A stretch of 62,483 bases of DNA, counting the filler, from Rhabdomonas costata (taxonomy: Eukaryota), in assembly GCA_019059605.1 (NCBI GenBank). It is 14 parts of 14 records of this genome, joined end to end, with 100 filler letters (N's around TTAATTAATTAA, not from the genome) between each part and the next. Parts side by side here need not be neighbours in the genome. Positions count along the whole stretch, not along the records: positions 13,572 to 17,933 come from JAHMHO010000265.1; 13 more parts are not named here. One strand, given 5' to 3'. Below are positions 1 to 62,483 of this stretch, piece by piece. Made by a program: the position numbers and the translations under genes. A model generated the notes under the pieces. That model made no database searches, was not told where the DNA came from, and was given only the letters and a program-made list of their open reading frames with translations. Numbering within the stretch: position 1 is the first letter of the stretch; the number at the start of each line of letters is the position of its first letter.

Positions 1-122
1 GGGTGTTGGTTCCAACAACAAAGTGCAACACTTTCGATCTTCATTTCACTGTAAACGAATGCTGCAAAACGCTCACTCCAGGAAACGGAAACGCCCCCCT
101 GTTTTGTTTTCTGCAAAGGCAC

Positions 123-1769
123 CATGCAGCTCCGCTTCGAAGGCAAGGTTGCAGCACGAGGAGTTGTTCTCGAAGTAGCCCCCGAAGACAATCATCCGGT
201 TCTTCCACATCACGCAGCTGTGCTCGGTGAGCCCAGGAACGCCTTGTGTGAGGACGTCCCAAGTCATCGTCTCTGCGAGGAGAAGCCAAACACATCTCTA
301 TTCGCTTTGCTTGAAATGACCTTGCCAAAAAAAAATCGCTGTCTCCGAGGAATACAGGGGTGATGAGAAATTGCCTGCGATGTGGACCGTGGGAAACAGT
401 GGGGAGTGCATTACACGACACAATTGAAGGGCAAGGGTTGCTTGAAAGGTGGCGTCCCTGAATTGCACAAGATCAAAATTAGGGAGCCATCATGGATTCG
501 GTGCCATAATACTTGCGGGGCACAGAATCAAAGGGAAAGGTCATTGAACAGGCGAGGCCGCATCCTGCGTTCTCTTATGGTGCTAGTCACTGGCCGAATC
601 CACCAGTGTGTGGACAGAAAGTAGTCCCCCACCCTCATTTTAAGTACATGTAAGCAGGCATACTGAGGTCAAGCACTGCAAGCTCCTTCTTGATGCCGTG
701 GATGGTATTGCTCTTCTCCATTCCGCCCAGAACATACATTCGGTCATTGTGGACGACTGCTGTGTGGCAGGCCCTTTCTGATGGGGTGTTCCTAACGCAA
801 AAGCCATCCCGTACAGTTCGAGGAGACCACCACCCCAAAGAGGGCAATGTAATGTGGACATGGAGTTAGCTGGGTTCCTTGTGGAACTGAATATCAGAAG
901 CAGGACAAAAGCAGTCCTAGTGGCAGCCAGTCAGGAGGTGCACAGCAAAACCTAAAACCTGGGATGACACTGTCTCACCAGTTTTCGTCATCCATTTCCT
1001 ATGACTTATAACGACCAGAGACGGCCAGAGAGAGAATCACACCAAAAAGTCACAGCAGTGAGAAGCATACCTGCCTTCCTCTGATATTTGAGTGACACAT
1101 GGCGAAACAGCCAACCAAAACAGGAACCCCAGAGGGCCTCGCGCGGAGGAAAAGACTGAAGCCATTTCCAGGAAACAAGTCATCACCCCACCACCACAAA
1201 GACCCAAGGGAAAACCAGGGCGGAAAAAAGCACGGCAAAAGCGAAAAGACAAGCCACCCACAAAATAAACAGCTCAAGGCACCGGGAGGGAAGGAGGAAG
1301 AAGGACGGCCTCCACAGACGACTGGTTTGGATCAGGATCTTCCACCCACTGCACACGCAGGACACGTTCGTCAGCAGAATGGTAGGCCTGTATTTGAGGG
1401 GAAGGGGGCAGCGAGCGAGACCCAGCGTGCTCATGGGTTACGCTGAACGGAACCACGTCGCCATAGACGCCCGGAAAAAGCCGTCGAGCGGGCATCGAGC
1501 GAAAGATACGATGGAGCTGAAGCGCAACCAATACGAAGCTGAAGAAGCACTTTTCTACCACATCGCGCAGTGATGTGAGGTTTTGGGTCTCATATCACAA
1601 ACCTAAGCGCCTGCAATCTGGAAGGGAGTGGAAGGGTCGGGAGGGCGCACTTCAAAAACGATAGGAGCTCCAGAAGAAGATCATCAGGCAGCTTGCGAAG
1701 GCAGGAGCGTGGGCAGCGGGTTCTCCAACGCCCATCTCGGATCGTGACGGGAGAGCCAGAAGAGGACAT
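123..1769 (-). CDS. F-box/Kelch-repeat protein (spliced; 3' end lies beyond window start)
   Basis: ATG at 1769. Exon 1651-1769 (LRKLPDDLLLELLSFL) joins by a GT-AG intron to an exon starting at 1387 (KPTILLTNVSCVCSGWKILIQTSRLW), forming an F-box. Exons ~664-791 (PSERACHTAVVHNDRMYVLGG) and 123-272 (TWDVLTQGVPGLTEHSCVMWKNRMIVFGGY) are Kelch repeats. Middle exons are uncertain. Confidence 0.8.
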
Positions 1770-2809
1770 CACGGAAAGAAAAGAAAAGAAAAGGGAAAGA
1801 AGAATAGAAGCACAACGTGTTCTGCAAAAGTTTAGAAACATCCACACAAAGGTTTGCACGGTGAAAACATACTTTCAACACACACACACACACACACACA
1901 CAGCCAAGACTGAATACATGCAATTAGAGCCCAAAGAAGACGAGGCAAGACGTAAGGTGTGGGAATGCAGTATTTCGGCGGCTGTTGGTAGAAATCAATA
2001 AATACTAAATGTAATGTGAGCCCTTGCCACAAATACACCGTCACAAGGGCTCCAAAACCAACCCATGCATTCCTTCGGAACCTGAACCACGCTAAGGGGA
2101 AGGCTAAGATATATTTGTAAAAGGCCCAAACACGGGTTGGTCAAGTTTCCATATAGAAAACCAAACTAATCTTTTCGCATTCTTGTGCCGAAACTCAGCT
2201 TATAATTGCACGACTGAATTGAGTGGCTGCACACCGATTCTCGAGCTCCCAAATTCATCCGAACGCCAGTTTATCTTCAGCCCCTAGCTGCCTCTTTTGT
2301 GCTCCTCAGTGTCTTGCCCTTCGTTCAGCCTTAAGGTCCGTATGAGCCTATTGTCAGCGAATTGCATTCTGACGAGCTGTTCCCGCTGGAGCCTTGACGA
2401 GAAAATGGTATTCACAACTGAAGCCATCAAGCTCACAGCCCACTCAGAAACACCAGAGCACCGTTGGTTTACGAAGGGCCCCCGGCAGAAAGATGGGTCA
2501 GCATATTACCACATTATCTTGGACAAAGTATCCAAACCGGCGGGTCACAGGCGGGTGTACCGCACATCCCCACCGGAATCGCAGAGTAATTGAGGTCTGC
2601 ACAGCATACACAGCGGCGATGGGTCGCTGAGGACGACTCCCCACTCACACCAAGCCACACAAAAGTACAGTCTCAAGTCAATACAAAGTTCGTGAAGAGG
2701 TCACGTGCGCCCTATAAAACGATAAAAAAGAGCATCAATAAGGTCAGAGCAACGTCTTGGCAGCAGCAAAAAACCGAACGTACCTCTACAGGATGGAAGC
2801 GCAGTGCTC

Positions 2810-3524
2810 TCAACGGCAGCGGGAGAAGTTCGGGTTGCAGGCCACTGTGAAGCAGTGCGAGAATTGGGAGTGGTAGATTGCACAAATAATCATGAAAAAA
2901 TGATACTGGTGCCAACAAGCTTATGCAGTAACAACATGTTCACACAGCACCCCCAGCACCTCACCTCGATCATCTCCAACACTTCAACGACGCACGCGAT
3001 CAAGAATAAAACAGAACTGCCAAAACGCACTGTCACATACTCATTAGCACAATAATAATCAACACCTGAAAAGCGAAGGGAATGAAACCGGGGAAGACCA
3101 AAGCTAGGACTTCACTGACAGAAGGGCAAACGAACAAGCACAGATAAGAAAAGTAGGCGTCAGACCAGAGCAACTGTGACGATTATCGCAACCATTTTGG
3201 CATGTTTCCGGCAGTACTGCCTTCTGAGGTCGCTGGCTCCGGCCTGAAACATCTGAAAAAAGAACAGATAACGTCATGAAACACGTACGTCGAACGACGA
3301 CGGAACCTTGTCACGGGATGCGGGGAGGGGGCGAGCAAAAACAAAAATACGTTGGCGCCGACAGCAAGATCCCTGGAGCGATCCACTAAAATATCCAGTT
3401 TCGCCCCTCTTGCCAGCGCAAGATCTGCAATGCAATATGCAAAATGAAACACACACATGTATAGGTCTGTATGTATGTATGTATGTATGTATGTATGTAT
3501 GTATGTATGTATGTGTGTATGTAA

Positions 3525-3574
<50 letters not shown>

Positions 3575-4193
3575 GGACAGACGGACAGTCAGACGGACAG
3601 ACAGACAAAGGGTCATGCAGGCACACATATAGGTTGAAACCGCCGTTTTGCCGTTTCCCGTTTCCCATCTGTACTTGCTCCACCGGACTGCCAACCATCC
3701 TTGAACAAGTGACCACAGCATCAAGTGAAATAATGGGGGGTTCCACCGATGTTTCTCATCATGTCCTCCCGCACGTCGTCCAAGTCCATCTGAAGTCTCT
3801 GAATCTTGTCATTGGCAGGGTCGTTGTGAAACCCCTAACAAAGGAGCAGAGCGGTATACTCCCCAACACAACGAAATGAGACCATGCAGCCCAGGCAAAC
3901 ATGGCATCGTGAAGTGGTCATCCGACAATTTGACCCCTCAGATCTCAAATGTGTCACCGGTTGTGAGACATTAGGTGGGGACTCTCGTACCTTCCGTTCA
4001 AATCATCACACAGGGAAGGGGTTCGGACAGACGCACCATGCAGTCCGTTAGGACCTTAACTGGGGGGTTGAAATCCTTGGGAAGTTTCTCCGCAACGCTC
4101 TCCAGAAAGGAGAAGGCCACCCTCATTGGAACGTCCTTGTGTGCGGCGCAGATATACACGCGCTCACCTTCCCCCTTGTAGTAGAAGGTGAAG
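2810..4193 (-). CDS. VAMP7-like longin R-SNARE (synaptobrevin family), 5' part missing
   Basis: In-phase GT-AG exons: 4037-4193 (longin, YICAAHKDVPMRVAFSFLESV), 3747-3834 (NDKIQRLQMDLDDVREDMMRNI), 3351-3424 (DLALARGAKLDILVDRSRDL, R-SNARE zero layer), 3166-3252 and 3041-3065 (TM helix), 2810-2844 (ACNPNFSRCR, TGA stop). Confidence 0.88.
3469..3608. repeat. Compound microsatellite (TATG)n followed by (CAGA/CGGA)n in a VAMP7 intron
   Basis: Tetranucleotide tandem runs are directly visible. Confidence 0.95.
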
Positions 4194-4378
4194 CTGTAGA
4201 AACAGGGCAGAGAGAGGGAAACCCGATGGAATCAAACGGGCGCATCACCCCCAAGAACAAAGCCAATTTCGACTTCCACGCCAGAAGGGAAACAGCCGAC
4301 ATTTAAAGGACACACAACAGAAGGTACACTCACATGCTACGTAGGTTTGGGAAGCCCTTTAAGAAGAGCACAAAACAA

Positions 4379-4478
4379 NNNNNNNNNNNNNNNNNNNNNN
4401 NNNNNNNNNNNNNNNNNNNNNNTTAATTAATTAANNNNNNNNNNNNNNNNNNNNNNNNNNNNNNNNNNNNNNNNNNNN
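4379..4478. other. Artificial contig spacer (44 N + TTAATTAATTAA + 44 N); recurs at about 8832, 13472, 17934, 22383, 26824, 31310, 35743, 40188, 44620, 49042, 53508 and 58063
   Basis: The same ~100-nt linker, with stops in all six frames, appears 13 times between contigs of near-equal length. Confidence 0.97.
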
Positions 4479-5085
4479 TGCCCTCTGGAAGCGGTAGGGC
4501 CGCGGCGGTCTTCCCCAACCCCTCTGAACAACCAGTGTACATGGCAGCAAAACAAAGAAATCAGCTCTGACATGCCCACCCGAGCTACAATGGTGCAACT
4601 TGCATGAACGGGCATGAAACTGCACAGGCATGAAACTGCACAGGAGCGGAGTTCAGCCCGCAGGCAACAAACGGGCACAAGTGCTTGCTGCAAATTTCAA
4701 GGACAATTCGCTTGCATGAAATTTAATGGGGAAACTGATCACCGTCACACGTTAATTGGGAAAACACGGAGAACGATCCACTGCCATTAATGTGAAGTTC
4801 TGCGTATCACTCACTTATCGCTCATCGGCCGTGGGGTCATCCAGCTCATCCAGCCTGTGTGTTCTTAACTGAGGTTCCGGATCACCCTCCTAAAATCGCT
4901 CGCATACTTGGGTACTGCTCCGTGGCGAGCAGCGGGACTTTCAGGATAGTCGAGGCCTTGACCAGGCAGTTCGCCACCCACAGCACGGACTGTGGGCTGG
5001 AGATTCGGGGCAGAAACTTCTCTCGGATGTCACACAGCAAGAAGGCCGTCTTGGCCTTCGACAGGAACCCCAGCGAAGCAGGCAT
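4479..5085 (-). CDS. Isochorismatase-domain protein (ISOC1/ISOC2-like), 3' truncated by contig end
   Basis: Exon 4908-5085 (MPASLGFLSKAKTAFLLCDIREKFLPRI...ILKVPLLATEQYP) splices GT-AG to 4479-4523 (KGLGKTAAALPLPEG), rebuilding the family motif TEQYPKGLGxT. Confidence 0.85.
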
Positions 5086-6399
5086 TACTGACCCTCACGA
5101 ACTCAAAACCCCCACAGATCGGACGGCAACAGAAAAAAACAACGGGGCACCCACTCCCAAGCCGCAGCAACAAAATCCGAGCAAGGAAGTCGCTATGGAC
5201 TGCAAAACAGAAAAAGCACTAAGAGACATTACTGGTGACTTCACCGGATGGGTGCTGCACCGGTTTGCTAGCCATGATGGCAAAAAATTACTGCAGGCTG
5301 CCCTGCTGGTTTACCGACCTAATGCTCCTTTGAAGGACTTTTGATGCCATATCTGATGCAAGATGCATTCAATACCCACGCTTCTCGCAAATATTAGTCA
5401 ATACCAACAGGTCCACAGACTTAGCAAACGACTCTGCTGTCTGTTTCCATCTCCATCCAGCAGAAAGCGATGAGAGAGAAAACACATTCCCGCCGCCTGC
5501 AAGGTGCCCAAGGGAATTGAGGCCATGTGCGGGGGGAAGAGAGAAAGACAGAGACGGAGAAAACAATATGATCGTTTCCAGCTCAAAATTTACAAACCCG
5601 CTAGTGTGTCCTATGTGGAGCTACACGGACCGGATGAGAGAGCAAGAGAGAGAGAGCGCAAAGTAGAGAGGAGGGTGTCCTCAACGCCGTACCACACACA
5701 GAACACAGGAGAAAGTGAGGGCGCCCACAGATAGGCGTTTCCTCGCACACAAAGCACACAAACGCTGACGTCTGGGCCCTGCCGTGCCATGCTAAAAGAC
5801 AGAGGTGAAAAAACCACCATTTCGACTTGCACAGAGGGTTCAGCATGATAAGAATGGGGCGTTCCACCGGCGGTGGAGCCACGACAAAGTCCTAGTTTGG
5901 GCCTAAAAGGACCACCACAATGGCAAAATTAAATGGCACACTTAAATTCAATTGGGGTGTGTGTGTGTCAAATCGCCCCCCACCTCTCCCTGTATTTGCG
6001 ATGCTGACCAGCGTGGCTGATACTTGCTCATTAGAAGCGCCACCTTTTCCTTACCGTCTCATTAATTAGACGGCGAAGCCGAAGCAGGTCCGAGGGTTTT
6101 TGTATACACTTTGTGTGTGTAGGGGGAGGGGGAATCGTAGTTAAAGTCTTTAGCCTCTCACTTTTGACATGGCAAGTGCCCAAAAACGCGGAAAGAATAT
6201 CCCCTCCCATCCTTTGCCAGCCGGAAAGGGCAACTGTCCAGACAATGTCTGTCCAGCCCCCCAAATCCAGCCCAGAATCCCAAACCAGACCAGAAAAGAC
6301 CTCAGCTATCGGCATGCTCCTTTAGAGCTCAGGCGGCAGCAGCAGCTGCTGCGGTTGGGGGCGCTGCCCTTCCAGGGACGCTAAGAGTCACACACTCAC

Positions 6400-7854
6400 T
6401 CTCATCCCCACAGCCATGGCGGAGGCGAAGACCAGCGCGGAGTAGGGCTCGGGGTTCAGCAGGTTGGTGATGGCCGGGCCAGGGCAGATTCCGGTCAGGC
6501 CCCACCCCAGGCCAAACAGAACGGCCCCTGCCACAACAACCCCGGAGAACATGATAATGTGTCACCAGCATCGAAAAATACCTTGGAAGACAGTCCACGG
6601 ACAAGGTGAGGTGAGTGAGGGGGTGAAACCACAAAGTAAGGGTGAGTGACGGTTTGATAATTTGTCCGCCGAACGCCGGTTTTAGGCCGTTACCAAAGAT
6701 GATAACGGTTAACGATGCGACGCGCCGAGAGCACTCCGAAACAAGGGGGCAGCTGAGGCGGGACCTGAGTAGCTCCCCGCCTTGAGGAAGGCAGTGACGG
6801 TGATTAGTAGTACCGCTTTGTATGGCGGGAGGCGGGAGGCGGGAGGACGTGTGACTTCAGTGCTATATACTTCTTGTGCGTGCGTGTGGACCGGTGACTC
6901 TTGCGCATGACTGCTGTGTCTCATTTTCCCCAACTCAATTACACTGAACTGTTGTGTTTTCATGCCGATGCCGCAAGTACACTGAGGGTGCGAGGACCGG
7001 TCACCGGGCCGCGGGAGCGTGTCTCTGTCTTGTGCAGGCTTTTGCATTTCGCTGAAGAAGTCCCCTTGTGCAGTGAGACAGCGACGGAGCAGCCAAGAGG
7101 AGGTTTCAGCTCATTAATACTGCGACGCATCACCGAGAGCACTCCGTTCATCAAACGCTTTCTTTGTGGAGGATGCTGCTACCTGGCTGTTAGCACATGC
7201 AAAACTAAGGGAACAAAGTACTCAAAATATCAGTCTGAACAACCCAGATGTCCAAATCCCGACCTCACAATCCAGCGCCCGTGTAAGAGGGTATACCGGT
7301 GAGAAGTGGCTGATCGATGTCGGCCTTGGAGGGCAGGTCGAAGGTGCCCCCGAGAAGAGGGGGTTGCTTCTGCGCCCAAGGCAAAAGGAAGGAAAGAAAG
7401 CCCCGGAAACGATTTGTGAACGCACCGAGGGGGAGGGTAGCCTCCTATAGGCATGCAAGTCGTGTGGTCAAGTGGAAAGGGAAGTATGGTATAACAGTCA
7501 GTGCTGTGCGAAGAATTGCTTTCATTGCGTCAGTAAAGGTGCGTAATGAATCTGCATCCCCATTTCCAAGGTTTTCGTTTGCCAGTGCCCGGTGGAAGCA
7601 GGTCAATTGCGCATCCGGGAAATCGGCAAAAACAGCTCACCACAACCAGCAACCACATACTCGCAGAAAACGCTCCTAACGCTCCTAAATTGTAAACAAA
7701 TAGGTATCTGACACTCTCCCCCTCCAACCTTGGCGGCCCGCTTCAGGCAGATCAGCTGGAAAATCGGCAGCGCGGCGCCAATCGCCCCGCCCATCACCAT
7801 AATCATCGCCGGGTCCCACTGGGAGACGTCCGAGAGGACCAGGAACCGGGAAAC
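6400..7854 (-). CDS. YeeE/YedE-family (thiosulfate/sulfur transporter-like) membrane protein, internal exons
   Basis: In-phase exons 7729-7854 (WDPAMIMVMGGAIG), 7297-7369 (FDLPSKADIDQPLLT) and 6400-6527 (GAVLFGLGWGLTGICPGPAI, the YeeE/YedE CPG motif). Start and stop were not located. Confidence 0.85.
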
Positions 7855-8535
7855 CTGAAGGGACCGAAAAGGCGAAAGCTTGGCGGGGGGAGTGGGTGGC
7901 GACGTGGAATATGGCAAGCTCCACCGGAAAACTCATAATGTGATGGATGAAGTCAATCCATTTTCATTTGATTCAGGCGCAATTGTCTCAACACCAGTAA
8001 TGCGACGAAGCAGAAAGGGAATCAGGGTGACTGAATGCTGGAGGAGGAGTGGGATGCTGCTCCTGCGCGCCGAAGCCACGATTTTTTCTGAGTGAGCTTC
8101 AAACCAGGCTGTGCGGACGGTATCCGGCAAAACGAGCAGAGGGATATGGAAATTCAGTATGTATCAACGGCACAGCTTTCCTTTTGTACTCCCCCAGAGA
8201 TTTAGAGGATGTTGACGCTTTATGATAATAGAAGATTTGCACAGGGTTAGGTCGCCATACACGCCCCCCAGCGGTACATCTCGGGAGGGTACTTTCGCTA
8301 ATGAGCTACGTTCTTTGTCGTTGGTGTGATCGCAGCGGGACTTTGAGCGGTGGACAATGTTGTTGTGGAGGTGGAGTGCTGTGTTGTTTCGCATGGTGTG
8401 AATGCTTTTCGTAAAGAGAAGGGGATGTTCGTATCGTATAAAGTTAAGCTTTTTTGTGGTAAGAATCGTTCAGCTAGAAGAGCTGAGACGTTGGAGTGAT
8501 CGGACGTCGGAGGCAGAAGTGCATCCTCCGTCCTA

Positions 8536-8831
8536 GCAGGGGAGGGTGTAACGGCTCAGCATACGTAGGAAGAACGTTTTGTAGTAGAAAAAAAAAGAGA
8601 CAGCTTGGTGAGCCAGACAAGATTTTCGTAGTAGCTTGGAAGCTTGGTTAGTCGCAGAAGTTGGTAAGGAGCTCAGAGGAGATCGTTTAAAGAGCAGAGA
8701 TCAGTTGAGGCTTTGAAGGTGTTCAAGAAATTCGTAAATCAGTGCGAGAGCAGTAGAAAAGCGAGTTAGCAGCAGGCAGTTCGTAAGGACAGCTTTTGGG
8801 AGAAGGCAGTGGTGCAGAGCAAAGGCCAGTG
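8536..8831 (+). mobile_element. Polypurine tract plus 5' end of an LTR (repeat family shared with 30894-31309 and 39288-39430)
   Basis: A purine-rich tract AGCAGGGGAGGG lies immediately before TGTAACGG at 8547. 8550-8680 matches 39291-39430 and 8690-8831 matches 30894-31036 on other contigs. Confidence 0.7.
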
Positions 8832-9551
8832 NNNNNNNNNNNNNNNNNNNNNNNNNNNNNNNNNNNNNNNNNNNNTTAATTAATTAANNNNNNNNNNNNN
8901 NNNNNNNNNNNNNNNNNNNNNNNNNNNNNNNTTGGTGTGTTCCCTTTTCTCCTTCGGTGTGAAATATTTGCGTTCATGTCGTGATTGCAATCCGACATTC
9001 TGTGATTTGCTTTTTCACTTGTTGGACAATGTTTTGGCTTTCACTCTCGGACTCGTGGTGGAAAAAAGTGAAAAGTGATTTGAAATCGAAGCTTTTTCGG
9101 CGCCTAATACATCAAAAGTGGCCTTTCTTCTTGCACGCTTTGTGCTTTGTCTGAGTTCTCACTTCTTCCCTGACACGGGAGAATATCCCATAAATAGAAA
9201 CTGGTGCAGACCAGTGTGAAGCTTTGCAATATGCTTTTTGTGAGGTGAATTCCCTCCGGATGAATACATGGCTTGAGATGGACAGCTCCGTGGTAACTTC
9301 CTAAACTTCCGTTGGCACATGGAAGGGAACTGGTAAGGGAATTCCATTTCGTTATTTAACACCATTCTCTGTTCGGGATCAGATGTTCAGCAGCGCCGAG
9401 AAAAAAACAGTAAAAACAGCAAGAAAACAAAAAAAATTTCAAAGGTACGAGAAGAACAAAACAGAAAAGGCGAGCGAAATATCAAACAGCAGGACTAAAT
9501 CACAACAGAGAGCGGGGCAAAACTTGAGCTTGAAAGGGAACTTCACAAGAC

Positions 9552-12500
9552 CAAACATGATGCGAACCTTGGAGCCCTTGTCACCGATGCCGATGGCGGT
9601 GACTTTGAGGTAGTTCTCATCCATTTCTTTCTCCGAAGGTCCCTTCACGCCCCCCCCCCCCCCCTCCCCTTCATTCGAATGTCATTCAACAATAGTCCCT
9701 TCTCGAGAAGAATGCCACCACAACGCCACAAAACAACCCTGGTGTGGATCCTCAAAAAGGCCACGGTGAGACCTGGTTTTGATCAGGATCAGGTTTTGAC
9801 TCACTCCAGCATCACTGCCAGTATCCTTGCTGGAAGAAGTCATTTCAATGGGAGGGGGAGTGATCTGCCACAACTTTGCTGAATCCTTGGGTTCCACATT
9901 GCAGCGTTGGGAGGTCAACCCATGATGAATTCTTCATACAATTACATCTTCTGCTTATGCTGTAAATTGTTGCCTTTTCCTTTCTTTCAAACTGTGCGTG
10001 TGCACAAACATTGCTCTGCAATGAGCTTTGGGTGATGGTCCATGATGAACGAAGGGTTCAGTTCACAAAGATCAGTGGCTTGGACCCGTATGGAGATTTG
10101 AAGTTCTGAAAAACTGGTCCCATCTTGCTGGCGCCAACGACACACCACCTCGGAATCGCTTCCTTGTGCTTCCGTACACCATGGTTCATCCAAGCCCTCG
10201 GTGATCAAGGGCAGGGGGTGCGACGACCCAAGTGAGCATGAAAGAACTTCTCACACCACAGGGCATCTATCACTCGACGTACACCATTGTGGATACCCAC
10301 TGCTGTGTAAACCCAATGCCCCCGCACACCTCCCCAGGGTTGGGGGGGAAGAAGCGCTGCATCAGGTACCGCAGCGGCCCGAACAGCAGGGCGGTGCCGA
10401 AGTAGACCAGCCCCATCGTGTCCACAAAGCCCGCCATGAACCCTAAACCCGCCACACACACACATACACACACACACCAGTGCTTAAGTTCACCAGAGGC
10501 AGTCATTGCGGCCGAAGGGAACATGTGTGCCATCGCCCAAAGTTCCCCCTCTCTCCTCCTTTATCTCTATTTGGGTGATCAAGTTAACACACAATAGTCC
10601 AGGGCACAGAGTGTTCAGGGTAGTACGCAAAAAAGGCAATGCGATAAATTTCTTTAACAACAAAATAACACAATAGGCCAATAAATTAGAGGGGGAGAAG
10701 CGTGAGAAAAGGGTGTGTGAAGGGGAGGTTGGACAAGGAGAGGAGGGGAAAAGAACCTGAGAGAAGGAAGAGAAGGAACGAAGGAGAGGGAGAAAAGCGT
10801 GCACAAAAAAACAGACAGAGACAAGGGACAAGAACAAAGAAAAAATATGGGAAAATATTTGGGGTGATAGTCACTGGATCAGGATACGGAATAATTGCGC
10901 ACTCGCAGAGGACAGCGAAGACCACCAGTGAAAGGAAAAGGGCGGCAGCAGAAGTACTACTACCACACACACACACACACACACACGGAAAAAGTAACTC
11001 TGGATGGAAAATACACAATTGAGTGGAAAGAAAAGCGTGCAAACATGGGGAGCTAGACAAGAAAGCGTCGTGTGCGCGATGGGGCTGAAGGAAAGGCTGT
11101 GATCTGACCGCGCTAGGGGGGAGGGCGCTAATTTTGATAATACGTCATTGACTGTAACACCACCAAATCAAAAAATTGAAGGCTCAGCATCTGTAGAATG
11201 AAATTCAGCCGCAGTGTCTGAGCAATATCCCAATGTGATCCAAATGTTATGGACCGCGTCACCTCATCGAAAATCAGCTTCAAAACCAAGCACAACCGAT
11301 CTGCAGTGGAACCCAGTTTTCTTCACCACCCCCTTCTAACTAAGTCCAAAAACGCCTGATCAAGTGCACAATTTAGTAAGTTGCGACTTTTTGATATAAG
11401 CATTCAAGCAATTGTGGAGCCGTCCCAGTCCTGCAAGATATGGGTGGAAGTATCAAGAAAGTTAACGCTTTTTAAAGTGGCGATGTGCCTGCAACAGCGA
11501 CTCACCTGCAGGGCAAGCGTCCAACAATTGTTCTCTCCTTGGTTTCTCGTGGAGGTTGTATTTAAGGATTCACACGCAAAAAACAGCAACAACCAGAAAA
11601 CAAAAAGGCGGACAGCTCCACAGATCTCTGCATATTTCTGCAGCACCTCTGTCCACTGGGGCTCTCGACGTCGCTGCCCAACAATCTTCTCTTCTCTTCT
11701 CTTTTCCGAACCTCGCCTTGGGTTTGAGCGCATCTGTTTACCCGCTGCCTAGGTCCTGTTGGGTGGGAGCATTATTTTTCGGTTCGCTCAGGATGTTTGA
11801 CGGTGGATGTAATGAGATGGAGGGCTGAATGGGGACTGTAAGAAAAAAGGGCAAACCTGGGTACACCAGAGACTCCCGGTAGCGCAGGTGGGGCCCGTAC
11901 TGGCACAGCGCGTTGGAGCGCCCCACGACCTCTGCATTGATGGAGGCCTGCCGTGTGAGACCAGCATCGCCGTGCCAAAAAAAAAGTAACCCGTGCCATA
12001 GACACGGCATGCACATAAGTGAGTCACATGCAGTGAATTGTCAGTAAATGTCAATCAAAAAGTGTGCGTGTTCCCCAAAAAAAAACTTAACACCCGGGGA
12101 GGGGGGCCTGTGATGATGGGCCAGCGATGGCTTTGTTTTTGTGGGGAATAAAATACAGGTAAAGCACAGCATTTTTAACAAAGAAGCGTGGGCTGCTGCT
12201 TCTAGAGGTGATGCAGAACTTCACATGTGTTCACCCCCTAGTGTCCACACGCAGCTGACCAGCGTGCAGGCTCTCGACGATTGCGTCCACGATGCGTATA
12301 CTATTTGGTGCCGAGGGACGGTCCTGTGGGCCATCGCCAGAAAGCCAGTCCCGAGTAAGCTGGAAATGAACGGCACATACCATCAGAAAAGGTCCAACCC
12401 AGCGCCCCATCTCCGAGGAGTACTTCAGAATGTTTGTGTTGCGCTCCACAACGGTAAACACCGAGCGCTGGCCTGCACACACAAGCACGCACACAACACA

Positions 12501-13331
12501 CATAGAAAAGAACAGAAAAAAGCCCATAAGGGCAGAGAATGCACATGCAGTCCTCTAGCCGCAGCCATTGGTGCATCCGATAAGGCACTTCAGAGTCCCC
12601 AAATTCGGGAATTTGGATGATTCGGATCTGCAAGTTAAGCTCAAACAAACTCAGACCCCTACACAAAATGGCCTTTATCATATTTGCCCTTTGCATCGTC
12701 ACCAAAACTCCGAAAACTGCACCCACGCAACGTTCCCGCCGTTTGTCTGACATCCATTGAATTTATCCGCGCCGAAAAGGAGAGAAAGAGATTGTTACAG
12801 ACCACTGGGCAGCTTCAGCATGGGGTCAAAATCGCGCGAGCTGCGCTTTGGGGCCACCCCAAAGCTCTCAAAGATTGTGGCCATTGTCCCTCCGCTGAGA
12901 CCGCCGCGGCACTCGTCATAACATCGCACCTGCACAAGTATCCAAAGGGCAGCCAAGACCTCGGTCCGGCACCGCTCTGTGCCCATCACGTGTCCATCAT
13001 CCCATGCGTTCTTCAACCGTGCGGGTGCAAAAAATATGCATACCAACATTCAACATTCAACATTGTGCGGGGTTAGAGGGCAGTGCTCATCATTTTCTCC
13101 AACTTCAGGGGTTCTGTGCAAAATTCAGGTTGCCCGCATATCTGAACTTTAAATATCTCACCCATTACACAACTCACTCAGAGCTTTCAGCTACAGCACC
13201 AAACCAGTAGGTCGCAGCGTGGCCAACCTGGATGAGGTTCTCCCCGCGCTGCTTCAGCTGCTGCGCCAGGGCCAGGGTGCACAGCTCCCATGGCACACTG
13301 TCGTGGCCGCAGAAATGAACAATCCTGGCCC
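9552..13331 (-). CDS. Saccharopine-dehydrogenase-like oxidoreductase (SCCPDH / trans-acting enoyl reductase family), internal exons
   Basis: In-phase GT-AG exons: 13228-13331 (IVHFCGHDSVP), 12803-12929 (GGLSGGTMATI), 12381-12472 (WVGPFLM), 11857-11947 (ASINAEVVGRSNAL..YG..LRYRE), 10330-10442 (FFPPNPGE) and from 9642 (GPSEKEM). Confidence 0.85.
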
Positions 13332-13378
13332 CTGGGAAGATCAAGCAAAACCGATCCACACTATCAACGAGCCCCCTT

Positions 13379-13418
<40 letters not shown>

Positions 13419-16400
13419 GCCCCCCTCTCAGTGATGTCAAGTGATGTCAAGTGCAAAAAAAAAAAAAGAGANNNNNNNNNNNNNNNNNNNNNNNNNNNNN
13501 NNNNNNNNNNNNNNNTTAATTAATTAANNNNNNNNNNNNNNNNNNNNNNNNNNNNNNNNNNNNNNNNNNNNGTGTGTGTGTTTTTCAGGCGGCTGACCTG
13601 GGCGGTATGCTGTGCCGGGCTCGGCACGTAAGTTTGCTTTTGTGTGTGTGGTTTGTTGGTGTTGCCGTTCACCAGTTTTGACTTTTAGCTTCGGCTCACT
13701 TTTAGCCCGCTTCCGATGTGCACAAAACGATCTACGATGATTGCCTCGTGTTTCATTGTGTCCCAGATTTCTAGGAGCAAAAGAAATGGAAATAGTGAAT
13801 GTGAATTTTATTCCCCTCTCTGCGGATAAACCGTTTTCGTTTTTATCAGAGGCGATGCCAAACACCAGCCGAACTCTAGGTGTGAACTTTTTGCCTCGCA
13901 CTGATTGTTTTTGCATTCTTCATTGCTCTTCAGTCTGCAGCTTCCCTTCTTGGTCCTGAAGTCCAGCTCTTTGTATCCTCTCGTTCACATGAGAGGGGGC
14001 ATCAAGTGGCGTGCCCAGCATCACCGGGGCGTTCAAAATATGTTCCGCGTCAGAAAAGTGAAAACTCAGACCAGACTCATGCCGTACAAAAACAAAGCCG
14101 GAAACGCGCCTTATGAGCGGTAATCCAGCGAAAAATATATACCACGTTTCTTTCTGTAAGCTCTAATGTACAGCGAGTAAAAATTCTTACGTTTGAGTTG
14201 ACGCGGGCAACCGGTGATGCGCAGTGCCATGTGAGCGGTACGGTTGGGCCATTTGCTTTCTTGCAAACACAAATGTGCTTGTTTGCATATTTTACGCATA
14301 TTTTATAAAAGGCGAGGCCGGCGATAGCATTTGCTATCGGAGACACTCCCAAGGTAGTATTTGCAATCGGCGGCCCAAAGCGGAGCAAATGCTATCGAAG
14401 TCTTACCGGTGGAACACAGTGAAATTCTACCGGACCGTCATCGGGTCCAAACCAAATTTTGTCGTAGTCTTTTCTGTTCCAAGTTAAGCTTTCATAAACA
14501 GAGGCTCAAGGTTGCTCTGGGCAACTCCAACGACCGTGATGGTAAGAAGGGACAGAGTGTGAATGTGGTCCCGTGTGAATCTGTATATGTGGATGTTGTA
14601 TGCTGCCTTGGAATTGCGTCAGATACGGGCCGTTCCGAGACCAGCCTGGCCCCGGCTCTGTCCGCCAGGGCCGCCACCGCCGGAGCCTCGCCGCTTCTCT
14701 CGCCCACAGAGGGGGGCAGTGGCTTGATGCTCAATCTCGACCAGTTCACCAAAGAGGCGTGTGCCTTGTGTTGAGGAAGCTTTTATGGAGAGGGGGCGGG
14801 GGATTCTGTCCTTCCTCATCCTCAGGACCCGTCCCTGATCCCGTTTTATGTTTTTGATTTGGGTGAAGCCTCGTGATTATAGCCTCAGTTTTAAATGTCA
14901 TGGCCCCCGCCATGTCAAAATGTCAAAGTGAGAAGCGAAAAACTACATCCAACGTCACAAGAACGTCGGCAAAGCATCGGCATACCCCAGAAAAGGTAAT
15001 CTGAGTTTTGGAGCTTCCAGTGCTGAAGAGGCAACTGTGCCAAGATAGTTTCAAAAGACGACTTTTTTCCGATTCCTAAACCCCCTGTAAGTCCAAATGG
15101 TCTTTTTTTTGGCCCTACTTTCCGATTATCGCTTTTAAGGAGAAACGAGCATTAGCTTTTTAAATACACCTGTGTTGCCTGCCACCCCTCCTTTCATTTT
15201 TTCGACTAAGAACTCCATTTTGCCTTGGTAGCGGTGATTGGGCCTTTCTGCTATGCAGCCGGACTCCATGGCAGGGGGAGGAGACTTTCGGCGTGTGCTC
15301 CTGGCCGTAGAAACGATTATGCTAACAGGGTTTGCAAAAGAGCACTTTTTCGTTGTACCTAAACAATATTTGATCCAAAATGTAACATTTGGTTACACTT
15401 TTTCCCACGTCTCATTCTTAACGGAATGGGCAATATTTTGTGAATTGACAGTTGCTTCTCTGACAAAAGTATTCTTTGAGCTGAGATGTGCCTTCGGTAT
15501 CTTATCGAAGTGTCCTTGATCACAGACTTCCAGGTGGTGTCAGCCTTCCCCCTGAGCCTTCTCCATTGCCACCGACAGACTCTGCCCGCAAGACAGAGCA
15601 GGTTGCATCCCCTTGGCCTCCTGCTTCTTCTTCTCGTGAATCTTTCATTAGGACCATTGTTCCGTTCCTTGCATGTCCTTCCATTTTCTTCCTAAATGTC
15701 GTTTCTTGGGGGTCGGCTTTGCTTACTGTTTAATCCAGCCCACAGGAACTACTGGTGGTTGTATTATTTCTCGCACCAGGTTCACACCGCCCGGGGAAGC
15801 CGCCTGAAAGTCAGCGGAGGGACTCCCTCCTCCTCAATGCGGAGGTTCGTTTCCTTCCTGACTTTGTGTGGGCTTGTTTCCTTTTTCGGTCTGGGTTTCC
15901 TCCCAGGGAGGCCAGAGCTTTGCATTTTGTGGTTCTGCTTGTTATTATTTGTTCCATTTTCGGACTACAGTGGAGGTGTGATCCCATGACAAGGTTGATC
16001 ACCAACGCGGTCATACAGGTCCTGCACATTCCTGGGTTTTGCATAAAATCTGCTTTTCCTCCCCACCCTCCACCTACACGCACACAGTGCCTGCCCGCGT
16101 CGATGATATTTTTCAGGTCAAGCACAGCCTCTCCTTCCCATCGACCAGTGTCTGCTGGCTCGACATCTTCGGACGATTCCGCTCCACAAACCCGAGTACG
16201 TTTTGCATGTACGGCCGCTGGTTGTTGGTCCCGAGTTGGGCGCAAGTGACTGACTTGGTTGAAGGGTCACCCTTGCGTGTGATTTCAACGGATCAAAGGG
16301 TTGTTTTCACCAATACGCGGCTCCAGAATTTGTTTGCGAGGTCGGTGGGTTGAAACGCTTAGCCTGTGTACTCGTCTGATTCGTTTTTTTCCGCTTTCCT

Positions 16401-16698
16401 GCGAACCTGGGTCAGTTTTACGCTTGTGCCGTGCACATCTATCTGGTACACGTCTGCGAACTCTCCCCTCCTCCTCTCCAGAATTGCAGGCACTCACTTC
16501 CTTTTTGGTCCCAACGCCACTAGTTGGACGCTAGTGGTGGTAAGGTAGGTAGTGGAGGTAAGAGGTTTGAAGGGTTATCCTCCCTCTCCCTCTTGAAATG
16601 CACTATCTCTCTCTATGAAAGAAAACCTTCCCCTCGATCAGTGTAAGGGGATACTTTTCTGAATTACTTTCTTCCGTGATCAAAAGAACGTATGCAGA

Positions 16699-17250
16699 GG
16701 AGACATGATTTCGAGCGTAGCGAGAATGAATGTCGACGTCAGGAGGAACGAAGCGTAGCGAAGTGACGACCAAGGAGCAAGGAACGAGGAACGCAGTGAC
16801 GAGTGACGCAGCGACCAAGGAGGAACATGAGCGAGTGCAACGAAGCGATTGTGACGACCTAGGAACGAGGGAGGAGCGCAGCGACGACCGAGAGACCATG
16901 TATAGGAGGAACGAACGTAGTGAGTGACGACAAGCAGAATATAGTCATGATGTGAAGGAGTGGAAGCACCTTAGGGTGGTGGAACGACTGAACCACACAT
17001 TTAGGAGGAGGGATGAACGCAGTGAATCCCGACGACAGCAAAGAAACATCTTTTATGCCTTTAACTCCACTGTCGGGTCTCTCAGTCCTTCGAGCCCCTC
17101 CCATACAACAAGGAGGCATGAACGTAGTGAATGCCGACAGGATAGCACGAGCGTAGCGAGTAGGAATAGAGGCGAAGGAACGGAGCCGCATCGCGGTGGA
17201 GTGACGTAGCCATCATTCGTAGGGAGGAACGACCGAAGGGAGTGACGACC
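16699..17250 (+). repeat. Array of ~12 strand-specific fold-back hairpins with GNA triloops and tandem G.A pairs
   Basis: Examples: 17004-17036 G-GA-G-GA-GGGAT-GA-AC[GCA]GT-GA-ATCCC-GA-C-GA-C; 16905-16931 G-GA-G-GA-AC-GA-AC[GTA]GT-GA-GT-GA-C-GA-C; 17222-17250 GG-GA-G-GA-AC-GA-CC[GAA]GG-GA-GT-GA-C-GA-CC. Confidence 0.85.
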
Positions 17251-17519
17251 AGCAAAGAACATTATTTTACTCTCTTAACCCCTTCTTCATTCTTTAACCC
17301 CAGTGTCCCCAAGTCGAGGATGCATCTGGAATCGGAGTAAGGTATCGGCATGAAGGCATGGTCGGTACGGACATGCCGTAGTAGGAAGCATAAAGGCATG
17401 AGGGTTGAGGCATGAAGGAGTAAGGCATCTGGGTTTCTCTCTCTGGGTTCTTTCAACCCTCATAGTCATGCTGAGTTACTGCATTCTTCACTCATAGTCA
17501 TGCTGATACCCGTAGCCTC

Positions 17520-17933
17520 ACGAACCCCTCACACCTCAACCCCCAACATCCTGACACAAAGCCCCACAGACACCCCAAGACCATGACACCGTAACACACT
17601 GTAGAAGCACTGACACAGAAACGCAAAGACCATGAGGACGTAAAACCGTGAGACGTAAAAACACGACACCATGAACCCCAAGATCCTGACACGTAGCTCC
17701 AACACACAAGCACACTACAGCCCTTAACACACAAAGCATGAACCCATCCACACAAACCCAACGCACCCTCTGACACAGAAACGCAAGAAGCCATGAGCCC
17801 TACGCTAAGACACACTGACACACACGAAGCACTGACAAAGCACTGACACACACCACCAGCAACCAACAGAACCTCAGACACGAAATGCCACGACCCACCC
17901 TCCAACCACACCCTCAGCCCACCACAAAACCCC
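17520..17933 (+). repeat. A/C-rich degenerate repeat tract (CTGACAC, CCATGA, CCCCAAGA motifs) running to contig end
   Basis: Strong A/C skew on the + strand, with recurring motifs such as CTGACACAGAAACGCAA (twice) and ATCCTGACAC (twice). Confidence 0.7.
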
Positions 17934-20900
17934 NNNNNNNNNNNNNNNNNNNNNNNNNNNNNNNNNNNNNNNNNNNNTTAATTAATTAANNNNNNNNNNN
18001 NNNNNNNNNNNNNNNNNNNNNNNNNNNNNNNNNAAGACATGCTAGCACTCTCAAAATTGGTATCATTCCCTCCTATGCGATTTGGTTTTTCACCGCTCAG
18101 GTTCCCCTGGGAAGGGTGGTGAGTGTATCTGCGATGGAAGCTCGTTTTTTGCAACAGAGGGTAGACGAGCTGGTGACTCTGCTGCATGACATTTTTTGAT
18201 GCTCCTTTTGGCGGCTGAGCACAGTCCGTTGCTGTTTGGTAGGTGTACTGATGTACAATAGCAAAAAGGTTTTCCTGACAATTAGGTGGTGTTTCTTCCG
18301 AGTTTTGACGTCAATAGCATTCGTCCAGCCGCGTCCGTGGGGCTTAACCGATAAAACCGCTCTTGAATAACTAAGTTATCGGGACCCTCGTCTGGGCGAG
18401 CATTCGGGAAGTAAAAGAAATGTGGAAGTCAAAAATCTTTTGAGTGAAAACAGTTCAACATAAAACCGGACTAACATTTGCGTACACACACGAACCCTTG
18501 GAAACGGATTCAGCCAAAATAACCCGTCCCAGAGAGCCTTTCACATTTACATTGTTGCTCTGCGACTGTACCATTGTGCTGCCTGGTGGTGGCAATCCGT
18601 CGGTTTTGCTCGCCCTTTTCTGCTGTGTGCTGGTTTGCCTTGTATCACCAATTTTTTGCCTTTATCCGAATATGTTGTTTCTGGCACCTAAGACAGTCTA
18701 TCGAGCGAATGCGGATCGCCCTAAGTTGTCCCTTTCGTTTGACAGCGCATTTTCGGAAACATTTTTGTTAGAAACGTAGCGGCCGCTGAACCCAAACTTG
18801 AGGACACGGTTGTGTCAAATGTTCTCCGCCGCCTTCCGTCAGATTTTTGAGTTATTATCTTCATTACCATGCCTTACGCCGCCGCGATCCTTGCATAAAC
18901 TGCCCGGCCCACCAGGCGGCCGTGATGGGTAAAGGTTGTCGTTCGCCGGGCGTGCCGTCCGCTCAAAAATCCGCGTGACCATACATTCCGTAAGATCGAA
19001 GGAAATTGGCGATGAGCAGTTGTGTTGTCCGCGTTGGTGGCTTCAATTCGCGTCAGGTTTTGTTTGGGAACTCGGGCGCCATCTTGTTTCAAATCCAGTT
19101 GTTTTTGCGTCCCGACCAGAAACTTTGCAATGCTTCAACCAAAATGGCTCTGCACATGATGGCCTTTTAGATTACGCACCACATCATTCCAACAATTCGA
19201 TAATAACATAACCAACACGGCAAAAAAACATAAGAAATGCCGGAATATCAAAAACATGAAGAACCATGACCTGAATAAAAACATCTGACGGCTCAAGCGG
19301 CAATATTGAAAACCGATTGGTCCTGACCGTTATCTGCCGCAAAACGCGGCGTGGGCAGTAGCAGCCGCACTGATCAATTTTTTCGCCCCGCCCTATCCGT
19401 ATCCACACATTCCGGTCGCATTTCCGTATAACTGGGTAAACATGCGCTTGCAGAGGAGAATATATAATGATATCCAAGCTATTTTTGTCTAAAATTTCTT
19501 GCATAAAAAGAAAACCAAAGACGGAATATTAACCAGTTAGTTCTTAAATAAGAGTCTTGGCAAATCTGGAGATATATTTGCAGGTTATCTGGGACACAAC
19601 ATTTTATTCTACAGCTGAACAGAATCATTCAGGTTTAAGCCAAAGCATGTGGGAGACAGTTTGTGTACAAGACCATAAAAACCATACCACAGTATACATT
19701 AAAACCGGGTAATATAATAGTTAGAAATCCACGGGGACTTTCACACGTAGTTTTGGCGCACGATCAATGGTCATAGGAGCGAAATACCTATGGCTTTTGA
19801 TAAGGCGTGAAAACTAGAAAGCCTCCGAAGCAAGCATTGAGAGTGTGATCTGCAGCTGTATGCCATGACACTTCTACTTGAACTCGGAGTATGTTTGTTT
19901 TTGAATATTTAGCAGAAACACAAATTTTCGGCTTAACGCCATTCCACACCAGCTGTTTGCATACAATTAAGATAAGGATTTCAGCTCAATTTGCAGTAAA
20001 ATATCAGAGCAAGCGATGGCACATTAGCTAATAAAGATAATCAGGCTATCACTCTTTTGCCACCTGTGGTTTCAGGCCAGGTTTTGTGTGGAAGATAGCA
20101 GACAAAGAGTGCATATTTTTTTTTGTAAATTAGCCTGGAAAAAGACAAGATGTAATTGATAACAGTCTTGTTTCAACAGAAAGTAGTGTAGAAAAGCAGT
20201 GTTATCAAATTAGTATTGAACTAATAAATTATGCGCGTCATATTGACGTAGATCCCGATGAGAAGCTTAGACAGAAGATGATACAGACAGTGAGGCAAGA
20301 TGAGGTTGAAGCACTGATACCAGCACACCAGAAACTTCTAGCATTTCTTCACTCTGTAAAAAGCTATATGCAATGTCCCATGAGTTAAAAGTTAGTAATG
20401 AAGCTGAGCCCAGGATACAACAAATCTAGTGTCATGTTACCACATTCTACGATTGATACAATTCAGCAACACGTCACATTCACATTGAGCCTCCAGCTTC
20501 AGTGAAGCAATACACTCCAGTGATGTAGCATTTAGCTCCACTTGAGGAGCTTTTATTCCAGAAGTTATCAGCTAACAACTACTTAGAATACGTTCCATTT
20601 TACTGCGCACAAAACGTACACAACAACTACCCATTATATATGCACGATCATTGTCTCTAACAACAAAACAGTTCCAGATCAACATCCTGAGATTACTGCA
20701 TGGGATATTACTGCACTTTTGAGACTCGTCCGAAGAAGAGGCCAAAAGCAATGCGTTTTCACTATCCAGACATACAACTATGGGCTAATAATCAATGAGT
20801 ATTATATTATTTTGCGCGCAACTGATGGTTTTATTTTACGCTCACTATGCCAGCGCGCGAAAACTTTGTCAACTCAATAACTTCTTGCACTTTCATTAAG

Positions 20901-22260
20901 TTACAGAAACCCTTTATAACAGAAACTTTTGTCATTTTTGTCTAGCTTTCTATTCAACATGCAAGTGTGTGGATTTTTAGGCTGCGTTTTGTTGTAAGAA
21001 AACCCCATTCCAGCCATCAGTTCACACGGAGCCTGCATTAGCGTCCTCTTCTTGTAGTTCCATGAAAACACTTCCGGTGAAGCGGGGTTTGGGGGCAAGT
21101 TTGGGACAATGCTTCACCGCGAATAAAGGAGCACAACAACATACACCGAGTCTCTTAAATTCCTCCTACCTCTTGCTGGTTGTTGCGGCAGCATTTATAC
21201 CGACTTAGCTACAACTTAGTTGGAGATACCGCGGTTTTCCTTGGTGTAAACAACTAGGACAAGGATGACTTTATTCCTATACGATATGACTTTTTGTCGG
21301 AAATATCAGACGACGCGCTTTGTGTTCTGCTGGCTACTTGTTTTAAACGCCAATTTTTTTTGAGATCATGTTGTAGGTGGTTTCCTGGAGGTCTTGCCTT
21401 TATCCAGCCGTCAGCTTACGTTATATTTGCCAGCAAGCAAAGCAATCAAGGAAAAACGGCACCAACGTATAGACAAAGAGCGACAGTACAGTAGTAAACC
21501 TTATCACTAATTTGCATCTAACTCGATTTATCCTGAATCAGCTGAGCATTTTAGCTGTTATAAATTAAATACGTGAAATAAACTCTTTCAAAAACCAAAA
21601 TATAAACAAACATAAACTCAGTCCAAAACTCGCCCGACGTCAAATGTCGGTTTCTGACATTTATTGTGATCTCTGCTATATATCTTGAAATATGCTTTGA
21701 AGAACACCCAATTGTTACCATTTTAATTCTCCATCTTTTTGTTGTAAAATTCAGTCCATCTGCGGGGTAAGTTTTTGCCGATCTTTTCTAGACAAAAACT
21801 CGACAAACGCAAATAAAAACCATTGAGTTTACCAAGCTTTTTCTCACGTAAACAGACAATTCTTTCTACTCCATCGGAAGAATATTTTGAAAACGTTGGC
21901 TTCTACAATCATCAAAGTATAATTTATCTTTTATCAACCAGCTTGCACTGCGTGTTTGCGGACGGGAACTCAGCTTACACTGGCAGCGCCATATGCCATA
22001 GAATAGCAGAGCACACAAACTAACTGACACAGTACGCACCACTTTTTGCTGCTTTTTACCGAGTGGCTTTTTTCTTCCCCACACCAATTCATACATAACG
22101 CATTATTTATGTATTTTAAACGCTGGTATTCAACACTAACATTGCAATCAAATCAGTAAGTTAATTTTAAATGAATAAAAGTAAAAATGGCATTGTAATT
22201 AGAAGTGAATACATTGGAAATCAGCAAAGAAAATTGCACTTTGGCGTATACAGTACGTTT

Positions 22261-22380
22261 GTGATTTTTAGTCCACCCAAAGTTTCTCTGGAAATTTGAA
22301 GGGTTTGAAAGTCAGTTTCTTAAAAGAAACTTGCACAAAACTGGTAACATTGAAAAAACATTGAGGTGGACTAAAAACAC
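22261..22380. mobile_element. Small MITE-like element with ~28-bp imperfect terminal inverted repeats
   Basis: GTGATTTTTAGTCCACC at 22261 is the near reverse complement of GGTGGACTAAAAACAC ending at 22380. Confidence 0.55.
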
Positions 22381-22483
22381 CCNNNNNNNNNNNNNNNNNN
22401 NNNNNNNNNNNNNNNNNNNNNNNNNNTTAATTAATTAANNNNNNNNNNNNNNNNNNNNNNNNNNNNNNNNNNNNNNNNNNNNG

Positions 22484-22653
22484 TTGTGGGGTAAAGGACG
22501 TGAAACTATCCAGTTGGTTCATGCGGCTATGGTCTATATTCCTGCTGAAAGCGCATGGGAAATCTTGTTACAGACTTCCCATGCGTTTTCAACAGGAAAA
22601 TAAGCCCTAGCCGCATGAACCAACTGGATAGTTGGACGTCCTTTACCCCGCAA
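22484..22653. mobile_element. 170-bp near-perfect palindrome (fold-back MITE) in a histidine kinase intron
   Basis: Arms of about 82 nt (TTGTGGGGTAAAGGACGT...CATGGGAAATCT / AGACTTCCCATG...ACGTCCTTTACCCCGCAA) with about 10 mismatches around a 6-nt loop TGTTAC. Confidence 0.75.
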
Positions 22654-22709
22654 AAATGAACTTCGAACGCAACCCCCCTCACCCCAATGTTTCCCTTCGA
22701 GGACCACAC

Positions 22710-24649
22710 CATTGCTCAGAAGGTTCAGCAGAACCCGCTTCAGACGGTTCGCATCTCCCACACATTGCCGGGGAACATCGGGACGCACCCGTACCACAAG
22801 ATGCAATCCTCCCTCCTCCGCCTTCATCTGCACTACAGACGCAGCCTGCTCAATGACCTCCCGAATGCTGTAAGGCGCGAACTCTAGGTCCAGTCGGTCC
22901 GCTTCCAGCTTGCTGAAGTCCTGCGTGTTGATACGACGGGAAATAAACAAATGTTTCGACAGGAATGCTGCTAGTATCCTGCAACCCACAACCTAAGCCC
23001 AAAAAGAGAAAAGACTTCACACACCAGGATATCGTTCACCAGCAAAAGCATCGAGTCCCCGTTCGAAATAACCGCATCCACGCACTCCTGCTGCCGAAGA
23101 TCAAGAGTCGTGGTGTCACGCAGCACCTGCAAATCAAGAACACAAAGCACAGCAAACAATGAAAACCACAGCCCCATCAGAAAAATCGGGGTGAATGCCT
23201 TTTCCGTTACACCAGTACCTCGGCCATCCCAATGCAAGCCGTAAGTGGCGTGCGCATCTCATGTGACATCACCGCAAAGAAGCTCTCCTTCGCCCGCATC
23301 AGCGCCTGCGTCTGCTCCTCCGCCCGCCGAAGCTCCGCCGTCTGCGCAGCTTCCCGGGCACGCTGCTGGCTGACCTCCGCCGCAGCCTCCATGGCCGCCA
23401 CAACACTCCCGTACAGTGCTCGGATTTCCGTGAATCTCGAGCCCCTGCCCGAGTCCTGGCTCTGCGAGGCCAGGGCGTTCAACTGAGCCGTGCTGCGGCT
23501 TCCACCTCCAAAGAACTCGAAACTGCCCTCTTCGCGCATCAGAGCTTCGCGTAGGTGATCAATGTGCCGATTCAGCATTCGCAGAGGACGCGTCACCAAC
23601 ATGTGCATCATCGCCACGATGGTGACCAGAAACACCACAAGGATCGTGCCAGCTTCAGCGGCTGACACGACATTCTGGCGCCAGATGCGAGAGTAGTAGT
23701 CCGAGTCAGGCAGCACTACTACCAGCCTCCACTGCAGACCACTGGCATAGGTTGCGGAGATCAGCACTTGCAACACCGTCGAGTCCTTAAAGGTCCGAAG
23801 GCGCCGGTGCTGTGGGTCGAGGTTCTGGGGGCTGCTTTGCACCAAACTCTGGACCTCAGCGACATCAGCGTGAAGGGTTGCCGGGCTCGCGGTGGCAATG
23901 GCAATCGGATCCGCTGAGCTCTGATCCAGCAGCAGCAGCATTCCTGAGCTGTGCATCTCGGCGTGCGCGGCATTAAGCTGGTCGGAGAATGCCGAAAAGG
24001 GAAACCCGACATTGAGTACAGCCGCTACAGTATCATTCGGATACCGTACAGGAGATGACACGGAGATTACTTGCGTCCCCGTGACGGCGGTAGAGAACAC
24101 GTAGGTGAAAACAGGACCACCAGCGATGACAGCGTCCCGGTACCACGGCCGTAGCCGGCCTTAGTACAGTGATTTGGCGTAAACGTCTCCCATAGATCCG
24201 TTGTAACTCCACGCGGTCATGTTCGCAAGTACCCCCAGGGGAGCAGGGGGGCGGTAGGTTACGCCCAGACTCACTCCTGAAGCACTGCTACTGCTGTGTC
24301 TGTTGACGGCACCGATGGCCTCCCCATTCGGACGTACAAAGAACATCCCGTCCGCAAGCGGGCTATGGGTCATCACCTTGGAGGTATAGGCTTGAAGCTC
24401 CTCTGGGGTTAGGTTGGGCAGCCCGGGAATGGCCTCCCAGGCGTTCAGAGCGGACATCATCTGGCCCAGCACACTCCGAAGACGGTGCTCCAGGTCGTGC
24501 ATCACCGTTGCGCGGAACACGGCACAGATGTCTCCCACGGAGGACAGCGCGGCCTGGTTCTGGGTTATCCACAAGCACGTCGCGCATGCTCCCGTAAAAG
24601 CGAGTACCGCAAGAACAAAACACAGCCAAAGAGGGACGGTGCGAGGCAT
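22710..24649 (-). CDS. Membrane sensor histidine kinase (TM - Cache-like - TM - HisKA - HATPase_c start); in-frame TAA at codon 163; 3' part truncated
   Basis: Exons 23219-24649, 23025-23126 and 22710-22920. Cache-type RPWY motif, H-box FFAVMSHEMRTPL, LLVNDIL|DFSKLEA, N-box GDANRLKRVLLNLLSN. Confidence 0.88.
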
Positions 24650-27073
24650 CTCGTGGAACAGTATTGTGCCCGCTGCAAATGAGGCTCAAGGAAAGTAGAC
24701 AAACAAAACAAAAAGAAAGGTGCACTGATGAGCGAAAAAAACATCAGCTCTATAGCCAGCTGATTCTCACCCGCTTTTGCTAAGAAAATACCGGCGTGAG
24801 AAACAAAGGATTGTGGGAGGTCTGACGCTCACTGTCACCTGAAATGGGTTTGCCTCAAGGTGAAAGTCATGTGGCGGTGATGGTGAGGGGGTGCTGGCGC
24901 TCAGTTTAGAAGGTGGACCTGGAAAAGGATACAAAGTGTTGACAACGAGAGAAATGTCCCAAATGTCCTGCCGCCATCACTCGACTCCACTGCAAAAAGA
25001 CACGTGAGCGCGACCTCTTCAACCTTTCAACGTCGCTCTCACGGGTCGTTATTCAGAGTATGTGACTTTCAGTCATAATAAAAACCCATAGGTTTCGCTG
25101 CACAGCATATATCAAAGCTAATAAGCTCATTACAGCATATCACGTTGACTGTCGCGCAGCGAGTTAATATTAAAATATGCAGCTATCAGCTTCGTCTCGG
25201 CGTACTTTCAACACGCCAACTTGGAACTGAGCTTACTAACATCGAAGACAAAACACTGCGAGCGGCCGTCGGCGCAACACCACTTGCAGAAAAAAAAATA
25301 AGTGAGACATGGCACCCGTGCATCAAATTGACAGCTCTTGCCCGTTTGCGAAGCAATCAGGACCCACTATCACCAACACCATCACCCACGGATAGAAGCA
25401 GGCTTCAGAGGTAGCCAGGAAACTTATCGCGAACGACGCGGTCGAATGGCATTGCGAGCTGCGAAATTCTTAAAGAGCGGGGTGCTAGCAGGACGTGATG
25501 GGTCCCTGATGGATCCCCCCGGTCCCCGGATCAGCCAATGCCAGACGGAAGCTCCTCTTCTGCAGGTGCCCCCTCCCTTCCCCCCTCACTCTTCACTTCT
25601 GCAGCCGATGTCCCCATTAGTGTCCAAGGGTCCGATTTCCATCGCGCCATCTAACTCAGCTTACTCGGCCACTGCACAACCAGTTCATTGCGTCCTTTTT
25701 TTATGATCGTCACTGAGATGGTTTCGTTGGTGGAGGAATTTATAGAGCCCTGAAGAGTTCAGAATCAGCTTTCACTCTGTGCAACTCCCCCACTACCTTC
25801 CGTCTTCGCTCCTGGGGTGTTACTAACCACACTCATACGCGACATTTGTGAGGAGGGGCGCTTCCTCCAGTTTGCATCGGTGTGCGTCTCAAAGTTCAAC
25901 GGCATCAAAATACCTGCCCCTTGGCGCCTGTATAATGTGGCTGCTCATTTTTGCCTCAGCGGTGGAACGTCGCCACGCTCGCCTCCTTGCCAGCCCGCCT
26001 CCCGGCGGCCCTACCGCCCTCGCACTGGCAGCCATGACAGCAGCGGGAGGTCTGCGTAGATTACGCTCTTGTCTCAAGTCTCCTTTCTTTGTGAACCTTT
26101 TGCTTCCTCGCGTCTTGCAAAGTAGTGTGTGGGGTGTTAGAACCAGCCACCGCGGTGCGCAGCAGCACCACCCAACACTACTTTACAAAAGCCGCTTCCT
26201 CTGATGTTTTGTAGCAAACAGGGTCGCCTGTGGTAGTTCTGGTTGCATTGAACGTGCCAAGAAGTGAAGAACGTTAGTGAGCGATGGATCAGGCTAACGT
26301 TCCTACATTTTGTCACATTTCGTCCCTTATAAACAGTTCCAAGATTGTTCATTACCTTGCAAACCCTGTGATTCTTCCTCAGTCGCGGGAGTGCAGGGCG
26401 ACCGCCTCTCCGCACTCGTCCCCACAGTGGCACCCGCTCCTCTCACTCCCGTCTCCCCACCGCCCACCACTCTCCCAGCTGTGCACATGCCACACGGGAG
26501 GGGCAAGAGGTTGGGCTTTGCCCGCTCCACCACCGCCCATCGGTTCGCTCCCCTCGAACTTCCACCTCACCCCACCCCTACACCGGAACCAGGGACCGCT
26601 CTCGGTACTCGTACCCCGCTCGTGGGGCGTACGGGGTACACCGCGGGGCACCGATGAGGGGCTACGGCTCTTCAGAGTCGGGCAGCCCGTCCTGTGAGGG
26701 AGGGAAAGGATACGATGGGGATCGGCGGACGAGTGGTGAGCGGCGAGGGGCGCCCGTGAACCCACCGGAAAGGGAAGGCCTCGGGAATCGGCATGAGCGT
26801 GTGCCCTCCTATGACAAAAAAACNNNNNNNNNNNNNNNNNNNNNNNNNNNNNNNNNNNNNNNNNNNNTTAATTAATTAANNNNNNNNNNNNNNNNNNNNN
26901 NNNNNNNNNNNNNNNNNNNNNNNTGTTCGGTGTGTTTGGGTGTTGTTGTCAGACGTGAAGATATAAAACGGCTGTGAGAGACACCCGAAGTGCTTGCGGA
27001 CGGGCAAAACGTCAGTTTTGCAGTCCGCTGCGCTGTCCTCCACGTTACGGTTCGGCTTGTTCTGTGTGCGCAG

Positions 27074-29003
27074 CGGTGCTGGTGTTGCGGCGATGCTGAA
27101 GTGTGCCGAGGCTGGCGCCGACGCTGTGGATGTGGCCTGCGACAGCATGTCCGGGACGACCTCCCAGCCCTCGATGGGGGCCATCGTGGCCGCCGTGGAG
27201 GGGACTGAGCTAGACACCGGTGTGTCACTCTTCGCTTGCCCATTTCAAACGGTGCCCAAGCCGCCTCTGCTGTCTCTCCAGCTGACTGTGTGGAACGGCT
27301 TATGAAACGGACTTTGGCGCCCCCACCCTCAGGGATCAAGCTGGTGGACTCCACCACGTACTCGGACTACTGGGAGCAGGCCCGTGGGCTGTACGCCCCC
27401 TTCGAGGCCACCGTGACGCTGAAGTCGGGTGGGGCGGACGTGTACGACCACGAGATTCCCGGGGGTCAGTACACCAACCTGCACTTCCAGGCGTTCAGCC
27501 TGGGCCTGAGCAAGGAGTGGCCGCTGATCAAGAAGGCCTACTCGGCGGCCAACCGCCTGCTGGGCGACATCGTGAAGGTGACGCCGAGCTCCAAGGTGGT
27601 GGGTGACCTGGCGCAGTTCATGGTGCAGAACAAGCTCAGCGAGGCGGCCGTGCTTGAGAAGGCCGACACGCTGTCCTTCCCGAGCAGCGTGGTGGAGTAC
27701 TTCGAGGGGCTGCTGGGGCAGCCCGAGGGAGGCTTCCCGGAGCCTATACGCACCAAGGTGCTGAAGGGCCGGATGGACTCCATCCGCCTGGAGGGCCGCC
27801 CCGGAGAGAGCCTGCCCCCCACGGACTTCGCCAAGGTCACTGCCACCTTGAAGCAGAAGTACGGCCTGAAGTCGATCAGCGACTGCGACGTGATGTCGTA
27901 CATCATGTACCCCAAGGTGATGGACGAGTACATGGCCTTCAAGCAGGTCCGCCCGTCCTCTCTTTTTTGATGCGCGGTTTTAGCTTTGTCTTGCCCAGGT
28001 TCTGTTGTTTGTTTTTGTAACATTGGGCCAGTAAACCCAACGGCACAGTAAAACCACTGTCCACTGTCCACTGTCGTTTGCCGTTTTCAGGAGTTCGGTG
28101 ACCTGACGGAGATGCCCACCTGGGCCTTCCTGGCTGGGATGAAGATCGGCGAGAAGATGCAGATCCAGGTGCAGAAGGGCAAGATGCTGAACGTGGGTTT
28201 CAATGCCATCGGGGATCTGAACACCACCGACGGCACCCGCGAGGTGTTCTTCGAGCTGAACGGCCAGCCCCGCAGCGTGTTCGTGCGCGACATGAAGTCC
28301 TCCGCGGCGAAGAACATCAAGGTCCGCGAGCAGGCCAACAAGTCCGACCCTGGCTCGGTACGTGCCCCCTGCTTTTCCTGCTGTACGCTCGCAGCGCTTC
28401 CAGACTCTTTTTGACCTTGGATGAGTTGCGCTTTTGACAATACTCAGTCCTTCCAGAAGACAGACACCGCAACCATGGCATTGATAGTTCCTGCGACAGC
28501 GCTATCAACGGATGTGTGTAATTGACTGGCCTGTTGGCTCAGATTGGCGCCCCCATGCCTGGGTCCATCATCGATGTCAAGGTGGAGGTGGGCAAGGTGG
28601 TGAAGAAGGGTACCGTGCTGGCTGTGATGTCTGCGATGAAGATGGAGGCATGCTTGCGTCTTTGTCATTCCCATGCCCCCCCCTCTGTCTCAATCCCTCG
28701 CTCTCTATTTCTCTGTCTTCTTTAACGGGACAACGAGTCATAGTCAGGTCAAAGCTCACCCTTGCACCCCACTTTCACACACACACATATACAGATACAG
28801 ATACATTCTCACATATATACACACACACTCATGCTTCACCTTTGACGTCTCTGTACGTGTGGCTGTCACATTCTATAGGTGTGTGCTTTCTTTTCCTTCA
28901 GACTGTGGTCGCCTCTCCGATGGACGGCACTGTGAAGAAGATTGCGGTGGTTCCTGGCGACATGCTGAGCGCCGGAGACCTGATTGCCGTCGTCGCGGCA
29001 TAA
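27074..29003 (+). CDS. PYC: Pyruvate carboxylase, C-terminal part (carboxyltransferase and biotin-carrier domains)
   Basis: Exons 27074-27219 ([23 protein letters not shown]), 27333-27946 ([33 protein letters not shown]), 28091-28357 ([12 protein letters not shown]), 28543-28647 (IGAPMPG...AMKME) and 28902-29003 ending in TAA. Confidence 0.95.
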
Positions 29004-29765
29004 GTGAAGGTGTGGGTGCTGTTCAGCGAACAGTGGCTCTGTTGTAGTAGTGGGCTGAGTTGGGGCCATTTTTTGCGCTGCATATAGGCTGTTTGCACGC
29101 TCCCTTTTTTATGGCTTTCAGGTTCAGGAAAAGGGAAGTGCCCTGTTGATGTTCTTATCTACCCCACTGTAGACATACACTCACAGTTTTTGCTGAGGTA
29201 TATAGTAGGTGGCGGGGGGGACGTAGCAGGTGTCTTCTCGCCTCTCCCTGAAACAAATCCACCGATGTTTCTGCTCACCTGTACTACATTGTAATGAAGG
29301 GCGTTTTAGCTCTTACCTGATGGTTGTTCTGTGCGTTTCTCCTCTTTGTTCGTCCTGCTCGGGCTGCCAAGCCGCCAATCATCGGGCAGAGATCGAACTA
29401 TAATGCATTGAATATTCGGCAAAAGTCCACGCGCCGTGCGAATCTGTGTGGCCACATTTGGAGCTCTTACCCCCCACCCCATAATCCTCCATTTTGCAGT
29501 TGTGGTGCAGCAAACGGTACTACCACCACGACCGCCATGCAAAGGCATTGGACAACTTTGTTGATTTGAAAACCGCAAATCGTTTTGTTTCTCTCTCTCG
29601 CTCGCTCGCTCGCTCTTTCTCTGTCTTTGTCCCTCACGTACACAGATTTTCACTGTGTGGGGTTTTCGTCTCTTCGTCTCTTCCTGCGTTAAGTGTCTTA
29701 CTTCCTTAAGAGGAAAAAGAGCAGAGGGCGCCGTGTGCGTGGTGTCCAAGCAAAGAGACGCAAAA

Positions 29766-30318
29766 ATGCCCGCCAAGACCGAGTTAGTGGAGCCCGACAA
29801 GTTGGTCTTCCAGGGGCTTCAAAAGAAGAAGCGCTGCGCGCTGTGCCTGCAGGACTTTTACGTCGATGAGCTCCCGGGCGCGATCTCCTTCCGGCACGCT
29901 CGCCCAGCATCCCTCTCGACCCTAATTATGAATCTCTGTTTTGCCAAGTGAAGATGTGGAAAGGAAGGAAGGAGGAATACTTTTTTCGCTCAGAATGCAG
30001 GGCCATGCACTTATGTCGCACCCTCCCCCCCATCTCTCGCTGGACCGCTTGGTTGGGAACAGGTCGGTGCTGGAGCTCCGCGCGAAGTGGGGCGTCGACG
30101 TAAAGAAGAACGGCCACCTTCCTTCCCCGTCGCTGCTGTACCAGAGGGTCAGCCTGTGCATCTTCTGTATGCAATTCTTTGACGTTGGTGTTGAACGCCC
30201 TCGGCCGGCGTCTCCCAAGAGCGGAGGCAAAGGCTCGTCTACCAAGCTGGGCACCTCCTCAGCTTCCCTGTCACGGTCGCATGGAAACCCCAACCCAAGC
30301 CCTGCTGGTGGGCGGTGA
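29766..30318 (+). CDS. Small uncharacterised CxxC...CxxC (putative Zn-binding) protein; two exons, GC-AG intron 29894-30062
   Basis: MPAKTELVEPDK...KRCALCLQDF...ISF R SVLELRAKWG...LYQRVSLCIFCMQFF...*, with GC3-rich codon usage like the neighbouring PYC. Confidence 0.7.
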
Positions 30319-30893
30319 GCCGCATGGTGGGGAGGGTTTAGTTCTGAATGTGAGGCGCGCCTGTGTAAAGTATTCCTTCCGAGTGTTGACTGGCTGTGCA
30401 TGCTGCATGTATTGCTGTACTGTTGCTTCAGCACACTAAAGTGGGTGGTTTCAAAGGAGAGAAAGTTCAACGGAAGGGAGGGGCCTGGAGCAGGGCAGGT
30501 CTATGAAAATCCTCTGAAATCTCGGCCTCCTCGTCTCTTTCACCTGTGAAAACTCTGGAAAAACACTGTGGATGCATCCTTCTTCCTCTTAAAAACTCCG
30601 AAAACATACCACATGAATCGCTGCAGTCGGGTCGTGTGCACGCATTCCCCTTCCATGCGGCCTCCCTCCCGTGGCCTGGCTCTCTGTCTCACCCGGGTCT
30701 TCCCCCACTGTCACTCTATCGGCCATCCATCTCTCACCTGGCCCTTCTCTACTCTGCTCTCTCGCCCAGCTGTGGATAGGTAGCCTGACCTAGCGTTTGA
30801 CCAGGAGCTGGCTCACGACTTCCGTCTCCGCTCTCTGTAATCTCTATGAAACCTCTGGAAACTAGTCTCTCGAAACACCTTCATGTCGTTTTC

Positions 30894-31309
30894 AAGAGCA
30901 GAGATCAGTCGAGGCTTTGAAGGTGTTCAAGAAATTCGTAAATCAGTGCGAGAGCAGTAGAAAGGCGAGTTAGCAGCAGGCAGTTCGTAAGGACAGCTTT
31001 TTGGGAGAAGGCAGTGGTTCAGAGCAAAGGCCAGTGGAGAAGCGAGTGTGGAAAGCAGGTTTCTCAAAGGAGAGGTTCAGGAAGAGAGTTTTAGGAGCAG
31101 AGGCGGTCAAGCTGAAGCTTTGAGCAGAGTGCTGGCAGCGAAGGCGGCGGAAAACAAGAAGGAGAAGGCGCAGGAGGACGGAGCTGAGGAGAGCCGTTCC
31201 GGAGGACGACGTTGAGGAGGACAAGGCCGCAGAGCTGAGCACACGACGAGTTGGCCGCGCAGGTTTGGAGAAGTTGAGCGAGAAGGCCGTGGAAAGCAGC
31301 CCCGGGAGG
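30894..31309 (+). mobile_element. Copy of the LTR-like repeat family (5' truncated)
   Basis: 30894-31036 is nearly identical to 8690-8831. Confidence 0.7.
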
Positions 31310-31412
31310 NNNNNNNNNNNNNNNNNNNNNNNNNNNNNNNNNNNNNNNNNNNNTTAATTAATTAANNNNNNNNNNNNNNNNNNNNNNNNNNNNNNNNNNN
31401 NNNNNNNNNTGG

Positions 31413-31632
31413 TGGCTACTCACATAATCTGCTAAAACTGTGAAAATGGATGGTGACTGAAACGGTCGGACCCGATCGCACCTTTCCCACTGCCGCCTCC
31501 ACTCCCGTAATGTTGATTTATGGCTAATTTTCGTTTCTCAAATGCGGCCGAAGGCTTTCCAAAGTCCAATCGAGTCCGACCGTTTCAGTCACCATCCATT
31601 TTCACAGTTTTAGCAGATTATGTGAGTGGCCA
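31413..31632. mobile_element. MITE of ~220 bp with ~63-bp terminal inverted repeats
   Basis: TGGCTACTCACATAATCTGCTAAAACTGTGAAAATGGATGGTGACTGAAACGGTCGGAC and its near-perfect reverse complement ending at 31632. Confidence 0.8.
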
Positions 31633-32033
31633 GGACCAACGCAGAAGCCGTATTGATGCCTTGTGGGTCAAACACACACTTGCTCATATGCCAGGCAAAC
31701 AGGGGGCATGCTATGCAAGTAATTGATGCTGTGAAATTGAGTGCAGTTCTCTTCGGGCGTTGGCCCCTTTTCTGAGAAAAGAAGGCATGGATGCACGGAA
31801 TTGTGGCCCAGAACCCTTAGCACCTTGGAACTTTCCTATGTTTTCGGGGAGTCTTGGTTTAATCAATAAAAATCTTTCAGGGCGGAGAACTCATTGCTAT
31901 GGTCGGATCCAATTTTGAGAAATCGCAAGTTGAGGCTGTCACCACTTCTGCCTAAAGAATCCCCTTTGCTGTGCCTCCTTTAGGGTTTAAAGCAGCCCCG
32001 TAGAGCCTCCGAACAAGGCCGATGAGAAAGGGG

Positions 32034-32411
32034 TTATAAACCGGCACAAGTGGCCGAGTCAGGTGCGGATGGGGGAGAGAAGGCCGGGGGAAGGGCCAGC
32101 AGTAATTGTAGCACTTGAGGCTGCAGGGCGGCGTAGGCCGGGGTGTTGTGGTTGCGCAGGGAGTGGCACAGCAGGACCAGATGGTGGGCCAGGGCAGAGG
32201 CCAGCCCAGGCTGGGCGAAGGAAACTCCGGCGGAGCCCAGCAGAAGCCGCAGCAAGGGCAGCCCTACAGCACGGAAGAGCTCCGGGAGGTCGACGGAGGT
32301 GGAGGTTAGGGAGGGGCTCTGGAGGGCGTCAAAGGTCGATCTCAGTGAGGTCGTGGCTGGAAGGACCCCCCCCTCCGCCCACAGACTCTCACACGCGCCG
32401 AGCGATCCCAT
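32034..32411 (-). CDS. Probable coding exon of an unknown Leu-rich helical protein
   Basis: GC-rich open stretch (LPELFRAVGLPLLRLLLG...LAHHLVLLCHSL). No family recognised. Confidence 0.4.
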   Translation of the reverse strand: MGSLGACESLWAEGGVLPATTSLRSTFDALQSPSLTSTSVDLPELFRAVGLPLLRLLLGSAGVSFAQPGLASALAHHLVLLCHSLRNHNTPAYAALQPQVLQLLLALPPAFSPPSAPDSATCAGL

Positions 32412-33362
32412 TTGCAGAGTAAACACCACAACCATTTGGTTTCCGCTTCCTTTCTGATTGCAGTCACAGTTACAGTCTTTCTGTTATCCCTATGCAAAAA
32501 TTCTTTTTCGAAAAAGGGGTTCTACCAGGTGGGCCTATCCGGCCTCTTCAGCAGGTCACCAATTGTCGGGAACCTCAAGGTCCATTTTTGGCCCATTTAA
32601 GGGCATTTTCGACAATTCAAGGGCCTAGGGTGCACTTTTTTGGACCATTGCAGGCCTGCACGTTGAATCTAAGCTTTCGGCCAGGCCTGGTTAGCATACC
32701 TAGGGTAGTGCCCAGGAGTGCTGCATCCTTGCACTTGAGTCTTGAGGCTGGAATGCTTGTGTTTGCAGCGACCCTAGAGGCCATTTAAGGGCCATTTTGG
32801 GTGGTTTTAAGCCCCCCCCCCTTTGCCTTTATACACATGCAGCACACTTCGGGTTGGTTTGAAGAGAAGACCTGAAGGCTGGTACACCGTCAGCCCACCT
32901 GGACGTCGGTGTGTGAGCACTAATTTGTGTGATTGTTTTCGTGTTTCCACATACGCACGCGCGCGACAAGAAAACAAAGGTCGACCGCAACGTGCAACCT
33001 GACAGCAACAGTGCAGAGCGTCACGCGCAGTTGGTTTCTGTCCCGGGTCCATACAAGAAAAAGAGGTCACCTTTTATCTCGCCCTGCCTCCTCTCTGAAT
33101 CCTAATCACGTCCACCGCCTCAAGGCGCGAACGCTTCGCTATCCCGCGATCACAGCTGCCTCACGGCTCTGCCGGGTGCACTGGTTCTGTCCCGGAACAG
33201 GCAATCGGCAAAAGTATGTCGAAAATCATCAGGAAAGACACAAAGAAAAGAACGAGGTGGTGCGGAAGTGTAACGATGAGTTGGAATATTCCAGGTCCAA
33301 GCGATCTACCCGTTTCAAAGGGAAGGCCGAAAGTAGCTTCCGAACTTTCTGCACCGATTGTT

Positions 33363-33821
33363 GGGTAAGTTAAAAAGATTTCCCCCAAGGGAAAAAGTTT
33401 CCCCAAGCCACTAAGGAAGAAGGCTCCAACACATCACAGAAGATGCAGCACCACGCGCAGTTGTTCAATGGTATAGTTTATACCACAGCAAGGAAAGGAA
33501 AGGACCAGGAAAGCCAAAAGCTGCGATTGTTGTAACGAAAACACAACTCGTTTAGCTTGGATTGCAGAGGCGGAGACAGACTCTGTCCGAGGAACAGATT
33601 CATTTTTCTAGCTTTCGCCTTGATGACAAAGTCAGCGCATTCTATAGTGTTGATGTTAATTTTGCCATTTCGCTTTTTGGGACGCAAGACAAACACGTGC
33701 ATCGCCACCGAACCCTGCAAAATCTTCTATTGGAGTCCCGTGGGACTCCTGTTTCGCCACCACGCGACTTGGGAGAAATTGGGAAATTTTTCCCGTGGGG
33801 GAAATTTTTTTCACTTAGCCC
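33363..33821. mobile_element. MITE-like element (~460 bp) with ~45-bp imperfect TIRs
   Basis: GGGTAAGTTAAAAAGATTTCCCCCAAGGGAAAAAGTTTCCCCAA pairs with TTGGGAAATTTTTCCCGTGGGGGAAATTTTTT...CACTTAGCCC. Confidence 0.55.
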
Positions 33822-33962
33822 GGGTTACCAATGGGGCGTAAATGAGGTGGTATTTTTCAGGCGCAAACATGTGCAAACATACACGAATCTGTACACACAC
33901 AGTTCCAGTCACCCAAACCAGAAGCCGCAAGAAGAAAATTTCATAACCCAAAACCCCACCAG

Positions 33963-34149
33963 CCTTGCGGGAGGACCCCAACTGCCCGACGCTGTGGTCT
34001 TCGATGCCTTGGAGGCGATCCGCAGCCGGTGCACGGTGGATGGCGCTGAGAAGGACGACGTGGCCTACGAGGAGTTTGTGGAGGTCTTCAAGATACTGAC
34101 AGCGGGCCAGGAGACCCCGCCCTCCGCCGGTCATGAGAAGCCCGAAAAG
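33963..34149 (+). CDS. Probable coding exon with EF-hand-like segment (DDVAYEEFVEVF)
   Basis: GC3-rich codons between a CAG acceptor at about 33960 and an AAG|GCACGT putative GC donor at 34150. Confidence 0.4.
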
Positions 34150-35663
34150 GCACGTCCCTGTTGTGCTGTATGGTTTGGGTGGCCTACTGCACCTACTCCT
34201 CAGCGCGTTCCCTTCCCAACCATAACGTGCAGTATTCACGGTCTCTCGCTTCGAAAGAGTAGTCCGTTTCCCATCAAGTCGAATTGAAGGGTGCTTTACT
34301 GCTCCGACTCCCTTGACTTCAGAACGAATGAAAAAGTCCCGCGTTGTACCCTTTCACCGACCGGATTCTTTTTGCTGGTAATGGTAAGAAACACCCGGAG
34401 TGTGATTCTTCTGCGGTATGTGGTAACCGTTATGGGGGCTGGCTCGTGTGCTCTCGCTTCGCTTGTTCCCTGTTTGCCCTCCTCAGCTTTTGGGGGCGCG
34501 GGATGGGTTTGCCGTTTGGGCTGTGTGGTCTGTGCCGCACAGGTGGGCAGTGGGCTCCGGTGCTGGCGCTGGGTAGGCTCTGCCTTCCGTGCAATCCGAG
34601 AGGCTTCCGGTCGTCTGCGGCGAGGTCGACGCCACGGGGCCAATGAGGTATGGCAGACACCTACGTGACTGTGATGCCTGATGCTTTTGCTTGACCTACC
34701 GTAGCTGTCAGTCCACTCTCCAACCCACCTAAACCCATCCCAACTCCCACGTGGTCAGTTGAGAATGAGGTGAGAATGGCTTTCCAAATTCGAAGGGAGT
34801 GCGACCCTGTGGCTGTGCCGGTTTTTGCAATCGGAGCCGCGAAACATTGCACTACTCATCGGCTCCGATTTCCTTTTCCGATTTCGCTGGAAAAAGCTAG
34901 AGCATTACCGGTAACCTCCAGAATGGTGAATATGGTATTTTGCGCAAATCGGAAATGGTTTAAAGCACATGGTACATTTCTGCATCATCAAGTCGTGAGC
35001 AGCATTACAGATGATAACTCAACGGGTGATCCCCACTTTTCCCAATAGAAGGTTTTGAAAGGAAAGTTTAGTTGCACGTGCCCCCTTTGTATTCCAATAG
35101 AAATTTTTGTTGTCCCCCGAGGGGTGGGTGGCAGCTTTGCTTTTGTAACTCAACATGAGCAGGTTTTAGAGTGTGCAGCATCTGAGTGGTCGTGTGGAGC
35201 GGCTCCTCGGCCCTAGACCCTACGTGCTTCCCTAATTCACTCGCTCCAGAAGCATGAGAAGCTGTGAACGATGTAAATGTTCCCACAGCATTCTTGCCAA
35301 AATCAAAAATGCTCTGGAGGATTTCTGACCAGATCCCTTAGTTTGCAATTCAGGGTTAAGCATTCCGGAAGAAATCGCAAACGCTGCTGTGTATTTTTGT
35401 CTAAACCTGCTTTGCCTTTCGCTATGCAGTGTGCATCAGACGTTCAGTTTTTTTTTCCTGAGAGTTACCTTTCCTTTTGTATTGGGAGGGAATGGTATTG
35501 AGAGGTTAGGTGTTTAGCATTGTCACTTTCAGCAGAATAGGGCAAATTAAATTAGAAAACTCGAAATAAGTAATGGTAAAAATAGACAATAATTCTGTAT
35601 CTTGTTTCCACCTTCCCCAAAAAGTGCAGGGACGGGAGGCACACTCCTTTTGCCTATTTTCGC

Positions 35664-35733
35664 TAACCTTAGAAACGGTCACCAGCATTTTTTTCGGATC
35701 AGAAAAGAATGCTGGTGACCGTTTCTAAGGTTA
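35664..35733. repeat. Perfect 26-bp inverted repeat (hairpin) at contig end
   Basis: TAACCTTAGAAACGGTCACCAGCATT ... AATGCTGGTGACCGTTTCTAAGGTTA. Confidence 0.85.
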
Positions 35734-36559
35734 ACAAAAAAANNNNNNNNNNNNNNNNNNNNNNNNNNNNNNNNNNNNNNNNNNNNTTAATTAATTAANN
35801 NNNNNNNNNNNNNNNNNNNNNNNNNNNNNNNNNNNNNNNNNNAGACCTCTCTTAATGAGGAGCTGATCAGTGACGTTTGATAGTCTCACGTGAGTAGAAA
35901 TGAGAGCGTAAAAGTTCATGTCATCAGAATACAATCTTCTGTCCGATATACTGTTCTCTTCACCGCACAGATGTACTTCGGAGGATTTTGTGATCTAGAA
36001 AATGACACTGGGCTACAAAAAAAGACCAATTGCAAAGGTGAAAAGAGCAGCTTGAGAAAATGCAGAGAGCAGAAAAATATAGCCTGTACACTGGTCCACT
36101 GGATACGGTAACAAGGAAAAAAGATTTGAGTTTGAGACCTATATCAGCAAGCGCTTGCTCGTATTAAAAACTGAGTCATAAGAGTACAAAAGCAATAATA
36201 GGAAAGATTGCAGCAATTATGTGTATAATATTAGTGAGACTAGTATAGAAGAAACATTTTGGACATGAGCTATCTCGCAAACTGACATCGTGGAAGATAA
36301 ACCAAAAGCAGCCTCATATAAAAATGTCCTCGCGAGATCAGACTGCTTCTAGCACGGTCCTCTTGTTTCCATGTTGTCTTCTGGTAGACCACTCAGAAAT
36401 TGGATTGTAACAGGAACACAACCGTTACATCATGTCGTGAGGATACGTACATAAGAATAAGAGCCACGTGGAAGTCTAATCAGTGTTGAATACATTCTAG
36501 AAGGACGATGAATTTGAAGAGTTGTCGGAGTTTCAAGTACAGATATACCAGTGAAGTAC

Positions 36560-37428
36560 GACATTAAACAGGAAGACAAATAATTCAAAGATGATGATCT
36601 GCCAGACCGAGAAAGTGTAGAAGCGGATGATCAATAGCAGCATAAACTGCGCACAGAACCTGAAATTAAATAAATGGGAGGAAGCAACCAAAAATGGAGT
36701 CGCGGGATGATGTAGATGCGGATCGATATGTTGAAAAAGAGGCATATTACGCGTCCCCAGGAGCTCATGTTGGGCAGGAAACCTCAGCTAAGGTTTTGAA
36801 CAAAACTAAAGATTGGAGAGAGCGCATGGCAGCTCTTTGTATAGAATTGCAGGAGCATAGGATAAAATGTCGAGTAGATTCACAGATAAATTCCCAGAAG
36901 ATGGATTGTGTGATGCGATGGAAGCTGAAGAGAAATAGCCGCTAGACTATTCGTAAGCAGTGAAGAGCGAAGATAAATGTGACAAAGCAAAGTTAAGAAG
37001 AGTTAAAAGAAAACCCCAGTTACCGAGATTCTGGCCAGAAGAAGATGTAAATATGGAGCAAACCATCTTTGTGGCTATGTGCCATAACATGATGTTGACC
37101 ATATGTACTGATATTTTTGCCTCAGAGAAGCATCATCAGCTTCCAATTTACTTTATGTTAGACGAGCAAGATAAACGTACAATTGTATATAATGAGTTTT
37201 TTTGTGGATTTCAGACGTGCGTCGTTTTTTAACACTCCGTGGAGCCTTATGGCTCACGTACGTGATAAAGCATGTCGTGATAAGGCTGCATTAATGATTG
37301 TTACACCACTGTTGCCGTATTCCATGTGGTTCAGGTTGCTAAATGATCCCAATGTTACAGAGTTGTTTTTGTTGCAAAAAGCAGTGGTAACAGCGCTGGA
37401 AAACATGGATTTTGATTATATCCGTTAA
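36560..37428 (+). mobile_element. Decayed DIRS-like (tyrosine-recombinase) retrotransposon: RNase H-like remnant plus N6-adenine methyltransferase-like domain
   Basis: TDIFASEKHHQLPIYF...[frameshift]...FFNTPWSLMAHVRDKACRDKAALMIVTP...W resembles the DIRS MT pattern DLFAS..N.QLP.Y...NPPW.L....L.K....A...++.P.W. Confidence 0.6.
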
Positions 37429-37899
37429 TGCTACACACCATTTTCGGGTAGTAAGGTTTTTCTAACCGCTTGTAAAAAGATGTGATGTTTGCTCTGTGGA
37501 GCGAGAACGTTGGTTGCACTTCCATGAGTGCAGGATCTTTTTTAAGCAATTTTGTCAGGACAAACTCTTTCAGAAACATTTTTATCCAAAAGTGTGGTGA
37601 TTACATCCACACAGCACCCGCAGACTAACTTCATTTCAAGGAAGATGCGAACTTCAAGAAATCTTGGGATAGTTGCACAACGTAAGTAGCTAATTGCAGA
37701 GATAGGTTTCACAGGGCATCAGCATTGATTCCAATGAATTTTTTGCTAATGAGAAGTTGGATGTTTAGAGGATGTCATTGCAAAGGCATGTAGTTTATAC
37801 GGTTTTTTCGCAATTCGTCTGAGTTAAGAGGACATTACTTCACGTCTTCGTGAGTCGCTCTTCTCAGTTTATCTTGCAACTCAGATGGATCCATACCTT

Positions 37900-39280
37900 C
37901 AACTTTCTCTAAGCCTTCCAATGGATTTTGTTACTTTGACATGTGTTAGACACCTTATCCCAATCTACAACGTTCCAACTCTCTTTCTGACACCAAACCT
38001 GAACTCTCGTATATCAACATATCGACCGATGAATATCAGTTTTCACTGGATTTAGAACTTCTTCATCATATTATCCTGGAGTGTCTGGTCATTGACTGGC
38101 ACTTTTTTCTTCACTCTCCTGTGGCAACATCCACACTGGATTTAAAAAAAACTGGCTTCTCCTAATGAATAATGTCGCTGGAGTGGAACGCTGGATGTGC
38201 AATACCTCTTATATCCTTTGGTATATCCAGAACAAAAGTCGTGTCAGTAATCCCCTTTACAATGGTAAAAGGTTCTACAACTTTTGGAATCAACATACAT
38301 GGAGGATCTCAAAATCTTCCTCCGTATTGTTTCATCTTGCTAATCAGAACATCTTGTACAACACAAAACTGGTAATCTGCTCTATTTCTATTCAAGTAAG
38401 CTTCTGCATTTAGCTTCTCTTTCCCAAACTCTGCTCTAACCTGCTTCCACACAGCTTTCATTTTACTTACACGGTAACGAACGGGTTCCCTTTTAGATCA
38501 TGGCCATGGATCTGTGGTTTCCAAAAGATTCCACAAGAACAAGGGGTGATCGGGTAAAAATGGCAGTACTCCCTGTTGTCAATTGTGCGCTGTTTATCTC
38601 AATCTCGGTCAGCACCACAAAATTAATCAATGTTCTACATCAACGTCCGAAACAATTGTTTCATTGTCTGATTGGTTTTCTCTGCCTGAAAATTTGTATG
38701 AGGATGGTAAGGCGACGACATTCTCGACTGTATATACATGAACGCCACTGGATATTTCCAAAACAAAGACACTAAGATCGTGTCTCTATCATTCACAATG
38801 CTCCCCGGAAACCCATGATATCTAACTACTTACCACCAAACAAATCCGCTATATTGTGACATGTAATCAACAAAACCATCTTGTTCGCTCTATTTGTCAC
38901 CTTAAAAATCACGTTTACCACTTGAACACCTCCAGAGAACTTCCATGGCCCCTCTGGAATTTTGACAGATTCCATGGAAATGGACTCCCACTTGTTCACT
39001 GGCACCTCCAGCACTTGCGTGTTACAGATGATGATTTGCCTGGCAATTTTGACTTACATCACAAGTCCTCACATTAGCTTTGACGTTTTTGAAAACAAAG
39101 ATCCTTATCATCGCTGAAGTTTTAGCCACTCCCAAATGTCCTCCGGATAGGGAATCATGATAATGCGATATAACTTCTCTCTCCAGCTGGTGTGGCACCA
39201 AAATCTCACTATATCCCAAATACGGCCATGATGACAATGTTTCAGCAGCTCTGCGGTTTTCACGTTGAAATACTTTCTGC
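37900..39280 (-). mobile_element. Degenerate Ty3/Gypsy integrase (HHCC zinc finger, core, C-terminal region)
   Basis: VISHYHDSLSGGHLGVAKT...VRTCDVSQ, LEVPVNKWESISM and HGFPGSIVNDRD, with many stops and frameshifts. Confidence 0.8.
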
Positions 39281-39287
39281 GTATAGA

Positions 39288-40057
39288 TGCAACGGCTCAG
39301 CATACGTAGGAAGAACGTGCTGCAGTAGAAAATAAAGAATACAGCTACAGCTTGGTGATCCAGACAAGATTTTTGTAGTAGCTTTGAAGCTTGGTTAGTC
39401 GCAAAAGTTGGTAAGGAGCTCACGGAGGAGATGAAAGTGGCGGCAAAGTCCAGCGGGGGGTTTGGGGCAGCAAGGCCCCGGCCAGCAGCTCCAGTTGAGT
39501 AGAAGGCCTTTTAAAAGCGCAGTGGGACCCCGGTGCTGGATGGCAAGCCACGAGAAGAAGCAGAGCGGGACGAGAAGCTGAAGAAGAACAACCCAGCGAG
39601 AGGAGAGGCAGCCAGAAGCCGAGGTCAGCGCAGAGGAAAGAAGGTCATGGTCAGAGAAAAGATAATAGCAAAAAATGACAGAGAAGCCAGAAGCAGCGAT
39701 CGAGAGCATATATCAGGAGAGAGAAAAGTAGGACAAAGGAGGCCGAATAGGAGAGAAAGTGAGACATCGAGAAGCAGGATAAAAATGGATGGAGCAAAAA
39801 GAGAAGCCAAAAAGCCAGCAGTAGCTGCAGTCAAAAGGCGCAATTTGAGCAAAAAGCCGAGTGAAATAGAAGCCAGGAGTCCCAAATGGATCGATGATGC
39901 CAAAGGCGGTGTGATATTTCCTATTGTTAAGCTGATCACGAAGAACACATTAGCGCTGGACATTCCAAAACAAATTCGAGGAAGAGCTCATCCGTTTTTT
40001 CATGCAATTGAATTAATTCCCTACAAGACGAGAGTTTTGGATCCAGTTGGATCCTGA
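39288..40057 (+). mobile_element. LTR-like repeat followed by a Ty3/Gypsy integrase GPY/F-type C-terminal fragment, abutting the older integrase in opposite orientation
   Basis: TGCAACGGCTCAGC start matches 8547. Downstream FPIVKLITKNTLALDIPKQIRGRAHPFFHAIELIPY resembles the HPVFHxSxLxPY motif. Confidence 0.65.
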
Positions 40058-40420
40058 AGATGATGACAGTGGTGGAGATGACGGAGGAGGAGAGGGACCC
40101 GAAGGAGGTGATAATTAGCCATCACCAGGATGACCCGTGCTAATGTGTTCTTCGTGATCAGCTTAACAATAGGAAATACCACACCACNNNNNNNNNNNNN
40201 NNNNNNNNNNNNNNNNNNNNNNNNNNNNNNNTTAATTAATTAANNNNNNNNNNNNNNNNNNNNNNNNNNNNNNNNNNNNNNNNNNNNTTTTTTTGGTTTG
40301 TCTATACTCCATCATCGGTGTTCCCTGGTATTGCACTTCAACTCAAACCGGATGGTTCTGGACATTTCGAGGCATCCGCTGTTGTGTTCGTAATAAGCAA
40401 AGCCCCCCTGCGCACCCCAG

Positions 40421-41338
40421 GACGGAGCCCCTGAAGCAGACGGGAGTGCCGCAGGACCAGGCTTTCACCGCGGCCTCCCGCCTGCAGAACAGTGTGCGGT
40501 ATCACCTGAAGACTCCCGAGGGCGAGGCGGAGCTGGCCGGGCCCCAGGGAGCGATTTGGGAGCATGTGTTCCGGGTGTCCTTTGGGATGAGCCTCCCCCC
40601 GGCTCTGCAGCTCAGCGTTGTCCGAGAGTAAGCGCGCTCCCCCGCTCATTTTTGTTTTTTGTCCTCTCGTGTGTATGTACACATGAATACATGAATAATA
40701 ATAATATGAGGGCGCTTCCCTTTCGCACTAGCTTCTGGCATGACTCTGGAACATTTTGCTTTCCATTTTTCTTATTTTTCCTCCATCCCATCCCTTTCAC
40801 TCCTCCATTCCCTCCGCCACGTCCCTACTCTATGCTTGGCCTCTTTGTAATGCATGCCCCTTCCTGCAGGACGTACCTGTTCTTCTTTCCTGTGTGCACT
40901 GACGCTCCCGCTTTCTCCCTTGAAGCAAAACGTCGCACTGTGGTGGATGATCCTGAGACCCACATGCAAAATCGCCCCGTTCTCGAATGAATTTCGGGGT
41001 CAGAGCTACATTCGTTTTAACGTGGTAATTCCAAGTGCTATGGTCGGGGGAAGGGGCAGGAACAGGCCCTGTTCGGAAGACTGTCTGCGCTACGCAACGG
41101 AGACTTTGAAGTTGAGTGTCTAGTGTGTCGTCCTACTCTCCTCGCGGTCAGCATTTCCCTGAAGCTTTGTGTGCACATCTGCGAGAAGAGCTTCACAGAG
41201 ACCCTGAAGAAGGCCACCGCTGGGCTCCCGAATGAGGCGAAGCTTCCCGTGATTATTGAGCACATGGAACGGCTCACGGCGCCAGTGTTCGAAACGTTCG
41301 GGCTGAAGGGTGAGGCAGGCTACCTTACCTTCCAGAAG
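40421..41338 (+). CDS. Two in-phase exons (40421-40627, 41152-41338) of an uncharacterised protein
   Basis: GC3-rich exons with AG/GT boundaries (GA|GTAAGC; CAG|C; AAG|GTACAG). Translation includes PVFETFGLKGEAGYLTFQK. Confidence 0.6.
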
Positions 41339-42610
41339 GTACAGCAAAGTCTTTGCCCGATGAGCATTGCGTGGTGCTATGTCGCAGTCTGCTTTCATGT
41401 GTTTCTTGTATATTTCAAGGCAGAACTTCTCAGGAAATGAGTAGTTGGGGAACACTGTTACTGTTGGAAGTCCAGTTCAATCCCAAGTGAGTCAAGCGAG
41501 GGAATCTGGGTCGCCGCTACTGTCTACAATCGTAAAACGGCAAATCAGCGTGCACAATCATGTTTCCCCTGATATCTGGTCTGACAGCATATCCCGTGAG
41601 GTCAAATGTTACGCCCAGCGACTCGGTCTTTCCCGTTCTCCAGCGAGCCAGTTTATGCTGTGATGTTCTCCTGAGTGAGGGATCATCGTGAAAAGAAAGC
41701 TGTGGCATAAAGTTTGGTGCCTTCGTTCTTTTAATCAACGGAGGGGACATGCTCTGTGTAGGCTCTTGTTGACCACACCTCGGACCCCTTCGTGAATCAC
41801 CTGACGCAGGCCTACAATTATATCACTGCTGAAGCGGCGGGAACAACGTTCTGAGAAAAAGTGTTCAGGAAGGACAGTCACAGTTGGTGCCGAAGCCTCT
41901 GCCTTGAAGCCGAGCACGGGGCTTCCGCCCGCACTCCTGAAACCCCATTTGCCTGCTTTTGATGTGGTGGGTCTCTCCTTTTGCAAGCAAAGGACATCAG
42001 CGGCACTGGAGTTGTGCGTTTAAGTTTGCAGTTTTATGGTGGCTCTCTCCAGCAGGAAAAGACTAATCATCCCGAGGAGGTTGTGATACCCTGATTTGCA
42101 ATACGTCTTGCATTTTTGGGCTCGTGGTGTTCGAATGCGGTAGATTCTCGTCAGGAGGTGCGCTAAAAGTTTGTCCATGATTCCTTACCTGGAAAGGCAT
42201 ATCAGACAACCCTCCTCCTCACCAGCTTGTATACAACCATTTCACATCTCGCAGACAAACTTGTACTATCATGGACACTTCGCTTCCATACATTCCAAAT
42301 TGGACTTGAGGGAACCTTTTACATGCCAGAACCGCGGGTTGGTGGGCCAGCACACACACAACGCCTGCAGACACCGGTGTTGCCCTTTCACCCATTCGAT
42401 GGAAAAGCCCAAAGGGTCGTTTCCGCGAGAGCAGTCCCCAGACCCCCCCCCCCCAAAAAAAAAGCAGTACGGAGCCGCAGAGACCCGAGCAGCAATGGAG
42501 TAGGGCGGCTTGCAGGTGGAAAAGAGTAGCTGCATGACAAAGGCCCGGTACTGGTGGGACAGAAGGAAGGTTACCGTGTGTGGAACGTTCGATGGCGAGC
42601 CGGTAACCCA

Positions 42611-42745
42611 CACCGTCATTCCCTCCAACGGTACCTCTCGCAAGTATGCGTGGCCAACAGCGCGTGCGCTCGTCAGTGCACAGTGGTCGTCAAGAGTCAG
42701 TCAGGCGACAGCCAGCGCGCCATGCGCCCAACACACAGACACACA
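42611..42745 (+). repeat. Dispersed ~130-bp repeat (SINE-like) with CA-rich tail; second copy at 56897-57030
   Basis: Shared CTCCAACGGTACCTCTCGC...GTGGCCAACAGCGCGTGCGC...GCCAGCGCGC.ATGCGCCCAACACACA on two contigs. Confidence 0.8.
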
Positions 42746-42880
42746 CAACCTCCATAACCCCTTCTTATGCGGAGCTTGGAGGCGGCGTCTGAGTATACGT
42801 ATTGTCAAGTTTTCGCAAGGGGTGATTCTCATGTGTGATTTGTACCAGTTTTTTGTCCATTAGTGGCTGCAGAAGATAAA

Positions 42881-43795
42881 ATGGGCTTCCTTGCCTTCGT
42901 GGTGAGTGCTGCAGCTCTGACAGCAGCGGCTTTCCTGGGACATGTTCTTCGAGGCGGTACATATGTCATGTGGAATGAGAAACCACGTCTTGCATCCACT
43001 TTGTCGCGGAACCCGGCAAACGATTCCGAGATTGGCCTCAAGGTGGTCGCGTATAGTTTGTACAACAATGTCAAGAAAATGAACATTGGGGCTCTTCGCA
43101 ATGCTCAGGAGATTTCTTTGGTGTTGGTGGGATGGCAGGCGTGGTTTTACGTTGACCACACCGTAAACGCTCAAGTGGTGCGTAGCCTTCGAGATTTTGG
43201 CGCGACTGTCATCGACATGGATTCCTCGCGGCATCCCTTTCAGAATGCTGGAAAGATGATGTGGCGGTTCTTTGCGATTGACGACCCCAGGGTGACGGCT
43301 GTTTTGGTGCGGGATGTGGACTCCCGGGTCTCCCTTCGGGAGTGGGTCGCGGTGAATGCGTGGCTTCGGTCTGGCAAGACCCTCCATGTGATGCGAGACA
43401 GCCCTTCCCACCGGGAGCCTATCATGGGTGGGATTTGGGGCGTTCGTGCAGCAGCAGTTCGGGAAAAGGTTAACATTACCATGGCTTGTCGAGCTATGGT
43501 GCGTTCCCGTGCGCAGTTATACAGTGTGGACCAGCTTTTGCTGAAGCGAGTTCTGTGGCCCGTTTTCCGGGATGACTCTCTCCAACACGACTCGTTCTAC
43601 TGTGCTAGGTTTGGAGCCCAACCCTTCCCAACAAGCCGCACCCAGAGCTGTGAGTTTGTCGGTAGCTACTATTATGAGGACGATAAGTTGGAGTTCGGTC
43701 GCGACACTGAGTACTTCAGGGCATCCGTCCGTGAGTTTGGAGCTAAAATATCGCCTGTGGCATGCCGGACGGATCCAGCAGCACGTTTTGGATGA
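42881..43795 (+). CDS. Intronless type-II membrane glycosyltransferase-like protein (GT-A-like, DxD motif)
   Basis: 304-aa ORF with an N-terminal hydrophobic anchor and motifs KVVAYSLY..GALRNA..GW..FY, MMWRFFAIDD, RDVDSR..LRE..AV..WL.SGK..HVMRD.P.H..PIMGGIWG, DQ.LL...LWP, HDSFYC. Confidence 0.75.
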   Translation: MGFLAFVVSAAALTAAAFLGHVLRGGTYVMWNEKPRLASTLSRNPANDSEIGLKVVAYSLYNNVKKMNIGALRNAQEISLVLVGWQAWFYVDHTVNAQVVRSLRDFGATVIDMDSSRHPFQNAGKMMWRFFAIDDPRVTAVLVRDVDSRVSLREWVAVNAWLRSGKTLHVMRDSPSHREPIMGGIWGVRAAAVREKVNITMACRAMVRSRAQLYSVDQLLLKRVLWPVFRDDSLQHDSFYCARFGAQPFPTSRTQSCEFVGSYYYEDDKLEFGRDTEYFRASVREFGAKISPVACRTDPAARFG

Positions 43796-45268
43796 GCACA
43801 CATCTTTTGCCGTCTCATCGCTCATCCAGTCGAAGGTGACAGCAACCAGAGCCCTAAACCCATTTTGAAGTCGCCGAAATGCAGAAGAAATGCGAAACAC
43901 TTCCGGTTACAAACACATTTCTCCGTTTGGCCTAAGGGATCACCACGTTCGCTTCTCTGGTGACTGCACGTGGCGAAACGCTCATGCAGCGCAGCCCAAC
44001 ATACGAGCTAGCAATTGGATGTGATCCGGTGGATTCGGCACATTCCTCGCTGCGTCGTGGTGCTGGATTCGATTGTTTTTATGAAGATTGTTTAGGGTGC
44101 AACTGACGCTCGACGCTGCAACTGATATTTCCTGTCGTTGCACTGCGATGCCTACTTCGGGTTTTGTAGCGTTTTTATGGCGGGTTGCTGGTGCAGATTT
44201 CACAGTGCATTTGCCTCACAGAATGACACACAAAACCTGATCACTCGGATTCAGTCCCAGGCAAGCAAGCGAATTCGGTGGAGGAGTATTTATTTTCTTT
44301 CGGAAGTCATGGCAGTGGTGCAGGTTCAGTACGGGTCTGCACTGCACACCGCTCCGCCATATCAAACGAGTATCTGAGTTAGTTTGAACCGACCCGTTTC
44401 CATGGCGTAATGCACCAGTCGCCTTTTCGTCCCATTTTAAGCTCATGTGAAAAACGTGAAAAATTAGCAGCCGCATCACTGCATCCGTTGCAGGTCCGTT
44501 GCAGGTGGTTGAGTGCCGTGACTTCGTTTTTTATTCAGCCCGTTTTCTTTAATCTGGTGCGAAACACATGCTGGTTTTTACCATTCTCGGTGCTCTAGCG
44601 TCTCTATTTCTGGCAGGCTNNNNNNNNNNNNNNNNNNNNNNNNNNNNNNNNNNNNNNNNNNNNTTAATTAATTAANNNNNNNNNNNNNNNNNNNNNNNNN
44701 NNNNNNNNNNNNNNNNNNNGTGGTTTTGTGACGGCGCCAAAGGGCAGCGAGGGGCAGGGCACAGGGACGTCTGCCTCCAGAAGGGCCTGTGTACCCCACC
44801 CAAAGGTCAAGGTGCGTCTCCGAACCGTTTTATCTTGCCCCGATTTGGCATGTGCACATGGATCCAAAACATCACAATCCGGAGCGTGTGAATTCGAGTC
44901 AGATCTCAGGATGCATCTCACAACCACTTTAGAAGTTCATTTGGCCTCGATTGGCAGAGGCAGATACCCCCTACCTCTACCTCTACCTCTCTATTCCATT
45001 ATCTGGAGCATGGCATTGGAGAAGTATCTTCACACATTACAGTTTACGGCAGAAACTGGTGTCTGCACTTTCTCTGTGAAGAAGAAAACCGGTAGAGGGC
45101 GCAAAGTGTAAAGCCATCAAGATCAGCCTCGGGAACAGAACACCATACAGATGGCTTTCTGCTCCTCCACTATATGCACTGTACCTGCATCAGGATGTGT
45201 CTGTCCAAAATTATCACTAAAGGAGGGCAAAAGCTGCAGCGCGGGGTGCAGGGAGGCGCGGGCCTTGC

Positions 45269-48200
45269 CTGCATGTTAGGCACCAGGTCGGGCAGGTAGG
45301 GCACCAGGTCGTCCACGTGGGGGAGCATGGCATGCAGGAATTTGGGGTGTAGCAGGGTAGGGAGGTGCACGCATAGTGCGGGGAGGTGGGGCATCATGGC
45401 GTCCATGTGGGAGACCACCACGGGCTGAAGGTCATCCTGTGGGCGGCGTGTGTGTGTGTGAACAAGTGAGTGGACATGTGTGTGTCCCGCGTCCCGCATA
45501 TAGGCCGTCTGGCTCAAGTGTGTGTGTGTGTGTGTGAACGGGGTGTATGGGGTTTATCCACCTGACAAAGCTTTGCTTGCTCCTCGATGTCTGCCTCGCT
45601 GTTTCCCGTGGCTCTCAGGCTCTCTCACTCTGTCACTTATTATTAGTGGCAGGCGGCAGTACCCAGGTCGCCGCACACTCGCCGGGTTACGTCTTTCCTT
45701 TGAAGAAGAGTGTTTACTTTGAAAGGGTGGTGGGAATGGGAAGTGGAAGACGGAGTGAATGTGATGGAAGGTTTCTGTTAAACGGTGGGTACATCAATCA
45801 TAATCGGCCTTTGTCGGAAGCTTTGACGGAGTTTTTCCAATGCTGCTTCCATTGATCCGACGCTTGCGGTCCTTGCGCAGTGATTCAAAAACGTAATCCC
45901 CCACCCGTGAAGCATTCCTGTCCGTCCGCCAAGCGCCTTTGCGCCACAATGCAATGTGGGGCAATGCGTGGGTGAGGTCGGGTGAACCTGCAGAAGGGCG
46001 TCCATGTGGGGGCCCAGGGACTCCACCAGCGGGGCGAGGCCCCCGATGTGGGAGAGCAGCACGGGCCCCAGAGGAGGAGCCAGCATCCGGGCGAGGTGCG
46101 GACAAAGTACCCCGAGGTGAGGGGTCAGTGGCTCCATCCATGGAAGCACCTGTGCCTTGTACTTCTCCTGCCACGCATCAACAGGTCAAGCACTCGCGCG
46201 CGCGCACACACACACACACGCACGCATACACACACACTTTGTGCATTTGGCAAGGGTGAATTTAGTGGGAAGAATTTCGCAAAGAACAAAAAAGGCAGTA
46301 CAACTTCAACATGTCAAAAACCGAAAAATGCTCACACTCAGTAACATACATACGAGGATCTGGTACTCCGCACACACATGTACACACACCCCGAGAAGGA
46401 GGTTGAGGTAGGGCGCCAGGTCAGGGATCCAAGGCAGCACCCGCGCCAGGTCCCTCAGGACGGCCTCGCGGTAGGGCGGGCGCATCACAGTGGCCAGGTG
46501 GGGGCACACCTCGTGCATATCCCTCAGCAGCGCAGGCAGGTGGGGCACCAGCACGGCCAGCATCTCAGGCTATGGATGTAAGCGTGGGCGAGGCGTGGAG
46601 CACCAAAGAGGCAGCCGGGCGTCCAGAGTGAAAAATGCAAAGTAACCACAGAGTTCGGCTCGGTACAAATTCGGTAGGGTTTAACCCACAAACCACAAAG
46701 CGGGCTTTTCACGTGAGGTCGAGGCTGAAAGTAAGGGTTCAAGCGAATGACGGAGAGCTCACGAGAGCTGCCTGACCCACTGGCACTTCGCACTGGCCGG
46801 GAGAAATGGGACCAGAAATGGAGACCTTTCAAGCACTCCCCAGATGAAGACTCGGGACCTACAAGCTTGGCAACCACGCAAGGAACCCCTAACCCACCCA
46901 CCCAGACTTCGCAGAACCGCCATTAGGGTCTCGAGGTGGGGCTCCATCAGTGGGATCTCCGGGATCAGCTTGCCCAGTGCCGGAACCACCTCGCAGGCCA
47001 CCTCCGGCCGCATCACCACCGGGATGTACTTGGCAACTTGAGGGAGCTCCGGGGCGATGGCCTGGCAGCGAAAAAAGAGAGACAGAGAGTGTGCGGGTAT
47101 GGCACCCCAATGAAGGCCGAAGGCAAACGTGAAAAGACCAGTGCCCTGAAATTCATTGTGGCGCATCTGTCGCAGGGGGGCGGAGATTTGCTTCCTATAT
47201 GCACCTGAGATCTTCGTGGGTGCCTCCGAGGCTCTGAAGTCTCCGAGGTCAGGAAGAAAAGCTATGATGGGTGGGGCTGAAAAAAGTCAAAAAGCTCAAA
47301 TCCGCGTTTTACCCCCCCCCTCCCCCGTAGCTGGACCTTGACATGGGGCAGCAGCTGGGGGGCCCATGGGGAGCCCAGCAGGATGTCCAGGTAGGGCGCC
47401 AGGATGGGCAGCACTACTGGTGCAACGGCAACCTGGTGGGTGGGGAAGGGACGAGGAAAAGGGGGCAATATGTTTGACGGCAACTATAGTCTGGCTGAAT
47501 AACCGAAGCAGCAAGTCATTACTCTTTTCGTTTGTTTGCAATGACGAAGTCGAAGGAGGAAATGCCCCACCTCACCACACCGCCCACGGGCGGGCTTGGC
47601 TCACTCCAAACAACATACCAGCCGCCTGCCAGGAAGAAACAAATAACGGTTGCTCGTTGGGGAAAAAATTCTTGTTGTATTCAGGTTGAGTCTCCTCTCA
47701 ATATCAACAGTTCACACGTTCTTCGCTTCCCCTTTCGTTTCTCGGTGTGTTCGCTTACCTACATCCGCCACTTGACGCTTTGCACAATGGTCACGCATTT
47801 GCACTGTTGTCGCGTGCACGAATCCCCTCTGCTGCTTCGACTTGGAGAAAAGGAGCACTCTAAAGAGTCTCTTATGGACAGAGGAGTCATTGCCTAACAA
47901 GACTACCAGTGTTGATCATGTTCACCAACGGCACATCCCCGTGTCTTTCGATCAAGCGCTTCACCTACTATCGTTTGCAATTCTGGTGGCTGGAAAGGCG
48001 AAGAGAAAGCGAACTGACTCCGAGCCACTGATCGGTGCTGCAGGGCAATCGCCCAAAAGCAGCATGCATCTGGATGAGAAGATCGCATTGGCAAGCGACA
48101 TAGAATAAATCTCTCGCCGCATAGAGCAAGGTCCAAGGACAAGGAGGGGGGTTGGTGGGCTTAAAGGCAAGGCCCCCAACCTGGGGGTACATCACGGTGC

Positions 48201-49040
48201 GGTGGGCGGCCAGGAGGGGAAAGTAGGGCCCGAGAGCGGGTACCCAGGGCAGGGCCCAGTCCAGGGTCCAACCCAGGTCCGCGGGCATCCCATCCAGGAG
48301 GTCAATCACGTCCCCCAGCACAGGCAGCACGTGGGGCACCGTGGGCAGCAGCTCTGTGTGGATGAGGAGTACACCCGACGAACGCTTGAGGTAGCTGTAG
48401 GTTTCCTTTCCTTTCAGTAACTGAGACTCGTTCTGCTTCAGACAGGACAGAGAAGCAGAGGCTTCCACATGACCACTGTGCAGCATGGATAAACTGATGA
48501 TGAATCTAAATGGGTACCTGCTCCCGGCTTTGGCAACTATCCGCCTCCAAGACATCCTTCAACTCATCACCAGTCCCTCCCAAGGACGGGGAAAAGGTAC
48601 AAGTTTTTATCCATTCCATATGTTTTATTTTCGCTTTGTTTTGTTAACGTGAAAATCAGCCCGGCCCTAGCCCGTCCCTGCCACACTTAGTTCCTCACAT
48701 CACACACACTTTGTGCACCTTTACGCCTCGCTGCCTCACGCACAAGCACACACACATACACACACCAGGAATTCTCGGGGCCATCACCGGGGTCATTCGG
48801 GCGACGGCCTGCAGCCTCCGCCAGAACACCGTGCGGTGGTGCAGCAGCAGGCCCACCCACACCGCCACCACCCACACCCCCGCCCAGCACAGCTGGGCGC
48901 TCCAGCCCTGCACCAAAAGGGCGTAGCACAGCCCCAGGAAGAACCCCGCAGAGACCCCCAGCAAGGGACCCTCCAGGTCGCGCAGCTGCAGGGGTCCTGC
49001 TGGGGACGGGCTGCTGCTGCTGCCGCCCGACCCCACCCAC
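45269..49040 (-). CDS. Multi-exon membrane-anchored Leu/Pro/His-rich repeat protein (LxP[HYW][LVM] repeats), partial
   Basis: GC-rich exons at about 48780-49040 (two TM-like segments), 48181-48355, 47338-47432, 46905-47062, 46393-46565, 45988-46149 and 45269-45437, e.g. LAVLVPHLPALLRDMHEVCPHL and MLPHVDDLVPYLPDLVPNMQ. Confidence 0.7.
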
Positions 49041-49660
49041 ANNNNNNNNNNNNNNNNNNNNNNNNNNNNNNNNNNNNNNNNNNNNTTAATTAATTAANNN
49101 NNNNNNNNNNNNNNNNNNNNNNNNNNNNNNNNNNNNNNNNNGGAGAGAGGAGGCCATGGCAATAATGCAGTGCACAATTCTGATGGGAAGTGGACCTACC
49201 AGAAAGAAACGTCTTTGTTGTACTATATCGGGTGGGCCTGGAAGCGGGTGACTGAGTTTAGTCGGCACAAGGTGGGGGAGGAAAGTGGTTATTTTTATAC
49301 GCTGCATTGGTGTAAAGCGCCATTGTTTACCAATCTTTGTTAATTAAAATGTTGTCCCGATTAAGCTTGATTTTCGTTTTTCGGATTGTTGAATTTGTGG
49401 GCTTTGTGTTTTCCTTTGAGGAGTTTCTTCTTTCAATTTTTGAAGAACCGGGCTATACGGTTGAACCGACAAATTTTGGATTTACTGTAGCTCCTAGCGC
49501 TTGTACATCAGATCGTTTGTTGATCCTGCAAACCCCCTTCCCCCACCGCCACGGGCACAAGACCTCATCACCCTTCTTTCCGCCAACGTCAGGGCTTCGT
49601 TAGGTTTTTTGTTTTTCGCATGGTGGTGTTGAAAAACACCGTTGACTTCCCTGCTCCTGC

Positions 49661-50157
49661 TTACGCCCGTTCTCCGCGGATGCGGCGAGCCAGCTGGATG
49701 TCCTTGGGCATGATAGTGACGCGCTTCGCATGAATCGCGCACAGGTTGGTATCTGAAAAATGAAACGAAATATATTTGAAAACCCTTTTAACTGTTGTGA
49801 TTTTTGAAGGAAGGTTCGGCTAATACACACATACACACCCTCGAAGAGGTTCACCAGGTAAGCCTCGGCGGCTTCCTGGATGGCCTGCACGGCGGAGGAC
49901 TGGAAGCGGAGGTCAGCCTTGAACTCCTGAGCGATCTCCCTCACAAGGCGCTGGAAGGGAAGGCGTCGGATCAGCAGCTCCGTCGACTTCTGATAGCGAC
50001 GGATCTCACGCAGAGCAACGGTCCCAGGGCGGAAGCGGTGAGGCTTCTTGATTCCTCCGGTAGCAGGAGTGGACTTCCGGGCCGCCTTGGTGGCCAGCTG
50101 CTTGCGAGGGGCCTTCCCTCCCGTGGACTTGCGGGCAGTCTGCTTGGTTCGGGCCAT
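49661..50157 (-). CDS. H3: Histone H3 (intron-containing, divergent)
   Basis: [21 protein letters not shown]... Exons 49839-50157 and 49661-49752, GT-AG intron 49753-49838. 136 aa ending GERA-TAA. Confidence 0.98.
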
Positions 50158-51356
50158 GATGTGATGTTTGATGCTGGAGCACGAGATGCAAAAGTAACCG
50201 CCAACCAGTAGGAACGACCTATTCATTAAAAAACATGATTGATGATGATTGTGAATCTGATTGCATCTAACTCTGTTCTTCCTTTCTTCTTTCTGTGCAG
50301 ATTGACATTCTGAAAACATCTTTTTCTAAATTGAGTAGGACACAAAACTAAGACAACCACCGCGCTGACAACATGATCACATGCTCTGTTTCTTGGGTTT
50401 GGGCACCCCCTTCCCCACCAAACCCACCCAACCGCCTTACAAAGCCCAACCACTCTCTGCCTCTCACTCTCTGCCTCTCCTTCCGGCAGTATCAGTTACC
50501 TTCCCCTCTCAGCACCGCAGTTCACCTGGACACCGCCACCGGGTGGATTTTACAATTGAAACGGTTGGTCGAACGACACTGCAGGAGGGGGGGGTGCAGA
50601 GGTGGCGATACACGCGCTCATCAGTGTGGTCACTCTGACAAGACCAAAAAAGTTCAAGCATTGTTGGATTAAGCAATTGCCGGAATTTTTCTAACCTAAG
50701 TAATAAGAAGACAGCTGACCTCTTCCTTCGCTCCCAATCCCGCTCAGGTGGCTCTCTGGGAACGGATCGTCTCTTCCTCAAGCCACCTTGCGTAACCTCC
50801 CAATCCGTATTTTATTCTTCCAAATTTTTGCTGCCTGTGCACCCCTTGCACGTTGTTGGCGTCCTCAACAGGGGCATCATGGTGTTTGCTCGTTTGTGAA
50901 CGCTCTCATCACGGGTTCCATGTAAACGTCCTGCTTTGCCTTCCTGTTTCCATTGCCTTTTCTTTCCCTTACTTTCAGAGGCTCTGTGAAATAAGGTTAT
51001 GGTTCCTTTCCGCCGGCCACGTCTATTGTTTTGATTTGCGTGGGAAGTTTTGACCCTTCTGCGGCCGTATGAATTTTCTGCCCTTCACCACCACGACGCC
51101 TTTGATTGGTGTTTGTTTATAAGCTGTTTGTAAGCTGTTCTTCGACTTAAGCCCCCGTGGGAACTGGCGCAGGCCCTTCTTGCTTCAAAAAAAAAGTATT
51201 AAGCATTTCCGAGCCTACCGGTCACGTCACCCCGGTTCCTTAGAGGAGTGTAACTCGGCGTTGTAATGCCGGGGTTGGGTTTGCGAAGGCGGTGGGGCGA
51301 CAACTGGCCAACAATGTGGTGTTGGCAGTAAGTCCCCCCCCTTCCCCTCCACTCCC

Positions 51357-51737
51357 TATGGTTCGTATGGTTCGTTCCAGTTCAGAGTGATGCCGTTTGG
51401 GTTGTGCAATGCCCCAGCCACGTTCCAGAGAACAATGGATTTCATTTTAGAGGACTTGAGAGAGAGAACAGGGGCGTATGTGGATGACATTTTGGTCCAC
51501 ACGGATACGTTGGACGCCCATGTAGAAGCTTTGAGGGTGTTGTACCAGAGATTAGACCGAGAGAAGCTGTATGCTAATCCAGAGAAGTGCATGTTCGCCC
51601 AACAAGAGGTGGAGTATTGTGGATTTATTGTGGGGAGAAATGGGATCAGGCCCCAGCCGAGGAAGTTAATGGCAGTGTACAAGTGGCCGCAGTTGCGGAA
51701 CCATACAGAGGGGAAGAGTTTTATCGGGTTAGACTAG
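51357..51737 (+). mobile_element. Ty3/Gypsy reverse transcriptase fragment
   Basis: FQFRVMPFGLCNAPATFQRTMD...AYVDDILV...KCMFAQQEVEYCGFIV. Confidence 0.92.
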
Positions 51738-53826
51738 AGTACACTCATGTGGGTTTTGTTGTACCTTTGTGCTTTCTACTCCGCCCTCTATGCTGCTGCT
51801 CTTTTCTTTGCTCCTCTCGCTCCGCACGCGTTTTCTGCCCGCCCGCACTCTTCGCACTCAATCTCGGAAGCGACACTGACACGCACTTCCACATTCTCAC
51901 CCTCCCATCTCCTCCTTCCGACCTATCCTTACCAGCCTCTTCAGCTCTGTTCCCGCATCCGCGCTCATCCTCTCCCCTTTCAGTTTTTATCTCCTTTTGC
52001 TCTTCTCCTGTTAATATTGATGCTCCTTTGTGTCCCCCGCTCACCCGTGCTGCCAAATCGACCCAAACCGTTTTGTTTCCCCACCCACTTTTGCGAGTTC
52101 CGAAACTTTTCTTGAGCTGGCCTTTTTGCCATACACACTGGGTTTTCTTGCGTTTATTCTTGTAAAAGCTGTTTGGTGCTGACCCTGCTACTGCAAGAAC
52201 TTTGTGCCGCAGTGCTATGACTCATCACAGGGCATCATAAAAATGAAACCTGTATAATTCTCCCTTCCTACCAACCCACTCACAAACCCGAAAAACGACG
52301 AAGTTGACGTAGAACATAAAAACGCTGCACTTCTCAACCTTCACAATCACAGAGGGTGCTAACCGCAAAGGTCAATATTAAATCAGGTTGACGAAGGATT
52401 AGATTCGGATGTTTCCCAAAAATTTTTTTGATATGTTTCAAATGGCGACCTGTCACACAAGGGATGGGAACCCGACAAAAAAATGTTAGATCGACAAGTA
52501 AGGGGTCAACTTTGACGCTGACCAATTGATCCATTATTTGCATTTATTCATCATCAATGCTTCCACTGTATATAACGCATGCACAGAAAATGCAATTCAC
52601 ACCAGATCCTTCCCATCAAAAGACAATCCCAGCAGATAAACCCCTTCTTCAGAGTTTCTCATTTCTGCGTCAAAGTACCAAGGCATGGAGGGAAAACGCC
52701 GAAGACTCGTCGGTGTCCGCGCGAAGCCAGTCCCGAGAGAGCCTTGGGCCGGAAAGCCTGGGGCTGATGTCCTCGCCACCAACACCAATAATAGGAGCTG
52801 CCGCATTGTGAAGCACAGGTTCAAACTGCACCTTATTGATTTGGAAAGACGCGATTGCCCATTCACCAAACCGTAGTCACGTACAAACATCTCCAATCTC
52901 CGACTGCCCTTCAGGTCGCGAATACTGGCACTGCAGAAACAGAAGAGGTCATCCCCCCTATTCTACCGCAACACACAAACAAAGCACTATGCGTCGTTCT
53001 TCCGTATATCGGTACATCGCCGTCCCCTTAGAGTTAAAGGAAGCAGGTTCAGCGCTTAGACAAAGGACTAGGAAGGTTGGTGTACCGAAAAGATAATACA
53101 CATAAAAAAAGTTAAAAATTTAAGTGAAAAACGACAAGACCCTTTGTTTAATTTTTCTTTAATCTTTTTCTAATCTTTTACCCTGGGAGCGATCCAGGGT
53201 CAAGCGCGAGGGAGTGGCGACGGAAGCTTTGACTGGGGGATGGATCAAACTGCTTCAAAATGACGCAACCAACAGAAACGCATTTTGGTGTTGTGTGGCT
53301 GAAGGGAGGCCGGGGAAACACAAACAACGGGGAATGAAGTGTACTTCCACAGAGTCGGTACAACAAAAGAGCATCCATACGGGCCGGAAGGAATAGTGGA
53401 ATAGAGGCGGGGAGATGAGCCAGAACGAGCCGAAGGAGTGCGAATGAGCGGGGAAGGGGGTTCTACGGTCTATCCAGCAGACCCAGTTTTCACAAGCGGA
53501 GGAACCCNNNNNNNNNNNNNNNNNNNNNNNNNNNNNNNNNNNNNNNNNNNNTTAATTAATTAANNNNNNNNNNNNNNNNNNNNNNNNNNNNNNNNNNNNN
53601 NNNNNNNCTCTTTGCGTTGTAAATGTCGGTAAACATGTGCAAATAATTTTAAGTGATTACCAAGGCATTTTCGGAAGTGGAGTCATTAGTGGCGGTTATG
53701 AAAGAAACACTTTTTATTTGGCTTGGATTGGGAATGCTGGGGAGAGAACTTTTCCGAGGAGCCAGATTTATGTCTTGGTTTCTTCTTAGTGAGAGAATGA
53801 GTTTCGTCGTGCATCTTGAGAATCGT

Positions 53827-53871
53827 CACCACCACCACCACCATCACCACCACCACCACCACCACCACCAC
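53827..53871. repeat. (CAC)n trinucleotide microsatellite
   Basis: Directly visible. Confidence 0.95.
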
Positions 53872-55490
53872 GGAGCCCACCTTCCTGCTTGTCCTTACCC
53901 CTTACGTTTTTCTTTTCCCAAGGGACGTTTTGTCCCACTGGACCATGGTGGGCTGAATGCTGTGAATTCTGGCAAGCACTGGCCGCAACGTGTGGGTACG
54001 TTTGTATCCCTTCTTCGCAGGTGTTCCCGGGGTTCAACCACGGGGCCCCGTTTCCATACTGGTCCTCCCCATCCCTTACCCGAGCGGCCTCCTTGCTGGC
54101 GCTGGCAAAGGCAGTCGTGCTCTCAAGGGTCCCAGCCCCAAGCCAAGAATAAATGCTTGTTGTTCAAAAGCTGTTCCTCCCTTTCCTCTTGGAGACCTGT
54201 GTGTATGTGAATCTCCACGTCCGCAAGGATCGCGCAACCACACCCCACTCCACCCCCACCGCGGCTCAGCCTTTCGATTAAATTTACGGCCATTACTGCA
54301 CAATTGCCCTCCTTTCACGGTCAATGCACTTCATTTGGGTTTGGTCGACTTCTAAGATGGATGATCGTGTTGGGGGAGAGATTTCGTGTATTCTAATTTC
54401 CCTGCTCCATCGTACTTTTCTTTTTCGGGTTGTTTGAGTTGTAAGTGTACGTTTGTTGGCCTTTCGAAAAATTGTTTTAGCGAGGCGAAAAAACGGTGTC
54501 ACGGTGGCAGCCCCCTTCCCTTCGATATCCCTGCACGCACCCAGTTACTGCGCTTGTGGGTTTCCATGCAATGCTGTCCGTGTGCATCGCTGAAGATTCT
54601 GCCCCTTCCCTCTCCCTATCGAGAAAAGTTTTATCCCCTTGTTTAATGCTGTTCCCACCCAAGTGTGGTGTTTGCATTATTCCCTGGCGTTCGGAACATA
54701 ATTCGCATCCTCTCCGTGCACTCGGTTGGAACCGTTGCTGCAGTTTGGTTTGCAGTTGGCTGGTGGAAGGTGCATGGACCGAGGATCCAGTTGAAAAACG
54801 AAGGAGTGTTGGAGTGAGCATATGACATCGAAAATCTCCCGTCTTTTGAGATAATCGCAACATTCAGTTGCGCAAAAAAGGTCCTTCAGTTTATGATCGC
54901 GAGACTTCTGGTGGGAGTTGGTTTGCTTCAGTCCAATAACCCACCAAACAACTTCCCTGTGGAAATGAATGGATTCCGTCTACAAGCAGTGCCGAGGACA
55001 TTTGGCAGCTGCCGGAACCGGAATCCTTCGCCCGGTTAGCACCGACGCGGGAGGACCACACAGACCCATCCTCCTGCTGTATGTATGTATGCGTGTATGT
55101 ATGCCCTGCTGTCGGTCGGGTTGGCTACTGCTGATTTGTCCAAGCGAACAGGTGCTGTTTGTGTGGCTGACTTTCCCCGCTTCTAATTCGGAGTGCAATG
55201 GGTGCTAAAGAAATAATGTGAGCGAAGAAGAAAGGAAAAGGGAACCTCACATTGTTCGCAGCAGGCACACGCTAACTTACATCAGCGCCACGCGCAATGT
55301 CACTGAAGATGATACTCCAGTTTACAATGGATGGGTGATGCCTCTTTGAGTGTGTTCCTCCACTCTTGTGTCTGCCTCCCGCATGCAAGCACGCGCACTT
55401 CCTCCTCTCCGGTTTTCGCTCTGGTCTTTGGGAAGAATATCAATAAAGCAGTTTCCCACGAATTTTTATCGCTCCCTCTTTATGTCTGAA

Positions 55491-57909
55491 GAAAATGTTG
55501 CTGAGTTGCCGGGTTGTGTTTGAAAAGGTGAACGACGCCGCGGAGGCTGTGTTGGCCCATCACTGGCATGGCGCGCACGAGGACGTCCCCGTGTTTGCTT
55601 TCTGGAAGGAGGTGAACCGCAGCGGCTCGTGGGTGACGCACCCCACCAACCTGAAGGAAGCCTTCCATCACGTCTCCTCAGGCGAACTGAACGGTGCGCG
55701 GGTGCCGTGGTGGTTGCGTTGAGAAGGGGGAAGGGGACCCCACCTGGCACCACCTCTCCGCTTCACTCGTGCATGCAATATAGGGGCCTCAACTCCGCCA
55801 GTTTCGCAGAACATTAGCCCGCGTTTATTGCTTTTGCTGGGTTGGGTCTTCGCGGTTTGTTTAAGACAAGAAAGACCACTGCAGCGTCTGATGTGGTGTG
55901 CACGCTGAGAATGCGTTTACTGCTGAAAGGGTTCCATTTTGTCGGGAAGGGGAAGGGTTTCATTTCTCACAGCTACATGCTGCCTCCGCTCCATTGTAGT
56001 GTGCTGTTAGAATTTGCTCAGCGACAAGTCTAGTTCTCCAAAACACGAGCTCTGCCTTTTACCTGGCAAGCACGTACAGTNNNNNNNNNNNNNNNNNNNN
56101 NNNNNNNNNNNNNNNNNNNNNNNNNNNNNNNNNNNNNNNNNNNNNNNNNNNNNNNNNNNNNNNNNNNNNNNNNNNNNNNNNNNNNNNNNNNNNNNNNNNN
56201 NNNNNNNNNNNNNNNNNNNNNNNNNNNNNNNNNNNNNNNNNNNNNNNNNNNNNNNNNNNNNNNNNNNNNNNNNNNNNNNNNNNNNNNNNNNNNNNNNNNN
56301 NNNNNNNNNNNNNNNNNNNNNNNNNNNNNNNNNNNNNNNNNNNNNNNNNNNNNNNNNNNNNNNNNNNNNNNNNNNNNNNNNNNNNNNNNNNNNNNNNNNN
56401 NNNNNNNNNNNNNNNNNNNNNNNNNNNNNNNNNNNNNNNNNNNNNNNNNNNNNNNNNNNNNNNNNNNNNNNNNNNNNNNNNNNNNNNNNNNNNNNNNNNN
56501 NNNNNNNNNNNNNNNNNNNNNNNNNNNNNNNNNNNNNNNNNNNNNNNNNNNNNNNNNNNNNNNNNNNNNNNNNNNNNNNNNNNNNNNNNNNNNNNNNNNN
56601 NNNNNNNNNNNNNNNNNNNNNNNNNNNNNNNNNNNNNNNNNNNNNNNNNNNNNNNNNNNNNNNNNNNNNNNNNNNNNNNNNNNNNNNNNNNNNNNNNNNN
56701 NNNNNNNNNNNNNNNNNNNNNNNNNNNNNNNNNNNNNNNNNNNNNNNNNNNNNNNNNNNNNNNNNNNNNNNNNNNNNNNNNNNNNNNNNNNNNNNNNNNN
56801 NNNNNNNNNNNNNNNNNNNNNNNNNNNNNNNNNNNNNNNNNNNNNNNNNNNNNNNNNNNNNNNNNNNNNNNNNNNNNNNNNNNNNNNNNNNNNNNNCACC
56901 ATTCTCTCCAACGGTACCTCTCGCGAGCACCCGTGGCCAACAGCGCGTGCGCCTGTCAGTCCCCAGTGGTCACCAACAGTCAACCAGGCAACGCCAGCGC
57001 GCTATGCGCCCAACACACATACACCGCACACATAGACACGGATTTCACGCCAGCGGCGGTGGTGTTCCCAGAACTCGAACGCTGCCCCCGGGCTCGCGCA
57101 AAAAAGGAGAAGGTGCGCTAATCCCGAGCGAGCCGAACACAGGGTAAAACAGCTGGCTTAGGGAAAGGGTACGACCAGACACTGGGGAGGAAACCCCCCG
57201 CAACCCGATTGACGCTTTCACCTCTTATGGCGGGTTTACGCCAGGCAGAGCCCTTCTAGGATGCCCTTCCCCCCTTCATCACCAGGGGCACGCACACACA
57301 TACACACGCTCGCAGCCTTTTTGTGTCTTGCGGGGGGCAGAGGGCGGACTCAGCACACACCGGGTGATGGGCGAATTTAGAACTGGAACATAAATATTTC
57401 CTTGTGGGCGCATCCCAAGCAAGCGTTTGGGATCATTATGTAAATTTGGCCTCTTAGTCGCTGTGTGGCCGGGTTCTTACCTTCTGCCCCAGGGCGGCAT
57501 TAAAAAGAACGTTTCTGCCGCTGCATACCCCACGCAGCGGGAGCAGCCCTAGGCAGTCACCAGTCACAGCAGCACCAAGTCGCTAAGTCGCTTCTGTTGA
57601 CGAACCCCGACCCCTGCGAAGATGGGAGTTCAGAGAGGTCCCGTTGCTCGCGGTGTAGAATTCTGTGCCTGGATTTCAGGTCTTTTCAAGAGGTACGCCT
57701 ACCGACCGTTCTCGCGCGACCCAGAGGCCTCTCTAATTGACCCGCGGAGCTACTACTGGCTGCGGGAGTTTCTGTGGAGGCAGGCCTCTGCCCGGCGGCG
57801 TGGAGGCCCGTCCTCTGTGGCTCTGATCACGACGTGGATGATGAGCACCGAGGAGTGTCGTTGGAGCACCAGGGGAGGCGTTCAGATTCCGTTCAACGTC
57901 AACAACGTG
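55491..57909 (+). CDS. Exons (about 55491-55695 and 57692-57909) of an uncharacterised conserved protein spanning an internal N gap
   Basis: VFAFWKEVNRSGSWVTHPTNL and LIDPRSYYWLREFL...ALITTW...IPFNVNNV|GTAATG, with GC3-rich codons. The motifs recall a eukaryotic unknown-function family (from memory, unverified). Confidence 0.55.
56897..57030 (+). repeat. Second copy of the dispersed SINE-like repeat
   Basis: Matches 42611-42745. Confidence 0.8.
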
Positions 57910-58604
57910 GTAATGCGATTAAATTTATTTTTTTCTGTAGTGTAGTTGCTCTTTCGTTGTTTCCTGTGCGCTCGCATCAAGCACCATTATCTCCTGATGT
58001 TTTCCTCCTTCGTGTCTTCCGTCCATCGTTTTCTGGAACAATTCTAGACCGCCTGATTTCTTNNNNNNNNNNNNNNNNNNNNNNNNNNNNNNNNNNNNNN
58101 NNNNNNTTAATTAATTAANNNNNNNNNNNNNNNNNNNNNNNNNNNNNNNNNNNNNNNNNNNNGGGGTTGGGTAAGGCGCAGGCCGATGGCACATAGCGTT
58201 CAGAAAAGGTCCGGCGTGTTGCCACAAGGATTTTGGCGCGGTGGGCAGGCTCAAAAAGTGCAGACGCGATCCCTGTGCAGAATACATAGGGGTGGACAGA
58301 AACGCAGAGAATGCAAGACCGTCGGGGGGAGGGGTAATTGACGTAATTAACCTCCATTGAGTTTGCTAGTGCTCTTAAATCCTGAGAGTTTGATCGAATT
58401 ATGCTCAGAGGGTCTGAAATACCATATGATGAAGTCATATCAATTTGGGTGTTAAGGAGAGACGCAGAGAGACGTCTACACGTACACGCAACCCCAAAAC
58501 CACCAAAAGAACCCATCACAGTTTACCAGACCACCTTCCACTGATATAAAGTCGGTTCGTGTGTGCAGTGGCATAATTCAACGCACGCTTTTCAAGAAAG
58601 CAAA

Positions 58605-58870
58605 GGCGCTGGTCAATTATACAGCCCCCCCCCTTCACAATTATACAGCCCCAACAGGAAAAAGCATCAAGTCAAATATACAGCCCCCTCAACAGAAGTC
58701 TTCTTACGAGTGCCAATAGAAAATTTGCAGGGGTGGTGATGCACGTGTCCCCTGGGATTCGATGGCTTGTGGTAGCTTTCGAGGATCTCCAGGATAGCTT
58801 GATCCAAGATCATAGGTGCTGTTTCAATCCTAGCTGGTTTCGATGGAGGGCTGTATAATTGACCTTCGCC
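58605..58870. mobile_element. MITE-like element with TIRs and subterminal CAATTATACAGCCCC repeats
   Basis: GGTCAATTATACAGCCC at about 58611 pairs with GGGCTGTATAATTGACC at about 58848. The motif recurs directly at about 58638 and 58673. Confidence 0.6.
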
Positions 58871-60045
58871 AAGGTAAATTAACAAAAATATTGATATACT
58901 TACTTACTTGCCAAAGGCAAGGTTTTGGTAACTGGTAACCAGGATTAGTGCCTTCACCTCAATTGGGCAAAGAGTTGGAACAAGGTTGTAGCCAGAGGAA
59001 GACATCTCTATAAAAAACGAAAACAAAAAATCCTTCTCTTTTCTACAAGGAAGCTGAAAAGCCGATGGAGAATTCACCAATGAGTAACCGCTGCCTGCTA
59101 GTACTGCGCATCAGCGGGACCCAAGAGGAAGCCGGGCGCAATATACAGGTACACGAAAATATGGCAGCAACGAGAAGTGTAAAATGCCACCAGCTCGGGA
59201 ATTTTTTTGAAGGTTGGTTGGATACACAGGGCAGTCAATGGAACAGAATACAGAAGAATACAGAAGAGATACGCGGGAAACCACGCAGAATAAACTGCTG
59301 CTCAGGAGGACGAAAACCAAGCACTTTCCCCCGGACACGCTTGAGAAATAACCGAGGGATACCCGGAAACGTTACGTGGCGGAGCACGTGAATACATTCA
59401 CCAATGATGTCGGGGCGTCCTTTACACCGCTGTGGGCCGGGGGCTTGCAGGGACTATCCGCTCGAGACAACTGTTGCGCGTAAAGCAGAAAAAGAGAAAC
59501 AGGTAAAACAGAAAATGGAGAAACGCTGCAAGTTTCAACGCACCATTTCTCGGGTTCACAAAGCGTGCAACAAAGAGGTGGGGAGCTAAGCAGCTACTGG
59601 TCCTATTTTTTTGAATAGGAAAAAGGTGAATAGACACTAACAAAAGAATAGCTGCCCCACAGTTTTTCGGCCCTCGTTTCCAATATATGACCCGAGCATT
59701 CTACAGCTTGAGCATGACATTCTCAAGACCTCAAACTCACAACTGCCGTTGTGGGAAGAAAAACTTCGGCAGAAGCACCGCTCAGCAAGCCGAGTGCAGT
59801 TCTTCTATGTTATGTCACTATCATGTGCAGGTTTTTGTTTCTACTATCGAATTCCATTCTTGCTCTTAGTACACCTGAACCCCACACATTTCAATGCTTC
59901 ATCATGGCGGCACTGGCACTGTATTCCTCTCCTTTTTGGGAATTCCAGCGTTTAACTGCCCGCTCCGTCCGTCCGCAGTTCGCCGCGCTGGCCTCCTTGG
60001 ATAGCACATCTCTCACCCGTTACGACGAGCCAGAAGCGGTGCTCC

Positions 60046-61858
60046 CTAATCCCACCCCCCAAACACGAGTGTGTCCCCCAGGACTGCAGGAACCTCCAGC
60101 TCGGGCTTCTGCTTCTTCTGCTGCTGCTCATCTCGGGCCAGATCCCTGGCTCCCCACCACCTCCTCTCAACATAGAGAACCATGTAGACAAGGCTGAGAA
60201 GAGCGGGAACCTCCACCAAAGCTCCAACGGTGGCTGCCAGAACTTCCTAAAGCAAAAGGGGAGGCAGTTAACGCGGTCCTCGCAAGAATTGCGGTTTAGG
60301 CAGGAAGCAGACAAGAAATGCAGGGGAGAACTGAACTCCAACGATCGGCAACAGGCGACAGAGACGAAGAGCGGTTGGTACGCAGCCAGAACTTGCATCG
60401 TTTATGTGCTACCAGCCTATGACATCTTTCACACTTCAAAGGTACGGTTGAAACAGGGTTGGTACATACTAGCAGACATATGGAAATCGTGGGTGGCAAC
60501 CATTTGCGCAGTGAGGGTATTTTCCAAGTCCAAGGTACGTGATTGGTATGATGTGGTAGAAGAGCAGTGAATTCAGGTTATTCTACATTGTCCAGCAGTC
60601 GTGATACGGGGCACGTTAAATACGGAAGCGGACAGTTCGAGCCTTCGCAGAAAGCAGTGAGAAGCGGTACTGTACGTATCGTTGCCATGGTTTGGTATGG
60701 CCACACCTGAGAGGAGACTCCGAAGACGGCTGCGCAGACGGCAATCGCCAACTCAAAATTGTTGCTGGCCGCCGTGAAGGCCTGAGTGACGGCCAGAGGG
60801 TAGGCCACGGCGGTGAACCAGCAGAATGCAAGGGAGCCCATGAAGAGGAGCAGGAAGTACAGCAACATCGGGACAGCCACTCGGGCCACACTGCCCACCT
60901 CGGAGACAACTCGGTTCCCCTGAGCGGCGAAAAAGACGATGATGATGTACAGCAAAGCCACAAGGGACACGGGCTCAAAGAACTTCATGAACCGCTCCTC
61001 CAACCAGTCCTGCCCCTTGACACGGAGAATTGCCACCCGCAGCACCACTCCAGCGCCCAGCGGAACGCCCAGGAACACCAGTACGCTGCGGCAAATCCGC
61101 CAGAACAGCTCCCCGGAGATCCCAACGGATGGCCCCACGTAGGCCACAGCGAAGGGTGCATAGAGCACCATCTGCAGGGCGGAGTTCAGGGCCACCAGAA
61201 GGGCACCCATTTCGGAGCTGCCCCCGGCAAGCTCGTTCCAGATCAACACCATGGCGATGCACCGCGCCAGGCCAACCATGATGACTCCATTGCGGTAGTG
61301 TGGAAGATCGGGGAGACAGGCCCATGCCAGGCCAGTCATTGTGGCCGGACCCACGCCCCAGTTTAGGGTGAAGGAGACCACGAGGTGCCGCGCGAAGCCC
61401 CGGGAGCGGAGCATTGTGCCGAGCAGCTCGTACCGAACCTTGGTCAGCACCGGAAGCATCATGAACCACAGTCCCATAGCCACGGATAACGGGACATCGC
61501 ACAGGTGGACAGTCTCAGGACCCCCGAGCGCGTCCCTGGCGTCAGAAGAATACACCCCAAGCAGCACACCCCCAACCATGGCCAGTAGAACCCATAAGGG
61601 AAGCAGCCGATCAAGAAGGGAGAGGCCTGCACGCTGGCAAGGCCTCCCCTCGATTGGTTTGGCGACCGCTGGGTCCGCGGAAGGGCACGCCACGGCAGTG
61701 CCCTCGGGGAGCACAGCCACTGCTCTGGTGTCTTCGCAGTCCACATTTGCAGGGACTGGGGTCGGAGATGAAGGGAGTGGTAGTTTCGGGGTGTCAGTCT
61801 CACCACAAAGGAGGTTTTCGGAGCTTTGGACAATGGTCTCGACTCCATGTTCCGTCAT
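60046..61858 (-). CDS. ACR3: ACR3-family arsenite/antimonite efflux transporter
   Basis: Exon 60707-61858 (LDRLLPLWVLLAM, LNWGVGP, GLARCIAMVLIWNELAGG, AASNNFELAIAV) splices GT-AG to 60046-60246 (LAATVGALVEVP...TAG). About 450 aa. Confidence 0.93.
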
Positions 61859-62483
61859 GGGGAGTTTTTCCGCATACTAAATAGAATAGAAAAGCTATAA
61901 ATCAGTTGAGGAGAGCCAGAACCCTGCTAATATCCCAGATATACCAAAAGGCCAGACCTACCTCTCGACCCATGAAGGACTGTGATTTACTTGTACAGTG
62001 GGCTACGTCCTCAAAGTGCATCCGAGCCCCCCCTCTCGTTGAACTGAAGAGTGTAAACACAAAAATGGACACGTTTCTTTCAGACAGCAAGGGAACACAT
62101 ATCACCCATCCAGCCTGCTTGCAGGTGAGGTGCTCCAGGGAACATGTCCATTTCAAAAAATCAGAAATTGTTTTGTTGCTTCCTGCGCTCATGCTCATCG
62201 CACACTGCTCGATGTGCCCTCTCCTTGTCCCCTTCTTCGCAACCTCCGATTTCTCTTTCCAGTTTCACTCAGCTTTTGTCTTTTGCATCCCTCTTCACAT
62301 CTTTTCGTATTCCTTGTTGTAAATTGTCTGCTTGTTGCTGAACTCCAGCCCCTGCAAGATTCTGATTCTGTGACTGTGCCACAGCGCCGTGATTTTTGAA
62401 CTGCTAAAAAATCATCAGAGAACATTTATTTGCCATCCGTTTTGCCTTTGTTGGGCAATTCGTTCCCTTGATAACAAAACACA

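Follow-up and report, generated by a model that had tools for sequence, protein, structure and literature searches.

What kind of element is a tandem cluster of purine-rich imperfect palindromes in non-coding DNA, and what keeps it in place? The cluster lies in the 62-kb window (the whole stretch of DNA analysed), which is assembled from about 14 small contigs joined via 100-nt N/TTAATTAATTAA linkers, and occupies 0.7 kb of a small unplaced contig of 4362 bp (13572..17933). The contig is eukaryotic, probably from a protist, and the array DNA looks nuclear. About 13 hairpin units stand in tandem. The original prediction resolved 12 of them in 16699-17250 and held that standard inverted-repeat finders would miss them; indeed, neither TRF nor an inverted-repeat finder reported the array units.

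The units are imperfect palindromes of 27-43 nt on a purine-rich + strand, and follow one plan: a C-[G-N-A]-G triloop sits on one or two Watson-Crick pairs, below which come a 5'-GA/5'-GA step and further Watson-Crick blocks and GA steps. Most are flanked by a conserved clamp, with GGAGGAAC in the left arm and GTGACGAC in the right. H1 (16699..16737) is nested, with a 5-bp outer stem, GA/GA, a 4-nt block containing one T.T, a second GA/GA, GC/GC and a GTA loop, whereas H2 (16742..16770) has the clamp, then a GAA/GAA step and a GCGTAGC core. The cores of H3 (16781..16807; GCA loop) and H5 (16866..16892; GCGCAGC core) and the 27-mer H6 (16905..16931; GTA loop) are perfect, each with six Watson-Crick pairs and three tandem GA steps. 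H8 (17004..17036; nine Watson-Crick pairs, three GA steps, GCA loop), H9 (17112..17138; eight and two, GTA loop) and H12 (17222..17250; seven and three, CCGAAGG core) are also perfect. H10 (17147..17161) is a 15-nt mini-hairpin in which GA/GA steps flank a GCGTAGC core. H4 (16819..16858) joins the clamp to an inner hairpin that is interrupted by a 2x3 loop with a single bulged A and capped by a T:A-closed GCA loop; H7 (16957..16988) is weak, with a 4-bp Watson-Crick stem and TTAG loop in a GGA...GAC frame; and H11 (17171..17211) has a 5-bp GC stem and an ATC loop, which is not G-N-A, in a GA-containing frame. The 12 listed hairpins fold as originally described, although some are weaker than stated: H3 is unpaired beyond its core, in the wider limits 16774-16815; H4 pairs only with a bulge; and both H7 and H11 amount to plain short Watson-Crick stems. 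Absent from that list is a thirteenth unit, H13 (17353..17379, + strand), with the outer stem of H9, a mostly Watson-Crick inner part and a GTA loop.

A strict scan, gapless and with zero mismatches, accepting Watson-Crick pairs and tandem 5'-GA/5'-GA over at least nine pairs, found six perfect hairpins of 12-15 pairs each in 16699-17250 (16781-16807, 16866-16892, 16905-16931, 17004-17036, 17112-17138 and 17222-17250). The shuffle comparison proposed with the original prediction came out in its favour: dinucleotide shuffles gave a mean of 0.02 and a maximum of 1, with none of 300 reaching six. Control pairing rules (AG/AG, AA, GG or Watson-Crick only) each yielded no hairpins in the same scan. 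A relaxed rule (two mismatches, wobble) separated the array from shuffles far less than the strict one: it found eight hairpins, a number that shuffles also reached (mean 3.65, maximum 8), and covered 267 nt, whereas shuffles covered at most 221. Applied to both strands of the whole window, the strict scan placed six of its seven matches in the array, and detected neither further copies nor an inverted terminal copy in the remaining 58 kb. Confinement to one locus of the window, with no sign of dispersal or mobility in that remainder, counts against the hairpin-repeat reading preferred below.

Loops and G.A steps are patterned alike across the units. As predicted, a G-N-A triloop caps 10 of the 12 (GTA 5, GCA 4, GAA 1), the exceptions being H7 and H11. 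A C:G pair closes nine of these ten loops, H4 being the other, and all nine gapless cores. Among ten aligned cores, loop positions G13 and A15 are invariant and N is variable, and the inner GA/GA step is kept in nine. Exact GCGNAGC cores occur four times on the + strand and never on the - strand, and CG.AG occurs 17 times against once in 552 nt. The claim that this is an exceptionally DNA-stable loop type agrees with the cited parts of two accounts: d(GNA) loops require a C:G closing pair (PMC3201870), and GCGNAGC mini-hairpins have extraordinary stability as DNA, markedly above that of the RNA form (PMC13037366). NMR structures exist for DNA hairpins in which G:C pairs alternate with tandem sheared G:A pairs, and in the relevant part of that account the sheared pairs are shown for the pyrimidine-GA-purine context (PMC10085684). 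In the array, 7 of 23 GA steps have that context, 15 are RGAR/YGAY and one is mixed, with GGAG/CGAC or GGAA/TGAC making up 15 of the 23.

The arms of each unit fit each other. Own arms form 9.4 pairs against 1.8 for cross-arm combinations (0 of 20000 permutations as high), and ten aligned 27-nt cores give a covariation score of 0.476, compared with 0.140 in shuffles (0 of 500) and 0.06-0.14 in slid controls, which upholds the predicted compensatory covariation. Changes affect both sides in 9 of 12 pairs of the aligned cores; of their 120 pair cells, 66 are Watson-Crick, 47 are G.A or A.G, 2 are G.T and 5 are other. Pair 11-17 is A-T in four cores, G-C in four and C-G in two, with no unpaired cell. 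Several units are recognizable duplicates: H2+H3 and H4+H5 are 86% identical over 70 aligned positions (score 61, shuffle maximum 42), and a block of about 215 nt comprising H8 and a spacer (spacer copy 1, 17036..17068, +) recurs as H12 and its spacer (copy 2, 17250..17282, +), with 84% identity over 92 aligned positions (score 52, shuffle maximum 27). H10 and the inner portion of H1 share 90% identity (direct-repeat family D17), and the spacer repeat is family D10. Families D1, D2 and D11 also lie in the array, and minisatellite traits are present (head-to-tail units, common ends and block duplications). Judged by these alignments, the array has been shown to have grown as blocks of one unit, of two units and of about 215 nt were duplicated, after which its stems diverged on both arms with pairing retained, as in the compensatory change from AC/GT to GC/GC between H3 and H5. 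The array hairpins are not independent events, because the units are paralogues. Since pairing was kept despite changes on both arms, it is the fold that is conserved, not the sequence. The predicted strand-specific + strand fold is therefore under constraint, as the compensatory changes between duplicated units attest, and there is good comparative evidence that purine-rich mini-hairpins of this kind do fold in cells.

We tentatively favour, at somewhat less than even probability, a hairpin repeat like REP, RHE and mini-hairpin elements, constrained in structure and locally amplified by tandem duplication. The fold would form once the purine-rich strand becomes single-stranded, and the pyrimidine-rich partner strand would be unable to fold likewise. 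The loop is of the type that is stable in DNA, and we therefore lean slightly towards DNA, at replication or transcription, over RNA as the folding molecule. Persistence and local amplification of the array may depend on the fold, acting either through slippage at folded units or through recognition by a putative protein. The array would be neither the origin nor the end of a hidden replicon.

Alternatively, the + strand may be transcribed and the units may serve as RNA hairpins (for instance to mark transcript ends, direct processing or bind proteins, within a non-coding RNA, intron or UTR), which we consider possible but rather unlikely. The Turner RNA parameters include scores for tandem GA loops, and under them the structure originally proposed is the minimum-energy fold of every + strand unit, and summed unit energies are -84.6 kcal/mol on the + strand against -43.1 on the - strand. 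H1 (-9.7 kcal/mol, z -2.5), H8 (-9.6, z -2.4), H11 (-15.3) and H13 (-9.8, z -3.4) are examples as RNA, and a few G.T pairs are present. Some perfect units are nevertheless marginal, at just -1.5 to -2.8 kcal/mol, and none of the folds exceeds shuffles in stability: the whole region gives z of -1.46 as + strand RNA and +0.23 as - strand RNA, a fold limited to a 45-nt span gives -0.23 for + strand RNA, and per-unit folds likewise show no energy excess. The corresponding DNA values (+1.79 and +0.49 for the + and - strands of the whole region, and +1.15 for the span-limited + strand) come from a parameter set without a term for C-GNA-G / GCGNAGC mini-hairpin stability. The want of excess stability and the marginal RNA energies count against the preferred hairpin-repeat reading too, as do the 15 RGAR/YGAY steps. 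Rfam 15 at gathering score and ARAGORN found no RNA family and no tRNA on the array contig, and relaxing Rfam to E up to 10 gave no matches inside the array and two chance-level ones outside it (E 3.8 and 6.7). The usual RNA loops are GNRA or UNCG tetraloops, and those of the array are C:G-closed G-N-A triloops instead. The greater stability of the DNA form in the account noted above (PMC13037366, in part) also weighs against RNA. Look-alikes in other genomes bring further support to transcription, in that the GA strand coincides with the sense strand of the adjacent gene in four of four readable prokaryote or phage cases: tmRNA (L006), tRNA (L017, L020) and a position between two co-directional ORFs (L049).

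These look-alikes extend the design beyond the window. The H6 27-mer is identical over 27 of 27 positions to a hairpin 3' of the tRNA gene on metagenome contig L020, and hairpins near-identical to H12 occur on phage contig L049, on L022 and in Nocardia (L028), with similarity to the array ending at 27-31 nt. In three cases the look-alike hairpin lies just 3' of a tRNA or tmRNA gene. Free positions are fully compatible with pairing in 7 of 18 prokaryote pattern matches, where 0.5-0.6 were expected, and obey the grammar in four of five clamp-pattern matches. Contig L022 was rejected as a comparable array, being hairpin-rich on both strands, and a microvirus match (L027) was set aside as lying within a coding region and not hairpin-compatible. 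In the Omnitrophota look-alikes, genomes G001 (295 against 66 in the control) and G003 (102 against 42) show enrichment of the core motif and G002 (41 against 57) does not; the strict gapless scan found one hairpin in 273,895 nt of G001, whose bulged repeat family it is unable to score. Y1_Tnp is present in two of the three genomes, G001 and G003 only, and a REP/RAYT link was rejected there, the Y1_Tnp genes having no flanking GA hairpin. Such recurrence of one design across unrelated contigs from prokaryotes, phages and metagenomes points to a convergently reached fold. A more far-reaching proposal, which we regard as speculative and doubtful, is that strand-specific 'GA-zipper' mini-hairpins, defined by a C-GNA-G triloop, tandem G.A steps and a GGAGGAAC/GTGACGAC-type clamp, form a class that spans the domains of life. 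Bacteria, archaea, phages and this protist would have reached the design repeatedly or received it horizontally, as a single-strand signal for widespread priming, transcript-end or recombination machinery, and it would appear here as a 13-unit array.

The original prediction went on to suggest the origin, priming site or terminus of an unrecognised virus, episome or mobile element. A functional single-stranded DNA signal of this sort would suit a fold under constraint, and there are precedents: in the cited parts of the sources, Streptomyces telomere palindromes are back-to-back G-N-A hairpins with sheared G:A (PMC4513846), and the mini-hairpins of the phage G4 origin, ssiA and phage N4 promoters are alike (PMC13037366). 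We nevertheless judge it improbable, and found no link to any such element. Ten ORFs of the array contig gave no Pfam family above threshold, hence no recognised Rep, primase, polymerase, transposase, terminal-protein or Tap gene on its 4.4 kb. The position of the array inside its contig, 683 nt from an end that looks primer-derived, also speaks against a terminus (554 nt if H13 is included), and no second or inverted terminal copy exists in the window. Searches with blastn of 72,556 plasmids and 50,697 phages returned one match each, of 27-30 nt and E 0.04 and 0.6, both to single hairpins, and of the viral pattern scans the first, of viral_contigs, gave no matches and the other gave one.

It is very unlikely that the array is instead a double-stranded cis-regulatory module, in which clustered sites (TGACG, CATGA, GGAGGAA) were amplified as a promoter or enhancer repeat with incidental hairpins. 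Words are enriched on one strand, as such a module would have it (CGTAG 27-fold and CATGA 11-fold over 16699-17933; TGACG seven times on the + strand of the array against once on the - strand). Binding sites, however, predict conserved bases rather than covarying arms, whereas pair 11-17 varies and is always paired and own arms fit best; no gene was found nearby to regulate.

From 17441 to the contig end at 17933, the + strand is a C/A-rich low-complexity tract (A 0.36, C 0.38, G 0.14, T 0.13) that repeats the words CATGA and GACAC. Most contigs across the window begin G/T-rich and finish C/A-rich, and these ends look like amplification-primer remnants, presumably of whole-genome amplification. 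An amplification or assembly artefact, or neutral arm-to-arm correction in a slippage-prone minisatellite lacking functional constraint, is the least probable reading, for although such possible leftovers of degenerate primers and the low-complexity surroundings close to a contig end lend it some colour, amplification chimeras yield perfect Watson-Crick inverted duplications rather than a GA/GA grammar with G.A at fixed positions in 47 of 120 cells, the same contig has 3.1 kb of complex unique sequence ahead of the array, and the design is also present in unrelated public contigs. A coding origin was rejected: open frames of 113, 117 and 96 aa on the - strand over the array are what T/C richness leads one to expect, the unit lengths are not divisible by three, there is no Pfam match, and complementary arms are not predicted by coding.

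To our knowledge, the evidence for G.A-zipped, G-N-A-capped mini-hairpins in living cells is almost all oligonucleotide biophysics. The array adds comparative evidence, in that both arms of duplicated units have changed without loss of the fold, the G.A steps staying at fixed positions, and the look-alikes suggest a structured-repeat class overlooked by palindrome finders, energy models and Rfam. If the fold is a single-stranded DNA or RNA signal, it offers a new and easily searchable grammar; if the array is merely a selfish or slippage-prone repeat, its units would still be clean natural material on which to test tandem-G.A thermodynamics in DNA.

No description of such an array was found in full-text literature searches aimed at other questions, and its nearest relatives among known systems each share part of the design. 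The array resembles DNA mini-hairpins in its G-N-A loops, C:G closing and GCGNAGC cores (PMC13037366, PMC3201870, each in part), and the ssiA core CCGAAGG is the core of H12 (PMC13037366). In the cited part of PMC13037366, the known examples are single, in phage and plasmid origins and promoters, whereas the array has about 13 head-to-tail, GA/GA-extended units in eukaryotic non-coding DNA. The CGAG-block hairpins of the human AUTS2 promoter likewise alternate G:C with tandem sheared G:A pairs on a purine-rich strand, and the seven pyrimidine-GA-purine steps of the array share their context; AUTS2 is, in the part of that account cited, a simple CGAG repeat, whereas the array units are G-N-A-capped and covary among paralogues (PMC10085684). 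Typical Streptomyces telomere palindromes also pack hairpins on one strand, with GCA loops and sheared G:A closing, and their fold is a single-stranded protein-binding scaffold; as described in the relevant section, they occupy the extreme 3' end of a linear replicon, with Watson-Crick stems and the proteins Tap and Tpg (PMC4513846), unlike the contig-internal array with its GA-zipper stems and no linked genes.

The systems behind the preferred hairpin-repeat reading, REP/REPIN, organellar RHE and yeast mitochondrial GC clusters, are likewise short imperfect non-coding palindromes (PMC2800124, PMC3116915, in part). According to the portion of PMC2800124 cited, they share with the array a stem retained as sequence differs, occur singly and in tandem with no agreed function, and form dispersed multi-copy families, some with a RAYT transposase; the array differs in being one local cluster in the window and in having GA/GA stem steps. 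HSat3 (pericentromeric/centromeric) satellites are purine-rich tandem repeats in which, as the cited part of PMC11014236 describes, one strand likewise folds with G.A pairs. Satellites of that type are long and homogeneous with a short period, whereas the array is a 0.7-kb, heterogeneous set of covarying stems and triloops.

The originally predicted array of tandem GA-zipper mini-hairpins at 16699-17250 (+ strand) exceeds compositional expectation. Using a strict rule that admits only gapless hairpins of Watson-Crick pairs with 5'-GA opposite 5'-GA (GA steps) between them and zero mismatches, we identified six hairpins of 12-15 pairs, against a mean of 0.02 and a maximum of 1 in 300 dinucleotide-preserving shuffles. 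No hairpin was returned from the real sequence under any control rule (AG/AG, AA/AA, GG/GG or Watson-Crick only), and six of the seven strict matches on both strands of the whole window were the array hairpins. Gapless scans undercount bulged units. A relaxed scan (two mismatches, wobble, loops of 3-7) discriminated far less, finding eight hairpins where shuffles averaged 3.65 and reached 8 at most; it covered 267 nt, above every shuffle (maximum 221), and added a thirteenth unit, H13, at 17353-17379. All 12 units of the original prediction (H1-H12) fold as written, apart from the outer part of H3, which is unpaired around a core that pairs (16781-16807), and H4 (16819-16858), which folds with one bulged A. 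Ten of the 12 carry the G-N-A loop ascribed to them (exceptions H7 and H11), nine of these loops being closed by C:G, and TRF and an inverted-repeat finder report none of the units, bearing out the expectation that standard finders would miss them.

The arms of these hairpins covary. With ten units aligned in register from the loop, left arms formed a mean of 9.4 pairs with their own right arms versus 1.8 with those of other units, a sum reached in 0/20000 permutations. In an ungapped alignment of ten 27-nt cores, standard pairs accounted for 56.7% against 36.9 +/- 2.8 in shuffles (0/500), both-sided change occurred in nine of 12 core pairs (0/500) and the covariation score was 0.476 against 0.140 (0/500), although such shuffles overstate independence because the units are paralogues; slid partners scored 0.06-0.14. 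Including G.A, the 120 core cells comprised 66 Watson-Crick, 47 G.A/A.G, 2 G.T and 5 other. Conservation was highest at the G and A of the loop, at the C:G that closes it and at the first GA/GA step; the pair between the closing C:G and that step was A-T in four, G-C in four and C-G in two units, with no unpaired cell. Duplicated blocks provide a more direct argument than shuffles. Across 70 aligned positions, H2 (16742-16770) plus H3 is 86% identical to H4 plus H5 (core 16866-16892), with a score of 61 and no shuffle above 42; across 92 positions, H8 (17004-17036) with its spacer is 84% identical to H12 (17222-17250) with its spacer, with a score of 52 and no shuffle above 27. Hairpins in equivalent places carry changes in both arms yet each remains paired, so the alignments show, at the level of sequence, growth by tandem block duplication with the fold kept afterwards. 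Own-arm pairing, covariation score and duplicated blocks thus agree on the compensatory covariation that had been proposed, and on a predicted strand-specific fold with covarying arms.

Exceptional stability, also part of the original prediction, received no support from standard energy models in whole-region or span-limited folds; it is therefore pattern and covariation, and not calculated energies, that argue for the fold. Whole-region z-scores were +1.79 (DNA +), +0.49 (DNA -), -1.46 (RNA +) and +0.23 (RNA -); restricting pairs to a span of 45 nt gave -0.23 for RNA + and +1.15 for DNA +. Turner RNA parameters, which include scores for tandem GA loops, reproduced the proposed fold in all + strand units, with summed per-unit energies of -84.6 kcal/mol on + versus -43.1 on -, several perfect units reaching only -1.5 to -2.8 kcal/mol. 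The DNA parameter set fails to recover the GA steps.

The loops resemble known DNA motifs. PMC3201870 reports that the high stability of d(GNA) triloops requires C:G as the closing pair, which is worth ~3 kcal/mol over G:C. GCGNAGC mini-hairpins, according to PMC13037366, melt near 76 C, are considerably more stable in DNA than in RNA, and are known from the phage G4 origin, ssiA (core CCGAAGG) and phage N4 promoters; the H12 core is likewise CCGAAGG. The array holds four exact GCGNAGC on + and 0 on -, and CG.AG occurs 17 times on + and once on - in 552 nt. DNA hairpins mainly of alternating G:C and tandem sheared G:A pairs have been solved by NMR in symmetrical pyrimidine-GA-purine context and are stable above body temperature, as PMC10085684 reports. 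Only 7 of 23 array GA steps share that context; 15 of 23 are GGAG/CGAC or GGAA/TGAC, mostly within the clamp (the conserved outer end of most units), and lie outside the NMR-supported context, so the clamp geometry is putative.

The window consists of ~14 small contigs of 4.3-4.5 kb each, separated by 100-nt linkers (N44 + TTAATTAATTAA + N44, for example 17934-18033); contigs across linkers are unrelated, so a gene neighbourhood spanning a linker carries no meaning. The array-bearing contig (13572-17933, 4362 bp), unrelated to those adjoining, has no ORF longer than 171 aa, and searches of it returned zero Pfam families above threshold in 10 ORFs, no tRNA and zero Rfam families at gathering score, with two chance-level Rfam matches at E up to 10, both outside the array. 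A run of AGGCATGA-type repeats surrounds H13 at 17340-17430 (TRF period 15 at 17393-17428), and a 490-nt low-complexity tract of 74% C/A (17441-17933) lies immediately 3' of the purine-rich array, with one-strand repetition of GACAC, CATGA and CGTA(A/G); CATGA density is 7-16 per kb across 16699-17933 versus ~1 per kb elsewhere. Other contigs encode a histone, an SBF transporter, a Cache histidine kinase and a pyruvate carboxylase fragment with 87% identity to a metagenome protein, ~56-66% to named eukaryotic proteins among the matches listed and, for transcriptome entries only, ~70%; we accordingly treat the source as a eukaryote, probably a protist. The contig bearing the Cache plus HisKA open frame (23207-24160, -) has 56% GC; the frame may encode a eukaryotic hybrid kinase or come from bacterial contamination of the assembly. 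In most contigs the first 10-25 nt contain G/T alone and the closing bases C/A alone (for example 13572-13590, 17900-17933 and 26924-26950), which we take to resemble degenerate amplification primers left untrimmed; these termini bear on assembly reliability.

Similar hairpins occur in prokaryotes. A 19-base pattern derived from H6 (16905-16931), H8 and H9 (17112-17138), leaving four pairs free, gave 0 matches in viral contigs and 18 single matches in 596 Gb of prokaryote genomes. The free pairs were fully hairpin-compatible in 7/18 versus 0.5-0.6 expected (P ~1e-6), these matches being partly non-independent (two share one genome, three one phylum): Omnitrophota L006, L014 and L017, haloarchaea L002, L010 and L003, and Robiginitalea L005. 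Six of the 18 had one mismatch and five had more; two not fully compatible matches were rejected as the ribosome-binding site and GTG start of a biotin carboxylase gene. Both L006 and L017 place the hairpin 3' of an RNA gene and on its strand: a tmRNA gene 55 nt away in L006, a tRNA gene in L017. In each region (L006:3508-3684 and L017:2755-2909, -), a terminator-like hairpin comes shortly after the RNA gene and is followed by GAA-capped GA-zipper hairpins whose stems are extended outwards by Watson-Crick/G.T pairs. The Omnitrophota genome G001 (L029-L048, for example L030, L031 and L037) carries an imperfect-palindrome repeat family with a GCGAAGC mini-hairpin centre between GA steps; its core motif occurs 295 times versus 66 for the reversed control, and its bulged stems were missed by the gapless scan. 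A Nocardia record contains H12 with Watson-Crick pairs in place of the clamp GA step.

Scans with a 22-base clamp pattern, for which chance expectations are rough, yielded four metagenome loci and one viral locus, four of the five obeying the grammar at free positions. In metagenome contig L020 (region 222-511), a 27-mer that matches H6 at every base lies 155 nt beyond the 3' end of a tRNA gene. It belongs to a ~200-nt insert built of hairpins only, which a 14-nt direct repeat copying the tRNA 3' end delimits, an arrangement reminiscent of a small integrated element. In phage contig L049 (region 1700-1835), an H12-like GA-zipper hairpin stops one base before the next ORF's ATG and could be a translation-start structure; it contains two GGAGG-like motifs. 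Four intergenic GA hairpins lie within 1.8 kb of L019. In metagenome contig L022 (L022:1-2694), which looks organelle-like or giant-virus-like, very AT-rich palindromic stretches alternate with GC-rich clusters of C-GNA-G hairpins on both strands (CG.AG 30 + 30 in 2.7 kb). Similarity of the array to these contigs never exceeds 27-31 nt; the resemblance is one of design rather than demonstrated homology.

On the evidence of one locus, in a draft assembly and on a contig of 4.4 kb, we propose that the purine-rich strand would fold once single-stranded, and that the repeat would persist and amplify because of that fold. Loop design leads us to lean slightly towards DNA as the folding strand. Folding as RNA is a live alternative, favoured by the folds that RNA parameters return and by the GA strand being the sense strand in 4/4 readable prokaryote or phage look-alikes. 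The origin, terminus or episome signal of the original prediction has no more than a likeness in its favour: in Streptomyces telomeres, hairpins with GCA loops closed by sheared G:A are packed together (PMC4513846), and neither a terminal position nor linked genes, nor any nearby gene, known RNA or replicon feature, was found within the 4362-bp contig. A duplex binding-site module would account for the word enrichment but not for the covariation. The regular G.A grammar, together with 3.1 kb of complex sequence elsewhere on the contig, makes an amplification or assembly artefact appear unlikely. Full-text searching, not designed to prove absence, met no description of such an array. As a repeat whose persistence and amplification we infer to depend on its fold, the array would match REP/REPIN, organellar hairpin elements (PMC2800124) and mini-hairpin repeats.
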